From: a virus
IMG/VR virus record: IMGVR_UViG_3300023270_000001
Location: 4,140 to 68,139 of that record
Direction: 5' to 3' (one strand)
DNA: 64,000 bases
Positions within the stretch are counted from its first letter, which is position 1. Each line of letters begins with the position of its first letter. The notes beneath the pieces were generated by a model, which was given only the letters and a program-made list of their open reading frames with translations, ran no database searches and had not been told where the DNA came from. The position numbers and the translations under genes were made by a program. Shown one piece after another: positions 1 through 64,000 of the stretch.

Positions 1-178
1 CCCATCTAACATTGCCAACCCGACACCCAAGAGGTCATACCAACTGAGGAACCAGGCGAGCACGTGAAGGCGCCACATGTGGCAAACGATACTCTGATCG
101 CGCGCCGATGACATAGATCGGTAGATCTCCCCGCACACTGTACGGAGGTGCAGGTCTACCGGTAGCGTCGCTAGTCCT

Positions 179-931
179 CTAGAACACCACCACGTGGCCT
201 GGGTCGGTGATTACCCACCGCTCCACACCGTCCTGGGTCACCTGTCCCACGTTCCCCTCGTGCACGTCGCCGATGAAGATCCTCTGTTCATCGAACACCC
301 GGAGGACGCCAGCGAACAGGTCGGCGATCGGCTTGACGGCCGACGTGATGATGTCCTGCACGCTGGCGCGCCAGATCTTGATCTCCGGGGCGACCGCCGA
401 CAGGTCGCCCTTGGTACCTCGCTTGCTCATCTTCCACACCTTGACGAGCACGAAGGCTGCCGACCGGTGCTGCTCATTGATGAGATACGTCGCGACGTCT
501 CCTTTCATGTCACCGAAGGCGGCGTAAACGTCGCCCACGTAGTTTGCGCTGTCGCGCCAGAGGAGCCAGACCTTCTCTCCTTTGAAGGTCTGATCCGTCT
601 CGAGGATGTCGTAGTAGCGGACGCAGATCGGTGCTACGAGAGTGGCGGCGATCTCTCTCGCGAACTCGGCCTCAGTGTCATCGGAGGTGAGCTTCAAGAC
701 AACGGTGTCGTCGAGCGTCGGCATGACGCATCCGAAGGCACCGCAGCCGTACTCCTTCATCTCGGCCTTCATCACCACCGTCTTGGACCTTGGCGTGGCC
801 TTACCTGACGATACCCTCGTCAGTTTCGGCAGCCAGTCCGGCCGCACGCGGACCTCGAGTGACTCGTACGCATTGGCCAGCAACTGCGTTGCCCATGGCG
901 GGTTATCGACAAACGTTCGCGAGCTCACCAT
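179..931 (-). CDS. Protein-kinase-like (ePK/APH fold) protein
   Basis: Gly-loop YGCGAFGCV, VVLK lysine, catalytic GDVHEGNV, DPG in place of DFG; start placed at ATG 931, 7 nt below a TAGGAT hexamer (ORF track extends to 1024). Confidence 0.7.
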   Translation of the reverse strand: MVSSRTFVDNPPWATQLLANAYESLEVRVRPDWLPKLTRVSSGKATPRSKTVVMKAEMKEYGCGAFGCVMPTLDDTVVLKLTSDDTEAEFAREIAATLVAPICVRYYDILETDQTFKGEKVWLLWRDSANYVGDVYAAFGDMKGDVATYLINEQHRSAAFVLVKVWKMSKRGTKGDLSAVAPEIKIWRASVQDIITSAVKPIADLFAGVLRVFDEQRIFIGDVHEGNVGQVTQDGVERWVITDPGHVVVF

Positions 932-937
932 GGATGG

Positions 938-944
938 TATCCTA
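938..944. promoter_or_regulatory. Overlapping divergent -10-like hexamers (TATCCT on +, TAGGAT on -) between kinase and integrase
   Basis: Only 22 nt separate the two inferred start codons; TAnnnT hexamers on both strands. Confidence 0.35.
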
Positions 945-953
945 CCGCTGTCG

Positions 954-1838
954 ATGGAAATCACCGAGCACAACCTCGCGAAGTTCCGCTCCTGGGTCCT
1001 CGACCGCGGACGCTCCAGCGGCACGGCCGCGCTCTACGTGTCGAACCTGAAGTCATGCGCCAAGGACCGCCAACTCACCCGCCGCCTCGTGGCCGGCCGC
1101 TTGGCGCCGAACTCGCTGCGGACCAATATGGCTGCGTTGCGCGCGTGGGCGAAGTTTTCCAAGAACCCGGAGATGGCCGAGGTGCTCAAGGACATCCGGC
1201 TCCCACCGGCTCGGCGTCTGAGCACCAAGCAGCCGCTCGACCTCGAGCAGTGGCGCGAGGTCATCCGGCATATGCAGACGTGCTCGATGCGCAACGAGGC
1301 GATGCGCCAGGTATTGCTCATCATGGCCATCCGCGGACTCCGCTGTAGCGACGTCCTACGCATGCGGAGCGACGACGTCCTGAGGGCGCTTGCCACTGGC
1401 AAGCTCGTCTACGAAGGCAAGGGACGCAAGCGCATGGAGATCTCGGCCGAGCCCATCCGTAAGCAGTTGCGCGAGCTCGCCGTATTCCAGGACTGGGAGC
1501 GCGTCCGCGATCTCATCAGCGCGTCGAAGAACCCCGAGGTGGCCCGGGTGATGGTGTACCGCGCGGCGAAGCGGACCGCTGCCAAGGTCGACATCATCAA
1601 CATGTCGCCGCACCGCTACCGGCACACGTTCGCGGCGAACTATCTGAGCCAACTGGCGGGCGACCCGAATGCGATCGTGAAACTGCAGCGGTACATGGGG
1701 TGGGAGAGCATGGAGACCGCAGCGCGCTACGTGAGCGCGGTGTCGCAGGACGAGCTCGACAACATCGGCGCTGGCCTGGTGAGCGGTCTACTCAAGGCGC
1801 CAGCCGTGGCCGATCGCGCCAAGCGCAAGCGACGGTAG
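954..1838 (+). CDS. Tyrosine recombinase / integrase
   Basis: Catalytic set GLRCSDV (R), HRYRH (HxxR), MGW, ARY (Tyr); start inferred at 954 (930 alternative). Confidence 0.85.
   Translation: MEITEHNLAKFRSWVLDRGRSSGTAALYVSNLKSCAKDRQLTRRLVAGRLAPNSLRTNMAALRAWAKFSKNPEMAEVLKDIRLPPARRLSTKQPLDLEQWREVIRHMQTCSMRNEAMRQVLLIMAIRGLRCSDVLRMRSDDVLRALATGKLVYEGKGRKRMEISAEPIRKQLRELAVFQDWERVRDLISASKNPEVARVMVYRAAKRTAAKVDIINMSPHRYRHTFAANYLSQLAGDPNAIVKLQRYMGWESMETAARYVSAVSQDELDNIGAGLVSGLLKAPAVADRAKRKRR
1390..1402. repeat. Palindrome TTGCCACTGGCAA, copy 1 (inside integrase)
   Basis: Exact match read from sequence. Confidence 0.9.
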
Positions 1839-1952
1839 CCCCGATCCAGCCGTCCGACGTTGATGGAGCGCCGCAGCGTACTCTACTCCATGGAAGCCCG
1901 CTCAACCTGAGCTACTGCCGGACCGGGGCAGAGTCATGGTACACCACGGCCA

Positions 1953-2303
1953 ATGCAATTCCAAATTCATGTCGGCAAGTCTCGCAACCTCGGTCCCATT
2001 CAGTTGTTCTCGGCGTTCGACTCCATCGGATCGCCGAACAACGTGCTCGACACGACCTCGCCGATCGTCGCGAGTTGCCCGAGCGAGCGCTGTCGCGTCG
2101 GCGTCCTCGCCGATGGCCGGACGGTGTATATCGACGGGGTGACCGAATCGCCCGGCCCCATCAACGTGAACATCAACGCCCTCGGCAAGCAGGCGACCAT
2201 CCAGGTCGAGGTGGTGGCGGCCGAGCCGCCGCAGTTTCCGGCGGCGATCGTCGTCGACACGTCGATGGTCAGCCCCGAGTACACGACTCCGGCCACGCGC
2301 TGA
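1953..2303 (+). CDS. Hypothetical beta-rich (Ig-like?) protein
   Basis: Protein-like composition with alternating hydrophobic strands. Confidence 0.55.
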   Translation: MQFQIHVGKSRNLGPIQLFSAFDSIGSPNNVLDTTSPIVASCPSERCRVGVLADGRTVYIDGVTESPGPINVNINALGKQATIQVEVVAAEPPQFPAAIVVDTSMVSPEYTTPATR

Positions 2304-2322
2304 GGCGTGCTACGGTCTGGGG

Positions 2323-2472
2323 ATGAAGAACACCAGACCACGCGTCGCCCTGAAGCTCGAGACCATCCGCACGCTCCGCCCGGCCAACCTCACGCAGGTG
2401 GCGGCCGGGGTGGTGGCGACGAGCAAGCAACCATGGTGCAGTGACACCTACAGTGCCAGTTGCCCCAAATAG
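2323..2472 (+). CDS. 49-aa RiPP (lanthipeptide-type) precursor-like peptide MKNTRPRVALKLETIRTLRPANLTQVAAGVVATSKQPWCSDTYSASCPK
   Basis: Hand-translated, below the ORF-track cutoff; leader LKLETIRTL...L.QVAAG; Ser/Thr-rich core with two Cys. Confidence 0.6.
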   Translation: MKNTRPRVALKLETIRTLRPANLTQVAAGVVATSKQPWCSDTYSASCPK

Positions 2473-2532
2473 GTCAGCGCAGCGACCTCAACGCCTGCGA
2501 CTAACAGCGCCGGCGCCGAAACGATGAAAGCC

Positions 2533-2676
2533 GGGTAACGGCTCGAGTCTGTTGAATGTAGGTCCCGGATGGTGCATCCCCTTGCCATCCGACGTTACTC
2601 GGCGGACTGAGACACCGAGCCAAATACACCCTGTCCTTGGGGTCTCCCCGAGGCGCTATGGTTCGAGCCGCTACCC
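2533..2676. ncRNA. Candidate multibranch structured RNA
   Basis: Closing stem 2533-2546/2663-2676 (13 of 14 pairs) enclosing hairpins 2566-2591, 2598-2619 and 2635-2653. Confidence 0.45.
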
Positions 2677-2727
2677 GTAGTGTCTTCTTACCACGGATAC
2701 ACCAGCAGATGGTACGGTGTATCTCAC

Positions 2728-3102
2728 ATGGCGAACCACAAGGAATCTGCGACGTATTCACGGCGGAGCCGACTGGCACCGCACCTCAATCCGGAGCATC
2801 AGCCGCCGCGCTCGCAGTCGTCGGCGCCGTTCGTCGACATCGACCGACTCACGGGCGCCAACGGGATGGTCGGTATCATCAGCCAGCGTCGTCGCGACGG
2901 GATCATCACCTTCGCGATCGTCCGCGAATGGGAGACGGTGGACACCATCACCGGCGAGCCGAAGGGCATGCGCGGGTCGTTCTGCCCGTCCAGCCTCATC
3001 GGCGACTACATGAAGATGGTCGAGATGATCGGCGTCCGCATTGCCGAGCTCATCGCCAACCCGGTCGCGCTGCCGTTCCCCCTGCCAGCGGGGCGCCGGT
3101 GA
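2728..3102 (+). CDS. Hypothetical protein
   Basis: Stop overlaps the GTG of the endolysin; hairpin GATACACC/GGTGTATC just upstream. Confidence 0.55.
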   Translation: MANHKESATYSRRSRLAPHLNPEHQPPRSQSSAPFVDIDRLTGANGMVGIISQRRRDGIITFAIVREWETVDTITGEPKGMRGSFCPSSLIGDYMKMVEMIGVRIAELIANPVALPFPLPAGRR

Positions 3103-4013
3103 TCGTCGGCGTCGACTACGCGTCGGTGGACGGCAACCGCCCGCCCATTTGGATCGACGCGAAGCGGGCTTGTGCGGAGCAGGGGTCGTCGCTGGGGTTC
3201 GTCGTATTCCGGGGCGCCTGGGGCACCTTCGCGGATCCGGTCATCGGCCGTGACTGGGTCAACGCTGGGGCGGCCGGCCTCGTCCGCGGGGCGTACCTCT
3301 ACCTCCGACTCAAGCCCGACATCGTCGCAAAGATGTCGCCGGAGGACCAGGTCCACGCGTTCGCCGACAACGTCGGCGCGCTGTACGACGAGGATCTGAT
3401 CCCGACGATCGACGTCGAGGACACGGCGGCGTCGCCAGCGGTCGAGCTCGACCTGGTGAGCCGCGCATGGGAGGCGATGCGCTCGATCTACCGCGCGGCG
3501 CCGATGATCTACACCTCCGCGCGGGTGTGGAAGGAGGACCTCAAGAACCTCCCCGCCGGCGCCATGCGCGCGTCCCCGCTGTGGCTTGCGAAGCCGTGGC
3601 CGTGGCCGACGCATGCGAAGGCGCGGCTCGACCCGACCCCGTTCGCCAAGGGTGAGCTCGACCCGGCGGTCCCGCCGTCGTGGGGCGATAACGGCAACTG
3701 GTGGGTTCACCAGTACCAGGGCGACGCGTTCCCGATGTCCGGGTTCACGAACACCGTCGACCTCAACCGCTTCCACGTGATGCGGCAAGGTGAGCGAGGC
3801 GACCGCGTGAAGTGGGTGCAGCGGCGGATCTTCGGCGCGGACAGCAATCACTACTGCGCAGCCGGCAACCCCACCGACATCGATGGGGTCTTCGGCCCCT
3901 CGACCTTGGCAGCGGTCAAGACGTTCCAGACGCTCCACCTGCTCGCTGCGGACGGCGTCATCGGTCCGAAGACCTTCGCTGCGCTGTCCTGGGTCGACGC
4001 TCCGGCGGTGTGA
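3099..4013 (+). CDS. GH25 muramidase (endolysin) with C-terminal peptidoglycan-binding domain
   Basis: GVDYA, RGAYLY, IDVED, IYT, LWLA, QY, VDLN motifs; IDGVFGPST...ADGVIGPKT PG-binding pattern; GTG start at 3099. Confidence 0.85.
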   Translation: MIVGVDYASVDGNRPPIWIDAKRACAEQGSSLGFVVFRGAWGTFADPVIGRDWVNAGAAGLVRGAYLYLRLKPDIVAKMSPEDQVHAFADNVGALYDEDLIPTIDVEDTAASPAVELDLVSRAWEAMRSIYRAAPMIYTSARVWKEDLKNLPAGAMRASPLWLAKPWPWPTHAKARLDPTPFAKGELDPAVPPSWGDNGNWWVHQYQGDAFPMSGFTNTVDLNRFHVMRQGERGDRVKWVQRRIFGADSNHYCAAGNPTDIDGVFGPSTLAAVKTFQTLHLLAADGVIGPKTFAALSWVDAPAV

Positions 4014-4597
4014 TGTCCTGCATCGCGCCGCGGTGCCCAGACGGCCGGGAACCCGGCAGCCTATTCTGCCGTGCGCACGAGCAGGCGCCAGCTCCGCAGC
4101 GCGGCGGGTGGCTCTCCGCGGAGCGGCGCCGCCGCAAGCTCGCCGCTGGCGCGGAGCCGCTCGATGTCAGCAACGTCGTGCCGCGGCTCTGGGTTGGGGC
4201 CACGCCGATGGTCGACCGCGACCTGCCTGACTTCGACGTGATGGTGCTGTGCGCGGCGGAGGCGCAGCCAGAGCACGTCGCGTTTCACGGCCAATTGGTG
4301 CGCTGCCCGGTGGTGAACGACATCCTGTCTCACCAGGAACTCGCTGCGGTGATCATGGTGTCACGCATCGTGGCGCAGGCGCTGGGAGCTGGTAAGCGCG
4401 TGCTGGTCGCCTGCGCGGCAGACGCCAACCGGTCCGCCTTGGTCGCGGCACTCTCCCTGGCGCGGCTCACGCGAGCGTCAGCCGTCGAGCTTGTCGCGCT
4501 GATGCGCGCGAAGCGCGGGCCGCAGGCACTCACCACAGCGTTCTTCCAGCACGTGCTACAGAAGTTGGTGGGCGACGGGCGTAAGCCGTATCGTTGA
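4013..4597 (+). CDS. Dual-specificity/tyrosine phosphatase-like protein
   Basis: VSNVVPRLWVG N-terminal motif and VLVACAADANRS (C-x5-R) loop; N-terminal Cys/His cluster. Confidence 0.7.
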   Translation: MSCIAPRCPDGREPGSLFCRAHEQAPAPQRGGWLSAERRRRKLAAGAEPLDVSNVVPRLWVGATPMVDRDLPDFDVMVLCAAEAQPEHVAFHGQLVRCPVVNDILSHQELAAVIMVSRIVAQALGAGKRVLVACAADANRSALVAALSLARLTRASAVELVALMRAKRGPQALTTAFFQHVLQKLVGDGRKPYR

Positions 4598-4659
4598 CGT
4601 CTTATGTCTCTCCGTGTCTCGCCGCAGCGTGGGTCTCGCCCAAAGGCCGGCGAGCAAGC

Positions 4660-5013
4660 CTAGATGGTGAAGGCGGCGTTGTACTCGATAAGAATCGCCG
4701 CCGCTTGCCCGGACGTGATGAGAGACTGGTCGAGCAACTGTTGCGTGACCCAGCAGATCCGGTAGATATACTCGGCGGACAGCGTGAGGTCGCCGATCGC
4801 CACCAAGCTTCCGGGCATTTGGTTCGCCAAGTTCGAGATCAGCGCGAACCAGTTCCGGATCGGGTGAGAGTTCGCCTGCTGATCTGACCCGACACCAGAG
4901 ATGCCGTTCGCGAATTGGGTCATGCTGAACTTGAGGCTGTCCGACACCCACTTGATTTGGAGGTTGTCGAACGCGGCCCCGGCGGCCTCGGGAAGGGTTA
5001 GCGCAGGTGGCAT
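4660..5013 (-). CDS. Hypothetical helical protein
   Basis: Protein-like composition, follows 5021-5821 in the same orientation. Confidence 0.55.
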   Translation of the reverse strand: MPPALTLPEAAGAAFDNLQIKWVSDSLKFSMTQFANGISGVGSDQQANSHPIRNWFALISNLANQMPGSLVAIGDLTLSAEYIYRICWVTQQLLDQSLITSGQAAAILIEYNAAFTI

Positions 5014-5020
5014 GTGGTCC

Positions 5021-5821
5021 TCACAGCGTATCCGAGGTGACGATGCGGAGAGGGGCCGGACCAACCGCCCCCCGGATGCCGATCACGAGCGCATCAAACA
5101 TCCCGGTGGTGGTCGCGTTGACGATGGTGTTCGACGATGCCGGGAACGGGATGAGCGTCGGCGCCAGGATCTCCCGTTCCTGATGATACGGCGGCCCGGA
5201 TAGGGGTAGGATCGGGTTCGGATTGGGGGAGATAGCGAAATTCACGCCGATGATCTGGAAGAACATCCCCGACGCGGGGGTGCGATTCGTGAACTGGATG
5301 TACGCGAACTTCCGGCTATAGAACGGGACCACGATCCAGCACGTTCCGCCGAACGCGTTGTAGTTCTGATACACGAACTGCTTGTCGATGCGCGGTGGAA
5401 CCAGCGTAGGCGGCGCCTGGAAATACTGGACCACGTCGAGAACCGGTGTCTGAAAGTTGATCGTGTCGTTGGTGAAATCGAACGTCCTGGGGCGGAAGTT
5501 CGGGTCGTAGATATCGGCCGACCAGAAGAAAATCCGACCGGGGACCTTCGACGGCGAGTAGGTCTCGCTGGGGTTCGCGTCGACTCGACCCACAAACGAC
5601 CGCTGTGGGCCGATCGTCGCCTGCTGCACGAAGCCAGTGACCTGGTCATCGAAGTAATTGACGTTGATGTTCGCTAGGTCCGAGTCCGGACCGAGCGACA
5701 GGGCCAGACAGCCCTGGTCGGACTCGTAGATGTCACCAGGAGATGACAGCAGCGTGCGTAGACGGAAGAACTGGGATCCGCCGACGCAGTAGCCGTTCGC
5801 TGAGGGCTGAGGGTATGACAT
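5021..5821 (-). CDS. Beta-rich putative virion protein (vertex/spike-like)
   Basis: Aromatic/Asn/Pro-rich beta-strand composition, MSY start, next to capsid paralog module. Confidence 0.55.
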   Translation of the reverse strand: MSYPQPSANGYCVGGSQFFRLRTLLSSPGDIYESDQGCLALSLGPDSDLANINVNYFDDQVTGFVQQATIGPQRSFVGRVDANPSETYSPSKVPGRIFFWSADIYDPNFRPRTFDFTNDTINFQTPVLDVVQYFQAPPTLVPPRIDKQFVYQNYNAFGGTCWIVVPFYSRKFAYIQFTNRTPASGMFFQIIGVNFAISPNPNPILPLSGPPYHQEREILAPTLIPFPASSNTIVNATTTGMFDALVIGIRGAVGPAPLRIVTSDTL

Positions 5822-5839
5822 AGGGGTAGGGTCCTCTGG

Positions 5840-5852
5840 TTGCCAGTGGCAA
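5840..5852. repeat. Palindrome TTGCCAGTGGCAA, copy 2 (intergenic)
   Basis: Exact match. Confidence 0.9.
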
Positions 5853-5855
5853 GAT

Positions 5856-6365
5856 CTACAGCTTCGAGCGAGACCGGACGAGGTCCAGCACGCTGCCGCC
5901 CATCGACCCGAGTACCGAGGTCAGGAGCCCGGTGATGGTCTCGAGCCACGGCACCGCCTCGACGAGGACTTTGATCCTGTTCACCGTCGTGGCGGCGACG
6001 TAGAGCTTGTTGCCCTTGCCGATGTTGAACGTGGTCGCGACGCCCGTCTGCAGCAACTGCCCCTTGCCAGACAGCACCGGGGTCAACTGCTGGTTCTCGC
6101 CGACCGCGACGGGGCCGGCGGTCTCGAGCGTCAGGGTCACGCGAGCCCACAGCCGATCGCCGTTGTAGATGATTTGCGGCGGCTCGCCGGTGACCGGGAC
6201 CTTGGTGATGTAGGTGTTCGCCTGGTACCGGTACTCGGACTGGCCGCTCTGGACCGCCGGGGTCTGGACAGTGGCCACCGTCCGATTCGTGGAGATGGGG
6301 CCGATCTTGCTGCCCGCGCCGCCGGGCTGCGGTCTCGTTCGGGGCGTGAGAATCAAGGGCTTCAT
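5856..6365 (-). CDS. Putative minor virion protein (beta sandwich plus amphipathic C-terminus)
   Basis: Strand-rich core ARVTLTLETAGPVAVG...KLYVAATTVNRIKVLVE; amphipathic tail. Confidence 0.55.
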   Translation of the reverse strand: MKPLILTPRTRPQPGGAGSKIGPISTNRTVATVQTPAVQSGQSEYRYQANTYITKVPVTGEPPQIIYNGDRLWARVTLTLETAGPVAVGENQQLTPVLSGKGQLLQTGVATTFNIGKGNKLYVAATTVNRIKVLVEAVPWLETITGLLTSVLGSMGGSVLDLVRSRSKL

Positions 6366-7090
6366 GCTCGCCTCAGTAGGAGGTAGGTGAGTACAGCTCC
6401 ACCGGCTGCGAGTAGGAGGATACCTGAGATCGGCTTCACGAAATAGGGGGCAACTTCAGGCGGGATGACGTATGGACCGGCCGGCGGATCCGGGATGTAC
6501 ATCGGAGGGCCGGGGATCCCGAAGGCGACGGCCTGGCCAATGTCCCACTGGCGATCGATGCTAAGCACGCGCGCGGCGACCTTGTCCGCGCTCTGGCTGC
6601 CGAGCGGGATGCCGCCGGAGACCTGCACGTAGCGCCGGATGGCGCCGAACACGTCGCCCTGGGGGAGGCCGACGCTCGAGGCGGCGGCGTTGGCAAGTTG
6701 TCGCGAACCCGAGCGCCCGACCGCGAACGCCAGCCGGGCGAGCTTCCAGTTGTCGGCCGAGCCGAGCGAGACCTGCGGCGTCGAGAGCGCCCACAGCGCG
6801 GCCTCGAGCTCGTACTCGAGCACGCCGATCGCGATGTTCGACTCCGGGTCGTTCCGCGCCTCGGCCGCGTATCCGAACAGCGGCGGCACGTAGGCGGCGA
6901 CCTGGAGGTAGCCGACCTCGCCCAGCAGGATGTCGCCCGAGGCGTTGAAGTTGCCGCCGCTCTCGTGGGAGATGGCGGCGGCCAGGAAGCCGACCGGGAT
7001 CCCGCCGTGGTAGCGGTCGATCCACGGGCCGAGCGTCTGGTAGACGCCTCGCGCTTGGGCTACGTCGGCGTCGAAGCTGGCATCCGCCAT
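6362..7090 (-). CDS. Lytic transglycosylase (SLT-like) with C-terminal membrane anchor
   Basis: FLAAAISHESGGN catalytic Glu motif, GYLQV motif, C-terminal LLLAAGGAVLTYLLLRRA. Confidence 0.7.
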   Translation of the reverse strand: MADASFDADVAQARGVYQTLGPWIDRYHGGIPVGFLAAAISHESGGNFNASGDILLGEVGYLQVAAYVPPLFGYAAEARNDPESNIAIGVLEYELEAALWALSTPQVSLGSADNWKLARLAFAVGRSGSRQLANAAASSVGLPQGDVFGAIRRYVQVSGGIPLGSQSADKVAARVLSIDRQWDIGQAVAFGIPGPPMYIPDPPAGPYVIPPEVAPYFVKPISGILLLAAGGAVLTYLLLRRA

Positions 7091-7107
7091 GCCAGCATCA
7101 TATCAGG

Positions 7108-7821
7108 CTACTGGATGTCGCGGGTCGTCCAGCCTTCGAGATGCACCCAGACCAGCGCCGCGGGCGCGACATCGGTCGGCATCACCTCGAGCAGCGACCG
7201 TAGCGCGCTCGGATCGCTGGTCACGGTGACACCGAAGGACTGACGCGTCGGCACGTGGACGATCGTGCGGTTGGGTTCCTTGGCAGTCGCTGCCTTGAAC
7301 CATGCGTGTCGCTCTTGAGGGGCGAGAAGGCGCCATGCCGCCTCTTCCCAGGCAGCGGTTCCGTTACGATCACCGTTCGTGGCAACGCTGATTTCACTGT
7401 TGAATGCCGCCCACGCTTGCCTGGCGATGCGATCGGTCGCGGCGGCGTCGGGAGTTGACTCGAATGGCACGCGACCCATGAGCAGGCTGGCCAGTGACCG
7501 CACACCGTACGGCCTCGCTCCGACGATAAAATCGACAGTCGTTGCATTGACCCATGCGTGCCACGCGCGCTTGAACGCGTCGGTGCCGCCGATCTCGGAG
7601 ATGTTGGTGCGCGCGTGCCAACTGTAGATCGCCATGGCCATGCCATGCGGAAGTTGGCCGCCGGTCTGGATATTGGTCAACGCCAAGTTTCCGATATTGG
7701 CGTCGCCGAACAGCTTGAGGACTACGCCTCGGCCGTCGGTATTGCGGTCTAACGCGCGCGGCGACACGGCGTCGTAGAGGTCGGAGTAGAGGCGTTCTCG
7801 GATCCCTTGAAGTCTTGGCAT
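7108..7821 (-). CDS. Divergent paralog of the candidate major capsid protein at 35153
   Basis: Shares MPRLxGxRERL, KLFGxANIGNLALTNxQTxGQL, VGxxP, VPxRQxF and LxGxxTRDxQ; about 45-aa extra helical segment. Confidence 0.75.
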   Translation of the reverse strand: MPRLQGIRERLYSDLYDAVSPRALDRNTDGRGVVLKLFGDANIGNLALTNIQTGGQLPHGMAMAIYSWHARTNISEIGGTDAFKRAWHAWVNATTVDFIVGARPYGVRSLASLLMGRVPFESTPDAAATDRIARQAWAAFNSEISVATNGDRNGTAAWEEAAWRLLAPQERHAWFKAATAKEPNRTIVHVPTRQSFGVTVTSDPSALRSLLEVMPTDVAPAALVWVHLEGWTTRDIQ

Positions 7822-7830
7822 CTGCCGATG

Positions 7831-8463
7831 CTACAGCGATGCCATCAGCACGTCAGCCGCGTTGTTGATGGTCGCCATCTTTTCGACGCTGCCACCGCGA
7901 TCCGGGTGGTGCTTCTTGGCGAGCGCGCGCTTCCGCGCCGTGATCGCCTCCTCGGTCAGCGGCTCGCTGGCTGCGAACCCCATGACCTGGCGAGCGAGCG
8001 CGATGTCGCGGGCGATGCGCTCGCTGTCGTCGGCCTGGGGTGGCGGTGTTTGCCGAGCTTGGCGCTGTGCACCCCGTACGCGCTCCTGGGCGTCGCGGAA
8101 GATGTCGCCCCAGTTCACGCCTTCGGCGCGACCCGACTGAGCTCGCCGATGGGCCGAGTTCTCGCTCTCCTGTCGTCCGACCTCGGGGTGGTACCCGCCG
8201 CCCATGGCCGGCGCCCACTGCTGGGCCAGGGTCTCGGCGATGCCGCCGAAGATCGCCTCGCGGTTGATGGGCTTGCCGCCGAGGAAGTTCTCGAACTGCT
8301 CGGCGACGACCGTCGCGAACGGCGACGCCTTGGCGGCGCCGGCGATCGCAGCGCGGTGGCGGGCGCACACGGCCGGTTCTCCGTGACCATCGCGCGTGCA
8401 GCGCCGGTTGTTCTCGTACACCTGGCAGCGCGGCGCGCGGGCGGTTCGCTGGGGACTAGGCAT
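7831..8463 (-). CDS. J-domain (DnaJ-like) protein
   Basis: C-terminal KRALAKKHHPDRGGSVEKMATIN with HPD motif; TATACT 7 nt upstream of ATG. Confidence 0.75.
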   Translation of the reverse strand: MPSPQRTARAPRCQVYENNRRCTRDGHGEPAVCARHRAAIAGAAKASPFATVVAEQFENFLGGKPINREAIFGGIAETLAQQWAPAMGGGYHPEVGRQESENSAHRRAQSGRAEGVNWGDIFRDAQERVRGAQRQARQTPPPQADDSERIARDIALARQVMGFAASEPLTEEAITARKRALAKKHHPDRGGSVEKMATINNAADVLMASL

Positions 8464-8610
8464 GACTCCTAGTATACGACAGCGTCGCTTCCATTTCCCA
8501 CGGCACGCCTAGTCCCGACTCCAAGCGCGTACATGGAGGTCCCGGTTTTGGATAAGGCATCGGGCTGCCTCTACTTCACTCGGACGGCGTCCAGCGTTCA
8601 GGGTCGCTGG

Positions 8611-8898
8611 CTACCCTTGCTTGAACTTCGCGTCGATCATCGCGTCAACGATCGAGTTGTTGCTCGAGATGCCGGTGAGCAGTGAGGTCAGGGATGCCTC
8701 GACGTCCGCAGCGGTTGCCGTGGTCTCGAGGCCATGACGGACCGCATCGACGACCGCAACCAGCATCTTTGCGATGTCCGACAACTGGTCGACGGTATGG
8801 TTGCCACCGAGCACCGTCTTGGCGTGCGCCGCGACGGTGCCGACGGCCTCGAGGGCGGCGGCGGAGATATTGAGAACCTTGCTGGCGGTGGATGGCAT
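8611..8898 (-). CDS. Hypothetical amphipathic helical protein (lysis cassette?)
   Basis: Closely follows 8902-9312; Ala/Val-rich helices. Confidence 0.55.
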   Translation of the reverse strand: MPSTASKVLNISAAALEAVGTVAAHAKTVLGGNHTVDQLSDIAKMLVAVVDAVRHGLETTATAADVEASLTSLLTGISSNNSIVDAMIDAKFKQG

Positions 8899-8901
8899 TG
8901 G

Positions 8902-9312
8902 TTATTTCCCTTGGGTGAGACGTTTGACGGCGTCCACGAGCTCAGTGGCAGCGAGGAGCGCAGCCTTGAGCGACGGCTCGTCGGTCTGTGTGGCCGCGAC
9001 GGCGAGTGCGCGGTATGCGACGGTGAACCCATCGACGATGGGCTTCTGCGTGGTGGTGCGGTACTCGGTGACCGCCTTGATGGCGGCCTCGCGGTCCACG
9101 GCGGCATCGACGAGGCGCTGTTGGTGCTCGACGTCCCACACGGTGAAGCCGTCTCGGGCCGCGTTCACGGTGATGAGGCTGGCGCGGAGGGTATCCTGCC
9201 GCTGGCTCTTGTCGCAGCTCGCGCCGAGCGTGCAAGCGAACAGCAGCAGGCAGACCACGGACGTGAAATAGGCGGTGATCGGCGATCTCGGGTAGCGGCG
9301 GTAGTCGTTCAT
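8902..9312 (-). CDS. Putative lipoprotein, spanin-like position
   Basis: Hydrophobic stretch ending LGASC (lipobox-like) followed by helical Ala-rich domain. Confidence 0.55.
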   Translation of the reverse strand: MNDYRRYPRSPITAYFTSVVCLLLFACTLGASCDKSQRQDTLRASLITVNAARDGFTVWDVEHQQRLVDAAVDREAAIKAVTEYRTTTQKPIVDGFTVAYRALAVAATQTDEPSLKAALLAATELVDAVKRLTQGK

Positions 9313-9422
9313 CGGTTTCTCCGTGAGAGTGGTGGTGCAGCCCCAGCCATTGGAACGCTGGGGTATTCTAAATTAACGGCGTCGGCGCGCTCAGCGTGCC
9401 CAGCCAGGTAGAGGGTGGCGGG

Positions 9423-9641
9423 TTACCCTTGCGGCTTCTGGTCAGCGGTCGCTCCGGCGCGCGTCTCGGCCACGCTCGTGACCATCTTGGCCGCTGCGTA
9501 GGTCACGAAGATCCACTTCGTATATTCGACCCACACGTCGGCCGACACCTTGCCGGTCATGGTGAGCACGAAGCTCGCGATGATGAGCACCATGGCCATG
9601 AGGCCACGCTCGCTTTTCCACAGGTCGATGATTGCTCCCAT
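9423..9641 (-). CDS. Small two-TM protein, holin-like
   Basis: Two hydrophobic segments in 72 aa. Confidence 0.5.
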   Translation of the reverse strand: MGAIIDLWKSERGLMAMVLIIASFVLTMTGKVSADVWVEYTKWIFVTYAAAKMVTSVAETRAGATADQKPQG

Positions 9642-9804
9642 GCCGCATGGTCGCGCGGAACCGTGGGTAGGTCAACGCCTTCGATCTGCATTGCCCGTCT
9701 CGGCGAACCCGGGAACACTGCCGAATGTTCCGTCTCGGGGTCAAATCGTACCGAGCTACGCTCGAGGTCAGTTCTAGTCTCAGTCCGAGCGCACTGAGAA
9801 GCGT

Positions 9805-11112
9805 TTACTTCTTGGGCTTCTTGGCCTTGACCGGCTTCGACCTCGCGGCCTTCGGAGGCGACTCACCCATGACGAGCGCCATGTATGCTCCCCATGGCTT
9901 ACCGAAATTCTTGGGGTCGATGGCGCCACGCGCGTACCGCAGTCCGTCCATGATGCCGCGCACGTAGTCGTGGGTCGGCGGGCGCTCATCGGCCACACGG
10001 ATCAGGTCGTCGAGGATCGCACCCGGGGTCGGCCTCATGGGAGGGGGCGTATCGATCGACGTCTGCTCGCCCTTGGCCGGCTTCTTGGGCTTCTGGTCGC
10101 GCTTCGCGATGACCTTCGCCTCCTTGGCCAGAGTTCGCGCTGCGCGCGCGTCGCCAGACGACTTCGCCTCCACGACCGCCTCTAGGGCAGCCTTCTGCTT
10201 TGCCGGCTCCTTGGTGGTGGCCAGGTCCTTGAACTGCTCATCCGTCACTTCCCCTTTCTGCCACCGCAGCAACAGCGCGGGCGTGGCGGTCTTCATCGCG
10301 CCCAAGATCTTGGAGCACCACGACTCGGAGCGATCGATCGCCTTGGCGATCTTCGCCATCGTGTATTCCTTGCCGGTGTCCTCGTCCTTAGAGGAGCGGA
10401 GCCGCTGGGCGACGTCCGCGAGCTCGAAGCTCGAGAGCCCCTCGCGGGTCGAGGCCATCTCGACCACCTCGAGCAGGAGCTCGGCGGCGACCGCCGGGGT
10501 CCAGTCGATGGGTTCCGGCTTGTAGTAGAACACCGGGACGAGCGTGTCGCTCGGTAGGCCCAGGTATTCCATCGCGCGCGTCCGGCGCTGGCCGTCGATC
10601 GCCAGGAGGACGGTGCCGCCGTTTGCCTTGATGGAGACGACGTCCAACGGCTGCTTGAGGCCGGCCGTAACAATGCCCGTCTCATCGGTGGTGCTGCGGG
10701 CCGAGATGCTCTCGGCGAGCGCCTTGATCTTGGCGTCCTCGAGACCCGTGCGTTGGCGCGGGTTCTGCCAGTGCTTGTACTCGATCCGGATCGAGCTCAG
10801 ACGCTCGTACCGAACCTCGCGCTCCTCGGCCGGCGCCGCAGGCTCCTCGGTGGCAGCGGCCACCGGTGCGCTGTCCGACTTCGGCTTCGATGCCCGCTTC
10901 TTGGACTGGCCTTTGTTTTTGCTCTTGGGCACCTCCGGCTCATCGGTGGGCGCCTCGGCCTCCGGGTCTGGAACCAGGACGACCTCCGGATCCGGGGTTT
11001 CCTCGGCGTATGGGTCACCTTCGATTTCGTCGGTCAACTCGGGCTCGGTGTCGTCGAGCTCATCGGTCTCATCGATCTCGGTCGCGGGGTCAATATCGTC
11101 ATCGAAACGCAT
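9805..11112 (-). CDS. parB: ParB/KorB-family protein (CTPase domain plus HTH) with acidic N-terminal tail
   Basis: QNPR, LAESI, GLKQPLDV, IDGQRR ParB boxes; HTH TMAKIAKAIDRSESWCSKIL; no parA seen in window. Confidence 0.75.
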   Translation of the reverse strand: MRFDDDIDPATEIDETDELDDTEPELTDEIEGDPYAEETPDPEVVLVPDPEAEAPTDEPEVPKSKNKGQSKKRASKPKSDSAPVAAATEEPAAPAEEREVRYERLSSIRIEYKHWQNPRQRTGLEDAKIKALAESISARSTTDETGIVTAGLKQPLDVVSIKANGGTVLLAIDGQRRTRAMEYLGLPSDTLVPVFYYKPEPIDWTPAVAAELLLEVVEMASTREGLSSFELADVAQRLRSSKDEDTGKEYTMAKIAKAIDRSESWCSKILGAMKTATPALLLRWQKGEVTDEQFKDLATTKEPAKQKAALEAVVEAKSSGDARAARTLAKEAKVIAKRDQKPKKPAKGEQTSIDTPPPMRPTPGAILDDLIRVADERPPTHDYVRGIMDGLRYARGAIDPKNFGKPWGAYMALVMGESPPKAARSKPVKAKKPKK

Positions 11113-11273
11113 CGCAGTCTCCTTGGGGGGATAGGGAAAGGTGGCGGGCCGTCAGGACTCGCCAGTCCGAGGCTTCGCGTCAGCGGTGAGGTATGCCGCC
11201 TCGCGGGCTACCGCCATTGCCAAGACGTTCGCAGGGTCAGTCACAGAGTCGCGTCGCATCATGCTCGCCCGGC

Positions 11274-11286
11274 TTGCCACTGGCAA
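11274..11286. repeat. Palindrome TTGCCACTGGCAA, copy 3 (about 160 bp upstream of parB)
   Basis: Exact match. Confidence 0.9.
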
Positions 11287-11307
11287 GTCAGAATCAGCCG
11301 GGATCTG

Positions 11308-12429
11308 CTACGTCGTTCCTATGGCTTGGATCGCCGCATGGATGAACTGGGCGGCGACTTGCGGGACGATCGAGTTGCCGTAGCCCCGCAGAAGCCCCAC
11401 GCGGCCGGGTACCCCTGTAGCCAGCGGGAATGCTCCGGGTTCAACTGGCCGGGCGACCGGCTGGCCTCCGGCGGGGTCTCGGCAGAGGATCCAGTCGGCT
11501 GGGTTCCAGAATCCGCGAGTTGCACCTGCATCGCCAGGGACGTCAACGAGACGCCCATGCTCACGCCCCGGTCCGCAGCTCGTTCCGCGCACTTCGTCTT
11601 GCGCGCCATGAATGTCTCCGGCGTTCCGCCGGCCTCGTGTGCGGCCGGGGTTGCCCATGCTGCGAGCGGAGCCACGGTCGACAGTTGGCTGTCCATCCCG
11701 CCCGTCTTGTGGTCCCGTGCCACCGGGGTCGGCCAGAACGTGAGCGTCGCTTCGCTGTTCAGTCCGATGCCGCGCTTTCCGTCCGCCTCGCGAGCGCCGT
11801 TGGCGTTGCTGGTGATCGGCGTCGACCATGCCGCCATCTTCGCCGCTCCGGTCAACTTGAGGCATGGCTGAGTTGGGTCCCCGTTGCGGTTGCTGTACAG
11901 CGATGCCTTTGAGCCGTCGGTCGCCAGGGGCGTAGGCCACGAAGTACAGCCGCTGTCGGATGTGCGGAGCGCCAACGCCCGCAGCGCACAGATCCGCCGC
12001 CCCGACGGCGTAACCGCATCGTTCCAGGTCAGTCGAAACAGCGTCGAGCCACTCGAGGCCATCGCGGCTCGCAACCTGTTCTCCAAAGATGATTGGAGGG
12101 CGGCACTCTCGGATGAGTGAGAACCATGCTGGCCAAAGATGTCGAGGGTCGAGAACTCCGCCCCCCTTGCCCGCGTCCGAGAACGGCTGGCAGGGGCACG
12201 ACCCTGACCAGACGTCGGCGGAGTCGGGTACTCCAGCGAGTCGAAAAGCATGCGACCAACCTCCGATGCCGGCGAAGAAGTGCCGCTGGCCAGGGCCGGC
12301 GACGTCGGCTGGGGTGAGGTCGGCGATGGATCGCCGGTCGACGGTTCCTTGCGCGATGTGGCCATGGGCGATGAGGTTCTCCAGCCAGGTGGCGGCGAAG
12401 TCGTCGTTCTCGTTGTAGAGCGTGGTCAT
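11308..12429 (-). CDS. C5-cytosine DNA methyltransferase (main frame)
   Basis: Motif I FFAGIGG, IV CPCQPFS, VI FGEQV, VIII PHIRQRL, X GYGNSIVPQVA. Confidence 0.9.
   Translation of the reverse strand: MTTLYNENDDFAATWLENLIAHGHIAQGTVDRRSIADLTPADVAGPGQRHFFAGIGGWSHAFRLAGVPDSADVWSGSCPCQPFSDAGKGGGVLDPRHLWPAWFSLIRECRPPIIFGEQVASRDGLEWLDAVSTDLERCGYAVGAADLCAAGVGAPHIRQRLYFVAYAPGDRRLKGIAVQQPQRGPNSAMPQVDRSGEDGGMVDADHQQRQRRSRGGRKARHRTEQRSDAHVLADPGGTGPQDGRDGQPTVDRGSARSMGNPGRTRGRRNAGDIHGAQDEVRGTSCGPGREHGRLVDVPGDAGATRGFWNPADWILCRDPAGGQPVARPVEPGAFPLATGVPGRVGLLRGYGNSIVPQVAAQFIHAAIQAIGTT
11319..12365 (-). CDS. Nested alternative-frame polypeptide, candidate beta subunit of the C5 methyltransferase
   Basis: 348-aa ORF in a second frame with four W[PSA]TP repeats and GQLNPEHSRWLQGYP (motif IX-like). 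Confidence 0.65.
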   Translation of the reverse strand: MATSRKEPSTGDPSPTSPQPTSPALASGTSSPASEVGRMLFDSLEYPTPPTSGQGRAPASRSRTRARGAEFSTLDIFGQHGSHSSESAALQSSLENRLRAAMASSGSTLFRLTWNDAVTPSGRRICALRALALRTSDSGCTSWPTPLATDGSKASLYSNRNGDPTQPCLKLTGAAKMAAWSTPITSNANGAREADGKRGIGLNSEATLTFWPTPVARDHKTGGMDSQLSTVAPLAAWATPAAHEAGGTPETFMARKTKCAERAADRGVSMGVSLTSLAMQVQLADSGTQPTGSSAETPPEASRSPGQLNPEHSRWLQGYPAAWGFCGATATRSSRKSPPSSSMRRSKP

Positions 12430-12614
12430 CGACCCGACATGGCAGGGCGCAACTGCCCGTCCGCCCGACAGCGGCGGGCGCGCTCACGGTCCATCTCAAC
12501 CTGGAGGAGCGCACGCATCATCGGGCCATGGCTTCGCATTTCGTTCAGGTATTGCAGCTGCTCGTCGGTAAGTAGAACAACCACGCGGTGCGGGTAAGTT
12601 TTGGTGCGCGGCAT
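12426..12614 (-). CDS. Small ribbon-helix-helix-like regulator
   Basis: HRVVVLLTDEQLQYL pattern; stop overlaps the MTase start. Confidence 0.45.
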   Translation of the reverse strand: MPRTKTYPHRVVVLLTDEQLQYLNEMRSHGPMMRALLQVEMDRERARRCRADGQLRPAMSGR

Positions 12615-12618
12615 CTGG

Positions 12619-12795
12619 CTACGCCTTGACCAGCGGTCGGTACGAACCGAACAGGTCGTACTGCTCGGCCTCGGACAGGATGACGAGCGTGGAGTGACCG
12701 ATCGCGACTTCCACGGAGCGGAGCCACAAGAGGGTCATGTGGAAGTCCGGGGCCGGGGTCATCGAGCGGCTTTGCGTGGCGGTCTTGGTCGGCAT
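12619..12795 (-). CDS. Hypothetical protein
   Basis: GGAG RBS with TCTGAGATG start context. Confidence 0.5.
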   Translation of the reverse strand: MPTKTATQSRSMTPAPDFHMTLLWLRSVEVAIGHSTLVILSEAEQYDLFGSYRPLVKA

Positions 12796-12812
12796 CTCAG
12801 ATTCTCCTTTGG

Positions 12813-13235
12813 CTATCGCCAGGTCTCGACGCACTCGAGTGGCTCGGTGCGGGGTAGCGGGGTTGTGACGATCGCGGCTAGGCAGTCCGCGAGCTCGTCA
12901 GAGTACATGGTGGCATCGGGGCCGGTGGGCATGCAGCGCGTGGCGTACCACACGACGCACCCACCGCCGGGGAACCCGGCTCGAGTACACCAGAGGTCAG
13001 CCTGCTCAGCGCAGCCGAGCATCCGGTCCACCGTGCCACTGTCATCCCAGCACTGGATGTCGTTCGCGGGCGGCCAGTGGCAGGTGCAGGTTCGCCCGAT
13101 CTGGTAGTCACCACCTTCGCAGTCCACGGTGGTGCAGTGGATGTCGCCGCAGCTTGGAAGGCCCCCCGGGCCGTTGCGCGGCAGCGCGGCGCACGTCACG
13201 AGGAGGGGCAGGGTAAGGAGCAAGAGGATTCTCAT
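12813..13235 (-). CDS. Cys-rich secreted/lipoprotein, paralog of 23082-23339
   Basis: Signal-like N-terminus; LPxCxxxHCTTVxC...CxCHWPP motif. Confidence 0.6.
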   Translation of the reverse strand: MRILLLLTLPLLVTCAALPRNGPGGLPSCGDIHCTTVDCEGGDYQIGRTCTCHWPPANDIQCWDDSGTVDRMLGCAEQADLWCTRAGFPGGGCVVWYATRCMPTGPDATMYSDELADCLAAIVTTPLPRTEPLECVETWR

Positions 13236-13423
13236 GGGGTCACTTTGATGCTGAGGGTTCCAGTGACCAGGATGGTGACTCGGGCTTCCATGATCGCTCG
13301 CCATGTCTCGACGTCGACTGAGAGGTCTCCTGCGAACAATAGGCGGTGGCCGGTCGGAATCGGCGCCCGGTCACGGAGCCATGTATAGCCGTCCGCGGCC
13401 GGCGCATCTGGGGAAATGTTCAT
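13232..13423 (-). CDS. Hypothetical protein
   Basis: ATGA-type overlaps on both sides. Confidence 0.5.
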   Translation of the reverse strand: MNISPDAPAADGYTWLRDRAPIPTGHRLLFAGDLSVDVETWRAIMEARVTILVTGTLSIKVTP

Positions 13424-13911
13424 GATGGGATCACCGTCTTGTCGTCATCCGGGTCATCGAGCTCAGTGAGGTCGAGCCCCGAGAATACGCGGATCATCCG
13501 CGGCGTGGGTGGAAGAGTGGGGGCGAGATCGGACACGTCGACATCGAGTTCAAGCTCTACATCGGCATCGTCACAGGTTGCAGTCGCGTCGTTCGGCGCC
13601 ATCTCTGCGGGGTCGCGTCCGTCAAGGTCGACGCGATGACCTATCTTCGTTTCTAGTCGTTCGATGGCCTTGTCCTGGGTGAGCAAAGCGATCTCAGTGT
13701 ACTTCTCGGGCACCATCGGGTTGTCGGCCCGGACGCCTGCGAGCCTGAGCTCGAGGGTCTGGACGACCACGCACGCTTGCGGGCTGAGGCGCTTCATGGT
13801 GGCGACCGAGATAATCCCGGTCAGCGCCCGCTCGCACACCGCGACCGTCTCCCAGTCCTGCAGGGCGACGGCCTCGGCGAGTAGCGTCTCGATGGTGCGT
13901 GGGTCAAGCAT
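13420..13911 (-). CDS. Hypothetical protein with acidic C-terminus
   Basis: Operon-like overlap, protein-like composition. Confidence 0.55.
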   Translation of the reverse strand: MLDPRTIETLLAEAVALQDWETVAVCERALTGIISVATMKRLSPQACVVVQTLELRLAGVRADNPMVPEKYTEIALLTQDKAIERLETKIGHRVDLDGRDPAEMAPNDATATCDDADVELELDVDVSDLAPTLPPTPRMIRVFSGLDLTELDDPDDDKTVIPS

Positions 13912-13918
13912 GGTGTGA

Positions 13919-14326
13919 CTACTTGCTCTCCTTGGGCCGCGACCACTCCAGGCCGATGGCCTTGGCGCAGTCCGGTCCGACCGGAACCCAGTCGAGCGTG
14001 CCGCCCTGTAGAAGTTCTGCCTTCCTGCCCACGTCGTCCGGGTGCAGGATGAGCGTGCCGTCGATGTAGAACACCTCGCGATACTTCGTGCGGGGGTTGA
14101 TGTCGCGCTGGCAGTTCAGGCAATAGAGTTCGGTGCGCGAATTATGTCGAAAGTCAGCGTCGATATGCTTCGTGCGGAGCGGTTTCGAGCACGTCGTGCA
14201 GTCCTGCGCGGCCTTCGGTCGCCGCTTGCTTGATATCCACATGGTATGTCCGCACGCGAGGTCGACCGACCAGCGCGTCGGGTTCATGGGCGACTGGGTC
14301 GCGTCCTTGATGTCGCGCTTAACCAC
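13919..14326 (-). CDS. Hypothetical Cys-rich (Zn-binding?) protein
   Basis: LACGH, CTTC, CLNC, GPDC motifs. Confidence 0.55.
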   Translation of the reverse strand: MVKRDIKDATQSPMNPTRWSVDLACGHTMWISSKRRPKAAQDCTTCSKPLRTKHIDADFRHNSRTELYCLNCQRDINPRTKYREVFYIDGTLILHPDDVGRKAELLQGGTLDWVPVGPDCAKAIGLEWSRPKESK

Positions 14327-14573
14327 GTCCGCCTCCTAGCCCAACGTTTGCCTGGCGCTTCTGCCATCGCTCCAGGGCGAGGTCACCGACCAGGCCGACC
14401 GCAATCACGACTGCGAGCGTCACGCTGGCCCAGGGGACCGGGATGAGGAAGTACGCGCACGTTATCGAGATGACGTTGGTGACGCGCAACGCCTTCCGCT
14501 GGAGACGCAGGCGGCGCTCGTGCCGCTCGCGCGCCACCTTGACCATGGGGAGGTTCATGTCTGTGTCGCTCAT
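14319..14573 (-). CDS. Small membrane protein
   Basis: Two hydrophobic segments; overlapping neighbours. Confidence 0.5.
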   Translation of the reverse strand: MSDTDMNLPMVKVARERHERRLRLQRKALRVTNVISITCAYFLIPVPWASVTLAVVIAVGLVGDLALERWQKRQANVGLGGGRG

Positions 14574-14812
14574 GGTGCCTTCCTGCGTCGGCTTGGAGCA
14601 CCGACCTTGTGATGCGCGTACCGCCCGCTAGCAGTGACGGACACGCGCGCTCGACACGTGCAGCAGGGCGCCTTGTAGTCGAGGCCGACGTCACCCGGCG
14701 CCGGGGCTCCGTCGTACGGACCAGTGCAGTAGCCACGCATCCGCGTGCGATCGCGCTTGTCTCGGCTCGACTCGAGCGCCTTGAGGAACGCCTTGCTGGC
14801 TGGACGGCTCAT
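14570..14812 (-). CDS. Small basic Cys/His protein
   Basis: CCTC and HH motifs; overlaps neighbours. Confidence 0.5.
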   Translation of the reverse strand: MSRPASKAFLKALESSRDKRDRTRMRGYCTGPYDGAPAPGDVGLDYKAPCCTCRARVSVTASGRYAHHKVGAPSRRRKAP

Positions 14813-15003
14813 AGCTCATGCCTCTCTGCGATGGCGGACCTCGACGCGTGCACGCACTCCGCGCACATGTAGTGCCCGTCTGTTTCGCACTGGCCGGACG
14901 GCTCGCCGGGCAAGAACGCCCGCGACGGACACGGCGCATCCGGGTCGCGCTCCAGCCGGTCGATGCCGATGTTGAACCTGACCAGTTCGCGCGCTGTTCT
15001 CAT
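14809..15003 (-). CDS. Small Cys-rich protein
   Basis: CETDGHYMCAEC; overlaps neighbours. Confidence 0.5.
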   Translation of the reverse strand: MRTARELVRFNIGIDRLERDPDAPCPSRAFLPGEPSGQCETDGHYMCAECVHASRSAIAERHEL

Positions 15004-15773
15004 GGTGCCTTCCTGTGGGCGATGAGCTTGTCCATGAGCGCCGAGAACTCACCGCTGTACTGGATGCTCTTGCGCATCCGGCGCAGCACGTCGATGTCGT
15101 CATCGCTCAGCACCAGGCCGCGCACGGCGTCGTCGTGTCCGGTCGGCTGATCGAAACTGAGGTAGTTATCAGCCGCGTTTTCGCCGATCAGGCGGACCAA
15201 CTCCTCACGAGTTCGCTTGGGTCTTACGGGGGGCGCGGTCTCGCTGGGCGGCTGGGCCGTACACCGAGACGAGAACTCTGGCCCGCGATGGATGATGTCG
15301 CCGGAGACGACGCACTTGCGGGTAGGCCATCCGTCCTTGCAGTGTTCGCACTCCGAACCAGCCAGCCGCTCCGCGGCGCGATCGGCGATGGAGTCCCAAA
15401 TCCGAGCGTCCCTGGCGTCTGGCTTCCACGGCATGCCGATCTCTATCGCCTCGCGCACCACGCTCCGCACCCGCTCGGCGGTCAGCGCAGGCACCGGGGA
15501 GGCGAGAGCGTCGGCGACGCGGGTGGCGATTGCATCAACAAGTGCGTCGGTTGACTGCTGAAACGGAAACTGGCTCTTGCGGTACTCCTCTGCTGCCTCG
15601 CGCACCGCCGCCCGCACGCGCTCCCTGTTCGCCCGGACGGCGGCGCGGTGACGCTTGACCTCGATAGCCGCGCGCTGCAGTCGATGGTCGCTCGCCGTGC
15701 AGGCAATCTCGATCTCGTCGTCGGTCAGGTCGCTCAATTTCATCTCCTTGGGGGCGGGGCGGTGGCGGCTCAC
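15000..15773 (-). CDS. Hypothetical protein with internal duplicated helix motif
   Basis: RVRAAVREA...AIATRVADALA and RVRSVVREA...SIADRAAERLA. Confidence 0.55.
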   Translation of the reverse strand: MSRHRPAPKEMKLSDLTDDEIEIACTASDHRLQRAAIEVKRHRAAVRANRERVRAAVREAAEEYRKSQFPFQQSTDALVDAIATRVADALASPVPALTAERVRSVVREAIEIGMPWKPDARDARIWDSIADRAAERLAGSECEHCKDGWPTRKCVVSGDIIHRGPEFSSRCTAQPPSETAPPVRPKRTREELVRLIGENAADNYLSFDQPTGHDDAVRGLVLSDDDIDVLRRMRKSIQYSGEFSALMDKLIAHRKAP

Positions 15774-16624
15774 GCGAGCGCTAGAAGGTCGGCGATAGAT
15801 CCTGGCCTACGGACCCCCATGATGAGGTACCACCCGCTGGAATCGTGATGCATATGCGTCGGAGTAACATATAGTCCCCACTGCCGGAGCAGTACCGGGA
15901 ACCACTCGGCTTGTTTTGCTGCGAAGTCTGCGCCACGGGGACCGTAGTCCAACCGAAGCCACTGGATGAACGGGTCATTCTCGACGGAGACCATATGGTT
16001 GGCCAGCCGCGTGGCGCGCGCGTGACCGCACGCTTGGTCGATGGCCAAGGCAGCTACTTCCGCCGGGGTCGGCAGGGCAACCTCGTAGTCCAGATTCGTC
16101 AACTCGATATCCGAAGTATCGAGCCCGGAGTAAACGTGTAGAATCGTGGTGCTTACGATGCCACCGTCCTCGTCCTCCACCTCCTTGTCCGCCACGCTGA
16201 CGATCAGTCCAACTCGCCTCTCGGCACGATACTCGTCGCGCTCGAGGTCCTGATCCGAGCGCAGCCACGTGCGCTCGGCCCGGCGGATCAGCCATCCCGC
16301 ATTCGGATGCGGGACTTGCCCAAGTTCGTGCCATGCTGGCACGCCAATCGGGTCCAAGGCGTCAAGCTTTGAATCCCACGCAGTTGCGACCGCCAGGTTG
16401 CCGCTGCGGATCTCGCACCGACCGTCCTCCCTGTGGAGGACTTCATATGGGCCATCGTCGCGTTCAGCGCGCATGGCGCGCACCAATAGCACAGCCTCTT
16501 TGATAGAAAAGAGTTGGACTCTGATCGGTGATGCCAACTTCGATACAGTGGCAAGTTCGCACGTGAACATAGTCATCGCTCCCCGTAGTCGTTCTCGGCC
16601 GGCTGAGTATCGATCCATCCCCAC
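15770..16624 (-). CDS. Hypothetical protein
   Basis: Long ORF with protein-like composition; start uncertain. Confidence 0.55.
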   Translation of the reverse strand: MGMDRYSAGRERLRGAMTMFTCELATVSKLASPIRVQLFSIKEAVLLVRAMRAERDDGPYEVLHREDGRCEIRSGNLAVATAWDSKLDALDPIGVPAWHELGQVPHPNAGWLIRRAERTWLRSDQDLERDEYRAERRVGLIVSVADKEVEDEDGGIVSTTILHVYSGLDTSDIELTNLDYEVALPTPAEVAALAIDQACGHARATRLANHMVSVENDPFIQWLRLDYGPRGADFAAKQAEWFPVLLRQWGLYVTPTHMHHDSSGWYLIMGVRRPGSIADLLALA

Positions 16625-16688
16625 ACACCAGCCACGGTGAGGACGGAAAGGCCGAGGGCGCCCCAGAGCAGGACGTCGAGCATGTGGC

Positions 16689-17225
16689 CTACTGAGCCTG
16701 CGCTCTCGCCCAGTGGATGTGCTCCACCAGCTTGGCCCTGGCGTCGGCCGCGTTCATCTTGGGCGCCGGGCCGGGGAGGTCTAGCGCGCAGTTGACGAGA
16801 TAGACCGTGTCGAAATCGTGAGCGGCCTCGGCCTCCTGCTGCAGCTTGCGTAGGTCGTCATCGGTGACCGAGCCGGCCGAGTCGGCCGCCTTGACCACGA
16901 TGACGGTCGCACTGCTCTCGCGGCATCCGGGATAGGTCAGGTCGGCGTAATGCCGACCCGGCCTGGTCCCGCGGTGCCGGTCCGCAAGTTCGTCGAGGTA
17001 GCGCTCGGCATCCTCGACGGTCGGCCGCACGACCAGGTAGCCGTCGCCGCTCGCCCAGATGACATCGACGATTGCGGCGCCCAGGGGCAACGCCTCGAGC
17101 TCGCGCTGCGCATCCTTGCGCGCGGTCGCCCAGTCGTCGTACGGGGAACCGATGTTGTACGAATAGCGATGCCACTTGCGACCGTCCGTGAGGCGGGGAT
17201 ATTCGGTGTTGGTGTGCTCGGTCAT
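16689..17225 (-). CDS. Hypothetical protein
   Basis: CGGAG RBS; leader shared with the gene starting at 17684. Confidence 0.6.
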   Translation of the reverse strand: MTEHTNTEYPRLTDGRKWHRYSYNIGSPYDDWATARKDAQRELEALPLGAAIVDVIWASGDGYLVVRPTVEDAERYLDELADRHRGTRPGRHYADLTYPGCRESSATVIVVKAADSAGSVTDDDLRKLQQEAEAAHDFDTVYLVNCALDLPGPAPKMNAADARAKLVEHIHWARAQAQ

Positions 17226-17270
17226 ATAAGAATCTCCGTGGGGTCCTGAAAGAGGTGAAGGTATTCGTGG

Positions 17271-17684
17271 TTACTCGAAGATGCGGATCTCCGAGTGGCC
17301 ATCCCACTCAGAGCTCAGCCATACCCGACCGGGGTCCGTGGGTGAGGAGTAGAACCTCCGCCGGCCCCTCCGGTGCTCGATAGACCCGATGGGGCCTCCC
17401 TCCGAGTGGAGGGTCACGGATACGCCATCGCGGTGAATCGCCAACTCGCCGATGTACGCCCGCGGGGTGCCGCCGCTGATCTGCGCCCTGGCATCCGCCA
17501 TCCTGCGCTCGTAGAACTCGCGGCCGGCCTCACTGAACGCCCAGCGTATCGCCTCGGTGATTGCCTCCTCGGCATCGTCGCGCGCGGTGTCCAAAACGGG
17601 CTGTGGGTAAACGAGACCCGGGGCGTCCGAACGGCGCCGGGGCGGGTGGCAACGTAATTCGCTGGAATTGGAATTGGTCGACAT
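17271..17684 (-). CDS. Hypothetical protein
   Basis: CCACGGAGATTCT leader before ATG. Confidence 0.55.
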   Translation of the reverse strand: MSTNSNSSELRCHPPRRRSDAPGLVYPQPVLDTARDDAEEAITEAIRWAFSEAGREFYERRMADARAQISGGTPRAYIGELAIHRDGVSVTLHSEGGPIGSIEHRRGRRRFYSSPTDPGRVWLSSEWDGHSEIRIFE

Positions 17685-17736
17685 AGAATCTCCGTGGCCC
17701 TGGCTCATCAGTGCAGGTAGGGCAGGTCCTGCAGAC

Positions 17737-17821
17737 CCCCGGCGCTGGGGGATTCGCGCCCGGGGTTATCGCCTCTCCACAGCCCCGGCGCTGGGGTGTT
17801 CGCGCCGAAGCTATCGCCTCT
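17737..17821. repeat. Two imperfect ~40-bp direct repeats, each containing CCCCGGCGCTGGGG
   Basis: 17737-17776 and 17783-17821 read directly; intergenic. Confidence 0.75.
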
Positions 17822-17834
17822 GGCTGGAGGAGGG

Positions 17835-18092
17835 CTACCAGAGAACGACGTTGCCGTCGCCGGGATGGACGGCGAACCCATCATGCATCCCGTGGTGCTC
17901 GATGTTCATCAGGCAGGGGTACCGGACACCGTCCAGCGTGATGCTCTGCTTGCAGCGATGTGTGGGACGAATCTCCGGTACGTGACCGGACTGATATACG
18001 GTTTTTTGGGAGCGGAGGGCGCTGAGCGTCATGGAATCCTTTCTGGGGCAGGAGAACAGGCAAAGGTCAGAACAGGAGGCAGAAGGCGTCAC
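17835..18092 (-). CDS. Hypothetical protein
   Basis: Protein-like composition in the small-gene array. Confidence 0.45.
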   Translation of the reverse strand: MTPSASCSDLCLFSCPRKDSMTLSALRSQKTVYQSGHVPEIRPTHRCKQSITLDGVRYPCLMNIEHHGMHDGFAVHPGDGNVVLW

Positions 18093-18429
18093 GCTCGGTT
18101 AGGCGCAGGATCAGCGCCTCGAGCTCGTCGATGTGGTCGACGCTTCCGCTCATGGCATCGTGCGCCGCAACGAACCCAAGCGTGACGCGAAGAACCGTCA
18201 TGACAGCGTCCTGCACCGCCCACGGCGGCAGCGCTGGACGCTGAGACTCCATGACCGGAATTCCGGTAATAGAGTGGTGGCCGTGGTCGGTCTGGTCCCC
18301 GAAGTCGTCGAGCGATGATGGAATGTGACGCGGCGCTGGCGCCGGGATCTCGGTGGTAGCCCGGAGAGATGGGACAACAACGACGCGCGAGGCGGGGCGA
18401 ACCGCATAGGAGCGGGTGTGGCGACTCAT
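18067..18429 (-). CDS. Hypothetical protein
   Basis: ATGA overlap with upstream gene. Confidence 0.45.
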   Translation of the reverse strand: MSRHTRSYAVRPASRVVVVPSLRATTEIPAPAPRHIPSSLDDFGDQTDHGHHSITGIPVMESQRPALPPWAVQDAVMTVLRVTLGFVAAHDAMSGSVDHIDELEALILRLTERDAFCLLF

Positions 18430-18920
18430 AGGGCATACTCCCGGGAAAGGGTACGTCCGGCCCAGGGGACCGAGACGAGGGCGGATGCTTCAGCGGCGTA
18501 CTGCAGGCATGCCGTGCAGTACCCCCGGTGAAGCCGTGGTTGAATCGTGGCGTAAACACGCGCACGGATCAACCATTCATTGAGGTTCATGCTCGCGACT
18601 GCGATCTCCACCGCGGCGAGAGATGCCAACTCCGTGTTCGTAAGCTCAGACGTCACCAGCGTTGACCACCGAACCGGCAAACGTTGGCCGGCCGGTGCGC
18701 AGGTCCACATGCCGGTGGCCGCGTTCACGGGGTGACGGATGACGGTGGGTGACATCTGGCGCCTAGGACGCAGGACAGAGAGCGGAGCGAACAGCGCATT
18801 ACGGGCGAGCGAGGTGAGGTCGACCTCGCGAAGTTGGCCGGAGGCATACAGCAACTGCTGGTCTGTGCTGCCGAGACGCACCGCCTCCAACTCTTGCCAC
18901 TGGCAAATGTCGGCTGTCAT
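18426..18920 (-). CDS. Hypothetical protein
   Basis: Start placed at ATG 18920, giving an overlap with the upstream stop; C-terminal CxxC. Confidence 0.5.
   Translation of the reverse strand: MTADICQWQELEAVRLGSTDQQLLYASGQLREVDLTSLARNALFAPLSVLRPRRQMSPTVIRHPVNAATGMWTCAPAGQRLPVRWSTLVTSELTNTELASLAAVEIAVASMNLNEWLIRARVYATIQPRLHRGYCTACLQYAAEASALVSVPWAGRTLSREYAL
18894..18906. repeat. Palindrome TTGCCACTGGCAA, copy 4 (coding)
   Basis: Exact match. Confidence 0.9.
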
Positions 18921-19150
18921 GGTGCGGTTGACTCCAGTTCCCTGAGCTCGAACCAGAATTTCGTCGCCGGTGTCTGGTGTGACCACCATGTAGGCGCCGG
19001 ACTGTCGAACTTAACCAGGACAGCGTCTGGTCCGGTGGAGTTGCCGATGCGCTCCACTGTTCCGACCATGCCGGAGAGCGCTTCTGCCGCGCCAACCGCG
19101 TAGGTCTGCGGATCCAGCGTGCTCACCTTGACGCGATCGCCGACCTTCAC
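18917..19150 (-). CDS. KOW/SH3-like small protein
   Basis: VKVGDRVKV...GMVGTVERI...VLVKF pattern; GTGA overlap. Confidence 0.55.
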   Translation of the reverse strand: MKVGDRVKVSTLDPQTYAVGAAEALSGMVGTVERIGNSTGPDAVLVKFDSPAPTWWSHQTPATKFWFELRELESTAP

Positions 19151-19422
19151 GACTTCCCTTTGGAGAGTTGCTCCAGCACGAACACGCGAGCGCCATCCGG
19201 CAGCGTGCCACCAACGAGTTTGCTGTGACGCGGGTGCACCCCAAGCCACCCGCGATCCAGTGCAAACGTCGTTGCGGCGCGCTCGAAGTTGGCATCTTGG
19301 TCGGCGGCGTCGTCCCATGGGAGGCGGACCCCGCGGGGATGGCACTGCGTTTTGACGCGGATGTAGGCGTCACGCACATTGGTCGGCGGGATAAACTCAC
19401 AAACGATGGCTTGGCGCGGCAT
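19147..19422 (-). CDS. Hypothetical protein
   Basis: AAGGAG RBS downstream of repeat element C. Confidence 0.6.
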   Translation of the reverse strand: MPRQAIVCEFIPPTNVRDAYIRVKTQCHPRGVRLPWDDAADQDANFERAATTFALDRGWLGVHPRHSKLVGGTLPDGARVFVLEQLSKGKS

Positions 19423-19430
19423 GGCAAGTG

Positions 19431-19532
19431 GCTCCTTGCCCTCCAGGAGGGCGGTGCGGTTGTTGTCGCTCTCGGTGGCAGTATCGGCTCACCAGGATGG
19501 GTCGACCATCCGTGGTGAACCTGTACCCCCTA
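19431..19532 (-). repeat. Repeated intergenic hairpin element, copy C
   Basis: CTCGGTGGCAGTATCGGCTC-hairpin-CTGTACCCCCTA plus GCCCTCC-A-GGAGGGC palindrome. Confidence 0.75.
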
Positions 19533-19703
19533 CCGACCGGCGGCAGCGAGAATGCGTTGCTCGGCGATCCACGCACCGGCGCGCGGCCCGGTCTGGTACG
19601 GCTGTGCGGCAACCTTGCGGGACTGCGCGCAGTTGTACGCCGAGAGTTGCTCGGGATGCGGGGCGGCGAACTTGACAGAGTGCGGCATGAATCGATCGGA
19701 CAT
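19530..19703 (-). CDS. 57-aa hypothetical protein missing from the ORF track
   Basis: GGAGA RBS, ATG at 19703, stop TAG forms the edge of element C. Confidence 0.5.
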   Translation of the reverse strand: MSDRFMPHSVKFAAPHPEQLSAYNCAQSRKVAAQPYQTGPRAGAWIAEQRILAAAGR

Positions 19704-19789
19704 GGTCTATCTCCTGTGTGTGACGGTATGGACTGCTACAGCATCGCACCACCGAGCGACTCGGTGGAACTGTGCCATGTCAGGTTACG

Positions 19790-20485
19790 TCAGTCCGGCG
19801 GCCCGGAGCGCGGCGTGGTCGGCTGGCCCCAGTCGTCAAACTCTGGCACAGCGTCAGACAGCGGCACGCGGATCCGGGCGGTAGGCGCTTCCGTCGGGTC
19901 GACGCAGTGCGTGGGAAATGCGCTGTCTGGCATCTCCATGCGGACGGTAACGTCGGGATGCTCCTCGCATGCCTCGCCTTGCGCGGCTACCTCGGCTGCG
20001 AGCGCCGCGATCTCGCCCTGGGGCAGACCGGTGACGTTGAACCTCGCAACCAACTCCGCCTTCGGTGGGAGGATGGCTCTGCCTCGCGCAATGCGGGATT
20101 CTCTCAGCGCGATGCGAGCTTCCCGCGCGGCCACGTGAGAACGGAGATCGGCGATGTCGCACTCGACCTTGTGTCTCACCGCCGCGACAGCATCGGCCAG
20201 CGTTTCCGCACTGAGCCGGATGACCCGCTGCCGACCGACTGGACAGTGATCTCCCCAACCTTGGGTGATGAGAATTCCCGCAACATGCGTGTTGCATCCT
20301 AGGAGATCATCGTGAATCCATCCTGTAACATCGGTCGGCAGGATCACCGTCGCGGCGACGCGAACGTAGTCGATCTCTGCCTCCCAGTCGGCGCCGACTG
20401 GCATCGGCAGCGGCGCTTCCTCGTCGACGACGAGAATAGCGGTGTGTCCAAGCCCAAGCTTGTACGTGTTGCGGTAGATCGTCAT
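19790..20485 (-). CDS. Hypothetical protein
   Basis: GGGAG RBS with TGAGATG start. Confidence 0.55.
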   Translation of the reverse strand: MTIYRNTYKLGLGHTAILVVDEEAPLPMPVGADWEAEIDYVRVAATVILPTDVTGWIHDDLLGCNTHVAGILITQGWGDHCPVGRQRVIRLSAETLADAVAAVRHKVECDIADLRSHVAAREARIALRESRIARGRAILPPKAELVARFNVTGLPQGEIAALAAEVAAQGEACEEHPDVTVRMEMPDSAFPTHCVDPTEAPTARIRVPLSDAVPEFDDWGQPTTPRSGPPD

Positions 20486-20564
20486 CTCAAGTCTCCCCTT
20501 GGTCGTGGCGTCAGTCAGCGCACCGAGACAAGCCCCGGTGCCACCGGTGGGCGCCATGCCCCTG

Positions 20565-20804
20565 CTACTCGTCGTCGAAGTCTGCTTCGAGGCACCACGC
20601 CTCGACCGTTTCCGTCGAGAGAGTCAGACGCTCGCCGATGCTTTGGGCGTTCTGCAGCATAGACCGGATAGCCGTGAGCGGCTGGCATCCGGTTTCCTCT
20701 GAGATTGCACACGCGACCGCGTGAAGCCGTGCGTCAACGTCGGCATCGTGCTCCGACTGGAGATCGGCTAGCGCGCCTTCGAGCGACTGCTCAGTCATCG
20801 TCAC
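20565..20804 (-). CDS. Hypothetical protein
   Basis: Overlap with upstream stop. Confidence 0.55.
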   Translation of the reverse strand: MTMTEQSLEGALADLQSEHDADVDARLHAVACAISEETGCQPLTAIRSMLQNAQSIGERLTLSTETVEAWCLEADFDDE

Positions 20805-20971
20805 TTCGCCTCCGAGAATGGGATCACCGTGCCACCTACCGAGTCGGCAAGCCTACGTGCTGCAGCAAGCTCGCACTCACGGAACGTCGCAGCGAGATTC
20901 CGGTTATTGGTAGTGGTTGACGTGGGCGAACCAACGTAGCCGGTTTGGATCCTGATGACGTAGCACGTCAT
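20801..20971 (-). CDS. Hypothetical protein, weakly similar to 22897-23085
   Basis: ARRLADSVGGT versus ARARADAIGGT. Confidence 0.5.
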   Translation of the reverse strand: MTCYVIRIQTGYVGSPTSTTTNNRNLAATFRECELAAARRLADSVGGTVIPFSEAK

Positions 20972-21267
20972 CGCTCGATGGCTCCGTCGCGCGCGACCTT
21001 GAGCAGCGCATTCCTGAAATCGCCTAGGTCCGGCGCGACGGCGTAGTCGCCGTTGTCGAATTTCCACTGCACAATCTTGGCCTTCGGCATCGGCCAGTCT
21101 TCCTCACCCTGGACAGTGACCCGAGCAAAGCGCCAACCACAGAGGAGCGCTTCGGTCATCTCGACGATCGCACAGCGACGATCTGTGATCACGAAGTACT
21201 GGCGCCAGCGTGCTGCCCCCATGGTCCCCTCGGCAACGAGAATGGCCGGGTCTTGCTCGGTCGACAT
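20968..21267 (-). CDS. Hypothetical protein
   Basis: Overlaps on both sides. Confidence 0.55.
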   Translation of the reverse strand: MSTEQDPAILVAEGTMGAARWRQYFVITDRRCAIVEMTEALLCGWRFARVTVQGEEDWPMPKAKIVQWKFDNGDYAVAPDLGDFRNALLKVARDGAIER

Positions 21268-21527
21268 TAGGTCACCTCGACAGCTGCGGAAATGTCGTAG
21301 CGCTCGTCATCGGTGAGCGACGGGACAATCCAGTGAATGGACTCGCCAGTCCAGCGGTTGTAGCCAGCCACGATGGCAAAGTCACGCACGTTGCACACGT
21401 TGCGCTTGTACGCGAGTACGACCCACGGCTTAACAGCGTCCTGGGTGTGCTGCTCACGTGCCAACTTGCTCAACCATCCGGCGCCGAACTCACGTGTCCG
21501 TGCTTCGTGGTATTCGTTCGATGTCAT
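21267..21527 (-). CDS. Hypothetical protein
   Basis: Start placed at ATG 21527 after AGGA. Confidence 0.5.
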   Translation of the reverse strand: MTSNEYHEARTREFGAGWLSKLAREQHTQDAVKPWVVLAYKRNVCNVRDFAIVAGYNRWTGESIHWIVPSLTDDERYDISAAVEVT

Positions 21528-21691
21528 GAGTGGTGTCCTGTGGGTTGTTCGGTTTGAACTGTAGTAACAGACTGCTAGGTCTAACTCGGGGGTCCGACGC
21601 CCCATGTCGGACGGCAGAATTGGGAGGGTGGGTTCATGTGCCTTGCGACTTCTCATGCTCTCTGGTTCGGCCAGAGAGCGTCGCCGTAGAG

Positions 21692-21958
21692 TTACCTGTG
21701 GGGTAGCTCAACAAACCCGACGCATGCGCAAAGCACCGTCAGAAGAACCAGGGTGGCCACGGTAGACCAGTGCGAGAACCTCGGAGGGTCCACGCGAGAG
21801 TCGTAGACGGCCGGCCCTACATCCACGCTGGGGCGAGGCAGGGTAAGGCGACGAAGGTTCGGGCGGTGCGAGTTGGTGATCCGGTGCCTCCGAACCCCCA
21901 CGGTGGGCAGCACGCGCACTTCCTCGACGAGTTGCAGGATGACTGCGGGGCGCATCAC
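21692..21958 (-). CDS. Small protein with C-terminal TM segment
   Basis: GTGA overlap; hydrophobic tail. Confidence 0.45.
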   Translation of the reverse strand: MMRPAVILQLVEEVRVLPTVGVRRHRITNSHRPNLRRLTLPRPSVDVGPAVYDSRVDPPRFSHWSTVATLVLLTVLCACVGFVELPHR

Positions 21959-22224
21959 GCACCTCCGAGAATTACGTAGCGATGACGCGACCCACCTAAG
22001 CCAGATCCGCAGCAGTCGCACTTACACCGAGAATGCTCCCACACGCCAGCGCCCGACTCGCTGTCGTGGTCCGGGGCGAGGTGGCCGATCTCGCCGAGCC
22101 TCGTGAGGCCATCTTCTACGGCTTTGGCCTGGTTCTGGTCAACGATCGTCGAGTCAACCCCGGCTGCAGCAAGGTGGCAGTCCTCGCAGAGACGCAGGTC
22201 GTCTCGCAGGATTTTCTGGCTCAT
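21955..22224 (-). CDS. Small Zn-binding-like protein
   Basis: CEDC and CDCC motifs. Confidence 0.55.
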   Translation of the reverse strand: MSQKILRDDLRLCEDCHLAAAGVDSTIVDQNQAKAVEDGLTRLGEIGHLAPDHDSESGAGVWEHSRCKCDCCGSGLGGSRHRYVILGGA

Positions 22225-22436
22225 CGAACAGCCTGCAGGTTGCCGACGTTGATGTGACGCTGTCCGTAGTCGCTAGACTCGTCGGTGGCTACGAAGTCTC
22301 CAGTGCTGCACAGGCTGCAGTCGCACGTCTGGACTACCCACCGGTCAAGCCCAGCACTGCCAGTGTACGACCCGGTGTTTTGAAGGAATTTCTTAGTAAA
22401 ACTAACCCTCGTTCCCGGTGCGAATTTCTTGCTCAT
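22221..22436 (-). CDS. Hypothetical protein
   Basis: AAGGAG RBS downstream of element A. Confidence 0.55.
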   Translation of the reverse strand: MSKKFAPGTRVSFTKKFLQNTGSYTGSAGLDRWVVQTCDCSLCSTGDFVATDESSDYGQRHINVGNLQAVR

Positions 22437-22443
22437 CTCATAA

Positions 22444-22534
22444 CTCCTTCCCCCAGGGGGCGGTGTTTTGGCTCGGTAGCAGTATCGGCTCGTCAGAGTG
22501 GGTCGGCCGACCCTGACGAATCTGTACCCCCCTA
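22444..22534 (-). repeat. Repeated intergenic hairpin element, copy A
   Basis: CTCGGTAGCAGTATCGGCTCGTCAG...CTGACGAATCTGTACCCCCCTA. Confidence 0.8.
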
Positions 22535-22900
22535 CAGAGTCGGAAATCCGGTGTCCGTGACGCGTTGTAGGGTGGAGGACAGTTGCCGCTGTCCAGTCAC
22601 GCCTAGGCCGGCCTGATCCGCGCACAGGACTGCGAGAATCGCCCACTCTCTGGCGCTCAAGTCGGTGATGGATTCTACGATCTGCTCGACCTTGAGCAGC
22701 GTTGCGGCGCCGCTCTCGCTCTGCGCGTCGACGAGGCACTCCATGGGGTTCGGGGCGCGTTGCGCAGGCTGCACAGCGTCGGTCTTGCGCTTCGCGTCGC
22801 ACACCTTACACGTGTGCGCGCATGTCGTGAGGACGTTTTTGCAGAGAAACTCGCATGTCGGGTCGTGCAGCCCGCTTGGTGGAATGAACCCGTTGCTCAT
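22532..22900 (-). CDS. Hypothetical Cys-rich protein
   Basis: CEFLC...CAHTCKVC; stop TAG abuts element A. Confidence 0.55.
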   Translation of the reverse strand: MSNGFIPPSGLHDPTCEFLCKNVLTTCAHTCKVCDAKRKTDAVQPAQRAPNPMECLVDAQSESGAATLLKVEQIVESITDLSAREWAILAVLCADQAGLGVTGQRQLSSTLQRVTDTGFPTL

Positions 22901-23085
22901 GGTGTGCCTTTCTCGTACGTTCCGCCGATCGCGTCCGCCCTGGCACGCGCCTCCCCCTCGGATGCGTAGCGACCGAAGAATCGGCCGTCCAGTTTGACCG
23001 TCCATGGCCGTGCAGCAAGCGCCGCCCGAGTCTTGAGCGTGGTGCTGAGTAGTTGCGCGGCGTACCGTGCCTGCTTTGCGTTCAC
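22897..23085 (-). CDS. Hypothetical protein
   Basis: Overlaps on both sides. Confidence 0.55.
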   Translation of the reverse strand: MNAKQARYAAQLLSTTLKTRAALAARPWTVKLDGRFFGRYASEGEARARADAIGGTYEKGTP

Positions 23086-23339
23086 GGCGCACCGTGAGTG
23101 TGGTCGTGGCCATCGCCCATTGCGTCGCTCTCAACGCCCCTGCAGAGAACATCACGCACCGGTGGCCAGTGGCAGATGCACACGCCGATCTCGCCGCTGT
23201 CGTCAGGGCACTCCACCGTGGTGCAGTGCGTCACCTTGCACAGCGGAAGCGGGAACGGTATGGGTTCCGGCGCCGGTGCGGGTTCCGGAGCCTCTACTAC
23301 GCACGACGACAGGAGAACGCCTAGGAGGATGGCGCGCAT
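23082..23339 (-). CDS. Cys-rich lipoprotein, paralog of 12813-13235
   Basis: LLSSC lipobox-like; HCTTVEC...CICHWPP. Confidence 0.6.
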   Translation of the reverse strand: MRAILLGVLLSSCVVEAPEPAPAPEPIPFPLPLCKVTHCTTVECPDDSGEIGVCICHWPPVRDVLCRGVESDAMGDGHDHTHGAP

Positions 23340-23639
23340 CTACCTCGCCTCCAGTTTGACATGCGGTCCATGGGCGGCGTCGCGCTCTGAGCCACATCCG
23401 AGACAGGCGTATGGCATCGGGTAACTGAACCCCTCGCGGCTACACGTCTTGCACTTCCATGATGTGGGCTTCACGCCATCGGCGTGAGCACGGATGTCGT
23501 CAGGAAGCCGGCCAGCGTCAACCCATCCGCTCTCTTCGGTCCAAGTGGCGACTGGCGCGCCGGTGACGGCACTGATGACGACGCAACGGCGCGCCGTCCA
23601 GGTAACTCGGTAGATACGGTGAGTTGTGACGGACTTCAT
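23340..23639 (-). CDS. Hypothetical protein with C-terminal Zn ribbon
   Basis: CKTC...CLGC; AAGGAG RBS. Confidence 0.6.
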   Translation of the reverse strand: MKSVTTHRIYRVTWTARRCVVISAVTGAPVATWTEESGWVDAGRLPDDIRAHADGVKPTSWKCKTCSREGFSYPMPYACLGCGSERDAAHGPHVKLEAR

Positions 23640-23645
23640 CTCAGA

Positions 23646-23737
23646 CTCCTTCCCGCCCCCAAGGGGCGGCGTTTGGCTCGGTAGCAGTATCGACTCGTCA
23701 GGGTTGGTCGGCCGACCCTGACGAGTCTGTACCCCTA
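23646..23737 (-). repeat. Repeated intergenic hairpin element, copy B
   Basis: CTCGGTAGCAGTATCGACTCGTCAGGG...CCCTGACGAGTCTGTACCCCTA. Confidence 0.8.
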
Positions 23738-23992
23738 CAGAGGAGAAATTTCAGGGTCGTAGCTACCGAGAAAAAGGCGACCGTGCTTTGTCAGCACGTA
23801 GGCGGAGCCTGAATTGCTGTAGCAAATCACGTAGACACGATGCCATCTCGCGCCATCCAACTGTAGCATCCAAGTAGTCGGGATTTTACTGCCGTACCCT
23901 GTGCGACTGCGGTTCCGGGGCGCCTCGGTCTGGCGCCGCGCAGAGACGCGCGTTGGGTCGAGGTACGAAACCGGAGTGCGCTCGCTGTCCAT
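23735..23992 (-). CDS. Hypothetical protein, first gene of the leftward array
   Basis: AAGGAGTCTGAGATG start; stop TAG abuts element B. Confidence 0.65.
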   Translation of the reverse strand: MDSERTPVSYLDPTRVSARRQTEAPRNRSRTGYGSKIPTTWMLQLDGARWHRVYVICYSNSGSAYVLTKHGRLFLGSYDPEISPL

Positions 23993-24340
23993 CTCAGACT
24001 CCTTCCCCTCCAGGAGGGGGTGTCAGGGCCAGGCGACAACCGCCCGACTCCCAGAAGTAATGCGAACGCCTTGCCACTGGCAAGATCGACGGGTCGACTG
24101 GGGTTGACGCGCCGCGCGGCCACTCCGGAGTGGTGAACTGTCGACTTTTGGTCACACCAGACCGGGCGGATTTCACCACTCAGAGGGTTTCCTAGGCGGT
24201 TTTCAGGGCTTGGGTGAGGCGTCCCTACGCTCCGGAGTGGGGTAGGAGATCTCCCTGGGGTACCCGGTACCCAGATCTGGGGCTAGGAAAACCCACGAAA
24301 AACCCACAACCGCCCCACGAAAACCCCGCGTGAGATGGGC
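23993..24340. promoter_or_regulatory. Divergent control region rich in palindromes
   Basis: Strand switch point; CCCCTCC-A-GGAGGGG, palindrome copy 5, CACTCCGGAGTG, GGGTTTCCTAG/CTAGGAAAACCC, repeated CCCACGAAAA. Confidence 0.55.
24071..24083. repeat. Palindrome TTGCCACTGGCAA, copy 5 (divergent intergenic region)
   Basis: Exact match. Confidence 0.9.
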
Positions 24341-24350
24341 ATGATGCGGC

Positions 24351-25043
24351 ATGCGCACAATTACCGCCCCTACGGACCCATCCCACGGGGTCGACCTCGA
24401 GTCGCCGACGTCGCTCTCGCCCCAGCGTCCGCCCCCGGACCCTCGCCCGAGCCTGTGCGAGGCCGGACCCTGCCGCCACTACCACCGGTTCGCGATCCAA
24501 CTCGACGCAGAACCGCCAAAAGTGAGGCGCCTACCTGTGGTGGTTCCGGGGGTTGCAGGGGACACCTACCAGCCCCCAGCGCCGTTCCACACCGAGACGC
24601 ACCGCTACTGCTACCCGGACACTGGCATCGAGATGCCGCTGGGGGTGATGCCGGTGACGGAGTGCAACCGGTGGGAACCGGTGGCGCCGGACGAGGGGCG
24701 CAGGAAGCGCGAGCGCGCCTACTGGCAGTCGCGCGATGGGAATATCCACGCGTGCAACGTAGCGGATTGGGATGAGCGGCAGCGCGAAGCGCAGCGTGAA
24801 GGAGAGGAAGCAGAGCGGCTGATTCTCGACGCACAGGTCGAGGCGGAATTGGGCCTCTGCACGTTCGCATACGCGCCCGCTGCCGGTGGAGTCGAGGCCA
24901 CGTGTCTCGAATTCCCCCAGTACAGCCGAATCGCCGAGACATCCGAAGCCGCGCTCGAGCTCGTCTATGGGCACGTCCGCGGCCGGATACGTCACCTGAT
25001 CCTAAACAACCAACCGCTACCCGAGCACCAAGGAGACAGATGA
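24351..25043 (+). CDS. Hypothetical protein
   Basis: First gene of the rightward operon; Cys/His motifs; stop overlaps next start. Confidence 0.55.
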   Translation: MRTITAPTDPSHGVDLESPTSLSPQRPPPDPRPSLCEAGPCRHYHRFAIQLDAEPPKVRRLPVVVPGVAGDTYQPPAPFHTETHRYCYPDTGIEMPLGVMPVTECNRWEPVAPDEGRRKRERAYWQSRDGNIHACNVADWDERQREAQREGEEAERLILDAQVEAELGLCTFAYAPAAGGVEATCLEFPQYSRIAETSEAALELVYGHVRGRIRHLILNNQPLPEHQGDR

Positions 25044-25459
25044 GCACCGTGCAACTGAAGAGTGATCTGAAAGAGATCGTCGGCAAGGCCAAGAGCTTCG
25101 CCGGAAAGCTGACCACGGCAAACGACGTCGTGTCGTTCGTCGCGAGCGATCTGCTGCCGTGGCTCGAGTCGCTCGTCGAGGAGTTCGGCGAGGTGGATGA
25201 AGCCGTAGCCGACCTCATGGATGGCGCGCCGGACACGCTCCACGAGGACACAGCTGACACGTTCGCGAGCATCATCACCACTGGCCTCGTGCTGGCGACC
25301 GAGCTCGAGAAGCGCGCCGCTGGCGAACCCAAGGTGCTCGAGGCGATCTCAAAATTCCGCGAGTTGTGCGAGGACGGCAGCAGCGTGCTCGGCGAGATCA
25401 CCGTTCCCGACGATGATGATGCAGACGAGGAACCCGAGGACGAGAAGGAGTCGAAGTGA
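25040..25459 (+). CDS. Acidic helical hypothetical protein
   Basis: AAGGAG RBS, ATGA overlap. Confidence 0.65.
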   Translation: MSTVQLKSDLKEIVGKAKSFAGKLTTANDVVSFVASDLLPWLESLVEEFGEVDEAVADLMDGAPDTLHEDTADTFASIITTGLVLATELEKRAAGEPKVLEAISKFRELCEDGSSVLGEITVPDDDDADEEPEDEKESK

Positions 25460-27120
25460 TGAAGGAAGTCGCCGCGCTCGACATGACCGAGGACGACCTC
25501 AAGGGCGACGACGCGCCTCCGGAGGCGAAGCGCGCCAAGGGGAAGGCCGTGGCGGCGCCAGCGGCGGTCGCGCCCGAGCGGCTATCCCCGGTCATGCAGG
25601 CCATCAAGACCGAGGACGAGAAGTCACTCCATGACTGGCTCGGCGAGATCGGCAAGGGCGGCGCCATGCGCATCGTCGTTCGCCGAGAGAGTCCCCGGGA
25701 AGCCCGTGACCCGGTGACCGGACAGATGGTGTCCATCGAGGGATATCTCCATACGTACGAGGAGCGTTTCGACGAGGAATTTCTCCGCAACGAGCACGGC
25801 GGTGGCAAGTACAACCTCCGCATCATGCTGCCCAACGCCAAGGGGTCGTTCGAGTACAAGGCCCACCGGACGATGAAGATCGCCGGTGAGCCACGGATCC
25901 CCGGCAAGACGGGCATCGCAGTTCCAGGGGCCGCCTCGCACAGCGAATCGCCGCAGATGGCGAAGATCGCGATGGATACGATGAAGGAGTTGCTCGACCG
26001 CAAGGACGGCAAGGACGACCACGAGCCCCGCGGCATCGATCCGAGCGTTCAGATGATGTTCGAGCAGATGCAGGAGACCGTGCGCGCGCGCGAGCGCGAG
26101 GTCGCCGACATGCGCCGCGAGTTGTCGGAGATGCGCCACACGAAGCCACCGGAGAACCCGGTGCTGGACCGCATCCTCACCAACGCCATCGACGGCAACA
26201 ACGGCCAGGTGCTCGCGCTGCGCACGCAGCACGAATCCGAGGTTCGCCAACTCAAGGAGGCGGCGCACGCGGACATGGCGCGCGCCGAGGATCGCCACGA
26301 TCGCGCGAGGGAGGCAGCGGAGCGCGCGCACGAGCGCGAGATGATGAACACCAAGCAGAGTTACGAGCGCGAGATCACCGCGCTGCGCCAGTCGCACGAG
26401 GTGGCGATCGCCTCGATGAAGGCGACCAACGACGTTCAGGTCAGCGTGCTCAACGCGGACGTGCGGCGCCTCGAGCGCGACAACGCCGAGCTCCGCATCG
26501 AGGTGAAGGAACTCCGCGAGAAGAAGGAGAAGCCGCTCCTCGAGCAGATCAAGGACATCAAGAACCTCAAGGACGTCATCGCGGGCGACGAGGAGCAGGA
26601 GGACGCCTCGACGATCGGCAAGATCTTCGGTGCGCTCACGCCGGAGAACATCGGGGCGGTCACCTCGGTGTTCAAGGGTGCGGCGCCCGCTCCGGCCGCT
26701 CCGCAGCAAGCGCAGGCACAAGCGCCCGCGCGCCCGCGCATCGTGGTCGACGCCCAGGGGCAGCGGTACAAGTCGGACGGCACAACGCTCCGGCCGGTCA
26801 CCCGGAAGCCCAAGCTCGTGCCGGGCGCGAACGGCGAGGCCATCGAGATCCCCGTGGTCGACCCAGCCGATCTCAAGCGGCTCATCTCGTACCTGGAGAG
26901 TTCGTTCGGCGCTGGCGCGGACCCGGAGATCGTGGCGCAGAGCGGGCGCTCGGCCATCCCGGCCGACATTCTGGCATGGCTGCGCAAGCATCACTCGCCC
27001 GAGATGGCCGGTATTGACCTCTTCATGCAGAAGGTGGCACAGTTGCCGGGTGAATCGCCCCTCTCATCGCAGTCAGGCAAGAACTGGCTGCGCAAGGTCG
27101 GGGCCGCCCTCATCGAGTAA
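25456..27120 (+). CDS. Large coiled-coil protein (scaffold-like?)
   Basis: Long heptad-rich E/R/K segment; strong codon bias. Confidence 0.7.
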   Translation: MMKEVAALDMTEDDLKGDDAPPEAKRAKGKAVAAPAAVAPERLSPVMQAIKTEDEKSLHDWLGEIGKGGAMRIVVRRESPREARDPVTGQMVSIEGYLHTYEERFDEEFLRNEHGGGKYNLRIMLPNAKGSFEYKAHRTMKIAGEPRIPGKTGIAVPGAASHSESPQMAKIAMDTMKELLDRKDGKDDHEPRGIDPSVQMMFEQMQETVRAREREVADMRRELSEMRHTKPPENPVLDRILTNAIDGNNGQVLALRTQHESEVRQLKEAAHADMARAEDRHDRAREAAERAHEREMMNTKQSYEREITALRQSHEVAIASMKATNDVQVSVLNADVRRLERDNAELRIEVKELREKKEKPLLEQIKDIKNLKDVIAGDEEQEDASTIGKIFGALTPENIGAVTSVFKGAAPAPAAPQQAQAQAPARPRIVVDAQGQRYKSDGTTLRPVTRKPKLVPGANGEAIEIPVVDPADLKRLISYLESSFGAGADPEIVAQSGRSAIPADILAWLRKHHSPEMAGIDLFMQKVAQLPGESPLSSQSGKNWLRKVGAALIE

Positions 27121-27212
27121 CCTGAGCCCAGCCAGCTTCCGTTGGAACACGCTACGTGTGCCACTGGGACCGATCAACTGCCAGCCCTCATCTTCCCGGG
27201 TGAACGCTGTGC

Positions 27213-27830
27213 TTGCCCACCAACCCGAATAGCGCCCGCCTCGCCCCGCTCGTCCCCCAGTCGGGGATGGGCTATGGGGGGGCGCGTCTATTCTGGCTCC
27301 CGGACCAGGCGCCGACGTCGCGCATCGGGTACGCGGGCGCGCCGCAGACCATCGACGTCATGCGGCGCGCCGTGCTGGGCGACGCGGACCACTTCGAGAC
27401 GCGGCAACTCGCCGAGATCGTCTGCGAGTGGCTCGACAGCAAGGACTACACGTCCGAGTACCTGGCGCTGTACCAGTTCCTGCTGCAGCGCACGCGGTAC
27501 ATGCGCGACCCGCGTCGCACCGAGCTCGTGCGCGCCCCACACCTGATCAGCAAGCAGATCATGGCCGGTCACCGGCCGTCGCTCGATTGCGACGACATGG
27601 CGTGCTGGCTGGCAGCTGCGGTAATCGCGGTCGGTGGTCGCGCCGACTTCGCGACCGTCGCGTTTCAGCGGATGTTCTTCCAGGGGCAGCCGCAGTATTC
27701 CCACGTGTTCACGCGCGCCCTCGAGCCGCGAACCGGCACGCACATCGTGCTCGACCCCGTGGCGGCAGAGAAGACCCCGCAGATGCTCTCTCGCGTCAAG
27801 GCCGGGGCGACCTGGCCGGTGGCGGCCTAA
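27213..27830 (+). CDS. Transglutaminase-fold Cys-His-Asp enzyme, candidate maturation protease
   Basis: LDCDDMA (Cys), YSHVF (His), VLDP (Asp); alternative start ATG 27267. Confidence 0.75.
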   Translation: MPTNPNSARLAPLVPQSGMGYGGARLFWLPDQAPTSRIGYAGAPQTIDVMRRAVLGDADHFETRQLAEIVCEWLDSKDYTSEYLALYQFLLQRTRYMRDPRRTELVRAPHLISKQIMAGHRPSLDCDDMACWLAAAVIAVGGRADFATVAFQRMFFQGQPQYSHVFTRALEPRTGTHIVLDPVAAEKTPQMLSRVKAGATWPVAA

Positions 27831-27841
27831 AGGACAACGAA

Positions 27842-29557
27842 ATGGCATACAACCTACCACCACCATGGTCCTCGGGGTACGCGATCCCGGACAACGTCGA
27901 CGACGAGGGCCTCGAGCGTCGAGCCTTTATCACCAAGCAGATGCCGCGCGGCACCTACGATGACCCGCGCGTCGGAAACGGCGGTTTCGCCGTGCCGCAG
28001 TACATCGACGATGAAGGGTACGGGCAGGGCACGTTCACCACGAAGTGGCAGCCGTCCGGATCGTACTCCGGTCCCAAGGTCCCGGTGTGGCTGAACCAGC
28101 GCCCGAAGCTCGTCGCGGCTCGCCCGCTGCCGGGCGGCGGCCGTCAGGTCACGGTGCAGCCGCTGAGCGGCGACGAGCCGCTGCCGCCCGCGGTGGAGAG
28201 TTACGGTGCCAAGGCGGCCCAGGCAATCCTGGCGCAGGTCTCTACGCTGCCGCGCGCGCAGCAGGAGACCGCGCTCCGCGGGATCATGGGCCGCATCGAC
28301 AAGTCGCTGTACGACCGGACGCAGGACATCTTCCGACGCTACCTCGCGCAGGGCGTATCCCCCGCGGACGCCTTGCCACTGGCAATCGCGCGCGCGATGG
28401 CCGCTGGCGTGACGGCAGAGATCGTCACCAAGGGCGCTCGGCGCGTCGCACCCCAGGCTAACTCGTCCCTGGGCCTGGGGTGCTACATGCGTTCACCAGG
28501 GGCGATGGGCGACACGGCAGCACCGGCCAAGCCGGCCCTCAACTGCCTGCCGCCCGCGGGGTACAACTGGGTCGATGACGGGAAGGGCGGCTATCTCGTA
28601 CGTGTGCGCGCGGGCGTGGCCCCGAATCCGATGCCATGCAAGGCCGATGGGACACCGTGGACCGTCACCAGCAGTACCGGCGCGCCGGGCGGCATCTCGA
28701 CGGGGGCGTTGCCGCCGGGCACGTTCTCGATCGGTGGAATCAACTTCCAGAGCCCGACCGAGAGCGCAGGATCCGCGCAGCCACTGCGAACCAGGAAGCC
28801 CGATTTCATGGCCCGTGACCTTCGCACGCTCACGGCGGAGCAGGTGAAGTTCATCGGGGACATCCTGTTGGACAAGCCGGATTCTCCGCTGAAGGACCTC
28901 GAGTATCGACATACGTTCCGTCCTGAGGAGTTGGCCGTGCTTGCGAGAGCGGGGATATTCCCCGATACCAAGGTGAATTCCCTCGCGAGGAGGAACCTCT
29001 TCGCCCCTGGAACTGCCGTCGCGTACCTCCAGGACCCAAACAATGGGAGCAACCTGCAGTTGCACATGTTGTTCTGGCCTCTCGATCCCGACAAGGACTG
29101 GGCCGCGGACAACCCGCAAACGCTACGCGTGTGGCTGTCCAAGGTCCCCGACGTCAGCACGTGGGGTTCGATCGTCAAGACAGCATTCAAGATTCCAGGG
29201 GTGCTCATCAAGATCGCTGACCCGCTCGGCATTGGGCAGGCAATCTCCCAGAAGGTTGGAAGCGCCATTGCGGACGGCGTTCGCAAGGTCGGCGAGCTCA
29301 CGTGCGATCTCGTGTCGACGCCAGGCGTTGGGGCCGCAGCCGGGGCTGTCGCTGGTGCATATGTGGGAAATCCGGCTGCAGGCGCGGCGGCTGGCAATGC
29401 TGGTGCTGGCGCGGCTGCGCGGGCGTGCAACGGCGCTCCGCCGCCACCGCCGCCGCCCCCAGTCGTAGCTCATAAATCAGTGCTACCGCTGGTGCTGATT
29501 GCTGGCGGCGGCGTGCTAGCAGTGGCCCTCCTGACCAAGAAAAAGAAGAAGTCATGA
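27842..29557 (+). CDS. Large tail-anchored virion membrane protein
   Basis: MAY start; internal AMGD; C-terminal TM plus KKKKKS. Confidence 0.7.
   Translation: MAYNLPPPWSSGYAIPDNVDDEGLERRAFITKQMPRGTYDDPRVGNGGFAVPQYIDDEGYGQGTFTTKWQPSGSYSGPKVPVWLNQRPKLVAARPLPGGGRQVTVQPLSGDEPLPPAVESYGAKAAQAILAQVSTLPRAQQETALRGIMGRIDKSLYDRTQDIFRRYLAQGVSPADALPLAIARAMAAGVTAEIVTKGARRVAPQANSSLGLGCYMRSPGAMGDTAAPAKPALNCLPPAGYNWVDDGKGGYLVRVRAGVAPNPMPCKADGTPWTVTSSTGAPGGISTGALPPGTFSIGGINFQSPTESAGSAQPLRTRKPDFMARDLRTLTAEQVKFIGDILLDKPDSPLKDLEYRHTFRPEELAVLARAGIFPDTKVNSLARRNLFAPGTAVAYLQDPNNGSNLQLHMLFWPLDPDKDWAADNPQTLRVWLSKVPDVSTWGSIVKTAFKIPGVLIKIADPLGIGQAISQKVGSAIADGVRKVGELTCDLVSTPGVGAAAGAVAGAYVGNPAAGAAAGNAGAGAAARACNGAPPPPPPPPVVAHKSVLPLVLIAGGGVLAVALLTKKKKKS
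28373..28385. repeat. Palindrome TTGCCACTGGCAA, copy 6 (coding)
   Basis: Exact match. Confidence 0.9.
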
Positions 29558-30027
29558 GCGAGACATCAATGGAATCGCGCGAGCTCCTGACCGCCATCGG
29601 CGTCGGGAACTTCAACGCCACGGGCATCATCCCGTACATGATGGTCGCTCCGGCCACCACGGACCCCAAGGCCAGCCAGATCATCATCCTCGTCCAGCAG
29701 ATCCAGCGCGCTCTCTGGAAACTGGGGGCGACGGACGTGCTCGTGAGCGGGCGGCTCGACGAGGCGACGGAGCGTGCTCTCGAGCAGGTCGCTGGGCCGA
29801 ACTGGGAGCGGATGTCCTGGGGTGCCAACGTGAAGGCGCTGATCGATGCGGAGCGTAAGGGCTTCCGCATCCAGCCGACCGTGGAGATGGCCTACCAGCC
29901 GATGACGTTCCCGGTTGCGGTCGAGGGGCCGCTCGACTTCCTGCCCGAAGTCCCGGGCGGCATCGTCACCTACGGGATCGGAGCCTACATCCTCTACCGC
30001 ATGCTCTCGAAGCGGAGGTCTCGATGA
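29554..30027 (+). CDS. Tail-anchored protein with PG-binding-like domain
   Basis: IQRALWKLG...VSGRLDEATERAL; TM plus KRRSR. Confidence 0.65.
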   Translation: MSETSMESRELLTAIGVGNFNATGIIPYMMVAPATTDPKASQIIILVQQIQRALWKLGATDVLVSGRLDEATERALEQVAGPNWERMSWGANVKALIDAERKGFRIQPTVEMAYQPMTFPVAVEGPLDFLPEVPGGIVTYGIGAYILYRMLSKRRSR

Positions 30028-30656
30028 CGTACCTCGCACATCGCTCCGCGGTCGGCGACGACAACGGCGGCCTCGCGGACCTGCTCAAGGCCCTAGGGCC
30101 GTTCTCGGCCGTCGAACCGGACCCGTCGGATAACGTGAACCAGACCGCCAACGGCGGCTCGACCACGTCGGCCGCGGACTTCGTGACGGTGAACGGCGTG
30201 TGCAAGCCGATGAACTTCCCCGCCCTCAAGGTGGTTCAGGAGTTCCAGCGGCAACTCAACCGTGTTGCCCAGGCCAAGGGGTTCGGCAAGATCGTCGTGG
30301 ACGGTTCGGTCGGCCCGGCGACGCTGGCGCTGTTTCGCCGCGTGCAGGCTGCGTCCGCCGGCTCGGTGATGGGTGACCCGTCGACCTGCATGGGCGTCGC
30401 GCCCGACGTCGATGTTCTGGCGGCCCAGGTGCGGGCGATGGCCGACGCGCTGAGCGTGCCGGCGACGGTCTCGGGGCCGCTCGCGGTCTCGGTGCCCACC
30501 ATCCAGACCAAGAGCGGCAAGACGATCGTGGCGCCGGACGCGGGCGTCATGGCGTCGCTGGCCGCGCTCTCCGGTATCGAAAAGCTCGCGCTGCTCGGTG
30601 TGGCCGGTGGCATCGGCTACCTGCTCATGAACAAGCGCAAGCGAGGGAGGAAGTAA
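30024..30656 (+). CDS. Tail-anchored protein with PG-binding-like domain
   Basis: MTY...AVGD leader; FQRQLN...VVDGSVGPAT; TM plus KRKRGRK. Confidence 0.7.
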   Translation: MTYLAHRSAVGDDNGGLADLLKALGPFSAVEPDPSDNVNQTANGGSTTSAADFVTVNGVCKPMNFPALKVVQEFQRQLNRVAQAKGFGKIVVDGSVGPATLALFRRVQAASAGSVMGDPSTCMGVAPDVDVLAAQVRAMADALSVPATVSGPLAVSVPTIQTKSGKTIVAPDAGVMASLAALSGIEKLALLGVAGGIGYLLMNKRKRGRK

Positions 30657-30944
30657 ATGCGGTACCGACGATACAAGACGCGCGGGGGCGGCATCGTGGT
30701 CGCGCCGGTCGGGATCAACGGCCTCGGCGCCGACGCGGCACCCGAGCCATTTAGCTTGCGCCGCGCCGTGACCAGCGAGCCGGTCAAGACGGCCTCCGCG
30801 ATCGCGCTCACCTACCACGGGTACCGCCGGACGGGTTCGATCATCTGGGCGCTCATCTACGGGCTCGCTGGGCGCCTCGTGCCAGTGGCCGCAGTGCCGA
30901 TCTCCATCGCGCAGGGCTTCGGCCAGAAGAAGGGTTGCCCATGA
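30657..30944 (+). CDS. Small membrane protein
   Basis: MRY...GLGA leader; hydrophobic segments. Confidence 0.65.
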   Translation: MRYRRYKTRGGGIVVAPVGINGLGADAAPEPFSLRRAVTSEPVKTASAIALTYHGYRRTGSIIWALIYGLAGRLVPVAAVPISIAQGFGQKKGCP

Positions 30945-31288
30945 AGTTCGCGTATCAACGTGGTGGTGGCTCCATCATCAACTGGAAAACCGGCATCCCG
31001 CGCCAGACCCGCGCGGCCGATGCGACCGCGCTCGGATGCTGTGGTCTCGGATCGCTCGAGGGGACGTCGCTCGACGGGTCGACGATCTTGCCGGCGCCCG
31101 GTGCTCCAGAGCCGATCGGCGTGACGCGACAGGCGCCAATGGGCGACTGCAGTTGTCACGGGTCGTGTGGATGCAGCGGCGGTGCGCTGTCCGGCATCGT
31201 CGAGTCGGTGCCGGGTGGCATGGCCACGCTGGCCGTGGTCGGTCTTTTCGTCGCCTGGAAGATGTTCGGAAAGAAGCGGCGCCGGTAG
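30941..31288 (+). CDS. Tail-anchored Cys/Gly-rich protein
   Basis: GLGS and PMGD motifs; TM plus KKRRR. Confidence 0.65.
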   Translation: MKFAYQRGGGSIINWKTGIPRQTRAADATALGCCGLGSLEGTSLDGSTILPAPGAPEPIGVTRQAPMGDCSCHGSCGCSGGALSGIVESVPGGMATLAVVGLFVAWKMFGKKRRR

Positions 31289-31292
31289 AACC

Positions 31293-31604
31293 ATGCGGTA
31301 CTCGGTTTACGACTACACGCGGCGCGCCTACGACTACTACGAGGCGCCAGGCCCCGGCGGAACCCACGCCGGGTCGCCATCGAAGGTGGCACCCGAGCCT
31401 GTGGGGCCTGGACTCGATGGCGACTTTGGGGTGTCGCCGTCGCGTGCGTCGTGGAAACTCCCCGTGGGAGCGACGAAGGTGGGCAGCGGAGAACTACCGC
31501 AGGGGCGCGTCGCGAGCCTCGACGGTTCTGACGAAGCCCTGTCGACGAGTTCATTGCTGTTGTACGCGGCGCTCGGATATCTTGCATGGAAGGTCCTGCG
31601 ATGA
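31293..31604 (+). CDS. Tail-anchored small protein
   Basis: MRYSVYDY start; C-terminal TM. Confidence 0.65.
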   Translation: MRYSVYDYTRRAYDYYEAPGPGGTHAGSPSKVAPEPVGPGLDGDFGVSPSRASWKLPVGATKVGSGELPQGRVASLDGSDEALSTSSLLLYAALGYLAWKVLR

Positions 31605-32326
31605 CGTACACCCGACGAGCGCGCTCGCGCCCACGCAAGGCCGCCGGTCTCGGCGACTGGTGGGACGACTTCATGAACAACCTCAACGCCGATCTCGGCT
31701 TGCCGACGACACGGCCCAGCGACGAGGCGCAATGCATCGCGCTTGCGAATGCCACCTTCGCTCCGATGGATGCCAAAGTGAGCGATCTGTCGGCGAACTG
31801 GAATCCGACTGGGTTCTATACGCCCAACGAGATTCGGACGCAGGTCGCCAACGTCATGGATACGGTGAGGACCGTGCAAGTGGCGATCGACCAAGCGCGA
31901 GCGGAGCCAAATGCATCACAGGACAGCATCATGCGCGCGGTCAACGACCTGGCGCGCGTGGGCGAGCGGTCGCTCGGCTATCTGGCTGCGGCCAACGACG
32001 CCGACAGTAATGGCGTCCGCCTCGTTAACGCGCAGGGCCTCAAGCGCTGGGTGGTTGACTCGCTCGCGACGTGCTCGTCTAGCATGGTGACCGCTGCAGT
32101 CGTCGGTTGCATCGCACCATGGTGGACTGGCAGCCTGGCCACCTTCCAGCGCGCGTTCGACAAAGCATGGTCGACGGCGAAGTTGCTGATCGGCGCGGTG
32201 CTGGCGATCGGTGAGACCGCGGTGCTGGTGGCCAACGACCTCCCCGACCTGTACCGAGTCCTGAAGTACACCGCGCTTGTCGTGGGCGGGTACGTGCTGT
32301 GGGAGCGGTATCTCGCCAAGGACTGA
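31601..32326 (+). CDS. Tail-anchored helical protein
   Basis: MTY...GLGD leader; C-terminal TM. Confidence 0.7.
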   Translation: MTYTRRARSRPRKAAGLGDWWDDFMNNLNADLGLPTTRPSDEAQCIALANATFAPMDAKVSDLSANWNPTGFYTPNEIRTQVANVMDTVRTVQVAIDQARAEPNASQDSIMRAVNDLARVGERSLGYLAAANDADSNGVRLVNAQGLKRWVVDSLATCSSSMVTAAVVGCIAPWWTGSLATFQRAFDKAWSTAKLLIGAVLAIGETAVLVANDLPDLYRVLKYTALVVGGYVLWERYLAKD

Positions 32327-32328
32327 CC

Positions 32329-32853
32329 ATGCACGACGACGATGACAACGAAGACCTCGACGCGGCGATCCTCAAGTACGAGGAGTTCCACCGCTACGGT
32401 CACAAGCGCATCATCGTCGGTCGCGGCTTCGAGATGCCGGGGACCATGTACCGAGCTGGCAAAGCGCTGTGGGTGACCTACCGCTCGCCCAAGGTCGACC
32501 CGGAGACGTTGCGCAAGCCCAGGTCCCCGGTCAACTACATCCACGAGCACGACGCGGGCGTGAGCACGTACCTGCCCACGTCGGCGGATGCCGATGGCGG
32601 TCCGGCGGTGGATGTGCCCGCGAAGTTCCGCGACGCCACGGCGCTCACCCGTCTGGGCATCAACCTCGGCTTCTCGTACGAGATGCCGGACGGGTTCAAG
32701 CAGGAGATGCGCGCCACCCGCAAAGGCGGATACCCCGAGCTCTACGCCACGCCGGATGGCAACTGCCTGATCGTGATCGAGGCGCGCACGAAGGTGATCG
32801 CGATGATGTGGGGCGGCGGCCTTGGCGTCTACCCGAGAGGAATCGACGGATGA
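32329..32853 (+). CDS. Hypothetical virion-cluster protein
   Basis: Protein-like composition (YEEFH...YIHEH...GIDG). Confidence 0.65.
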   Translation: MHDDDDNEDLDAAILKYEEFHRYGHKRIIVGRGFEMPGTMYRAGKALWVTYRSPKVDPETLRKPRSPVNYIHEHDAGVSTYLPTSADADGGPAVDVPAKFRDATALTRLGINLGFSYEMPDGFKQEMRATRKGGYPELYATPDGNCLIVIEARTKVIAMMWGGGLGVYPRGIDG

Positions 32854-33368
32854 CCCCGCTGACACCGAACATCGACCCGGCCACCCTGTCCACGCTCGAC
32901 TCCGCGCTGATCGTTGCCGTCACCGCGCTAGCGCTGACAGTCGGCTTCCTGTTCAAGCACTACGCGGGCCGCATGGCGAAGTCGGAGGAGTCGCGCGAGA
33001 AACTCGACGCCGAGCACGCCAAGCAACTCGAGACGCTCTCCACCGCCCACAGTAAGCGGATCTCTGAAGTCGAGGGAGCGCGCCACCAGGCCATCATCGA
33101 TCACGCCAAGGAGCGCGAGGTGTGGGCCGCGGAGCGCGTTCGGCTCGACGGCATCCATGACCGGCTCCGCGCCGAGTATGCCCACCGCGAGGCGGAGAAC
33201 CTCCGCAAACTCTACGAGGACGCCCGCGAGGCGGAGAATATTCAGCGCCGCGAGTACATCCAGAACATGGAGACCGTTGCGAAAACCGCCGCAGATGCCG
33301 ACGAGAAGCTCGGCAACGCACTTCGCAAGATCAGCGATCGCCTAACCGGGCGACGGAAGGATATCTAG
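32850..33368 (+). CDS. N-terminal TM plus coiled-coil protein (holin-like architecture)
   Basis: Hydrophobic N-terminus, charged coiled coil; ATGA overlap. Confidence 0.6.
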   Translation: MTPLTPNIDPATLSTLDSALIVAVTALALTVGFLFKHYAGRMAKSEESREKLDAEHAKQLETLSTAHSKRISEVEGARHQAIIDHAKEREVWAAERVRLDGIHDRLRAEYAHREAENLRKLYEDAREAENIQRREYIQNMETVAKTAADADEKLGNALRKISDRLTGRRKDI

Positions 33369-33623
33369 ATGTCGTTCGTCAGATTTGCTGAGGGCAGCGG
33401 CGGCCAAGAGCTCAGCGCATCCCCCGCGTGCGTTCGCGCCATCGACGCGTACCTGAGCATCGGCCGCGCCGCCGACCAACTATCCAAGGCGCTGGACGGC
33501 CTAACCCAGCCTGGTAGCTATCAAAAGCTGGACGATGAGGACAGCCTCGTGATCGTCTTGCGCGATTTCTTGCCGACCGATGACGGTCACGACAGTGGCA
33601 AGAAAGACGAAATAGGGGGTTGA
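33369..33623 (+). CDS. Hypothetical protein
   Basis: Abuts upstream stop. Confidence 0.55.
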   Translation: MSFVRFAEGSGGQELSASPACVRAIDAYLSIGRAADQLSKALDGLTQPGSYQKLDDEDSLVIVLRDFLPTDDGHDSGKKDEIGG

Positions 33624-33643
33624 CTTAAGTATGCCCACCCTCG

Positions 33644-35026
33644 ATGTCCGATCAGGTGGGCATCCTCTTCGTCAACGGTAAGCGTCGCGGGCTTCGAGTC
33701 CGCGGCAGAGCGGTGATCAAGAACCCAGCTCGCCGGAAGCGCCGGGCGTCCCCGCGGAAATTGTATCGCATGGGGAGGACCTTGTCTCGGTCGGAGCGAA
33801 GGGCGCATGACGCCGGCGTGACAGCGTACGCCAAGTATCAAAAGGCGCGCCGCGCCAAGAAGGTCAAGGGCCGCCGCAGGCGCCAGCCGTCCGCGCTCGC
33901 GCGGTACCGGAAAGCGCGTCGCGCCGGGAAGAGTTCGTCCAGCACGAAGCGTGGCCGTCGAGCCCGCAGGAGCAAAGCTACTATGGCGAAGCGAAAGAAG
34001 TCATCGAAGCGGTCTCGCGCCATGAAGCGGCGCTGGGCGGCTCGCAAGAAGGCCGGCAAGTCCGGCGCGATCGGTCGCACGCGTCGTCGTCGGCGTTCGC
34101 GCAAGGCGAGCGCCCCGAAGCGCCGTCGTCGTCGGCGTTCGCGCAAGGCGAGCGCCCCGAAGCGCCGTCGTCGTCGGCGTTCGCGCAAGGCGAGCGCCCC
34201 GAAGCGCCGTCGTCGTCGGCGCAAGAGCTCGCGCACGCGTCGCAGTTCGCGCATGCACTCGGTGCACTCCGCGCGCACCGTGCGCATGACCTCGAACCCG
34301 GGGCGCCGCCGTCGTCGGCGGCGTCGGCGTGGGTCCGTGCGGCGCCGCCGCCGTGGCGCGCGGCGCATGCGCCGTGGTGGCCACCGCCGCTACCGCCGCA
34401 ACCCGGGCATGTTCGGGGGGCTGATCGACATCGCCAAGAGCGCCATCCCGGTGTTCGCCGCGCTGTACGGCAGCAAGTTCGTCGTGAGCTCGGTCGCGGC
34501 GCGCGCGACGTTCCTCGGCACGGCCGCCGGCCCGGTGCTGTCTGTCGGCGCGATGGCGCTCGCGAACTGGGGCGCCGGTAAGGTCGCGTTCCTGGCGAAG
34601 CACAAGAACGCCATCCTGCTGGGCACCGGCCTGGGCGCGCTCGAGTCGATCATCCGCACGTTCGCTCCGGCGAGCGTCAAGGGCATGATCGGCCTGTCCG
34701 ACTACGTCCAGATGGGCGACTACATCGCGGTCGGCGCGACGCCCATCAATGACAGCATGACGCTGTCCGACTACATCGCGGTCGGCGATGGCGTCGAGGA
34801 GGAACTCGGCCTCGAGGAGGAACTCGGCGTCGAGGAGGAGCTCGGCGGAACGATGGGCGGCCTCATGGGGGGCGGCGGCAACCTGCTCGCGCCGGTTCCG
34901 ACGCAGTCGTTCCTGGCGCCCGTGCCGGCGAGGTCGTTCACCAAGCAGATCCCGGCCGCCGGTACGAGCTACGACAACCCGGGCCAACTCTACAACGGCA
35001 TCTTCGCCGGCAAGTTCGGCGGCTGA
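33644..35026 (+). CDS. Protamine-like Arg-rich core protein with membrane segment and acidic tail
   Basis: About 250 aa of R/K/S with three NP motifs, hydrophobic middle, EEELG repeats; directly upstream of the capsid genes. Confidence 0.7.
   Translation: MSDQVGILFVNGKRRGLRVRGRAVIKNPARRKRRASPRKLYRMGRTLSRSERRAHDAGVTAYAKYQKARRAKKVKGRRRRQPSALARYRKARRAGKSSSSTKRGRRARRSKATMAKRKKSSKRSRAMKRRWAARKKAGKSGAIGRTRRRRRSRKASAPKRRRRRRSRKASAPKRRRRRRSRKASAPKRRRRRRKSSRTRRSSRMHSVHSARTVRMTSNPGRRRRRRRRRGSVRRRRRGARRMRRGGHRRYRRNPGMFGGLIDIAKSAIPVFAALYGSKFVVSSVAARATFLGTAAGPVLSVGAMALANWGAGKVAFLAKHKNAILLGTGLGALESIIRTFAPASVKGMIGLSDYVQMGDYIAVGATPINDSMTLSDYIAVGDGVEEELGLEEELGVEEELGGTMGGLMGGGGNLLAPVPTQSFLAPVPARSFTKQIPAAGTSYDNPGQLYNGIFAGKFGG
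34082..34221 (+). repeat. Perfect 42-bp tandem repeat, about 3.3 copies (encodes RRRRRSRKASAPKR)
   Basis: Units start at 34082, 34124, 34166, partial at 34208. Confidence 0.9.
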
Positions 35027-35152
35027 TCGCCTGACCCGCGGTTCATCCGCGGACACGACATCTGAGATGCGGCGGGCGACCCCCGCCTGGTGATCGCCGG
35101 AGATTCTTCCGGCCCATCACCGAACCAAACGTACATCAGCAAGGACAAACAG

Positions 35153-35728
35153 ATGCCTCGTCTCCATGGATACCGCGAGCGGCTCCACCAGCCCCTCTGG
35201 GACACCCTCATCCGCACCACGGGTGACCCCACCACGCCGATCGTCAACAGCACGAAGCTGTTCGGCAACGCGAACATCGGCAACCTCGCGCTGACCAACC
35301 TCCAGACCGCCGGCCAGTTGGCGTCGGATCAGACGTACGTGATCCTGGCGATCCGGTGCTTCGAGTATTTCGACGGCACCAACCGCCGCGACAACTACCT
35401 GAACGTCACCAGCCAGTTGTTCTGGACCCTGACCGTCGGCACCAAGCCGATGTTCCAGGCGCCGTGCTGGTACTTCCCGGCCGGTGGTGGCGTGTGGGGC
35501 TTCGACTCTTCGCAGTCGGTGTTCTCGAACGGCACGCCCGAGCAGGCGTCGATCCTGAAGCTGGCCCGCCCGATCATCGTGCCCGTTCGCCAGAACTTCG
35601 CCGCCCAGGCGGACTTCTTCGCGATCGGCACGACCTCGGCGCTCGACCAGCTCAACAGCGGCGCGACCGACGACGTGAAGAACATCATGTTCATGCTCGA
35701 CGGTCTCCAGACCCGCGACGTCCAGTAG
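35153..35728 (+). CDS. Candidate single jelly-roll major capsid protein 1
   Basis: 191 aa beta-rich, very strong codon bias, TNLQTAGQL...FWTLTVGTKP...YFPAGGG...NGTP...IIVPVRQNF pattern; paralog at 7108. Confidence 0.65.
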   Translation: MPRLHGYRERLHQPLWDTLIRTTGDPTTPIVNSTKLFGNANIGNLALTNLQTAGQLASDQTYVILAIRCFEYFDGTNRRDNYLNVTSQLFWTLTVGTKPMFQAPCWYFPAGGGVWGFDSSQSVFSNGTPEQASILKLARPIIVPVRQNFAAQADFFAIGTTSALDQLNSGATDDVKNIMFMLDGLQTRDVQ

Positions 35729-35864
35729 GACGCGCCGCCCGACGGCTCCTGAACAGGTCGCCGGGCACCACAACTGAAGATGCCATCTGAGACGCCTGTC
35801 CTACCGCCGATCTCGCTCGGCGAGCCCGGAATATCCGGGAACCCCACATAAAGGGAGTCCTGAC

Positions 35865-36488
35865 ATGGCACTGTCGCAAGCCGAAGCCGCGATCCTCCGC
35901 AGCCACAAGACCGCGCTGACCACTCTGCAGGCGCAGATCGGTCAGTTGGCCCAGGCGTTCAACCAACTCAACGAGCGCCCGGCCTCGGTCCAGGAAGAGA
36001 TCGATCGGATCCCCGGGCGCCGCATCGAGAGCGTGCTCGCCGGCGAGGTCACCTTCACCGCCTCCGACGAGGGCCAGGCCGGCGCGCCGATCATCATCAC
36101 GGTGTCGCAAGATGGTCCGTTCATCATGACGCACTATCCGATGGCGCTGTGGCGGCCGAGCGCACCGAGTGGCGCCACGAACCTCGGCCGGTGGCGCCCG
36201 GTGTCCACCTTCCCGCTGCCGACGCAGCAGGTCGGCACCGACATCATCGATCTCATGTACGAGATGCAGGACGGCGGCGCGCAGCGCAACATGCAGAACG
36301 CGCCGCGCGGACCGCTGTTCTCGCGGCCAGACAATATCGTGCCGTGTCCGGTCCCGACCATGTGGTCGCCGAACGCGACGATCGTGTTCCGGCCGAACTA
36401 CCTCGCCTTCACCTGGGACAGCACCGTCCCTCCAACCGAGGGCACGTTGCACGTCGATCTCATCGGCTACCGCATCACGAACCTCTAA
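35865..36488 (+). CDS. Candidate single jelly-roll major capsid protein 2 with N-terminal coiled coil
   Basis: ITVSQDGPF...DGGAQRNMQNAP...PVPTMWSPNATIVF...LIGYRI; adjacent to MCP1; AAGGGAG RBS. Confidence 0.6.
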   Translation: MALSQAEAAILRSHKTALTTLQAQIGQLAQAFNQLNERPASVQEEIDRIPGRRIESVLAGEVTFTASDEGQAGAPIIITVSQDGPFIMTHYPMALWRPSAPSGATNLGRWRPVSTFPLPTQQVGTDIIDLMYEMQDGGAQRNMQNAPRGPLFSRPDNIVPCPVPTMWSPNATIVFRPNYLAFTWDSTVPPTEGTLHVDLIGYRITNL

Positions 36489-36492
36489 GCCC

Positions 36493-36945
36493 ATGACGTA
36501 CCTGCGCCCCATGGGAGATGACAGTGTCCAGGCCACCGGGCCGGCCGCTGTTTTGGCGCGTCAGGTCAATCGGTTCATGGCCGCAAAGGTGCCGTACCAG
36601 TTCATCACCGCGCCGCTGCCGATCGGCAACCAGGTTACGCCCGAGCTCGCGTTGGCCGCGGTCCTGATCTATCAGCGGAAGGCGACCGACTCGTTCACGC
36701 AGTTCCATGACGAAGGCTCGCGGCTGGCCATCGAAGCGGCGAACATGGCGTTCGCCAACCCGGTCTCGTTCGTGTCGTCTCGCATGGCCGAGATGACGAA
36801 CGCCGTTTCTGGCATGGCCGACTCGCTTGGGCTACCCGCAGCAGCGAGTGACGACCAGATTGTGGGGATGTCGAAGTCGACGCTCCTTTTGATTGCTGGC
36901 GTCGTGGGTGTCGTGTTCCTCATGCGCAAGAGAGGAGGCCGGTGA
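36493..36945 (+). CDS. Tail-anchored protein
   Basis: MTYLRPMGD leader; TM plus RKRGGR. Confidence 0.7.
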   Translation: MTYLRPMGDDSVQATGPAAVLARQVNRFMAAKVPYQFITAPLPIGNQVTPELALAAVLIYQRKATDSFTQFHDEGSRLAIEAANMAFANPVSFVSSRMAEMTNAVSGMADSLGLPAAASDDQIVGMSKSTLLLIAGVVGVVFLMRKRGGR

Positions 36946-36946
36946 T

Positions 36947-37069
36947 TGAAGTCGGCTGAGGTCGCTCGCCGGTGCGAGCGCAATGAGGGCGACGTTTCTG
37001 TCTTCGCGTCGTCACCAAAAATCCCGGGAAGGATGCGATAGCGCGGGCGGGCGACCTCAGCCGACTTCA
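36947..37069. repeat. 123-bp element bounded by perfect 19-bp inverted repeats
   Basis: TGAAGTCGGCTGAGGTCGC at 36947-36965 and its reverse complement at 37051-37069. Confidence 0.85.
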
Positions 37070-37081
37070 CACCAGCACCAA

Positions 37082-37402
37082 ATGACGTATCAACGCAGGA
37101 CATCTCTAGGCGGCATCGGCGACACCATCTCGGCGGCAGCGAACGTCGTCAACGATCCGTACTTCAATGAGGCAGTCTGCCTCGCGGGACAGCTTCGGAG
37201 CGTCGAGCGAGGTGAGCCGGTAATCGCGTGCGCGAAGACCCCGCCAAACCTAGCCGGCGGCGCCGGGCTGCGAAGCCTGATGCCGGCGCTTCGCGGCTAC
37301 GCGTTCGCGCAGCAGAACAAATGGGTGTACCCACTCGCGCTCGCCGCGTTGTTCGGCGTGCCAGCGCTGATCGGGTACGAGCTCGGAAAGAAGCACCGAT
37401 GA
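37082..37402 (+). CDS. Tail-anchored protein
   Basis: MTYQRR...GIGD leader; TM plus KKHR. Confidence 0.7.
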   Translation: MTYQRRTSLGGIGDTISAAANVVNDPYFNEAVCLAGQLRSVERGEPVIACAKTPPNLAGGAGLRSLMPALRGYAFAQQNKWVYPLALAALFGVPALIGYELGKKHR

Positions 37403-37692
37403 AGACCTCCACCGTGCTCATCCTGGGTGGCGCCGCCGTGGCGATCTACTACCTGTCCAAGAAGTCGGCAGCCACCGAGGCCGCCACCTCTGCGCTCACG
37501 GCCGGTGGCACGCAGTCGCCGCCGTTTGCCCCGCAGGTCGTAGTGAACGTGGAGGCGTCGGACATGGACTACGATCCGCCCGCTGGGTGGGGCATGCCGT
37601 GGGGGCCGTCGTGGGGCTCCTATCGCGCTGGTAGGGGGCGGGGCGGTGGCCATGGGGGCGGCCATGGCCACCACGGCCGAGGGAGACGGTAA
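37399..37692 (+). CDS. Small N-terminally anchored membrane protein with Gly/His/Arg tail
   Basis: MKTSTVLILGGAAVAIYYLSKK. Confidence 0.65.
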   Translation: MKTSTVLILGGAAVAIYYLSKKSAATEAATSALTAGGTQSPPFAPQVVVNVEASDMDYDPPAGWGMPWGPSWGSYRAGRGRGGGHGGGHGHHGRGRR

Positions 37693-38456
37693 TGGGGTAC
37701 ACGCGAGATAGCGACCGCGCGACGCGCGGCGTGGGGGCGATCGCCGCTTCCGACATGGTATCGCCGTCGACCCGCTATCGCCGGGTTCAGGTCGGACGCG
37801 CAACCCGCGCGCGAGATCGCCTTATGGCGGCCGTCGCATCGGGAGCACTCGGCGCCATCAATCAGGACACTCCGGATCGTCGTTCGCCGGGCGGCAACCG
37901 CGCACCGGATCGGCGCGCACCGGATCGCGCACCGGATCGTCGTCCAACGCCGGTACCAACCAAACCAGCAACCCCGGTCCCGCTCCCTGGCATGCGAGGC
38001 GTGCGAACACTGCAGCCCGGTGCGTACCACAGTCCGAATTCTCCCCTGCCGCCGCCGGCGGCGATCCCGCCCGGATTCGTTCCGGGCACTAGCGCCCCGC
38101 TCCCACCGGGAGCGATCGTGCGTGACCATCGCGGTACGACGTCTCCCACGACGCCGCCGACGACACCGACAGCCCCAACGGCCCCAACGACACCCACGAC
38201 CCCGGTGCCAACCGGCCCTGGCATCGTGCAGCCTCCGGTGACTGGTGGCGGCGGTGGTGGCGGCGCGGTAACGACTCCCGATGGCGGACGAATCGTCATG
38301 GGTCCCAATGGGCCAATCGTCATTCCGCCCAGCCCGGAGATCCCAGACGCGGACGGCGCCATGATCGCAGGATACCCGATGACCACGGTGCTCCTGGTCG
38401 GCGGCGCCGCCGTCCTGGGGGCCTACCTCCTACTCAAGGATCGGAAGAGCTCATGA
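37692..38456 (+). CDS. Pro/Thr-rich tail-anchored protein
   Basis: MGY...GVGA leader; TM plus KDRKSS. Confidence 0.7.
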   Translation: MGYTRDSDRATRGVGAIAASDMVSPSTRYRRVQVGRATRARDRLMAAVASGALGAINQDTPDRRSPGGNRAPDRRAPDRAPDRRPTPVPTKPATPVPLPGMRGVRTLQPGAYHSPNSPLPPPAAIPPGFVPGTSAPLPPGAIVRDHRGTTSPTTPPTTPTAPTAPTTPTTPVPTGPGIVQPPVTGGGGGGGAVTTPDGGRIVMGPNGPIVIPPSPEIPDADGAMIAGYPMTTVLLVGGAAVLGAYLLLKDRKSS

Positions 38457-38794
38457 GTTATCACCGACGCGGCATGGGCGATCCGGTCACCGCTCCTCAC
38501 GAGGTCGATCCGACGATCTTCGACCCGAACTCGAGCAACCCGCCCATCGACATCACCGGCCCCAAGCGGATCCCGTGCGATCAGTTCCCGGCGGATCACC
38601 CGTTCAAGCGCATCGGCGCTGCTTGCGGCCCGAGCATGCTCGACTGGCTCAAGGATGCGCTCTCGAGCGCAGTGAGCGGCGGGGCGCAAGGCGCGCAGCC
38701 CGAGCCAAAGACCAACTACGTGCCCTACGTCGTCCTCGCGGCCGGCGGCGGCCTCGCTTACTATCTCCTGTCGAAGAAGAAGGGGAAGATCTGA
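38453..38794 (+). CDS. Tail-anchored protein
   Basis: MSYHRRGMGD leader; TM plus KKKGKI. Confidence 0.7.
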   Translation: MSYHRRGMGDPVTAPHEVDPTIFDPNSSNPPIDITGPKRIPCDQFPADHPFKRIGAACGPSMLDWLKDALSSAVSGGAQGAQPEPKTNYVPYVVLAAGGGLAYYLLSKKKGKI

Positions 38795-39198
38795 TGTACA
38801 CCAAGCGCGTCATCCGCAGTAAGAACAAGCGCTCCCTACTCGGGGGCGTCCTCGGGGCGTTCGGCGGGTTCTCGTCGGATGACCAGTGCTCGACGATCCC
38901 CATCGGGGATGGCTACCGGAAGCCGGGGAACTACTGCGCGACCCCGGACGGCGGCATGACGACGTTCAATTCCGACGGGTCGACGTATCGCGCGCCGGGC
39001 GCCGTGGATCCCGATCCGGCGCACCCAGCGGGGATGAGCGCAGGCGGCGGAATCCTGGACGCCATCCTCCGCTTCCTCCCCGGCCAGCAGCCGACCGTGA
39101 TCGCCCCGCAACCTAGCACCGGCCTGTCTACTACTACCGCGATCGCCATCGGTGGCGGTATCATCATGCTCGCGCTCATCCTCAAGAAGCGCGGCTAA
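38794..39198 (+). CDS. Tail-anchored protein
   Basis: MY...basic...VLGA leader; TM plus KKRG. Confidence 0.7.
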   Translation: MYTKRVIRSKNKRSLLGGVLGAFGGFSSDDQCSTIPIGDGYRKPGNYCATPDGGMTTFNSDGSTYRAPGAVDPDPAHPAGMSAGGGILDAILRFLPGQQPTVIAPQPSTGLSTTTAIAIGGGIIMLALILKKRG

Positions 39199-39211
39199 GG
39201 AGACACCACCA

Positions 39212-39475
39212 ATGGCGTACGCGCGAAACAACCTCATCAGCCGATCCGGGTACGCCGGGGTGGGCGACTTCTGGGATGACATCGGGGGCGGGGCAAAGGC
39301 GGTCCTCGACTTCTACAACCGCAGCCAGCAGTCGGCGGGCGCGGCTGCTGCGGCAGCCCAGACCAACCGCGACCTCGCGGCAGCGCTGGCTGCCCAGCAG
39401 GGCGGGATCTCCACCACGACGCTTCTCCTGCTCGGCGTGGCCGGGCTCGGCGCCGTTTTGCTCCTGAAGAAGTAG
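39212..39475 (+). CDS. Tail-anchored protein
   Basis: MAY...GVGD leader; TM plus KK; AAGGAG RBS. Confidence 0.7.
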   Translation: MAYARNNLISRSGYAGVGDFWDDIGGGAKAVLDFYNRSQQSAGAAAAAAQTNRDLAAALAAQQGGISTTTLLLLGVAGLGAVLLLKK

Positions 39476-39485
39476 ACTCGGTTCC

Positions 39486-40010
39486 ATGACCAAGAACTCG
39501 CTCTCCATCGACCTCCGCGACCCCCGTGTTCAAGACATGATGGGCGTGAAGCCGGGCTCGCTTGCCAGTGGCAAGGAACGCGAGGTCGTGCGCATTGCCG
39601 GAGACATGGAGACCGGGATCTCGATGACGACCAGCCTCACGGCAGGCAAGCAGGAGGTGGTGGTGGTGTACGGCGACCAGTTCTTGACGGTCGATGTCTA
39701 CGCCATCCCCGGTGAGCCGCTGGTCGCGCACATCATCTGCCCGCGCTGTCGCAAGCAGTCGCGGATCCCTGGTGATCGCAAGGCGATCGACTTCGACCCG
39801 TCGGCGGTTAATCCGATGCGCACGACGATCCTGGCGACGCAGTCGCCGGACCTGATGGCGGCCGGCAGCATCGGGCGTCTCTCGATCGAGCCGTTCGAGT
39901 GCGCGTGGGAGATGGGCGACGACAGGCACGTGGCGGGCGCGCTGCACAGTGGCGTGTCGCTGTGCCGGCTGCGCATCGGAATCACTAACAACCGGGCGAT
40001 GGACGCCTAG
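39486..40010 (+). CDS. Hypothetical protein with CxxC
   Basis: HIICPRC; strong codon bias. Confidence 0.6.
   Translation: MTKNSLSIDLRDPRVQDMMGVKPGSLASGKEREVVRIAGDMETGISMTTSLTAGKQEVVVVYGDQFLTVDVYAIPGEPLVAHIICPRCRKQSRIPGDRKAIDFDPSAVNPMRTTILATQSPDLMAAGSIGRLSIEPFECAWEMGDDRHVAGALHSGVSLCRLRIGITNNRAMDA
39562..39574. repeat. Palindrome TTGCCAGTGGCAA, copy 7 (coding)
   Basis: Exact match. Confidence 0.9.
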
Positions 40011-40021
40011 AGGCGAAAACG

Positions 40022-41683
40022 ATGACGTGGTCTCGGGGCGGCCTGATCAATGAGATGAGCGAGGCGCTCTGGGAGAGCGTATCGCAGACCCGCGGCAAGG
40101 CGCCTGCGCCAGCGCGCAAGGCCGCCGAGGCTCTCGCGCGCCTCTACGAGGAGGTGAACCGCACCGGCCTCGTGGGCATCGCCGATCAACTTCACCGATC
40201 CGCATCGGACCTCCGTCCGTCGGACGTCGGCGAAATCCTGGTGTCCTACGCGATGGGCGCTGGTGGCGAGTGGGACTCGGTGGTGTACGGCGCCGGACTC
40301 CGCGTGCCGACGTTCACGGCCGAGCTCGAGTCCCGCGATGGGGTTCTCGAGTTGACCTGGGACGGCGGCACCGAGGTGCAGAACCCGGCCAAGCGAGACG
40401 TCCCAGCCGCGAACAGCCAGGATCGCATCATCCTGCTCGAGGACGATCCGGTCCTGCAGGCCGGTACCACGAAGATGCTCGGGCGGATCTTCAAGGGCAC
40501 GCCGGTCATCGTCTCCGACAACGTGGACGCGGCGATCGCGAATATCAAGGTCCACATGGTCGGCCTCATCGTGAGCGACGTGGACGTGCTCGGGGACAAG
40601 AGCGGCATCGACCTGTTTCATTGGGTGGAGGAGAACCGACCGGACCTCGTCGACCGGTTTGTGTTCTTCACCGGCAACCCCGCGGCGGAGTTCGAGCACT
40701 ATCGATACCTCGCCAAGGGCGGCGCGCTGGCCAAGGACCTCAAGGAGGTGATCTTCGCCAAGCGGCCCGCGCGCGACACGGATCGGATGTCGAAGCCGAA
40801 GTCGCCTCGCTCGCCCGCGCGTGCGCCGTCGCCCGTGGCCTCGCGGACGGTCAAGCTGTCGCGACCGCCCGACGCAGTGCTGAGCCCGCCGCCTCGCCCC
40901 CGGCCGACCAAGACCGGCGCAACGCGCGCGGATTTGCGAGACATGAGGCGCCACGAGCGCGAAGCAGCCGAGTACGACCGGCTACTCGCCGCGCCAGGGC
41001 CGCATGCGAAGCCCGCCCCGTTGCCGGATCCCGGCGCATTCGCGGCGGACTTCGCCCGCGACTTCGAGGCGGCGTTTCGCCGGATCGACAAGGGCCACAA
41101 CTACGTGCTGCTCTACGACCTGCGCAAGGCGATGCCGCAGTACTCGCACGAGGAGTTCAACGCAGGGGTGAACGACATGCGCCGGCAGAAGGTGTTGAGC
41201 CTCGACAGCGCGGACGGGCGGCACGTGAAGCTGACCGATGAGCAACTCGCCGGTGGCATCTTCGAGGGCGACTCGCGGCTGCAGTACGCGGCATATCGCC
41301 AGCGACTCGGGCATGCGCCGGCTGCGGTTCCAGCGCGGTCGGCGCGACGCGAGATGCCCATCGAGGAGTTCGCCCAGGCGGTCAACGCGGCGGCCGATGG
41401 GATCGGGGACGAGAGCGAGGTCGAGGGCAAGGCGCGCGGCCGGTTCGGGGGCAAGGTGTTCATCGCGGCGATCTGGCGAGACCTCCAGAACGACCCTCGG
41501 TTTGCCTCGATGTCCGTGGAGGAGTTCAAGCGGCGTCTGCTCGAGGCGCATCGCCAGCGTCTGCTCACGATGGCGCGCGCGGATCTCGTCGCCGCGATGG
41601 ACCACAACGAGGTGATCGGGTCGGAGATTCATGATCGCGGTGCCACATTCCACTTCGTGCTCAACGAAAGGGACAGGTGGTGA
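40022..41683 (+). CDS. Multidomain protein with a response-regulator receiver domain and two C-terminal helical domains
   Basis: IILLEDD...LIVSDVDV...SGIDL...FVFFTG receiver pattern. Confidence 0.7.
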   Translation: MTWSRGGLINEMSEALWESVSQTRGKAPAPARKAAEALARLYEEVNRTGLVGIADQLHRSASDLRPSDVGEILVSYAMGAGGEWDSVVYGAGLRVPTFTAELESRDGVLELTWDGGTEVQNPAKRDVPAANSQDRIILLEDDPVLQAGTTKMLGRIFKGTPVIVSDNVDAAIANIKVHMVGLIVSDVDVLGDKSGIDLFHWVEENRPDLVDRFVFFTGNPAAEFEHYRYLAKGGALAKDLKEVIFAKRPARDTDRMSKPKSPRSPARAPSPVASRTVKLSRPPDAVLSPPPRPRPTKTGATRADLRDMRRHEREAAEYDRLLAAPGPHAKPAPLPDPGAFAADFARDFEAAFRRIDKGHNYVLLYDLRKAMPQYSHEEFNAGVNDMRRQKVLSLDSADGRHVKLTDEQLAGGIFEGDSRLQYAAYRQRLGHAPAAVPARSARREMPIEEFAQAVNAAADGIGDESEVEGKARGRFGGKVFIAAIWRDLQNDPRFASMSVEEFKRRLLEAHRQRLLTMARADLVAAMDHNEVIGSEIHDRGATFHFVLNERDRW

Positions 41684-41686
41684 TAC

Positions 41687-42301
41687 GTGACCTACGCCCG
41701 CGCCGTGCAGGCGCTGGGGGCGACCCCCGTCGAGACCGCCGCGCCTGCGCCAGGTAGGCCGCAGCCGCCGATCTACCCGCTCCAGGTCGGCGCGCATGGC
41801 GGATACCTCGAGGTCCGGGCGACGCCTGCGGACGGGTCGTGCGGCGTCGGGCTGTACCCATGCCGTCATCCGGGCGTGGACGTCGCGGGCTTCGCAGGGA
41901 CGACCGTGGTGGCGCCGGAATCCGGGACCGTGGTCGCGACAGCGGACGGCAACAGCGCGCCGTTCGTGGGCTATGGCCCCTGGCTCATCATCATCCAGGG
42001 AGACAGCGGCAAGTTCCACCTCCTGGCGCACCTCGAGCCGCTGACCGCCGCCTATGCGCCCGCGGGCGCTCGAGTCGCCGCCGGCCAGCAGGTCGGCGTG
42101 ACGAGCTCGGCGAACCACACGCACTGGGAGGTGCGTCAGAAGATGGTGCCGGACTTCGCGGCCGGCGAGAGCAACTTCACGAACAACGATGACCCGCTCG
42201 GCTGGCTGGCGCTGGCTGGGATCGGCGTCGGGGCGGTGCTGGTCGTCGGCGGGGCCGCGGTGTTCCTGTGGCTCCTCTATCAGCGGAGGCGACACGTATG
42301 A
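41687..42301 (+). CDS. M23-family peptidase with C-terminal membrane anchor
   Basis: HPGVD (HxxxD), LAHL, NHTHWEV (HxH); MTY...ALGA leader; TM plus RRRHV. Confidence 0.8.
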   Translation: MTYARAVQALGATPVETAAPAPGRPQPPIYPLQVGAHGGYLEVRATPADGSCGVGLYPCRHPGVDVAGFAGTTVVAPESGTVVATADGNSAPFVGYGPWLIIIQGDSGKFHLLAHLEPLTAAYAPAGARVAAGQQVGVTSSANHTHWEVRQKMVPDFAAGESNFTNNDDPLGWLALAGIGVGAVLVVGGAAVFLWLLYQRRRHV

Positions 42302-43179
42302 GCAATGTCTTCACCGAGCTTCCGGTTCCGCTCGGCAACGGCAACGGAACCGCGGTCGACGTGTCGACGTTCGGCGGCACGAAAACCGTCGTCGTGGTCG
42401 GAACCGCGCGCTCGGCGATCAACATCGAGTTCAACAACAGCGACGATCCGGCGCTCGGGTCGTGGCAGTCGCTGACCACCATCCACAACAGCGGATCGAT
42501 CACGGTCTCCGTGGCCGCGCGGTGGATGCGCGCGAGCGTGTCCGCGTACAACACCCGGGTCGGTGGCACGAGCTCGGTGCACGTCGGCGCGACCGATGCC
42601 GGGGCGACGTTCGTCGAGCTTCCGGTGCCAGCCGGCAACGGCGTTGGTGACTCGGTCGATGTGAGCTCGGCGCTGCTGGGCCTGTTCAAGACGGTGCAGG
42701 TCGGCGGCCCGTTCCGCGGGTCGCTGATCGTCGAGGTGTCGGTTGACGGCGACGAGTGGGCGCAGCCCTTCGCGTTCTACCGGCCGAACGCCGAATCGAC
42801 GGTGGTCGTGGCGCGCCTCATGCGCGTCAAGCGCGCGGGCGTGCCGCCCATCAACCCCGGGCTGCCCGTCGTCAACGTCGGCGCGACCACACTCGGCGAG
42901 GGTGGCGGGGGCGGCGGGACCTCGACGCTGGTCGTGTTCGACTACATCGTCACCGGCGAGGAGCCGGACCTGTCCGAGCTCACGATCCCGCTGCCGACCG
43001 CGCAGACCGCGGTCTACGGCGTGACGTGCACCTGCCAGAGTGTCGTGGCGATTGTCGCCTTCGACATCCCGCGAGACCAGCAGACCACGACGGAGTTCGT
43101 GTGCATCGCGACCGCCGAGCTCCAGGCCGGCGACCGCATCACGTTCTTCGTCTCCCCCCTCACCTCGAGCCCAACCTGA
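42298..43179 (+). CDS. Virion beta-protein sharing its N-terminal ~190 aa with the fibre at 43949
   Basis: VPLGNGxGxAxDVSTFGxTKT, GLFKTVQVGG, WAQPF shared. Confidence 0.7.
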   Translation: MSNVFTELPVPLGNGNGTAVDVSTFGGTKTVVVVGTARSAINIEFNNSDDPALGSWQSLTTIHNSGSITVSVAARWMRASVSAYNTRVGGTSSVHVGATDAGATFVELPVPAGNGVGDSVDVSSALLGLFKTVQVGGPFRGSLIVEVSVDGDEWAQPFAFYRPNAESTVVVARLMRVKRAGVPPINPGLPVVNVGATTLGEGGGGGGTSTLVVFDYIVTGEEPDLSELTIPLPTAQTAVYGVTCTCQSVVAIVAFDIPRDQQTTTEFVCIATAELQAGDRITFFVSPLTSSPT

Positions 43180-43186
43180 GGATCCC

Positions 43187-43933
43187 ATGGCGAAGCCGTT
43201 TGCATGTCGTGTAGTGGCCGGCGAGTCCGTGACGGTGCGCGTGCTCGATTCGACCGCGCGCATGATCCTCAGCAAGGACGGTCCGGACGAGGTTCCGACA
43301 GCGCTCCTGCAGGCGTCGAGCACCACGCTGGTCGCGTCCGGCGCCGGGAATACGATGGCGCTGACCTGCGACGACGGAGCTGGGATGCACCTCGTCACCG
43401 ATGGCGCCGACCTGCTGCTCGAGAATTCCGGCACGCAGATCACCTCGAACCTCGCATCGACGGGCAATCTGCTCGTCACCAACACCAACGGCAACGTGGT
43501 GACCACGGCCGGGCAGATCGTCGAGACCGCGCAGATCGCGGTCATCAACGGCACGGCCACGGTGCTGCAGACGATGCTCACCCTGGGCAATAGCGCCACG
43601 CTCAACCCGTCGAACGCCAACTACGCCGAGCTCGGCCCGAGTCAGGCTACCGGGCTGAATCTCGCATCCCGGCTCGACGTCTTTCCGAACGTGGCCGGGA
43701 CGACCATCGACTCCATCATCATCGCGGCGCCCAACCCCGATGGGCGGCAGATCGCCATCCAGAACATCGGCACGGCGGGCGGCCAGACGCTCACCCTCCG
43801 CAATCAGAACGGCGCCGGCACCGTCGGCGGCCAGTTCTTCGGGCCTGGTGATTACGTCATCCCCGCGGGCGGCGGCGTGATCATCACCTTCGACTCGACA
43901 GCGCCCGGGTTTTGGTTCGTTCGAGGCGTCTAA
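43187..43933 (+). CDS. Thr/Gly/Asn-rich spike or fibre-associated protein
   Basis: Beta-rich composition, located between two fibre-type genes. Confidence 0.6.
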   Translation: MAKPFACRVVAGESVTVRVLDSTARMILSKDGPDEVPTALLQASSTTLVASGAGNTMALTCDDGAGMHLVTDGADLLLENSGTQITSNLASTGNLLVTNTNGNVVTTAGQIVETAQIAVINGTATVLQTMLTLGNSATLNPSNANYAELGPSQATGLNLASRLDVFPNVAGTTIDSIIIAAPNPDGRQIAIQNIGTAGGQTLTLRNQNGAGTVGGQFFGPGDYVIPAGGGVIITFDSTAPGFWFVRGV

Positions 43934-43948
43934 ACAGGGAGTTCATCT

Positions 43949-46777
43949 ATGGCGAATCAATTCGTTTCTCTCGCAGTACCGCTCGGCAATGGCGTCGGCG
44001 CCGCCACGGATGTCTCGACGTTCGGGGCCACCAAGACGATCACGGTCGTCGGCACCGCGCTGTGCACCATCACCATCGAACTCAACAACGACGCCGCCCA
44101 GGGCGGTGGCTGGCAGGCGGTGGCCAGCATTCAGAACAGCGGCTCGACGACCATCAACGTCGCGGCGCGGTTCCTGCGCGTGCGCGTCTCCGGCTACAAC
44201 GTGAACGTCGGTGGCACGAGCACGGTGAACGTCGGCGGCACGACCTCCGGCACCACGTTCGCGTCGCTGACCGTCCCGGCGGGGAACGGCGTGGGCGCGT
44301 CCGTAGACGTCAGCGCGGACATCGGGCTGTTCAAGACGGTGCAGGTCGGCGGCGCCTTCGGCGGCGTGCTGATCGTCGAGATCTCGGTCGACGGCACCAC
44401 CGATTGGGCGCAGCCGTTCCAATTCCAGGGGTCGAACCGCCTCGCGAGCGGCGTCATCGTCGCGAAGTTCATGCGCGTGCGGCGCTCGGGCGTCCCCGTG
44501 AACAACCCGGGCACCCCGCTGGTCAACGTCGGCTTCACGACGACGTCCGAGGACGCTGGCACCTCGGGTGCGGTCGCGATCTCCGCGGGGTCGCAACTGG
44601 CGACGACCGGCACCGTCGTGTTCTCGAACTCGAACGGCGTCACGTTCGGGATGTCGGGCTCGTCCATCGTCACCGCGAGCCACGATGGCCCGTCGGGGAT
44701 CGCGGCGGCCGGCTCGACCGGCACATCGGGCACCATCGTGTTCTCGAACGCGAACAACGTCTCGTTCGGCATGAACGGGTCGGTGATCACCGCGACCGCG
44801 CAGACCGCTGGCGGCACCGCGTCGGGCATCGGTATCAGCGCGAGCGCATCGCTGGTCACCACCGGGGTGATCACGATCTCGAACAGCAACGACATCACGT
44901 TCGGGCTGTCGAACGGCGTGCTCACCGCATCGCGGCTCGGTCCCACCGCGATCGCCGCCGGCACGCAGACCGCCTCTTCCGGCACGGTGGTGTTCTCGAA
45001 CTCGAACGGCGTCTCGTTCGGCCTGTCCGGCTCGTCGGTGGTTACCGCGAGCTACACGCAGTCGACCGGGCCGGCGGCGATCAGCGCCGGTACCGCCTCG
45101 GTTGGCGCCGGTACGGTCGTGTTTTCGAACTCGAACGGCGTCTCGTTCGGCCTCAGCGGATCGACGGTGACCGCCTCCAAGCTCGGCCTCGACGCTGTCA
45201 TTGCCGGGACGGCCACGCAGTCCGCCGGCACCGTGTCGTACGCCAACTCGAACGGCGTCACCTGGGGCCTCAGCAACTCCACCTTCACCGCCTCGGTGCG
45301 GCCGTCGATCGGCGTGCAAGCGGGCGCATCGACGCTCACCAGCGGCACGGTGGTGTTCTCGAACTCGAACAACGTCTCGTTCGGCTTGAACGGGTCGATC
45401 GTCACAGCCAGCGCGGCGGGCGCCAGCGCCGCGGCGATCGCGGCCGGCACGCAGACCGCGACGGCGGGAACCGTCGTGTTCTCGAACAGCAACGGCGTCA
45501 CGTTCGGGATGAGCAACTCGTCCATCGTCACCGCGAGCTACAGCCAGTCGACCGCGCCCGCCGCGATCAGCGCCGGTGCGTCGTCGGTCGGCGCTGGCAC
45601 GGTAGTGTTTTCGAACAGCAACGGCGTCTCGTTCGGCCTGTCGGGGTCGACTATCACTGCGTCGGCGCTGGGCGTGGGGCCGAATGCGATCTCCGCCGGT
45701 TCGACAATGGCGACGGCCGGCACGGTGGTGTTCTCGAACTCGAACAACATCACGTTCGGGATGAGCAACAACATCGTGACCGCGTCGTTTTCGGCCACGG
45801 GAGGTGGCGGCGGCGTAGCACTCAGCGCCTCCGGGACGAGCCAGTCCGCCGGCACGGTGGTGTTCTCGAACGCCAACGGCGTCTCGTTCGGCATGAGCGG
45901 ATCGACGATCACCGCGTCCGTGCCGGCAACACCGACCCTCGTGGGCGGGTACTTCGGCGACGGCTCCGACGGCAATGTCAGCATCACGGCCGGATCCACG
46001 CTCACGCGCGACATGTTCTATGACACGCTCACCGGTTCCTCGAGCGTGACGCTCGATTCGGCGGGGTTCCGGATCTTCTGTCGGACCGCGCTCGTTGGCC
46101 CTGGAAGCGGCACCTTCACGATCTCGCGCAAGGGCAACGACGCAGCCGGCAGCACCGGCGGCGTCGGGTTTCTGGGCACCGAGGGCTCGCTGAACAGCTT
46201 CAGCGGTGGCGGTTCCGACGGCCTCCAGAACAACGGCCAGAACGGCGGCGACACCAACAACGCTCCCACGGCGTTCCGCCCTGGCACCGGCGGCAACTCG
46301 GGCGCCTCGAGCAGCGGCAACACCGGCGCGACGGGCGGCGGCATCACCAACCTGATCCCGGTCTCGGTCGGTGGCATCAATAACCTCCCCGCAGCCCAGG
46401 TCGCGCGCCTCGGCACAACCAATACCGCCTCGATCTCCGGCGGCGCCGGCGGCGCGTCGGGCGCTGGCGTGACCGGCGTATCCAACGGCGGCGGCGGCGG
46501 CGGCGGCGGCGGGTATCTCGTGGTCATGGCCCGCACGGTCACCAACCCGGCCAACGTGCTCCTGACCGCCGCGGGCGGCGCCGGGGGCAACGCCGGTGCT
46601 GGCGCGGGTGGCGGTGGCGGTGGTGGCGGCGGATACATCTGCCACGCGGTGGGCGGTGGTACCGCGGCGACGACCGACGTGGCAGGTGGCGCGGCCGGCG
46701 CCGGTAACGGCGGAGGATCAAACGGGGTCGCCGGTGGCGACGGCAAGGCGATGGTGTTCAACTTCGGCGTGGCGTGA
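43949..46777 (+). CDS. Large repeat fibre/adhesin (receptor-binding candidate)
   Basis: 11 repeats of about 40 aa with core GTVVFSNSNGVSFG, then a Gly-rich C-terminal domain. Confidence 0.8.
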   Translation: MANQFVSLAVPLGNGVGAATDVSTFGATKTITVVGTALCTITIELNNDAAQGGGWQAVASIQNSGSTTINVAARFLRVRVSGYNVNVGGTSTVNVGGTTSGTTFASLTVPAGNGVGASVDVSADIGLFKTVQVGGAFGGVLIVEISVDGTTDWAQPFQFQGSNRLASGVIVAKFMRVRRSGVPVNNPGTPLVNVGFTTTSEDAGTSGAVAISAGSQLATTGTVVFSNSNGVTFGMSGSSIVTASHDGPSGIAAAGSTGTSGTIVFSNANNVSFGMNGSVITATAQTAGGTASGIGISASASLVTTGVITISNSNDITFGLSNGVLTASRLGPTAIAAGTQTASSGTVVFSNSNGVSFGLSGSSVVTASYTQSTGPAAISAGTASVGAGTVVFSNSNGVSFGLSGSTVTASKLGLDAVIAGTATQSAGTVSYANSNGVTWGLSNSTFTASVRPSIGVQAGASTLTSGTVVFSNSNNVSFGLNGSIVTASAAGASAAAIAAGTQTATAGTVVFSNSNGVTFGMSNSSIVTASYSQSTAPAAISAGASSVGAGTVVFSNSNGVSFGLSGSTITASALGVGPNAISAGSTMATAGTVVFSNSNNITFGMSNNIVTASFSATGGGGGVALSASGTSQSAGTVVFSNANGVSFGMSGSTITASVPATPTLVGGYFGDGSDGNVSITAGSTLTRDMFYDTLTGSSSVTLDSAGFRIFCRTALVGPGSGTFTISRKGNDAAGSTGGVGFLGTEGSLNSFSGGGSDGLQNNGQNGGDTNNAPTAFRPGTGGNSGASSSGNTGATGGGITNLIPVSVGGINNLPAAQVARLGTTNTASISGGAGGASGAGVTGVSNGGGGGGGGGYLVVMARTVTNPANVLLTAAGGAGGNAGAGAGGGGGGGGGYICHAVGGGTAATTDVAGGAAGAGNGGGSNGVAGGDGKAMVFNFGVA

Positions 46778-46845
46778 CTCTGGCAAGGTGGTGAGCAGAT
46801 CCCCGATGTGCCGTTGGCGCTCGCCGGGATCGCTCCTTCTGTGGC

Positions 46846-47649
46846 ATGGTGGCGTCCGTGCCGGGATCTGACGACAAGCCCACCCATGTGAACGTCATGT
46901 TGGAGCTCGCCCAACTCCAACACGCCATGGCTCCGGACGCCGAGGCGCCGGGCTTGGGCTTCGAGCGGGTGTCGACCATCGCGGGCAACACCTACCGGGA
47001 CCAGTCGACCATCGTCATCATGCCCACGCGCGAGCCGCTGATCCACTTCCGGGTCGCGGCGGCGCTGTGGGGGATGATCGCGCCGATGAACCAGAAGCGG
47101 CACCTGATGATCTGCCACGGCGACGAGGTGGGGATCGCCTACGACAAGATGGTGCGGTCGATCCTGGACCATCCGGACCTCGGGAAGTGGAAGTACATCA
47201 TGACCGTCGAGTCGGACAACCTCGTCCCGCCCGACGCGCAGAAGCGGCTCCTCGAGACCATCGAGGCCGGCGCCTACGACGCCGTGTCGGGGCTGTACTT
47301 CACCAAGGGCGACTTCAACATGCCCATGGCGTACGGAGACCCGCAGCGGTTCGAGACCACCGGCGAGCTCGAGTTCACCCCGCGCAACGTCACCGAGGCG
47401 CTCCGGTGCGGCCAGGTGATGCCGGTGAACGGGATCGCGATGGGCTGCGCGCTGTGGCGCATGGACCTCTTCCGCGAGATGCCGCAGCCGTGGTTCGTGA
47501 CGGTCGACGACATCCTCGATAACAAGCCCATGGGGTTCACGCAGGATCTGTGGTTCTGTAAGGAGGCGCGGCGGAAGGGGCGGCGGTTCGCGGTGGACTG
47601 TAGGGTGAAGGTCGGGCACATGGACCTGAACACCGGCGAGGTGTACTGA
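46846..47649 (+). CDS. GT-A/GT2-like glycosyltransferase
   Basis: YIMTVESDNL (DxD-like), GLYFTK, GMGCAL-like IAMGCALW, TQDLWFC...VKVGH; start uncertain. Confidence 0.65.
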   Translation: MVASVPGSDDKPTHVNVMLELAQLQHAMAPDAEAPGLGFERVSTIAGNTYRDQSTIVIMPTREPLIHFRVAAALWGMIAPMNQKRHLMICHGDEVGIAYDKMVRSILDHPDLGKWKYIMTVESDNLVPPDAQKRLLETIEAGAYDAVSGLYFTKGDFNMPMAYGDPQRFETTGELEFTPRNVTEALRCGQVMPVNGIAMGCALWRMDLFREMPQPWFVTVDDILDNKPMGFTQDLWFCKEARRKGRRFAVDCRVKVGHMDLNTGEVY

Positions 47650-47846
47650 TGGCAATCATCATCTGGTCCATCGTGGCGCTCTGCTCGTTCGCGGGCAGCG
47701 ACGCCGCGCGCAAGAAAGCCGTGGAGCGCGTGGGGCAGTGGGCAGAACTCGCCTGGGTGGCGGTCCTCGTGCTCGCGTTCTTCGGCGGCGCGGTCGCCAT
47801 CTCGCGGGCGGTAGTGGCGGCCATCATCGCGCAGTCGGGCCAATGA
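47649..47846 (+). CDS. Small membrane protein
   Basis: Two hydrophobic segments; overlaps. Confidence 0.5.
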   Translation: MAIIIWSIVALCSFAGSDAARKKAVERVGQWAELAWVAVLVLAFFGGAVAISRAVVAAIIAQSGQ

Positions 47847-48049
47847 CCTGGGCGATCGTCCTCTTCGCGGTAGCGGCCGTATGCGCGCTCATCGTGGGCG
47901 TGTGCTACTGGACGATCGAGGTCGGCTTCGATGCGGAGTGGCCCGGAGAACCGCACCCGCACGAATGGGAACTGCTCGTCACCATGTCGCTGTGCGTGGT
48001 CGCGTGCCCGGCGTCGCTCATCGGAGGCATCCTGCTATGCGTTTTCTGA
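47843..48049 (+). CDS. Small two-TM protein
   Basis: ATGA overlap; hydrophobic. Confidence 0.5.
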   Translation: MTWAIVLFAVAAVCALIVGVCYWTIEVGFDAEWPGEPHPHEWELLVTMSLCVVACPASLIGGILLCVF

Positions 48050-48291
48050 CTCCAGATCTCGTGAGAATGGTCGAAATTATAGCATCGATGAACTCGTGCA
48101 CAGTCGAGACACTCGACGTCGGGACTGATGCCGAGATGGTCTCCATCAAGGCCCCTAACGGTGGACTAGTGCTGATGCACAATCAGCTTCCGATTGTCGA
48201 TGGCGACGGCTACGTCGTCGTTGTGAAGGTCGTCCATCCACCTAAGGTCATCCCGAAGAAACGACCCCGGCGCAAGAAGGCCAACCGATGA
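48037..48291 (+). CDS. Hypothetical protein
   Basis: GGAGG RBS; basic tail. Confidence 0.5.
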   Translation: MRFLTPDLVRMVEIIASMNSCTVETLDVGTDAEMVSIKAPNGGLVLMHNQLPIVDGDGYVVVVKVVHPPKVIPKKRPRRKKANR

Positions 48292-48662
48292 CCACCGGCA
48301 AGGTCATAGACATCGGTCCGCGCATCCGCCGCAAGAAGCTCGAGACCTGCAATCACGACTCGGTGTCCGTCTCGATGACGAGACAAGAACTGACGTGCGA
48401 TGAATGCGAAAAGGATATAGACCCGTGGGTCTGGATCCGGAGTATCTGCTTGCAGGGTGAGCAGTGGGCCGAGCACTACGAGAAGATGCACGCCGCCGCA
48501 CAGGCGGACTTCGAGCAAAAGCTCGCCTCGTTGAACGCTCGACTGAAGCACCACGCCGACGAGGTCAATCGCCTCATCGACACCCAGAACCGGCTGAACA
48601 ACGAAGAAGTCAACGGCGTCAAGCTACGCCACGCCAAGCGATACACGAGAAAGCGAAAGTAA
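48288..48662 (+). CDS. Zn-ribbon plus coiled-coil protein
   Basis: CNH...LTCDECEKDIDP. Confidence 0.6.
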   Translation: MTTGKVIDIGPRIRRKKLETCNHDSVSVSMTRQELTCDECEKDIDPWVWIRSICLQGEQWAEHYEKMHAAAQADFEQKLASLNARLKHHADEVNRLIDTQNRLNNEEVNGVKLRHAKRYTRKRK

Positions 48663-49919
48663 ATGCGCATCCTGATCACCGGCGGCTGCGGGTTCCTCGG
48701 CAGCCACCTCGTCGAACACTTCCTGAAGACCACCACGGCAGAGATCGTCGTGCTCGACAAGCTGTCGTACGCCTCCATGGGGTTCGACCGGCTCCGCCTC
48801 GTGCGTGATGGCATGGACGAGGCAGAGTTCACCCGCCGCGTGCGGATGCTCAACCCGGACCTGGCCTTGCCACTGGCAGATGGGGTGGTACGCGAGATCG
48901 GCGAGGTCGATTACATCATCCACGCCGCGGCGGAGAGCCACGTCGACAACAGCATCAGCGACCCACTGCCGTTCCTGCAGAGCAACGTGATCGGCACCCA
49001 CAACCTCCTGTGGGCGGTCAGGCAGATGCCCAGCGTGCGGCGGGTATTCGTGGTGTCGACGGATGAGGTGTACGGTCCGGCGCCGATGCAGGGGTACGGC
49101 AACTTCGCGTCTCCGGCGATGGACAGGCTCGTGACGCTTGCGATGGACCTGATCGACATCCTATCCAAGTTCGGTGGTGCCGATGCTCAACTTGAGCGAA
49201 TCGGTCTCGACAAGGAAACCTATCAGCGCATCTACAAGGACTTCTGGAATACGAGACACGCAGCCATGCACAGCGGTTTCGACGAGGCGGCCTCGTTCCG
49301 CCCGGCGAACCCCTACGCAGCTGCGAAAGCCGGCGGCGAGATGGTGGCCATGGCGTACGCCAACACGTACCGCCTGCCCATCACCATCGTGAACACCATG
49401 AACCTCATCGGGGAGCGCCAGCACCCCGAGAAGTTCGTGCCGCTCGTGATCCGCAAGATTCTCACCGGCGAGACCATCCACATCCACGCCGACCCGACGC
49501 GGACGCGCGCGGGGACGCGGTTCTACCTGCACTGCCGGACGTTCGCGAACGCGCTGGCGTGGCTGGTGGAGCAGGATGCTCGCAACCACGGACACCTCGA
49601 GGACGCGAACCTCGGCGCGATCGACCCGCTTCCGCTCAAACTTCACGTGTGCGGCGAGCGCGAGATCTCCAACCTCGAGCTCGCGCAGATCATCCACGGG
49701 GTCGTCGAGCGGCACGCACGCACGCGCGCATGTCAGGACTACGAGCTCAAGTACGAACTCGTCGACTTCCACTCGTCGCGCCCAGGGCACGACCTGCGCT
49801 ATGCGATGGACGACAGCGCCATCCGCCGCATGGGGTGGCAACGCCCGATGGGCCTCGAGCAGTCGCTCGAGAAGACCGTGCGGTGGTACCTATCCAATCC
49901 CCAGTGGCTGGGGCTGTAG
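48663..49919 (+). CDS. rfbB: dTDP-glucose 4,6-dehydratase-like extended SDR with an in-frame insertion
   Basis: ILITGGCGFLG, DKLSYA, HAAAESHVDNSI, STDEVYG, NPYAAAKA, RPGHDLRYA. Confidence 0.85.
   Translation: MRILITGGCGFLGSHLVEHFLKTTTAEIVVLDKLSYASMGFDRLRLVRDGMDEAEFTRRVRMLNPDLALPLADGVVREIGEVDYIIHAAAESHVDNSISDPLPFLQSNVIGTHNLLWAVRQMPSVRRVFVVSTDEVYGPAPMQGYGNFASPAMDRLVTLAMDLIDILSKFGGADAQLERIGLDKETYQRIYKDFWNTRHAAMHSGFDEAASFRPANPYAAAKAGGEMVAMAYANTYRLPITIVNTMNLIGERQHPEKFVPLVIRKILTGETIHIHADPTRTRAGTRFYLHCRTFANALAWLVEQDARNHGHLEDANLGAIDPLPLKLHVCGEREISNLELAQIIHGVVERHARTRACQDYELKYELVDFHSSRPGHDLRYAMDDSAIRRMGWQRPMGLEQSLEKTVRWYLSNPQWLGL
48867..48879. repeat. Palindrome variant TTGCCACTGGCAG (one mismatch)
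   Basis: Read directly. Confidence 0.65.
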
Positions 49920-49963
49920 CAGCCGACTCGAATCGAACTTCCCGATAACCCGCAGGAGTAGTC

Positions 49964-50770
49964 ATGCCGAGCGACCGCGAGAACGTGCTGTCCGCGCCCT
50001 GTACGTGCGGCAGCGGCAAGCCCTACAAGGACTGCCACCAGGCCGTGCCGATCGCCACCAGCGGCAACGGAACGCCACTGCCAGGGCGATACACGGCTCC
50101 ATACCCAACCCATTTCCAGGGGGAGACCCAGAGCATCCCGGCGCTCCAAGAGCCGGGGCAAGGAGAAGGGGCTCTCGCCAAGCCACCGGTCACCCGCAAG
50201 CTGGATCTTGCCAGTGGCCAGTCGCCCAAGGACGGCCACGAGGGCGTCGACATCTGGCCCGGCGCCCAGCACGTCGTCAACCTCCAGGAGTACCCCTGGC
50301 CGTTCGAGGACGAGTCGGTCCTCGAGATCCACTGCTCGCACTACATCGAGCACATCCCGATGGAGTACGTCAACCACTGGCCGATGAAGGTGCTCTACGA
50401 GACTCCGGTTCGCAAGGACGCGCTGTTCGCGTTCTTCGACGAGTGCTATCGCATCCTCGTGCCCGGCGGCTGGATGCACGTCACCTGGCCCTCGCATCGC
50501 TCGGATCGCGCGTTTCAGGATCCGACGCACCGGCGGTTCATCCCCGCGCAGACCATGATCTACATGGCCGAGCAGTGGCGGCGCGACGCCAAGCTCGACC
50601 ACTACGCGGTGGACTGCAACTTCGCGGTGTCGTGCAACCCGACGATCTCCGAAGAACTATCCCTCCGGAACCCGGAGGTCGCGAACAAGCAGATCAACAA
50701 CTACTGGAACACCACCGTCGACTGGGTGGCGAAGCTCCAGAAGTTGCCGCGGTTGCCGCCAAAGACCTGA
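49964..50770 (+). CDS. SEC-C motif plus SAM-dependent methyltransferase-like protein
   Basis: CTCGSGKPYKDCH; KLDLASG, SHYIEH, ECYRILVPGG, DPTH. Confidence 0.75.
   Translation: MPSDRENVLSAPCTCGSGKPYKDCHQAVPIATSGNGTPLPGRYTAPYPTHFQGETQSIPALQEPGQGEGALAKPPVTRKLDLASGQSPKDGHEGVDIWPGAQHVVNLQEYPWPFEDESVLEIHCSHYIEHIPMEYVNHWPMKVLYETPVRKDALFAFFDECYRILVPGGWMHVTWPSHRSDRAFQDPTHRRFIPAQTMIYMAEQWRRDAKLDHYAVDCNFAVSCNPTISEELSLRNPEVANKQINNYWNTTVDWVAKLQKLPRLPPKT
50208..50220. repeat. Palindrome variant TTGCCAGTGGCCA (one mismatch)
   Basis: Read directly. Confidence 0.6.
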
Positions 50771-50850
50771 TTTCAGGCGACACGGCAAGGATAGCCTGGC
50801 ATCCTCGAGTTCAGGCCGAGCAGTACGGACCACGCCAGGACTGAGCGACA

Positions 50851-51027
50851 ATGAAAATCGTCCACCACAAGCCATATGCTCGCGGCGTTTCGCAACTGAT
50901 GTACGTCGGCGACAGCGAGGCTGTCGATAAGGCGCTCATCGAGAAGAAGGTGATCGGTCTCGGGTTGGCCGCGTTCGTATTGTGGATCCTCGTCACCGAG
51001 AAGCCGAGGATCTACAGGTCATGGTAG
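50851..51027 (+). CDS. 58-aa tail-anchored protein with YVGD motif, missing from the ORF track
   Basis: Hand translation MKIVHHKPYARGVSQLMYVGDSEAVDKALIEKKVIGLGLAAFVLWILVTEKPRIYRSW. Confidence 0.55.
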   Translation: MKIVHHKPYARGVSQLMYVGDSEAVDKALIEKKVIGLGLAAFVLWILVTEKPRIYRSW

Positions 51028-51254
51028 CCGGCGGCCTTCACGAGCGCCGGACCTCGCGGGATGGAGCGACCGACTTCCAACTATGGAAGCGGCCCGACGG
51101 CAGCAGGTTCTACGCGCTCCCGTGGTGGATGCACGCGCAGCCGGTGGCCGATATCGCGCCGGACCAGAAAGCGCTGGGTTCATGGATCTCGTGGGACGGT
51201 GAGCGCTGGCGCCGCTATCAACCCGTCCAGGACGACGCCTACACCGACTGGTAG
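51021..51254 (+). CDS. Hypothetical Trp-rich protein
   Basis: Overlaps upstream gene. Confidence 0.5.
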   Translation: MVAGGLHERRTSRDGATDFQLWKRPDGSRFYALPWWMHAQPVADIAPDQKALGSWISWDGERWRRYQPVQDDAYTDW

Positions 51255-51257
51255 CCC

Positions 51258-51764
51258 ATGCGCCTGCTCATCCGATACTTCGCCACCACGGACGACTCGC
51301 CCACCGGCAAGGTCGCCCTCGAGTACCTGAAATCGCTCCTGAGCATCGCACCGGTGCGCGTTGGGTCGATGACCGGCATGCTGTCGGGTTCCTGGGAACC
51401 CTACGCTCAGCTGCTCGCCACGCCGCTCCACGCGCGCTACGTCAACATCGTGTGCTGCGCCTCGAGCCGGTGGTCCTGGGTGCAGAACGTGCCCATGACG
51501 AACGCCAAGGGCCAGCGGGACGGCGTCGCCAGCGGGCGCCAGGAACTCTACACGGCCGGGGTTCACAACGTTCTCCTGGCACCTTCGTTTCCGGTGGACC
51601 CCTACGCGATCACCACCGCTGCGCGCTACGAAGCCGTGGTGACGCCGACCGACCAGTACATGGCCATGTGGCACAAGCACGCGATCGACACGACCGTGAT
51701 CCCGATCCCGATCTCGAACGACATCGACCACGCCCGCTTGCGGAGCGCGGTCACGCCTGCCTGA
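51258..51764 (+). CDS. Hypothetical protein resembling a GT-B N-terminal half
   Basis: Start RLLIRYFA...TGKVA parallels KVRYYG...TGYG of the 52673 gene. Confidence 0.5.
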   Translation: MRLLIRYFATTDDSPTGKVALEYLKSLLSIAPVRVGSMTGMLSGSWEPYAQLLATPLHARYVNIVCCASSRWSWVQNVPMTNAKGQRDGVASGRQELYTAGVHNVLLAPSFPVDPYAITTAARYEAVVTPTDQYMAMWHKHAIDTTVIPIPISNDIDHARLRSAVTPA

Positions 51765-51787
51765 ACAACTTCCAAGGAGACTCTGAG

Positions 51788-52081
51788 ATGAAGATTCCGA
51801 CACCGGGACAGATCGTGCTGTTCCACTTCCACGATCGCGAACGCAAGGCGCTCGTCACTCGTCCTGCGGTCGTCGTCATCCCGCCTGATGACAACAGCGG
51901 CAGGCTGTTCTGCGGCCTGTATGTGATGTGGTGGCCGGACGACAAGCCGAAGCAGCCACAGATGCTGATTCTGAGCGGGTATGCCGCCAGCAGCATGCAT
52001 GTCCCGACGACGGTCGCGCCCATGGCGTCGGACGGCGCCCCGGCTGACAACACGTGGACGCACCGCCCGGAGGATCTGTGA
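51788..52081 (+). CDS. Small protein, tandem paralog 1
   Basis: MKIPTPGQIVLFHF...TRPAVV...WTHRPEDL. Confidence 0.65.
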   Translation: MKIPTPGQIVLFHFHDRERKALVTRPAVVVIPPDDNSGRLFCGLYVMWWPDDKPKQPQMLILSGYAASSMHVPTTVAPMASDGAPADNTWTHRPEDL

Positions 52082-52335
52082 AGATTCCGACGATTGGGCA
52101 GATCGTGCTATTCCACTTCCGCCTAGGCAGATCGCAGCGCCTGTTCACGAGGCCGGCATGCGTCATCGCCGCCGAAAAAACCGGCCACTGTGACCTGAAC
52201 GTCTTCTGGGGCGCGGAGGAATATATCTACGCGCGCACGGACCGCGCGATCAAGCCATTGGTTCTCGACGTTATCATCGCGCCGGATGGCATCCCGGACA
52301 ATCACACGTGGACGTTCCGCCAGGAGGATCTGTGA
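52078..52335 (+). CDS. Small protein, tandem paralog 2
   Basis: MKIPTIGQIVLFHF...TRPACV...WTFRQEDL. Confidence 0.65.
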   Translation: MKIPTIGQIVLFHFRLGRSQRLFTRPACVIAAEKTGHCDLNVFWGAEEYIYARTDRAIKPLVLDVIIAPDGIPDNHTWTFRQEDL

Positions 52336-52676
52336 TCGACATCAAGGCGGAGCCTCGCGTGGTCACCTGGACGCGTCGAGGCGAAGTTTGCATTGGCGTC
52401 AAGAGTTGCGAATGGTGCGCAACTCTCACGCCGGATCCTACCGATGAACAGGTCATCGAGTTCATCAAGAAGAATCCCCACACCACGACGATGTGGCCGT
52501 TCGGCGGCGAGAACTACGGCGAGTTCATCCCGTCCGGATGGCGACACGTCACTATCGACGCGGATGGAAGCCCAGAATCGGGCCGCGGTGAGCGCGGAAT
52601 GCTGTGCCCGGATTGCGTCGGTCGACTCCGACAGGCGCTCGCGGATCTGAAGTCCGGCAAGGATGGCCGGCGGTGA
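52332..52676 (+). CDS. Zn-binding hypothetical protein
   Basis: CEWC and LCPDC. Confidence 0.6.
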   Translation: MIDIKAEPRVVTWTRRGEVCIGVKSCEWCATLTPDPTDEQVIEFIKKNPHTTTMWPFGGENYGEFIPSGWRHVTIDADGSPESGRGERGMLCPDCVGRLRQALADLKSGKDGRR

Positions 52677-53833
52677 AGGTCCGCTACTACGGCCACCTCG
52701 GCAAGCCCACCGGCTACGGCGATGCCGCCGGCGAGTTCTGCATGAGCATGCTCGAGGCCGGGATCGACCTCGAGATCTCCACCGACGCCAAGCAATGCCC
52801 GAACCGCTTCTTGCCACTGGCACCTTTCATCCGGGACGTGAACGAGGACAGCGCGGACGTCGACGCGGTCATCATCCACACGCTGCCGGTGAGTTGCGGC
52901 GACGTCCTAGGCGCCGTCGGTCACCTGTGCAAGGGTGTGCCGCGGATCGCGTACACGACTTGGGAGGGGTTCTCTCCGATCTCGCAGGCGGTTGCTAAGG
53001 CGCTCACCCCGTTCGACGCGATCTGGGTTCCGAGCAAGCAGACCTGCCATGCGGTGAAACACGGGCCGGGCGACTTTGACCTCGCCAAGCGCGTCGAGAT
53101 TATCCCGCACGCCTACGACCCGGCGACCAGCGCGCGCCATCGCGGGTGGCGACCAGCGACCAGCGCGTACAACTTCTACTACATCGGCGCCTGGAACCGC
53201 CGCAAGAACGTCGAGGGCCTCATCCAGGCGTACATCCGCGCGTTCGACGGGCATCACGACGTCCACCTGCACGTCCATTCGGCGGGGGCGCCGCAGACAG
53301 CGGGGCGGTTCGCGGCAATCGCGACTGGCGTACCGCAGGAGCAATGGCCGCCTATGTCGTTCTCCACTCAGCACCTCGCGGACGACGAACTCGACGCGCT
53401 CCATCAGGGCGGCCACTGCTTCGTCACCGCGACCCGGGGCGAGGCGTGGAACCTCCCCGCCTTCGAGGCGATGCTCGCACGGCGGCACATCATTGCGCCC
53501 AAGGGGCAGGGGAGCGACGACTTCCTCGCGAACACCTCGGCCGACCGCTACCGGTGCGAGGTTCGGCCGGCCGGCGGCGAGATCCGCACGGTGTCGATGG
53601 ACCCCGCCACCGGCACCGGCCGGATGCAGTACATCGGCGCGCAAGGGATGTCCGTGCACGACGACTGGCACGACCCGGATCCATCGCAACTTGCGATCGC
53701 GATGCGCCGAGCGTATCTCGAGCGCATCACCAGCCTCAGACTTGACTACGACCCCGCCGACCGGTTCTCGCGCAAGGTCGTCGGGGCGAGCATCTATAAC
53801 GCGATCGCGAGCATGAAACGGAAGACCTCATGA
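52673..53833 (+). CDS. GT-B (GT4-like) glycosyltransferase
   Basis: YTTWE, FDAIWVPSKQ, IIPH, RRKNVEGLI, TRGEAWNLPAFEAM. Confidence 0.8.
   Translation: MKVRYYGHLGKPTGYGDAAGEFCMSMLEAGIDLEISTDAKQCPNRFLPLAPFIRDVNEDSADVDAVIIHTLPVSCGDVLGAVGHLCKGVPRIAYTTWEGFSPISQAVAKALTPFDAIWVPSKQTCHAVKHGPGDFDLAKRVEIIPHAYDPATSARHRGWRPATSAYNFYYIGAWNRRKNVEGLIQAYIRAFDGHHDVHLHVHSAGAPQTAGRFAAIATGVPQEQWPPMSFSTQHLADDELDALHQGGHCFVTATRGEAWNLPAFEAMLARRHIIAPKGQGSDDFLANTSADRYRCEVRPAGGEIRTVSMDPATGTGRMQYIGAQGMSVHDDWHDPDPSQLAIAMRRAYLERITSLRLDYDPADRFSRKVVGASIYNAIASMKRKTS
52811..52823. repeat. Palindrome variant TTGCCACTGGCAC (one mismatch)
   Basis: Read directly. Confidence 0.65.
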
Positions 53834-54156
53834 GCAATCACCCATCGATGCACAACACCATCACCAAGCTGTTCGAGACCAACGGTACACCCGACGCGGA
53901 GGGGCGCCGCTTGCTCGAGTGCGTCGTGCTGATACGAGGCAGTTCTCAGGCCATGCAGGGCGTCTTGTCGGTGGAACCCGAAGGCACCCTGAAACTGCTT
54001 AGCAAACTCGGAGAGACCAAGAAGGGCATCGACCGCGTCGACCACTTCATCGAGCAGTTCTTCGAGTGGGATGATGTCGTGCTGGTCGGTGTCGTGCGTG
54101 ACGTCACGGTGAAGAACGACCTTCCAGTCCTTCGCTCATCGATCCTGGCGGGTTAG
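53830..54156 (+). CDS. Hypothetical protein (Sm-like beta pattern?)
   Basis: Overlap with upstream stop. Confidence 0.55.
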   Translation: MSNHPSMHNTITKLFETNGTPDAEGRRLLECVVLIRGSSQAMQGVLSVEPEGTLKLLSKLGETKKGIDRVDHFIEQFFEWDDVVLVGVVRDVTVKNDLPVLRSSILAG

Positions 54157-54548
54157 TCCTCGTCCTCGTCCTCGTCTTCATCATCGTCCTCATCGTCGTC
54201 GCCATCATCGGGCGACATGGCATCGAGGAGCTTGCGCTCGATCACCAGCGCGAGTTCTTCGACCCGACCGCAGCACCACGCGGTGTATGCGGCCGTCTCG
54301 TCTCCGCCGGCGGCCTTGATGTCGTCGGCGACTCCATCGTCCGCTGCCCACTTCCGCTGCTCACGCGCGGTCCGCAATGGCGCGCACACCTGCTCACACT
54401 CGGTCAAGATGACCTGATGCATGGAAGCGTCGGACGCCTTGACCTGACGCTCCAACGCGTCGAGGTCGATGTCCCGCTTGTATTTGACGACGCGCTCCTC
54501 GCGCCCCATCAGGTAGAAGTCCCAGTACCCGTCTTTGATTCGTGGCAT
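54153..54548 (-). CDS. Hypothetical protein with acidic tail
   Basis: TATGAT 6 nt upstream of ATG. Confidence 0.6.
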   Translation of the reverse strand: MPRIKDGYWDFYLMGREERVVKYKRDIDLDALERQVKASDASMHQVILTECEQVCAPLRTAREQRKWAADDGVADDIKAAGGDETAAYTAWCCGRVEELALVIERKLLDAMSPDDGDDDEDDDEDEDEDED

Positions 54549-54600
54549 GCGGCGATCATACTTGACTCGACGCCATCACGTCAGTATAGGTTTGTAACAC

Positions 54601-54789
54601 ATGGCCGACGCGAACGATGACAGCCTGGACCTGGAGGACCTACTCCAGGTGCGCGTCAGCAAGGCCGCGAAGGATGTCATTCGCGAGCTCGGCAAGAAAG
54701 CCGGGCTGAAGCCGAGCTCGATGGCCCGCGTGCTGCTGTACAAGGCGATCGGCTTCTCCCCGGGGCCGGCCAAGGGGAGGAAGTCATGA
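54601..54789 (+). CDS. Small RHH/CopG-like regulator
   Basis: LQVRVSKAAKDVIRELGKKAGLKPSSMARVLL; TTGACT promoter-like element upstream. Confidence 0.6.
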   Translation: MADANDDSLDLEDLLQVRVSKAAKDVIRELGKKAGLKPSSMARVLLYKAIGFSPGPAKGRKS

Positions 54790-55112
54790 TCCGGAAGCTA
54801 CTCGGTGGTCCACGCCAGCCTCCGCCGCCACAGCAGCGCCCGTGGGTTCGCGGCACGGTAGGCGAGGTGCCGTGCCCGCACTGTGGCCACAAGAACAACT
54901 TCACCGAGCTCGACTCCCAGCAGTTGCTGGACACCGGGCACAAGGTCGCCTGCGACAAGTGCCACCGCATGATGGAGGTCTGCCAGATTGCCATCGTGAA
55001 GGTGATCGGCGTCCGCGCGGCCGACGGCGTCGAGAGCCAGAACCCGCACAACCAGCCTGCGAGGCAGGCGTTCACGTTGTCCCCAGCGCAGGCGCGACGC
55101 CTGCTGAGGTGA
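54786..55112 (+). CDS. Double CxxC Zn-finger protein
   Basis: CPHCG and CDKC. Confidence 0.6.
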   Translation: MIRKLLGGPRQPPPPQQRPWVRGTVGEVPCPHCGHKNNFTELDSQQLLDTGHKVACDKCHRMMEVCQIAIVKVIGVRAADGVESQNPHNQPARQAFTLSPAQARRLLR

Positions 55113-55119
55113 ATCACTG

Positions 55120-55560
55120 ATGTCTGATACTCCGAGTCGTGACTACGTCGAATCGGCGCGGACAATCATGTCCGGTTGGTATATCCACCATCCACCAAAC
55201 ACAACCATTGCCGGAGAGGCTCGCGCCATCGCCAAGAGTTTACTCGAGTACATCGACGCTCTCGAGGGGAGGCACCGCGGCGAGGTCGAGCGCATCAAGG
55301 CGGACCGCGACGCGCTCCGTGATGAGCTCGATGGTCATAAGGCGACGCTGGCGCTCTTGGACGCGGACTGCGAGCACTACAAGGCGGGCTGCGAGCGCTA
55401 CAAGGCGCTACTCGCCGACCGACGAACAGGTCCGTGCAGCCTTCAAGAGGTACCCCGGACGTACCTGTCGGAGGAATACTTCCGCGACCGTCTAGTCGAG
55501 CTCACGAAGGCCGTCGACGAACTTCGCCATCGCCTCGATTCTCGAGGCAATAACCACTAG
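55120..55560 (+). CDS. Coiled-coil hypothetical protein
   Basis: Heptad pattern. Confidence 0.55.
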   Translation: MSDTPSRDYVESARTIMSGWYIHHPPNTTIAGEARAIAKSLLEYIDALEGRHRGEVERIKADRDALRDELDGHKATLALLDADCEHYKAGCERYKALLADRRTGPCSLQEVPRTYLSEEYFRDRLVELTKAVDELRHRLDSRGNNH

Positions 55561-55645
55561 GTCATCGCGGCGACCTGATAGCCCCGACTGCCACGTTCGT
55601 GGCCGCGACGTCACGATTGCGAACCATACTACCTTGAGGTCTGAG

Positions 55646-55957
55646 ATGCCCCCGAGACGCCGACCGGCACGCCAGCCGGTCATCCAGCAACCGCCCAACG
55701 AGGATGCCACTGTACGCGACTACGTGATGGCACGTGTCGCGGCGGCGCAGACGCTCGCCAAGGACGCCGAGGCAGCGCTTCACGACCTCATGGGGTTGTT
55801 CCTGTCGCCGGACGATGACCGGGACGGGGAGAAGCGCGCAGAACTCCTCCAGGAGGCGCTCGAGTCGTTCGGCGGCGCTACGCGGGCGCTCGAGGACGCG
55901 GAAAAGAGCATCGTCGACATCGACCCGGCCGAGGGCGAGCCGTGGGAGGATGAGTAG
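55646..55957 (+). CDS. Acidic helical hypothetical protein
   Basis: CATACT upstream, GAGGTCTGAGATG start. Confidence 0.6.
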   Translation: MPPRRRPARQPVIQQPPNEDATVRDYVMARVAAAQTLAKDAEAALHDLMGLFLSPDDDRDGEKRAELLQEALESFGGATRALEDAEKSIVDIDPAEGEPWEDE

Positions 55958-56258
55958 CGTGGCGGCGAACACCGGGCGGTCCGTCGAGGCCGAGATTCGC
56001 TACACGGTCGGCTTGCAGGGCGGCCCCATCGACATCCGCATCCGCGGAGTGGAGTTCAAGGTGAAGATCGACGAAGACATTCTCGTGATCAGGCGCCAGA
56101 TCCTGTCGCACGGCCGCATCGTCGATACGAAGATCGTCGGCGTTCTCGGAGGTTTGGGGTCTGGATCTTACGACGACATCGACGAGAAACTTCGCATTCG
56201 AGACTTCATGAATAACGGCGGCGTGATCGGCATCAGCAAGGAGTTGCTGGGGTCATGA
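55950..56258 (+). CDS. Hypothetical protein
   Basis: GGAGG RBS. Confidence 0.55.
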   Translation: MSSVAANTGRSVEAEIRYTVGLQGGPIDIRIRGVEFKVKIDEDILVIRRQILSHGRIVDTKIVGVLGGLGSGSYDDIDEKLRIRDFMNNGGVIGISKELLGS

Positions 56259-56317
56259 CCGAGGACAAGACGCAGTACCACGGGCGCATCGCCCAGGCGT
56301 TCACGGTGGGCAAATGA
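56255..56317 (+). CDS. 20-aa coupling mini-ORF MTEDKTQYHGRIAQAFTVGK
   Basis: ATGA overlaps with both neighbours, fills the gap exactly. Confidence 0.35.
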   Translation: MTEDKTQYHGRIAQAFTVGK

Positions 56318-57075
56318 TCAACGTTGTCATCCTCGCCCAGGGCACGCAGAAGCGACTCGGGAACGCGTGCGGCCCCAAGCAACTGCTGTCGCTGGCCGCG
56401 TGCGCCGGCGCCCCCATCATCGTACGCACGCTGCGGCAACTCGGCGACCTGGCCAGACTGCGCCCTAGTCACTTCGACATCACCGTGGTCACCTGGAAGG
56501 ATGTCTGGGCGCAGTTGGTGATGCGACACCCAGACGCGCAGAACATCGCGAAGCATGTCGAGCTCGCCGATCCCGGCAACTCCTCCCTGAAGGGGATCGC
56601 CCGCTATCTTGCCCAGCGGGACAGCACTGAACCTCAGGAGGATCGGACCATCGTGCTCCTTGGGGACGTCTGCTACTCCTGGGCGGCCCTGAACGCGCTC
56701 CTGCTGGCCTCCAGAGAGCACGGGTTCGTGGGGACCTCCAACCTATCCGAGAGCGGCGGCGAACTCTGGGGCGTGGCCTGGGCGCGCAAATTCGAGGACC
56801 AGATGACCCGCGACCTGAGCGACGCGCTCCTGCGTCACCCGCCGTTCGAGGATGAGTACCAGCCGGGGCAGATGCGCCGGTGGATACTCGGCTGGCGCAA
56901 GGGGTCGCTGGCCGAGCGCGTGGATCGGCTGCGCCGGTCCGGTCTCTACTTCGACGTCGACGACTACACGATGGACGTGGACCTTGCCATCCACATCCCT
57001 AAACTCGCAGAGGCCAGCGTCCTGGCCAGGGAGGACGACAGCATGAACGGCATGACCTGGGACTCGCCGCGTTAG
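56314..57075 (+). CDS. Sugar/choline nucleotidyltransferase-like protein
   Basis: VVILAQGTQKRLG...PKQLL N-terminal motif; IVLLGD; DVDD. Confidence 0.7.
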   Translation: MINVVILAQGTQKRLGNACGPKQLLSLAACAGAPIIVRTLRQLGDLARLRPSHFDITVVTWKDVWAQLVMRHPDAQNIAKHVELADPGNSSLKGIARYLAQRDSTEPQEDRTIVLLGDVCYSWAALNALLLASREHGFVGTSNLSESGGELWGVAWARKFEDQMTRDLSDALLRHPPFEDEYQPGQMRRWILGWRKGSLAERVDRLRRSGLYFDVDDYTMDVDLAIHIPKLAEASVLAREDDSMNGMTWDSPR

Positions 57076-57157
57076 AACAACGGAAGCTCGCCGGGGAACC
57101 ATCGTCTGACAGGAGCGATGGGACTCGGAGGAGGTGGTTCGATTCCACCACGCGACA
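57066..57157 (+). ncRNA. tRNA-like RNA with a 28-nt structured anticodon region (pseudo-tRNA or tRNA mimic)
   Basis: Acceptor 6 of 7 pairs, U8A9, D-arm with GG, 5-bp stem, 4-nt variable loop, perfect T-arm GGTGG-TTCGATT-CCACC, discriminator A. Confidence 0.55.
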
Positions 57158-57412
57158 CAGGGCTGGGAGGCTGGGTCCCTCAGCGGCCCCTAAATGCGTT
57201 GGGACCTCGTGAGTTTGCAAACGCCACGTAGAGCGTGCTGACAGCCGGGAAAGACCGGCGACTCAAGGGGTGGCTCGGAACCCTGCAATCCGACGACGAG
57301 GCTCCGCTTGGTATCCGAGACGGGATTAGTTCGTTTGCCGAGACGTGGGTGATACATGATAGGCGCCCGACCCAGAGACGGGACAAGGCGGGTATTTCGA
57401 AAGGAGTCTGTG

Positions 57413-57748
57413 ATGTTGACGATACGAGCCTGGTTGCTCGGCGCTGTGGCGCTGAAAGTTCTATCTGATGTCGTCGATGCGATCGGCCGATCGGTCGACG
57501 TCGCGATCCGGGCCACAGATAAGAGGCCGGTGCTCGATTCGGTCGACAACATCAAGCACAACCGCATTCTGCTCTGCGGCGAGGAGCGCCAGTGGGTGAG
57601 CGGAACGGAGGCTGAGATCGACGACGCGGCCACCCGCATGGCTCGCCGCACCAAGCAGTGCGTCACCGTCGCGGTGGCGATCGCTCACTATCACCGGCGC
57701 GGATGCAAGGACCTCCCGGCCGGCGGCCTCGACGTCGTGGGGAATTGA
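57413..57748 (+). CDS. Hypothetical protein
   Basis: AAAGGAG RBS. Confidence 0.55.
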   Translation: MLTIRAWLLGAVALKVLSDVVDAIGRSVDVAIRATDKRPVLDSVDNIKHNRILLCGEERQWVSGTEAEIDDAATRMARRTKQCVTVAVAIAHYHRRGCKDLPAGGLDVVGN

Positions 57749-57751
57749 TCC

Positions 57752-57937
57752 ATGGCCAACTACACGATCACCTTCACGACCGTCGACGACGTGCGGTTCC
57801 CCGGCCGATACATCCTCATCGGTGAGGTCGACGGGGTGCGCTTCTACGCCGCGTTCCATAAGCGTGGACAGCACGCCGAGGACGCCATTCGTAAGGCGTT
57901 CGCCAAGGCATTCGCGACGTCCAGATCCGGCAACTGA
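57752..57937 (+). CDS. Hypothetical protein
   Basis: Protein-like, operonic. Confidence 0.55.
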   Translation: MANYTITFTTVDDVRFPGRYILIGEVDGVRFYAAFHKRGQHAEDAIRKAFAKAFATSRSGN

Positions 57938-57951
57938 ACCACGGAGCGCCT

Positions 57952-58185
57952 GTGCCCAGCCCACCCAATCCTCCCATGACGCGCGCAGAGCGAGCCGTCT
58001 GGACTGCCGTCTACGCTGCCGTAGTCGCCGACCGCGGGGCCAACGATGCCGCAACCGCCGCCTATCGAGCTCGGCAAGCGGTCGACGCGCTGCGGCGGCT
58101 CGCTGTGCTTCCAGCCGTCCAGGATGGCGATCAGATCAAGCGCGACGCTGCGGAGATCATCTTCGGACGGAAGGGACCAACGTGA
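57952..58185 (+). CDS. Hypothetical protein
   Basis: GTGA overlap downstream. Confidence 0.5.
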   Translation: MPSPPNPPMTRAERAVWTAVYAAVVADRGANDAATAAYRARQAVDALRRLAVLPAVQDGDQIKRDAAEIIFGRKGPT

Positions 58186-58763
58186 TCGACGAGTTCAACG
58201 GCCGCCTCACCGGATGGGCGCGCTTTAGCGACTGCCGCACCATGCGGTTCCGCTTGGCTCGCTCTCTGACGTCGTCGAGCCTGCTTGTGGTGGACGGATC
58301 GGTGGTCTTGATCGACCACGCGCTTGGCGGTCCACATGAGAACGTGCCGGTCAGAAGCACTGTGTTCTGCATGCTCAACCCGAGCAAGGCGGACGCGTTC
58401 AGGCCGGACAACACCGTCACGCGTGGCATGGGGTTCGCCAGCCGGTGGGGGTGTCAACTATACGAGGCTGTCAACATCGAGCCATTCCGCTCCACCGACC
58501 CGAAGGGGCTGTACACATGGACCGACAGCGATCGGAACCACGAAGAGAACCTCCAGCACATCCTGTCGGCGTGCCGCCATGCCACGATCGTCATCGCCAG
58601 TTGGGGTGTCCACGGCGAACACCGCGGTCGCGGGCGTCAGGTCCGCACGTTCCTGGCCGACCACGGAATCAGGCTCCATCACCTAGGGCTGACCAAGGAC
58701 GGCCACCCCAAGCACCCGCTATACCTGAAGGCGGACACCGAACCAACCGAATGGAGGCCGTGA
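58182..58763 (+). CDS. DUF1643-like protein
   Basis: MLNPSKAD...DNTV, VNIEPFRSTDP, IASWG, TKDGHPKHPLY. Confidence 0.8.
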   Translation: MIDEFNGRLTGWARFSDCRTMRFRLARSLTSSSLLVVDGSVVLIDHALGGPHENVPVRSTVFCMLNPSKADAFRPDNTVTRGMGFASRWGCQLYEAVNIEPFRSTDPKGLYTWTDSDRNHEENLQHILSACRHATIVIASWGVHGEHRGRGRQVRTFLADHGIRLHHLGLTKDGHPKHPLYLKADTEPTEWRP

Positions 58764-59257
58764 TGCGCGACGTTCTCGGAGAGCGCCTTGAGAGATGGGA
58801 TGCATACCTCGACGGCAAGATCACGCTGGAGGAGGCGCGCTGCGATGACTTGCCACTGGCAAGGTACCGCCTCGCGGAGGGCGACGACGGGAAGGAGTTC
58901 GACTGGAACGACGAATCGCAGGCGACGGTCGCATGCTCGCCGCTCGTCACCGCGACGCGCGCGATCTCCGCGTACAAGGTGAATGACACCTCGGAGCACG
59001 CCGAGCTCAGCCGGTACGTGAGCGTCGGCTTGAACGCCGGGATGGCGATGGAGCAAGCCTCGAGTTGGGCGCTCGAGGTGTTCTGGGCCAGCGACAACCG
59101 CCGGCCTGCTCTCACCTGCTCGGTCATTCCGCCGGAGAGCCAGCGGTTTCGCGTCGCCTGCAACACGGTGGTCGCTGCCGTGGCGGCGGGGTCGTTCGTC
59201 GCGTCCGGCGGCCTCGAGTGGCTGGCGTGGATCCTCCTGCCCTGGAGGATGTGGTGA
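58763..59257 (+). CDS. Hypothetical protein
   Basis: GGAGG RBS; overlaps. Confidence 0.55.
   Translation: MRDVLGERLERWDAYLDGKITLEEARCDDLPLARYRLAEGDDGKEFDWNDESQATVACSPLVTATRAISAYKVNDTSEHAELSRYVSVGLNAGMAMEQASSWALEVFWASDNRRPALTCSVIPPESQRFRVACNTVVAAVAAGSFVASGGLEWLAWILLPWRMW
58850..58862. repeat. Palindrome TTGCCACTGGCAA, copy 8 (coding)
   Basis: Exact match. Confidence 0.9.
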
Positions 59258-59667
59258 GCGTCACCACAGACCTGATCGGCAAGCGCGTCACGGTCCGCAA
59301 GTACACCCCGGGCACGGTGCCGCTCGACGGATCCTGGGAGGACTACAGCGGCATCGTGCGCGCAGTCTCCACGGCGAAGCACGACGAAAACGGGCTGTCG
59401 TTCCACCTGCTCATCGAGACGACCTCGAGCGACCGCAAGGGTAGTCGCAGCGGCCCGACGCGGCTGTTCGTCGCCGACGTGACGCACGACGAGGTGCACG
59501 TGGTGCCCGGCGCATGCGGAGCCACAAATATCGGCAGCGTCTGCTCGCTACCTGCTGGCCACGATGGTTTGCACGCTTCCTGCTGGACTTGCCCAGCGGC
59601 ATCCCGCGAGTGCCTCATTCGTCAGCAGTGCACCAACAAGTGCGGGAAGAACGACCCGAAGCCATGA
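59254..59667 (+). CDS. Hypothetical protein with C-terminal Cys cluster
   Basis: GTGA overlap; CSLPAGHDGLH. Confidence 0.55.
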   Translation: MSVTTDLIGKRVTVRKYTPGTVPLDGSWEDYSGIVRAVSTAKHDENGLSFHLLIETTSSDRKGSRSGPTRLFVADVTHDEVHVVPGACGATNIGSVCSLPAGHDGLHASCWTCPAASRECLIRQQCTNKCGKNDPKP

Positions 59668-60053
59668 GCCGCAAGATGGCGCGCAAACTGCGCAAGCAGA
59701 AACCGCCGCGTGTGGACGAACAAGAACTGGCAAGCTGGCTGAAGGCCAACGCTGAACTCACTCGCCATCGCCATTGCGACTCGTACATCGAAGACCCGGC
59801 GGCGCCGGAGGCTCTCCGCGTGTTCCTGGCGTGGGCGCGATCACCTGCGCACGGGCTACTACTGCCGCCGCCGCACCCGAAGTTGTTCGCCACCGTCGCC
59901 TCCGATGGCAATAGCCTGACCGGTAAGCGGGTGAGAGTGGTCATGGCGTCGCGCTTTGGATACGTCGGGATTCACGCAGACCACAACGCGGATCACGGGT
60001 ACCAGAGCACCGCCCACGTCGCGGACTTAACCGACTTCGGCACGGAGCCATGA
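59664..60053 (+). CDS. Hypothetical protein
   Basis: ATGA overlaps; VVMASRFGYVGI. Confidence 0.55.
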   Translation: MSRKMARKLRKQKPPRVDEQELASWLKANAELTRHRHCDSYIEDPAAPEALRVFLAWARSPAHGLLLPPPHPKLFATVASDGNSLTGKRVRVVMASRFGYVGIHADHNADHGYQSTAHVADLTDFGTEP

Positions 60054-60319
60054 CCAAACACCGCAAGGTCAGCGCACGCAAGCGCCGCGGGATGCTCATC
60101 ACGAAGTTGATGGCCCGCGACGGCTGCGATTGCAGGATCTGCGGTCAACCACTCGAGCGCTCGGTCTCCGATCCGGAGAGTTGGCAGTACATCACGTTCG
60201 ACCACGTCATCCCGTCGAGCATGGGAGGTTCCTCCAAGGAGGACAACCTGCGCTTGACCCATCTGCTCTGCAACCAGCTTCGAGGGACAAACCCCGTCGA
60301 ATGGGAGGCTATCCAATGA
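60050..60319 (+). CDS. HNH endonuclease
   Basis: RDGCDCRICG, DHVIP, NL...LCN. Confidence 0.85.
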   Translation: MTKHRKVSARKRRGMLITKLMARDGCDCRICGQPLERSVSDPESWQYITFDHVIPSSMGGSSKEDNLRLTHLLCNQLRGTNPVEWEAIQ

Positions 60320-60921
60320 CGAAGAGATCCGTTTCCACCGATGCACTCGACACCCTGGGCACGCTGATCGACGACAAGCAGAAGCGCGACGCCATCCACC
60401 TTGCCGTCGAGCCTGTCGTCGCAGGAGAGGATGGACTCCTCGGCGGCAATCACATCACCGTGCGCGATGGAGCGGCATTCTATTGCGCGCCTGGCGATCC
60501 GGCGGCGCTCGGCATCGTCGACCCGTTCCTCACGGTGCAGATCAAGAAAGGTGATCGGTTCTGGTTCGTGATGTACCCAAGGATGGTGCACAGCCTCCGT
60601 CACGTGTGGACGCACCCAGCGTTTCCCGATGAGGTTCAGGTCGCACTCGACAAGGTGGCCGACGAACGCAAGGCGGAGTCCGAGAGGTGGCTTCGTGAGC
60701 ACATCGAGGCCGCTGGGTTCGACTACGACCACATCATGGAAGAGATCAAGCAGGCGCTCGGCGTGATCGGTGTGACCGGCGAGCATAACTTTGGCTGCTG
60801 GGGTCTATCGTCGGGCTCAAGCGACAGCTTTTACCCGCCGGATGATTTCTGGATGCATGCGGAGATCGTCCTCGGCATCAAACTCTCGAATCATCCATCG
60901 TACTTCGCGTGTTCATGCTGA
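60316..60921 (+). CDS. Hypothetical phage protein
   Basis: RDAIHLAVEP...GIVDPFL...LRHVWTHP-type pattern. Confidence 0.65.
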   Translation: MTKRSVSTDALDTLGTLIDDKQKRDAIHLAVEPVVAGEDGLLGGNHITVRDGAAFYCAPGDPAALGIVDPFLTVQIKKGDRFWFVMYPRMVHSLRHVWTHPAFPDEVQVALDKVADERKAESERWLREHIEAAGFDYDHIMEEIKQALGVIGVTGEHNFGCWGLSSGSSDSFYPPDDFWMHAEIVLGIKLSNHPSYFACSC

Positions 60922-60925
60922 CCTC

Positions 60926-61546
60926 GTGATCGTGATGGTATCCAACCAGACCGGCATCGAGGTCGGGCTTCTCGCCATGAAGCACCCGGGCCGGATCGGC
61001 CACATGTTCTCGCCCGGCGGCGAGCGCGGGCCATGGCGGGAACTGCCCTACGCGCTCGACAACGACGCGTGGCCGGCGCACAAGAACAAGCGTCCGCGCG
61101 ACGTCGACGCGCACCGGCGCTTGCTGCAGTGGTCGCTCATGTCCGGCATCGCGCCGCTGTTCGCGCTCGTCCCCGACGTCGTTGCTGATCGGGATGCCAC
61201 ACTGCGCGAATGGGACATCTACGCCCCCCCGATGGCGGCGATGGGGTTCCGGCTCGGGTTCGCTGCACAGGACGGCATGACGGCGGCCGACGTTCCCGAC
61301 AGCGGTTGCATGGTGTTCCTCGGCGGCTCGACCGCGTGGAAGGATGCGGCGATCGCGCCGTGGTGCGCGGCATTCCCGGGCCGCGTGCATGTTGGTCGCG
61401 TCAACGGCTGGCCGAGGCTGCTCGCATCATGGCGCGCTGGCGCGGTGAGCGTCGACGGCACCGGGTGGTTTCACAAGGGCAACGGCGGCGTCTCGCAGGC
61501 GGCCGATTTGCGCAAATTCCTGCGGGAGACACAGGACACGCCGTGA
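60926..61546 (+). CDS. TGT/DpdA-like TIM-barrel protein
   Basis: ALDND, VPDVVAD, AQDG, FLGGST.WK, HVGRVN, SVDGT motifs; coupled to queD. Confidence 0.5.
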   Translation: MIVMVSNQTGIEVGLLAMKHPGRIGHMFSPGGERGPWRELPYALDNDAWPAHKNKRPRDVDAHRRLLQWSLMSGIAPLFALVPDVVADRDATLREWDIYAPPMAAMGFRLGFAAQDGMTAADVPDSGCMVFLGGSTAWKDAAIAPWCAAFPGRVHVGRVNGWPRLLASWRAGAVSVDGTGWFHKGNGGVSQAADLRKFLRETQDTP

Positions 61547-61953
61547 TCGCGACGATATCCAAGACGTTCACATTCGACGCAGCCCACCGACTCGACCGGC
61601 TGCCGCCGGAGCACAAGTGCCATCGCATGCACGGGCACACCTACCGTGTCGAGCTCATCCTGAGCGGCCACGTCGCCGATAACGGGTTCCTGCTCGACTA
61701 CGCCGACATCGCCGAGATGTGGGCGCCGCTCCACGAACTGCTTGACCACCGCATCCTCAACGAGGTTCCAGGGCTCGATGTGCCCACCACCGAGAACCTC
61801 GCCGGGTGGATCCTGTCCCGCATCGGCTGGGATGGGCATCTGTCGTTCACCGTCCGCGTATTCGAATCGTCGACGACGTGGTGCGAGATGAAGTACTGCG
61901 ACATCACCCTCGCCGAGGCGCGCTACTTCCGCACCGGCGAGCTTGCTCGATAG
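61543..61953 (+). CDS. queD: 6-carboxytetrahydropterin synthase
   Basis: FDAAH, KCHRMHGHTY, LDH, PTTEN, VFES. Confidence 0.9.
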   Translation: MIATISKTFTFDAAHRLDRLPPEHKCHRMHGHTYRVELILSGHVADNGFLLDYADIAEMWAPLHELLDHRILNEVPGLDVPTTENLAGWILSRIGWDGHLSFTVRVFESSTTWCEMKYCDITLAEARYFRTGELAR

Positions 61954-61983
61954 CTTCGGCATCGAGACATGACGGCCATGCAT

Positions 61984-62313
61984 TCAATGCTGGATCAGAT
62001 CCGCCGTCGTCCCATCAGGGCGAACGAACAGCTTCGCCTGCCCGGGGTACTTCGGATCTGGCTCAGCGACCTCACGAAACGTGTGGATGGTGCCGCACGT
62101 CGAGCACCCGATGGTTTCGCCGATGGTGGCGCGCTCGGGATGATAGGCGCCGATCAACTGCAAGCGACCGACGCCACAGCACAGCACCGGAAGGAACCCG
62201 TGATCGAACAGGCCGTCGTCGTGCAGTTGGCCGGGTTGGCCACGGATGCAGGCGATCTCGTCGTACTTGACCGTTCGGACCTTCCAGGGCTGGCGGAGCT
62301 TGATGCGTCCCAT
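61984..62313 (-). CDS. Small Zn-ribbon protein
   Basis: CCG...CSTCG; start placed at 62313. Confidence 0.5.
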   Translation of the reverse strand: MGRIKLRQPWKVRTVKYDEIACIRGQPGQLHDDGLFDHGFLPVLCCGVGRLQLIGAYHPERATIGETIGCSTCGTIHTFREVAEPDPKYPGQAKLFVRPDGTTADLIQH

Positions 62314-62342
62314 GCCGGCTTGTATAGCACCGCGCCGCGCGT

Positions 62343-62380
62343 ATACTAAATAGTTATTTAGTATCCCCGTTCTATAGAAC
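62343..62380. promoter_or_regulatory. AT-rich double palindrome between divergent genes
   Basis: ATACTAAATA-GT-TATTTAGTAT and GTTCTATAGAAC. Confidence 0.6.
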
Positions 62381-62405
62381 CCATGTGATTTCAAGGAGTT
62401 ACGAG

Positions 62406-62753
62406 ATGAGCACCAAGGTCTGTTTCGAGTACCAACTGCACTGGCCGACGACGGCGCGGCCGGATACGGAGCGAACCGAGCGCTATCGACTAGTGGTCGC
62501 GGCGGACTCCGACGATGGCGATGGGCCGAGCGCCACGATGACGCTGCTCCTTGAGGTCCCCGGGCCGACCGGGGATCCGCAGTGGGTCGATATCTCGGGC
62601 GGCAGCAGCGCCCATCGGCTCATGGCGCCGGTGCTCCTGCGGATGTTCGCCTGGGGCTCCGGAGTCGGGACCTCTAAGCCTCAGATCCGCGAGAACGCAC
62701 ACGGCGTCCGCTTCATCAACCTCGGCCTGCTGAACTACGAGGAGGCGAAGTAG
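62406..62753 (+). CDS. Hypothetical protein
   Basis: AAGGAG RBS. Confidence 0.6.
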   Translation: MSTKVCFEYQLHWPTTARPDTERTERYRLVVAADSDDGDGPSATMTLLLEVPGPTGDPQWVDISGGSSAHRLMAPVLLRMFAWGSGVGTSKPQIRENAHGVRFINLGLLNYEEAK

Positions 62754-62755
62754 TC

Positions 62756-63781
62756 ATGTCTCGCCCGATCCGCATCTATCTCGCGTCCTCGTGGCGCAAC
62801 GCCTATCAGGCCACCGTGCTCTCCGAGCTTCGAGCCGCTGGCTTCGAGGTCTACGACTTCAAGAACCCCGCCCCGGGCAACCAGGGGTTCGGCTGGCGCC
62901 AGACCATCGACCGGCCGATCGCCACCGCGGCCGATCTTCTCGAGGCGCTGGCGCACCCGCGCGCCGTCGCGGGCTTCAAGTTCGACTTCGACGCGATGAA
63001 GTGGGCCGACGTCTGCGTGCTCCTCTTGCCCAGCGGGAATAGCGCACACCTCGAAGCCGGCTGGATGGCCGGCCAGGGGAAGAACGTCGTGGTGCTCGCG
63101 CCCGAATTGAGGGAGCCAGAGTGCCTCGACGACCCCGACGGGCGCACGCCGCTGTTCATGACCACCGCAGAGGTGATCGATCACCTCTGGCGAACGGAGA
63201 TCCTGAAGGCGCCGGCGGCCGGTCTCCGAGCGCCGGCGGAACCACCAAGCCTGTCCACCATCTTCATGGGGCTGCCAAATCCCAACTCAAGCCTGATCAC
63301 CGACGACAAACGCGACGCGATCGCCGCCTTCGCGCGTGATGCCAAGACGCTCCACAACCTCGGGTTCCAGATTCGCTCCGACCGCGGCAAGGTGTTGATG
63401 GCGGTCGACTGGCAGCCTGGCGAGTTCTATGCGCTGACACCTGACGAGGCGCGCACGCTTGCGGTGATGGTCGAGGCGATGGCCGACCTCGCACCGCGGA
63501 CGATTTCGCCGGCCGTGTCGACCAACCCCCTGATCCGCGCGGCTACCGCTACGCCAGCCGTGTTCGCTCATCCGGAATCCGAGCTCGCGCAATTGCGTGA
63601 GTCGGGTCGACTCAGCATGCTCGAAGTCGAGCGCATGCGTCCGGTCTACGAGGCAGCGAAGCGCATGATCCCCGACTGGCATGACACGTCGGGGTCATGG
63701 ACACGCGTCGACGCCATGAACGACCACTGCAACGCGATCACGAAGGCCGTCGAAGCGGCGGAAGCGGCGGTGAAGCGATGA
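62756..63781 (+). CDS. Nucleoside 2-deoxyribosyltransferase-like N-terminal domain plus unknown C-terminal region
   Basis: IYLASSWRN, ADVCVLLLPSGNSAHLEAGW. Confidence 0.7.
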   Translation: MSRPIRIYLASSWRNAYQATVLSELRAAGFEVYDFKNPAPGNQGFGWRQTIDRPIATAADLLEALAHPRAVAGFKFDFDAMKWADVCVLLLPSGNSAHLEAGWMAGQGKNVVVLAPELREPECLDDPDGRTPLFMTTAEVIDHLWRTEILKAPAAGLRAPAEPPSLSTIFMGLPNPNSSLITDDKRDAIAAFARDAKTLHNLGFQIRSDRGKVLMAVDWQPGEFYALTPDEARTLAVMVEAMADLAPRTISPAVSTNPLIRAATATPAVFAHPESELAQLRESGRLSMLEVERMRPVYEAAKRMIPDWHDTSGSWTRVDAMNDHCNAITKAVEAAEAAVKR

Positions 63782-64000
63782 CCCGAGACGACAAGATCGC
63801 CAGCGCACGCGGGGAGGTCATCGACATCCTCAAGCACAAGCGCGCTCGAGAGCATGAGCGTGCGCTTGAACGCGCGCGGAGGCACAGCGAGCGCGCTCGG
63901 CGTCGAGCCGGCTGGGTCAACGCGTTCTCCATGCGCATCACGATCACTCGGCCGCGGGGGTTTCGCGCGTGGCTGATCATGCTGCCCTGGTACATCATGC
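63778..64000 (+). CDS. Hypothetical protein, runs off the window edge
   Basis: ATGA overlap; open to the end. Confidence 0.5.
   Translation, partial: MTRDDKIASARGEVIDILKHKRAREHERALERARRHSERARRRAGWVNAFSMRITITRPRGFRAWLIMLPWYIM

Follow-up and report, generated by a model that had tools for sequence, protein, structure and literature searches.

A tRNA-shaped module with a hypervariable arm in a non-coding locus of a soil virus, and a widespread leader hairpin beside it

The 64,000-nt stretch of DNA analysed here (the window, which is part of the 86-kb genome of a soil virus) contains, between two genes, a tRNA-shaped RNA in which the anticodon loop is replaced by a long helical arm; this arm varies strongly in length and sequence among close relatives, while the elbow-forming part of the molecule hardly changes. 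We give a probability of about one half to the reading that it is a non-decoding module in a 334-nt RNA locus, that its tRNA shape would be a handle for host tRNA-processing enzymes and that the variable arm would be its payload.

The features of the locus are listed in Table 1. An earlier note on this DNA had described an acceptor stem, U8-A9, a D-arm, the stem CCGGG/CTCGG, an AGGA variable loop, a T-arm and a discriminator A, with 28 nt that include a CCATCG/CGATGG helix in place of a 7-nt anticodon loop, and each of these was found where it had been placed (the 28 nt at 57096-57123). The one C-A acceptor mismatch that it reported is C2.A71; a further mismatch, A12.C23 in the D-arm, had been missed. 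The module holds U8, A14, G18, G19, A21, G26, G53, T54, T55, C56, A58 and C61, and CCA is absent from its encoded 3' end (57157). In its minimum-energy fold the anticodon arm, the T-arm and the acceptor stem form but the canonical D stem does not, and by itself it folds modestly better than shuffled sequences (z = -1.96). When both strands of the 86-kb genome were scanned, this was the sole place with a consensus TTCGA-type T-arm and a pairing acceptor strand. Matches with a relaxed T-loop elsewhere in the genome are inside coding sequence.

Table 1. Features of the locus (window positions).
Feature	Position	Strand	Remarks
Upstream gene, 253 aa	56314-57075	+	weak MobA-like NTP_transf_3 relatives
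tRNA-shaped RNA	57066-57157	+	acceptor, D-arm, anticodon-stem base, variable loop, T-arm, discriminator A
Acceptor stem	57066-57072 / 57150-57156	+	6/7 pairs; mismatch C2.A71
U8 and A9	57073-57074	+	
D-arm GAAC / AACGGAA / GCTC	57075-57089	+	A12.C23 mismatch; A14, G18, G19, A21 present
G26	57090	+	
Anticodon stem CCGGG/CTCGG	57091-57095 / 57124-57128	+	
Arm extension, 28 nt	57096-57123	+	internal loop GAA/GA, helix, tip loop
Arm helix CCATCG/CGATGG, 6 bp	57099-57104 / 57116-57121	+	
Arm tip loop, 11 nt	57105-57115	+	TCTGACAGGAG
Variable loop AGGA, 4 nt	57129-57132	+	
T-arm GGTGG-TTCGATT-CCACC	57133-57149	+	perfect
Discriminator A	57157	+	
Spacer, 81 nt	57158-57238	+	hairpin and conserved ...CCCCTAAATGC... 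block
Spacer hairpin GGTCCC/GGGACC	57174-57179 / 57201-57206	+	
Leader hairpin, 21 nt	57239-57259	+	5' UGACA; 5-bp stem 57244-57248 / 57255-57259; loop GAAAGA 57249-57254
Gap tail	57260-57409	+	hairpin UCGGA/UCCGA
CNGAGACGKG word, three copies	about 57315, 57339, 57372	+	
Ribosome-binding site GGAG	57403-57406	+	
Downstream gene, small protein, no known family	57410-57748	+	GTG 57410 or ATG 57413 start

The 5' end of the module had been claimed to overlap the last codons of the upstream gene, and indeed the final three codons and TAG of that gene (57073-57075) overlap the 5' acceptor strand and tRNA positions 8-10, the TAG itself supplying positions 8-10; an in-frame 3-nt indel in the relative L002 confirms coding up to this TAG. 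On the other side, an in-frame ATG at 57356, upstream of the downstream gene, is absent in L002 and in a second relative, L005. The proposal that the tRNA shape is one domain of a larger non-coding stretch agrees with the 334 nt between the genes, and the further hairpins that were listed with it are present (GGTCCC/GGGACC in the spacer, and GCCGG-GAAAGA-CCGGC at 57244-57259 with CTGACA just before it). The whole 347-nt gap folds no better than shuffled sequences (z = +0.63), and a single large folded RNA thus has no backing from thermodynamics. The gap tail, compared in three sequences, has indels that are not multiples of three and is mostly deleted in L005. A scan of 56800-57600 for sigma-70 promoters and intrinsic terminators found none.

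Four viruses, all fairly close, were compared: the window and the relatives L002, L004 and L005. Identity among them is 91-100% in the scaffold halves (the tRNA-like parts on either side of the arm), 82-94% in the adjacent ORF and 71-94% in the spacer. All scaffold differences but one lie in the acceptor stem, which leaves 1 change in 51 nt at positions 8-31 and 39-65, and the bases that form the elbow (U8, A14, G18, G19, T54, T55, C56 and A58) are invariant. The comparison shows strong purifying selection on the elbow and on the acceptor/T-arm side. The random decay in homologues that the earlier note had named as counting against a functional RNA is thus not what is seen in the D-arm, T-arm and anticodon-stem base, where that single change was found.

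The acceptor stem behaves differently, in that 6, 6, 6 and 5 of its 7 pairs are formed in the four viruses and the mismatch positions differ (C2.A71 in the window, A7.A66 in L002 and L004, C1.C72 and A7.G66 in L005). The changes among relatives break pairs and none is compensatory; overlap with coding sequence may be the cause, since the 5' strand also codes. Broken acceptor pairs are odd for a substrate of RNase P or of CCA addition. In the spacer hairpin of L002 (GGTTGC/GTAACC) two pairs are changed and pairing is kept, one by changes on both sides and one as a G-U wobble, and in the arm of L004 one A-U pair is gone from both helix strands. Covariation, which had been suggested as a check, was therefore found as paired changes in the arm and spacer and not in the acceptor stem, and with only four fairly close sequences it is confined to those two parts. 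Searches of sequencing runs listed no RNA run that contains the sequence, and four DNA runs yielded only identical contigs of the same strain, with neither new variants nor transcript ends. Relatives at 55% identity are without the tRNA-like module, yet have a similar spacer sequence. The long-anticodon-arm design recurs, with the D-loop unchanged, in an unrelated viral contig (L072).

What stands in place of the anticodon loop? The arm is 28, 53, 37 and 28 nt long in the four viruses, with identities of 40-74%, and is helical in all of them. The helix of the window is shared with L005, and its counterpart in L004 is CCTCG/CGAGG, in an arm that also contains an 11-nt tandem duplication; the 53-nt arm of L002 is unrelated in sequence and ends in a GCAA tetraloop. 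The tip is the least conserved part, with 11-12-nt loops of differing sequence in three viruses and the unrelated arm in the fourth. Likeness of the arms does not track phylogeny: the window and L005 are the closest in the arm and the most distant in their genes. The CTGACAG tip, which had been likened to a Val anticodon loop, occurs in this virus and not in its relatives, and its resemblance to a second CTGACAG downstream, also not kept in the relatives, looks like coincidence. An exact-complement k-mer search for antisense targets of the arm loops gave only 9-11-mers at chance level, and a duplex-energy scan gave no match at the homologous place in the three relatives. One candidate, an 8-nt match of the L004 loop to downstream UUCCGACG, was rejected, as it is not retained in L005 or the window. 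A hammerhead reading of CUGACAG was also set aside; judged by eye, the core would need CUGANGA and GAAA after helix II.

With default settings ARAGORN calls no tRNA gene in the 86-kb genome, the module included, and its tmRNA mode (-m) calls none; in a genome without tRNA genes the module is not one member of a tRNA set. If the 28-nt arm is swapped for a 7-nt loop, however, default ARAGORN calls a tRNA. With the intron option that had been proposed as a check, and at a low threshold, the unaltered module is called as tRNA-Pro(tgg) with a 21-nt intron, but this call alone is not evidence, since 20 calls are made across the genome under these settings. Nor did the proposed Rfam comparison assign a family: nothing relevant matched at gathering score in the whole window or at E<=10 in 56800-57600. 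The latter search gave one chance sR19 match (E = 4.4).

The module shares with canonical tRNA (RF00005) the 7-pair acceptor frame, U8, a D-arm with G18/G19, the 5-bp anticodon stem, the short variable loop, the T-arm and the discriminator A. It differs in having 28-53 nt with no shared loop sequence where a tRNA has a defined anticodon in a 7-nt loop with U33, in an anticodon arm about 9 pairs too long to span the ribosome, and in acceptor mismatches in all copies; in its unaltered form it scores below every Rfam and ARAGORN threshold. Its acceptor, D and T arms are contiguous, which is not the arrangement of tmRNA (RF00023, permuted forms included), where the tRNA-like domain is split by a tag reading frame and pseudoknots, and it has neither an Rfam match at E<=10 nor arm loops with above-chance complementarity that would place it in a C4-type family. 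Blastn of the locus against a phage database gave no match. Exact-pattern scans for the scaffold found only one close relative in IMG/VR and one unrelated match, L010, in JGI metagenomes, which Rfam reads as a weak tmRNA 3' fragment.

How might such a molecule be used? The anticodon is dispensable for RNase P, RNase Z and CCA-adding enzymes, which take their measure along the acceptor/T stack, starting at the elbow (PMC4919913), and the tRNA shape could be a handle for host enzymes of this kind that recognise only the elbow and acceptor end. RNase P would cut at G1, 3' trimming and CCA addition would follow, and the enzymes would in this way excise a stable RNA of ~92 nt from a long early transcript. 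The arm, as the payload, would confer specificity by binding an RNA or a protein through its hairpin, comparable to the RNase P-processed antisense regulators C4 (P1/P7) and CI (P4), and the leader hairpin would delimit the next unit. A cut at G1 would also break the upstream mRNA, 7 nt short of the stop codon, so RNA processing and expression of the upstream gene may be coupled through the module. The upstream mRNA would then lack a stop codon, seemingly a costly outcome.

Specificity in C4 and CI is set by loops that differ from one related phage to another, and the variable part of the window RNA is likewise a hairpin loop. Together with M3 of phi80 these are small phage non-coding RNAs that are cut from longer transcripts by way of a tRNA-like acceptor end and are RNase P substrates (PMC5499578; Hartmann 1995, PMC41593; Forti 1995). 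They have no equivalent of the T-loop (PMC5499578), whereas the window RNA has a full elbow; it also differs from C4 in having no Rfam C4 match and no target found complementary to its loop. Are there closer parallels outside this group? Well-known examples of tRNA mimicry come from plant RNA viruses, from long non-coding RNAs of eukaryotes and from a small number of bacterial RNAs. The mascRNA of MALAT1, the menRNA of NEAT1 and the TMER RNAs of murine gammaherpesvirus 68 are non-decoding tRNA-shaped modules within longer transcripts that recruit RNase P or RNase Z, with other functional hairpins before or after them. Processing by RNase P is documented for mascRNA (PMC11693755). These RNAs are eukaryotic or from an animal virus and unrelated in sequence, and the anticodon arm of mascRNA is shortened whereas that of the window RNA is lengthened. 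YrlA has both of its ends in a long stem, with the acceptor side closed and the order permuted, whereas the window RNA has the normal tRNA order (and no Rfam match). YrlA, a bacterial Y-RNA-like tRNA mimic bound to Rsr (bioRxiv 10.1101/312249), nevertheless shares with it the mimicry of the elbow and a long helix in place of the anticodon arm.

The tRNA shape could instead be a purely cis-acting mRNA element, a punctuation mark or a stability or translation signal that creates or protects an mRNA end or tunes termination at the UAG that it contains, in which case the RNA, once excised, would serve no purpose; we think this a possible but clearly minority explanation. It would account for the stop codon lying inside the structure in all four viruses, for other structured elements in the same genome that begin at TAG stops, and for leader hairpins at unit boundaries in many phages, but a pure cut site needs no conserved D-arm, anticodon-stem base or long helical arm, parts that hairpin-type RNase P substrates lack (PMC5499578), and the relatives at 55% identity do without the module.

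That the module acts as a decoy or sponge, titrating a tRNA-attacking or tRNA-sensing host factor (for instance a defence nuclease, a modification enzyme or a stress sensor), seems unlikely, even though the elbow and T-arm are perfectly conserved. Known defences that target tRNAs mostly read the anticodon loop, which is absent here and whose replacement is not conserved, and the module is present in a single copy with an imperfect acceptor stem. The more specific suggestion made earlier, a decoy for anticodon nucleases or ribosome-bound uncharged-tRNA sensors, is not supported, as both need a defined anticodon loop and conservation is lowest at the tip of the arm. In favour of a decoy, tRNA-cleaving defences such as PARIS are known to be countered by phage tRNAs (PMC11464382).

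Quite improbable, in our view, is a decaying pseudogene, that is, a viral tRNA broken by an insertion in its anticodon loop whose remainder has yet to decay. Failure of ARAGORN and Rfam to recognise the module, acceptor mismatches in all copies and arm lengths that vary by indels (including the L004 duplication) would fit such decay, but the core has 1 change in 51 nt, compared with differences of 6-29% in the spacer (24-29% in five of the six pairs) and 26-60% in the arms, the arms stay helical, and the same design is found in the unrelated contig L072. Very little speaks for a recombination site, an attP-like attachment or crossover point derived as a copy from a host tRNA gene: there is a tyrosine recombinase gene in the genome and the arm, a frequent region of integrase crossover, is the part swapped between relatives, but the recombinase gene is 56 kb away, both tRNA halves are conserved here where attP sites normally carry only one, and the viral and metagenome scans turned up no host tRNA built on this scaffold. 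Finally, a functional tRNA from which a short intron is spliced to give a decoding tRNA, as the Pro(tgg) call would have it, is scarcely credible, since the near-identical scaffold of L002 is called Leu(cag) with a 45-nt intron, there is no bulge-helix-bulge and there are no staggered 3-nt bulges (the internal loops, GAA/GA and GA/AA, are at one level), a group I intron would need far longer inserts and is not detected by Rfam, and position 33 would not be U. The two discordant calls mean that there is no conserved anticodon, so the module, as predicted from its sequence, is unable to decode and is not an intron-bearing tRNA.

The last hairpin listed in the earlier note is a copy of an extremely widespread phage motif that adjoins tRNAs, which changes the context of the module. 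The exact 21-mer is present in more than 118 IMG/VR viral contigs and more than 120 bacterial genome contigs of many phyla, and also in named phages, among them mEp390, Stenotrophomonas phage Pokken and Pseudomonas phage Medea1; phages of Pseudomonadota, Bacteroidota, Bacillota, Planctomycetota, Spirochaetota and cyanobacteria carry it identically. Its stem covaries, with 13 stem types collected by a structural regular expression (motif UGRCR-stem-GARAGA-stem). For 53 of 242 copies of the hairpin, a tRNA-shaped module starts 2-10 nt downstream, compared with 8 of 4840 random positions, and among these 53 modules 14 are longer than 95 nt and 6 are 70 nt or shorter, without an anticodon arm; in L072 the interval is 4 nt. 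Modules that end within 200 nt upstream are found at 34 of the 242 copies and 178 of the 4840 controls. In many phages the hairpin stands at unit boundaries, before tRNAs, ORFs and terminators. Unlike most other loci, in which a module comes directly behind the hairpin, this virus has 81 nt between the end of its module and the hairpin, and no tRNA-shaped element beyond it; the hairpin is invariant in all four viruses, on the same strand and in the same non-coding locus as the module. It is not in Rfam, and neither its sequence or parts nor a description of it was found in the searchable literature. A promoter reading was rejected, as there is no -10-like conservation after the hairpin and the tRNAs start only 2-10 nt downstream.

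Identity of the 21-mer across phyla implies a partner that all bacteria have in common. The loop region of the hairpin, GGAAAGACC, has a 9-nt identity to the A2058 region of 23S rRNA, which is only a lead, since a 9-mer match in rRNAs is expected by chance about 1 time in 5. It is tempting, if rather doubtful, to see in the tRNA look-alike and the leader hairpin an undescribed phage RNA-processing grammar that would operate across phyla, with the hairpin and the tRNA-shaped handles directing a universal host machine to carve out and stabilise small effector RNAs. The host machine would then be RNase P with the tRNA 3'-end enzymes, or RNA polymerase itself, and targeting specific to each phage, for immunity, antisense or decoy functions, would reside in the hypervariable arms.

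A whole tRNA elbow with a swappable hairpin arm in a conserved phage RNA resembles a natural "tRNA scaffold", and it suggests that phages may use host tRNA-processing enzymes to make non-coding effector RNAs. Identification of the partner of the leader hairpin and of the job of the arms would give a testable, widespread layer of phage RNA biology, and possibly portable RNA-processing parts. With the boxB of lambda nut sites the leader hairpin shares a 5-bp G+C stem, a purine-rich GAAA-type loop and a position in leaders before structured RNAs or terminators. The sequences of boxB are phage-specific and bind a phage protein, whereas the leader 21-mer is identical across phyla, with a 6-nt loop, a conserved 5' UGRCR and, mostly, a position 2-10 nt before tRNAs. 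In the lambdoid phage mEp390 the hairpin lies downstream of the repressor gene, in the immunity region.

All of the features that the earlier note had read in the tRNA-like element are present in the sequence where it had placed them (see the table), and its proposal of an RNA that has a tRNA shape, does not decode and forms part of a larger non-coding locus is supported, in that the anticodon loop is not conserved among relatives and the gap between the upstream ORF and the downstream gene is non-coding. We put at about 0.8 the probability that the element is a selected, non-decoding structured RNA.

Features of the tRNA-like element and its surroundings, with pairwise identities among the window and the related contigs L002, L004 and L005 (scaffold, all tRNA parts except the arm)
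Feature	Position	Description	Basis	Pairwise identity
Upstream ORF	56314-57075	TAG stop 57073-57075 = tRNA positions 8-10		82-94% (last 450 nt)
tRNA-like element	57066-57157 (+)	G1 to discriminator A	sequence	
Acceptor stem		6/7 pairs; mismatch C2.A71	sequence	
U8 and A9		both present	sequence	
D-arm		GAAC/AACGGAA/GCTC; one A.C mismatch; A14, G18, G19, A21 in position	sequence	
Anticodon stem		CCGGG/CUCGG	sequence	
Variable loop		AGGA	sequence	
T-arm		GGTGG-TTCGATT-CCACC, perfect	sequence	
5' scaffold				93-100%
3' scaffold				91-100%
Arm (insert)	57096-57123	28 nt vs usual 7 between anticodon-stem strands: internal loop GAA/GA, helix CCATCG/CGATGG, 11-nt tip		40-74%
Spacer	57158-57238			71-94%
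Candidate hairpin GGTCCC/GGGACC	57174-57179 / 57201-57206		compensatory changes	
Leader hairpin	57239-57259	21 nt		100%
Rest of gap				49-85%

The native element is missed by ARAGORN at default settings and by Rfam, even at E<=10. With introns allowed, a check that the earlier note had proposed, ARAGORN calls a "tRNA-Pro(tgg), 21-nt intron" there at a lowered threshold only, and this forced call carries little weight because identical settings yield 20 calls across the genome. When the 28 nt of the arm were swapped for a 7-nt loop, ARAGORN called a tRNA at its default threshold. On both strands of the whole genome, no other consensus TTCGA-type T-arm has after it a 3' strand able to pair with a 7-mer upstream. 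The minimum-energy fold of the native sequence retains the acceptor stem, the T-arm and the anticodon arm (9 more pairs past the 5-bp stem) and lacks a canonical D stem; against shuffled sequences the element has z = -1.96, and the 347-nt gap as a whole is no more stable than its shuffles.

The upstream protein has 270 metagenome homologues, of which three exceed 70% identity, and the contigs of these three (L002/L003, 89% amino acid identity; L004, 84%; L005/L006, 76%) all have the element in the corresponding location, where tRNA positions 8-10 again hold the TAG stop. The acceptor stem accounts for all scaffold differences save one. That one, U40 to C, makes a G-C pair of a G.U and is the single change across the 51 nt formed by the D-arm, anticodon-stem base, variable loop and T-arm. 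Arm lengths are 28 (window), 53 (L002), 37 (L004) and 28 nt (L005). The helix CCATCG/CGATGG is common to the window and L005 arms, whose tip loops differ; in L004 it is CCTCG/CGAGG, one pair having gone from both strands, with an 11-nt tandem duplication; and the L002 arm is unrelated and longer, a helix that ends in a GCAA tetraloop. The window arm is nearest to that of L005, though L005 is the most distant genome, and arm likeness does not track genome likeness. The segment identities and the arm comparison, a conservation case that rests on four sequences, point to a scaffold under purifying selection and to an arm that has probably been replaced or diversified with its helical form retained. 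The L004 duplication (3803-3840) is imperfect, CTCGGATGGCG / CTCGGAGGAGG, and offers two alternative anticodon-stem 3' strands.

Covariation, also proposed as a check, was found in part: the arm stays helical and the GGTCCC/GGGACC pairing is kept in L002 as GGTTGC/GTAACC (two pairs altered, one double-sided and one a G-U wobble), but the acceptor mismatches present in each of the four copies are uncompensated. RNAalifold favours a partly different pairing for the GGTCCC/GGGACC region. Relatives at ~55% protein identity (L007, L009, L251-L254) have neither the tRNA-like element nor the leader hairpin in the syntenic 7-9 kb, and both modules were therefore gained by one sub-lineage; L007 and L253 keep a spacer-like block containing ...CCCCATAAATG.... 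The sole metagenome match to the scaffold pattern (L010:5811-5910, contig Ga0315910_10002045) is an unrelated element with a D-arm-region 15-mer in common, a T-arm and a CCA end, in which Rfam scores a weak tmRNA 3' fragment.

Could the element be something other than a non-decoding RNA? An attachment site is unlikely, as the sole tyrosine recombinase gene lies 56 kb off and both tRNA halves are conserved. The decoy for anticodon nucleases or sensors suggested in the earlier note found no support. An intron-bearing tRNA is rejected, as the anticodons forced by ARAGORN differ on near-identical scaffolds (Pro in the window vs Leu in L002) and there is no bulge-helix-bulge motif; a decoding tRNA is rejected on its unconserved anticodon loop and on established tRNA geometry, since the lengthened arm is incompatible with spanning the ribosome. 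The defining tests for tRNA, intron-bearing tRNA, tmRNA (none by ARAGORN or Rfam) and Y RNA (no YrlA type by Rfam) were all negative, a group I intron in the arm is dismissed by inserts that are far too short and by Rfam, and a protein-coding gap by indels between relatives that are not multiples of three and an in-frame ATG at 57356 that is absent from L002 and L005.

The leader hairpin, TGACAGCCGGGAAAGACCGGC, is invariant across the four relatives and is very widely distributed. Among the matches listed, the exact 21-mer occurs in >118 IMG/VR contigs and >120 bacterial genome contigs, with hosts that include Pseudomonas, Yersinia, Serratia, Bordetella, Rhodobacter, Bacteroidales, Clostridia, Planctomycetia, Spirochaetales, Omnitrophota, Melainabacteria and Eggerthellaceae. 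At an identity of at least 99% it is found in 39 records of cultured or named phages, including Enterobacteria phage mEp390, Stenotrophomonas phage Pokken, Pseudomonas phage Medea1, Cronobacter phage ESP2949-1 and Klebsiella phage P7641; cyanophage copies have one mismatch. Among 88 non-redundant copies the flanking G+C ranges from 27% to 68% and conservation is confined to ~24 nt, with the consensus c-UGACA-GCCGG-GAAAGA-CCGGC-A and then two positions that are never G. The stem covaries (13 types, e.g. GCCAG/CUGGC, GCUCG/CGAGC, UGCGG/CCGCA, CAUCG/CGAUG, AAUCG/CGGUU), and what stays constant is the 5' UGRCR, the loop GARAGA and the G-C pair that closes it. The hairpin is not in Rfam and its sequence has no match in the searchable literature; it is the signature of a modular phage RNA system and appears to be undescribed in public resources. 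The tRNA-like element, a case of viral tRNA mimicry, lies within that system. That the hairpin is identical across phyla points to a partner that would be common to all bacteria.

Six IMG/VR contigs (L048, L059, L067, L085, L087, L116) have three variant leader hairpins ~50 nt apart, with compensated stems GUCCG/CGGGC, UGCGG/CCGCA and GCCGG/CCGGC, followed by a ...GCTGTGTGTAGTCTTGGC-terminator block that also follows the mEp390 hairpin, an arrangement that we take to be reminiscent of P4-type CI RNA immunity regions. The loop region at 57249-57257, GGAAAGACC, is identical over 9 nt to a stretch of 23S rRNA that we place, by E. coli numbering, at A2058; the identity is real but near chance expectation.

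What lies next to the leader hairpin is often tRNA-shaped. In 29 of the 119 viral copies listed a canonical tRNA called by ARAGORN begins 3-8 nt past it, and by a strict test (7/7 acceptor, perfect 5-bp T-stem, T-loop pattern) a tRNA-shaped module lies 2-10 nt downstream of 53/242 copies vs 8/4840 random positions in the same loci. Nineteen of these 53 modules have canonical length, 14 are of 79-95 nt, 14 are >95 nt and 6 are <=70 nt and without an anticodon arm. A module ends <=200 nt upstream of the hairpin in 34/242 copies vs 178/4840 random positions, a range that includes the window layout (81 nt). In L072, an unrelated 59-kb viral contig, a module 4 nt past the hairpin repeats the design of the window's element: its acceptor is normal, its D-arm has the identical AACGGAA loop, its anticodon arm is long and helical, its variable loop is of 4 nt, and it has a T-arm. 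At other loci, intrinsic terminators, other folded RNAs, or a ribosome-binding site with an ORF come after the hairpin. In L046 and L053 (IMG/VR), 58-60-nt tRNA "top halves" (acceptor stem, normal D-arm and T-arm, the anticodon arm wholly absent) lie 4-7 nt past it.

In lambdoid phage mEp390 (L249:2501-2700, JQ182729.1 ~27250-27472) the hairpin sits in the immunity region, immediately past the repressor gene and a small ORF; there it opens a ~260-nt unannotated folded RNA with a closing helix ACACAAC/GUUGUGU and a terminator at its end. In Pokken (L250:2001-2368, MN062186.1 17953-18320) it precedes ~350 unannotated nt, probably another non-coding RNA module, directly before a tRNA-Ile/Tyr/Pro cluster. 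The hairpin could conceivably mark a boundary or a processing site, protect the 3' end of the upstream fragment left by RNase P cleavage, or act on RNA polymerase in the manner of boxB/put elements; a sigma-70 promoter is rejected, as the -10 element is absent and tRNAs start merely 2-10 nt away.

The anticodon is not used by RNase P, RNase Z or CCA-adding enzymes, which recognise the elbow and take their measure along the acceptor/T stack (PMC4919913). Bacterial RNase P matures several phage regulatory RNAs, C4 of P1/P7, CI of P4 and M3 of phi80 (PMC5499578). We give roughly even odds to a mechanism in which the scaffold would be a processing and stability handle that frees a ~92-nt RNA from the polycistronic transcript, and the arm its functional payload; the rapid turnover of the arm suggests that it may be the specificity determinant. 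A cut at G1 would strip the stop codon from the upstream mRNA, so expression of the upstream gene may be tied to processing. This mechanism is based on the conserved elbow and acceptor/T side, the non-conserved helical arm, the embedded stop codon and the association with a hairpin that in many phages marks tRNA-type units on their 5' side; no targets of the arm loops were found. In its proposed role the element resembles mascRNA and the gammaherpesvirus TMERs (tRNA-shaped processing handles) and C4 and CI (RNase P-matured phage regulators), but it belongs to none of them by sequence or architecture.

The full virus record (86,414 bp, direct terminal repeats, rated complete), of which the window is bases 4140-68139, has no tRNA or tmRNA genes by ARAGORN, and the window has no Rfam match at gathering score; G+C is 62-69%. 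Genes near the element are short, all on the + strand and mostly without assigned function; the annotated neighbours are a glycosyltransferase, a DUF1643 protein and a weak MobA-like nucleotidyltransferase. The 10-11-mer GGAACCATCG, complementary to the 5' strand of the arm helix, occurs twice, 75 nt apart, outside the window (78798 and 78873 of the full genome, G000:C1); a single such match is at chance level, but two together hint at a small repeat there. Between the leader hairpin and the ribosome-binding site of the next gene, the word CNGAGACGKG occurs three times (~57315, 57339 and 57372, within 57315-57383), with one copy left in L005; these could be operator sites or RNA repeats. A second example in this genome of a folded RNA exactly at gene ends is an intergenic element with three copies on the - strand (19420-19545, 22434-22548 and 23636-23750), consisting in order of a TAG stop, GGGGTACAG, a hairpin with compensatory changes, GAGCCGATACTGCTACCGAG, a C-run/G-run hairpin and a ribosome-binding site.

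Follow-up and report, generated by a model that had tools for sequence, protein, structure and literature searches.

Could a protein of little more than 200 residues, encoded directly upstream of a viral queD gene, exchange bases in the DNA of the virus that carries it? Phages use the modification of DNA with 7-deazaguanine bases as a major counter-defence to restriction and CRISPR, one for which DpdA serves as the accepted signature gene, such that a small and divergent candidate for the same chemistry bears on where these systems are to be looked for. A preliminary description of the locus considered here, made from the nucleotide sequence, had seen a clear queD translationally coupled to a TGT/DpdA-like barrel, and had proposed a minimal modification system drawing on precursors from the host. 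The observation is confirmed by the present analysis and the interpretation is partly supported. The best explanation to emerge is that the pair comprises a minimal DpdA-like base-exchange enzyme coupled to QueD, which would modify the viral DNA with a host-dependent 7-deazaguanine; we place the probability of this reading at roughly 0.55.

The locus and its genes

The window, that is, the whole stretch of 64,000 nucleotides that was analysed, corresponds to bases 4140-68139 of a parent record of 86,414 bp which has direct terminal repeats and a completeness estimate of 100%. The stretch occurs as contigs from leaf-litter and soil metagenomes of 2018, a small share of it also being present in one run from 2021, with no RNA dataset listed; a megablast search found no near-identical phage matching positions 52000-64000. 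The features of the pair are collected in Table 1.

Table 1. Features of the P0001-queD pair (positions in the window).
Feature	Positions	Strand	Basis
P0001 gene, predicted minimal TGT/DpdA-superfamily TIM barrel	60926..61546	+	translation, family alignment, AF2 model, structural neighbours, profile alignments
queD (P0002, 136 aa), 6-carboxy-5,6,7,8-tetrahydropterin synthase	61543..61953	+	PF01242, TIGR03367, conserved residues
GTGA start/stop overlap of P0001 gene and queD	61543..61546	+	direct sequence reading

Translation gives P0001 a length of 206 residues from the GTG at 60926 or of 203 from the ATG at 60935, the latter being the start used in public gene calls. The upstream start is favoured because, in the family alignment, homologues begin with M-x-V-M-V-S-N. 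At its other end the gene runs into queD, the GTG start of which (61543-61545) overlaps the TGA stop of P0001 (61544-61546) by four nucleotides, with an AGGA ribosome-binding motif at 61533-61536, six bases 5' of the GTG. As read from the sequence, this GTGA overlap would couple the two genes, in keeping with what had been described, and the same gene boundaries are present in the public gene calls for four independent contigs. A scan of positions 57000-63000 for promoters and terminators gave nothing useful.

The downstream gene product is, as originally assigned, a clear QueD. P0002 matches PF01242 with an E-value of 6e-29 and the QueD equivalog model TIGR03367 with 95.4 bits, above the curated cut-off of 89.25 bits. 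It keeps the CxxxHGH signature (C26-H-R-M-H30-G-H32) together with H15, D68-H69 and E108, and C26, H30, H32, H15, D68-H69 and E108 are invariant in the 26 QueDs that adjoin members of the P0001 family. The signature, comprising the catalytic Cys and two Zn-binding His residues, sets QueD apart from the DpdL decarboxylase with its LxxxHRHxF motif (PMC10516641); identification of P0002 as a DpdL was considered and rejected, since the catalytic Cys is retained. A predicted complex of P0001 with QueD scored 0.02, below the mark of 0.32, which speaks in neither direction as regards binding.

A conserved family of small barrels

P0001 itself has no match in Pfam (E up to 1) or NCBIfam, and PADLOC matches neither P0001 nor P0002; the sole family match is to PHROG 15826, of unknown function. 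The family is nevertheless large, with 1200 matches in a 90%-clustered collection, 1625 representatives at 50% identity, 403 of which lie below 1e-10, and a further 346 stretches on viral contigs. The TGT model PF01702, the DpdA model PF23859 and the DUF6610 model PF20314 match none of 75 diverse relatives at E-values up to 0.05, canonical phage DpdA1 being likewise without a Pfam match, and sequence searches of the PDB with P0001, both by phmmer and with a profile, gave nothing meaningful.

Across these 75 homologues (30-81% identity) D45, P83, T92, Q115, G133, G134, H155, S175 and D177 are invariant, while N46, D84, R158 and others are nearly so. All five motifs quoted in the preliminary description for its protein of about 205 residues, namely ALDND, PDVVAD, QDG, HVGRVN and SVDGT, are confirmed in the translation, and they are not due to chance, as residues within each of them are invariant or nearly so across the 75 homologues.

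Actinophage members of the family are labelled 'DpdA-like tRNA-guanine transglycosylase' in GenBank, and the fold assignment is therefore not new, although the family is uncharacterised: a literature search found no paper describing it or a further DpdA subfamily. The member in Erythrobacter phage ZS04 (L007:4001-4642) is annotated as a 'DarB-like antirestriction protein', a label for which no support was seen. The supplement of the 2019 census contains no entry for six phages that bear the family, Fishburne, R6L and ReqiPine5 being three of them. Since the family is missed by Pfam, by NCBIfam and, for these six phages, by that census, surveys which rely on known DpdA models may under-count modified viruses.

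Fold and putative active site

An AF2 model of P0001, calculated with the family alignment as input (pLDDT 95.2, pTM 0.91), has eight strands alternating with helices, commensurate with a (beta/alpha)8 TIM barrel. In an exhaustive structural comparison with 48,161 PDB representatives the top four were TGT (3unt, Z 13.0), DpdA (7ui4, 12.7), Cap10 (9ntn, 12.7) and the archaeal TGT, arcTGT (1iq8, 12.6); QTRT2 also matched, at Z 11.2. Next after the top four, and no more than one Z unit behind, come unrelated TIM barrels, such that the fold alone does not decide the family to which P0001 belongs. A Foldseek comparison, which the preliminary description had suggested as a check, placed DpdA 7ui4 at rank 4 in the PDB, within a set of weak (E about 4e-4) and mixed TIM-barrel matches. 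A search of BFVD, a collection of structures predicted for viral proteins, gave nine phage proteins with a queuine or guanine tRNA transglycosylase name among its 26 top matches. In the ESM Atlas, shape places P0001 closest to the named clusters DUF6610 (a partial match), TGT, DpdA (PF23859) and TgtA, the full-length TGT, DpdA and TgtA clusters having TM values of 0.73-0.76 as against 0.64 for TrpA; by language-model features, the nearest are DUF6610 (0.92) and DpdA (0.86).

DSSP analysis of the model places conserved residues at the C-terminal ends of the strands: D45 (strand 3), D84 (4), Q115 (5), G133-G134 (6), H155 (7) and D177 (8). An aromatic residue is also conserved at position 49, four residues on from D45, being W49 in P0001 and F or Y in relatives. 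The bacterial DpdA enzyme has its acid/base residue, Asp95, immediately ahead of the beta3/alpha3 insertion (97-109), with Phe99 at +4; its beta8/alpha8 insertion (256-383) opens with the nucleophile Asp256, and the base is recognised by Asp130 and His181 (PMC10164549). P0001 shares this active-site topology and the +4 aromatic residue. Overall, the model supports a TGT/DpdA-type barrel with the expected layout of catalytic Asp residues. In other words, the fold and the Asp arrangement of the original assignment stand, but they do so with no match to a curated TGT, DpdA or DUF6610 model and with neither a Zn site nor insertions.

Residue correspondence with the known enzymes rests on topology and on weak profile alignments, obtained from pairwise hhalign runs against shallow alignments. 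With the DpdA1 alignment (probability 29-33%, E about 5e-4), D45/D63, D84/D105 and GG/G153-G154 are in register, and S-V-D177-G-T-G-W falls on S-C-D206-S-S-S-W; in CAjan DpdA, D63 and D206 have been predicted to form the catalytic pair (PMC7544227). With DUF6610/DpdA4 (probability 41%), D84, Q115/His, H155 and SVDG/SIDG are aligned. A comparison of the family alignment with the single sequence of HVTV-1 gp69 was uninformative.

By analogy with TGT and bacterial DpdA, P0001 would work by double displacement. In the proposed scheme D177, at the end of strand 8, would act as the nucleophile that attacks C1' and expels guanine, and D45, at the end of strand 3, would be the acid/base that activates N9 of the incoming 7-deazaguanine. 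D84 and Q115 would read the Watson-Crick edge, W49 would serve as an aromatic gate that stacks on the base, and G133-G134 are proposed to belong to the catalytic site as well. P0001 has no structural Zn site and no large beta8/alpha8 insertion, its chain ending 29 residues after D177; it contains just two Cys residues (C128 and C147), both outside the invariant and near-invariant columns, and no CXCXXC motif. The family is the smallest TGT-type barrel in this comparison and, if active, would define a minimal catalytic core for base exchange and provide a small tool for replacing bases at chosen sites.

Genomic context across the family

The surroundings of the family were compared at 81 loci, comprising 80 related viral loci and the window. 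QueD is the commonest real neighbour, found at 31 of the 81 loci by counts based on BLAST clusters, in which at least one QueD known from a Pfam search (L033) went unrecorded; it is always on the same strand and directly adjacent. QueE-like proteins adjoin the family at 12 loci and QueC-like proteins at 10, both confirmed against NCBIfam, in which one of each scores above the curated cut-off. At least one of QueD, QueE and QueC is present at 45 of the 81 loci, in partial sets: QueD only at 29, QueE only at six, QueE with QueC at six, QueC only at two and QueD with QueC at two. Moreover, three distinct proteins, which are 64, 63 and 46% identical to P0001, are fusions of an N-terminal barrel to a C-terminal QueD. 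This adjacency and fusion to QueD, QueE and QueC throughout the family strongly supports a link to 7-deazaguanine. The family also recurs beside a DnaC/IstB-like loader, a C5 DNA methylase and terminase subunits, so that in tailed phages its gene closes the block of replication and modification functions.

A similar arrangement is seen in bacterial assemblies, searched with a family alignment of 24 rows. The nearest copies, in a Steroidobacteraceae assembly and a Deltaproteobacteria MAG, have 63-66% identity to P0001. QueD adjoins the Steroidobacteraceae copy and three other copies in bacterial assemblies; the Deltaproteobacteria contig ends within the gene. A cellular QueC is encoded in four of the five bacterial genomes that carry a family member.

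Inasmuch as QueD by itself is both the commonest partner and the only fusion partner found, the context also accommodates a TGT-like barrel with another substrate or acceptor. Such a protein might insert CDG or a pterin base derived from QueD, act on free deoxynucleotides before replication, or transfer a 7-deazapurine onto a protein in the manner of CBASS Cap10. In this regard, insertion of CDG, albeit inefficient, is known for DpdA2 of phage VH7D and has been proposed for DpdA3 (PMC10516641), while Cap10, level with TGT and DpdA among the structural neighbours of P0001, belongs to the TGT family and has been remodelled to modify protein (bioRxiv 10.1101/2025.04.06.647259). The presence of QueE and QueC beside other members, however, points away from a pterin and towards CDG/preQ0 or a later compound as the product, and the base-recognition residues of P0001 (Asp, Gln/His) are those used for guanine-like bases. 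Equally, the virus yielded neither a Cap9-like nor a CD-NTase gene, whether by PADLOC on five local proteins or by PHROG on 100 frames. A different substrate or acceptor is therefore held to be fairly unlikely. Less likely still, indeed highly improbable, is a self-contained two-enzyme system in which the inserted base comes directly from the QueD product, as CPH4, another pterin-type compound or an unknown derivative, and not from preQ0; were it true, it would represent a new class of nucleic-acid modification.

Comparison with known transglycosylases

Phage DpdA1 (CAjan, phiG7; 306 aa) has the same type of barrel as P0001 and the same ordered motifs, namely L-D-[SN]-G-A-F, a D after strand 4, GG, and S-x-D-x-x-x-W with the nucleophile Asp; like the P0001 family it is linked to preQ0 genes and lies in the DNA metabolism block (PMC7544227). 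P0001 is, on the other hand, about 100 residues shorter and has no HMMER-level similarity to DpdA1, with an hhalign probability of about 30%. The genetic setting differs also: CAjan-type phages carry the whole FolE-QueD-QueE-QueC set whereas this virus has QueD only, and the complete viral preQ0 pathway with DpdA that is known from CAjan and Rosebush is thus not reproduced here.

The DpdA4/DUF6610 proteins (PF20314), represented by gp69 of Halovirus HVTV-1, have a catalytic domain similar in size to P0001 (about 200-240 aa) and closely similar motifs, R-L-D-N against A-L-D-N and S-I-D-G-N against S-V-D-G-T. DpdA4 is described as specific to archaeal viruses, and PF20314 misses P0001 as well as all 75 relatives, the hhalign probability being 41%. 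HVTV-1 gp69 has in addition an extra N-terminal region of 134 residues, and the virus encodes a full pathway with QueF that gives dPreQ1 (PMC10516641).

Bacterial DpdA, from the Dpd restriction-modification system (7ui4), has in common with P0001 the TIM barrel, an Asp after strand 3, the +4 aromatic, a recognition Asp and an Asp after strand 8. At 413 residues, however, it contains the insertions Ins1, Ins2, Ins3 and the 128-residue Ins8 and a CXCX2CX22H Zn site, and it requires the DpdB ATPase (PMC10164549); P0001 has none of these. The actinophage proteins labelled as DpdA-like, such as gp54 of Mycobacterium phage Phegasus and gp81 of Sonali, belong to the family of P0001 itself (30-41% identity, about 203-205 aa). 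Their label is a database annotation for which the literature yielded no publication or assay and, whereas the P0001 gene overlaps queD, no que genes are annotated within 3-4 kb either side of theirs. We take the family to be a separate, minimal subfamily of DpdA-like proteins.

Coexistence with canonical DpdA

Some phages encode a member of the family as well as a canonical DpdA. Vibrio phage R29Z has an intact member (L093:2881-3465; 34% identity, E 7e-18) 1.2 kb downstream of a DpdA1 orthologue, and in Escherichia phage phiG7 (Seuratvirus), where canonical DpdA1 is also present, the member at L008:4938-5530 is split over two small CDS. In both of these Queuovirinae-type phages the family member lies just upstream of the DNA polymerase. 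Arthrobacter phage Sonali likewise carries a family member together with a second TGT-like gene. Since the P0001 family and DpdA1 occur together in R29Z and phiG7, they are not orthologues; the canonical DpdA of Queuovirinae-type phages is a protein distinct from the P0001 family, and P0001 may not simply be 'the DpdA'.

Coexistence of this kind could indicate a barrel which has no catalysis of its own, either as an accessory or regulatory subunit, comparable to QTRT2 with the eukaryotic TGT, or as a decayed paralogue. The split copy in phiG7 and the place of QTRT2 among the structural matches are in line with this possibility. Yet the Asp residues at catalytic positions (D45, D84 and D177) are invariant or nearly so over 75 members, which would be unexpected for a non-catalytic subunit, and neither this virus nor any of 30 related records yielded a catalytic TGT/DpdA partner, making a non-catalytic role very unlikely. 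More specifically, 30 long viral records carrying the family, including complete genomes with adjacent QueC and QueE, have no match to PF01702 (TGT), PF23859 (DpdA) or the DpdA1 profile; the blanks for DpdA and DpdA1 weigh little, as control genomes were matched only for PF01702.

In CAjan, deletion of dpdA alone abolishes all preQ0 (PMC7544227), and it is in a genus-mate of this phage, phiG7, that the family copy looks split. Mycobacteria, the hosts of the mycobacteriophage members, are without any preQ0 pathway (PMC6884629). The coexistence with DpdA, the CAjan deletion and the mycobacterial hosts together leave room for a different target or substrate. In a milder version of the self-contained system, the family may make up a fifth subfamily of DpdA that is self-sufficient and has a target of its own, without redundancy to DpdA1.

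Precursor supply and the remainder of the viral genome

The absence of folE, queE and queC, first noted for the window, holds for the whole record. Searches of the complete 86,414 bp found no FolE, FolE2, radical-SAM/QueE, QueC, TGT, DpdA or DUF6610, the models PF01227, PF02649, PF04055, TIGR04508, PF06508, TIGR00364, PF01702, PF23859 and PF20314 all being empty; six-frame searches of the genome extended to E-values of 1 for PF01702 and of 10 for PF20314 and PF23859. FolE is similarly missing from the 30 long viral records that carry the family. With no FolE, QueE or QueC in the virus, most of the supply of a 7-deazaguanine precursor must come from host enzymes, to which the viral QueD would add at one step; the suggested dependence on host precursors is to this extent supported by the lack of the remaining preQ0 pathway genes.

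In the mechanism which we prefer, QueD would convert host 7,8-dihydroneopterin triphosphate, formed by the host FolE, to CPH4. Production of CPH4 would pull flux into the preQ0 branch, and the QueE and QueC of the host would then complete preQ0. P0001 probably exchanges guanine for a 7-deazaguanine base made from this mostly host-derived precursor. We infer the identity of the substrate base, DNA as the nucleic-acid target and a protective role; the most likely target would be the DNA of the virus itself, after replication, giving protection from host restriction. Several features count against the overall reading. There is no match to a curated HMM, and profile-profile probabilities are only 29-41%; P0001 has no counterpart of the insertions from which bacterial DpdA builds its DNA-binding surface, such that DNA binding by the bare barrel is putative; and the benefit of carrying QueD alone is not obvious. 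The partial, mix-and-match pairing with QueD, QueE and QueC, along with the coexistence with DpdA, bears on how viruses tap the queuosine metabolism of their hosts and on a possible second target.

A PHROG scan of the 100 predicted proteins of the whole genome matched 39 families at E-values below 1e-5. The 25 of these that were shown include an integrase, endolysins, DNA methyltransferases, a glycosyltransferase, a sugar epimerase, peptidases and a transposase, and among the same 25 there is no terminase, portal, capsid or tail family; the five largest proteins of the virus have no PHROG match. This content fits with the virus not being a tailed phage. The occurrence of the family in an 86-kb virus without recognisable tailed-phage structural genes would extend such modification systems beyond the tailed viruses of bacteria.

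DNA or RNA as the target

Base exchange of the same type is also carried out on RNA. Archaeal TGT, for example, inserts preQ0 at G15 of tRNA, and P0001 could correspondingly exchange bases as a tRNA-guanine transglycosylase, in the tRNAs of the host or in a tRNA-like RNA of the virus, so as to tune translation during infection. Its closest solved neighbour is a bacterial tRNA TGT, with the archaeal TGT within 0.4 Z, and it is without the DNA-binding insertions of bacterial DpdA (PMC10164549); the coexistence with DNA-acting DpdA1 in some phages further suggests a target that is not redundant with DNA modification by the latter. The tRNA-recognition insertions and Zn subdomain of TGT are, however, likewise absent from P0001. 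A tRNA mimic had been described about 4 kb upstream, but no tRNA gene was found in or near it, by ARAGORN across the window or by Rfam over positions 56000-64000 at E-values up to 1. Moreover, the copies in tailed phages lie in the DNA replication and modification block beside DNA methylases and a helicase loader. An RNA target appears, on this basis, to be quite unlikely, and modification of viral DNA remains the preferred reading.

Neighbouring genes

Directly 5' of the P0001 gene, at 60316-60921 (+), is a gene for a protein of 201 residues that has no Pfam match and a weak PADLOC match to PD-Lambda-2_B (E 8e-5). Upstream of the pair in the same rightward block are genes for a DUF1643 protein (58182-58763, +; E 8e-33) and an HNH endonuclease (60050-60319, +). 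DUF1643 recurs close to members of the family at two further loci, L012 and L028.

On the other side, a gene for a protein of 341 residues (62756-63781, +) starts some 0.8 kb 3' of queD. A conserved partnership of P0001 and QueD with this gene was considered and rejected, as none of the 80 related loci contains such a gene. It nonetheless represents a second enzyme of the base-exchange type near queD. The N-terminal 120-144 residues of its product are 45-53% identical (E ~1e-29) to phage proteins annotated as nucleoside deoxyribosyltransferases, with sub-threshold Pfam matches to PF15891 and PF05014, and in the whole-genome PHROG scan phrog_12607 (nucleoside deoxyribosyltransferase) was matched at an E-value of 5e-42, presumably through this same gene.
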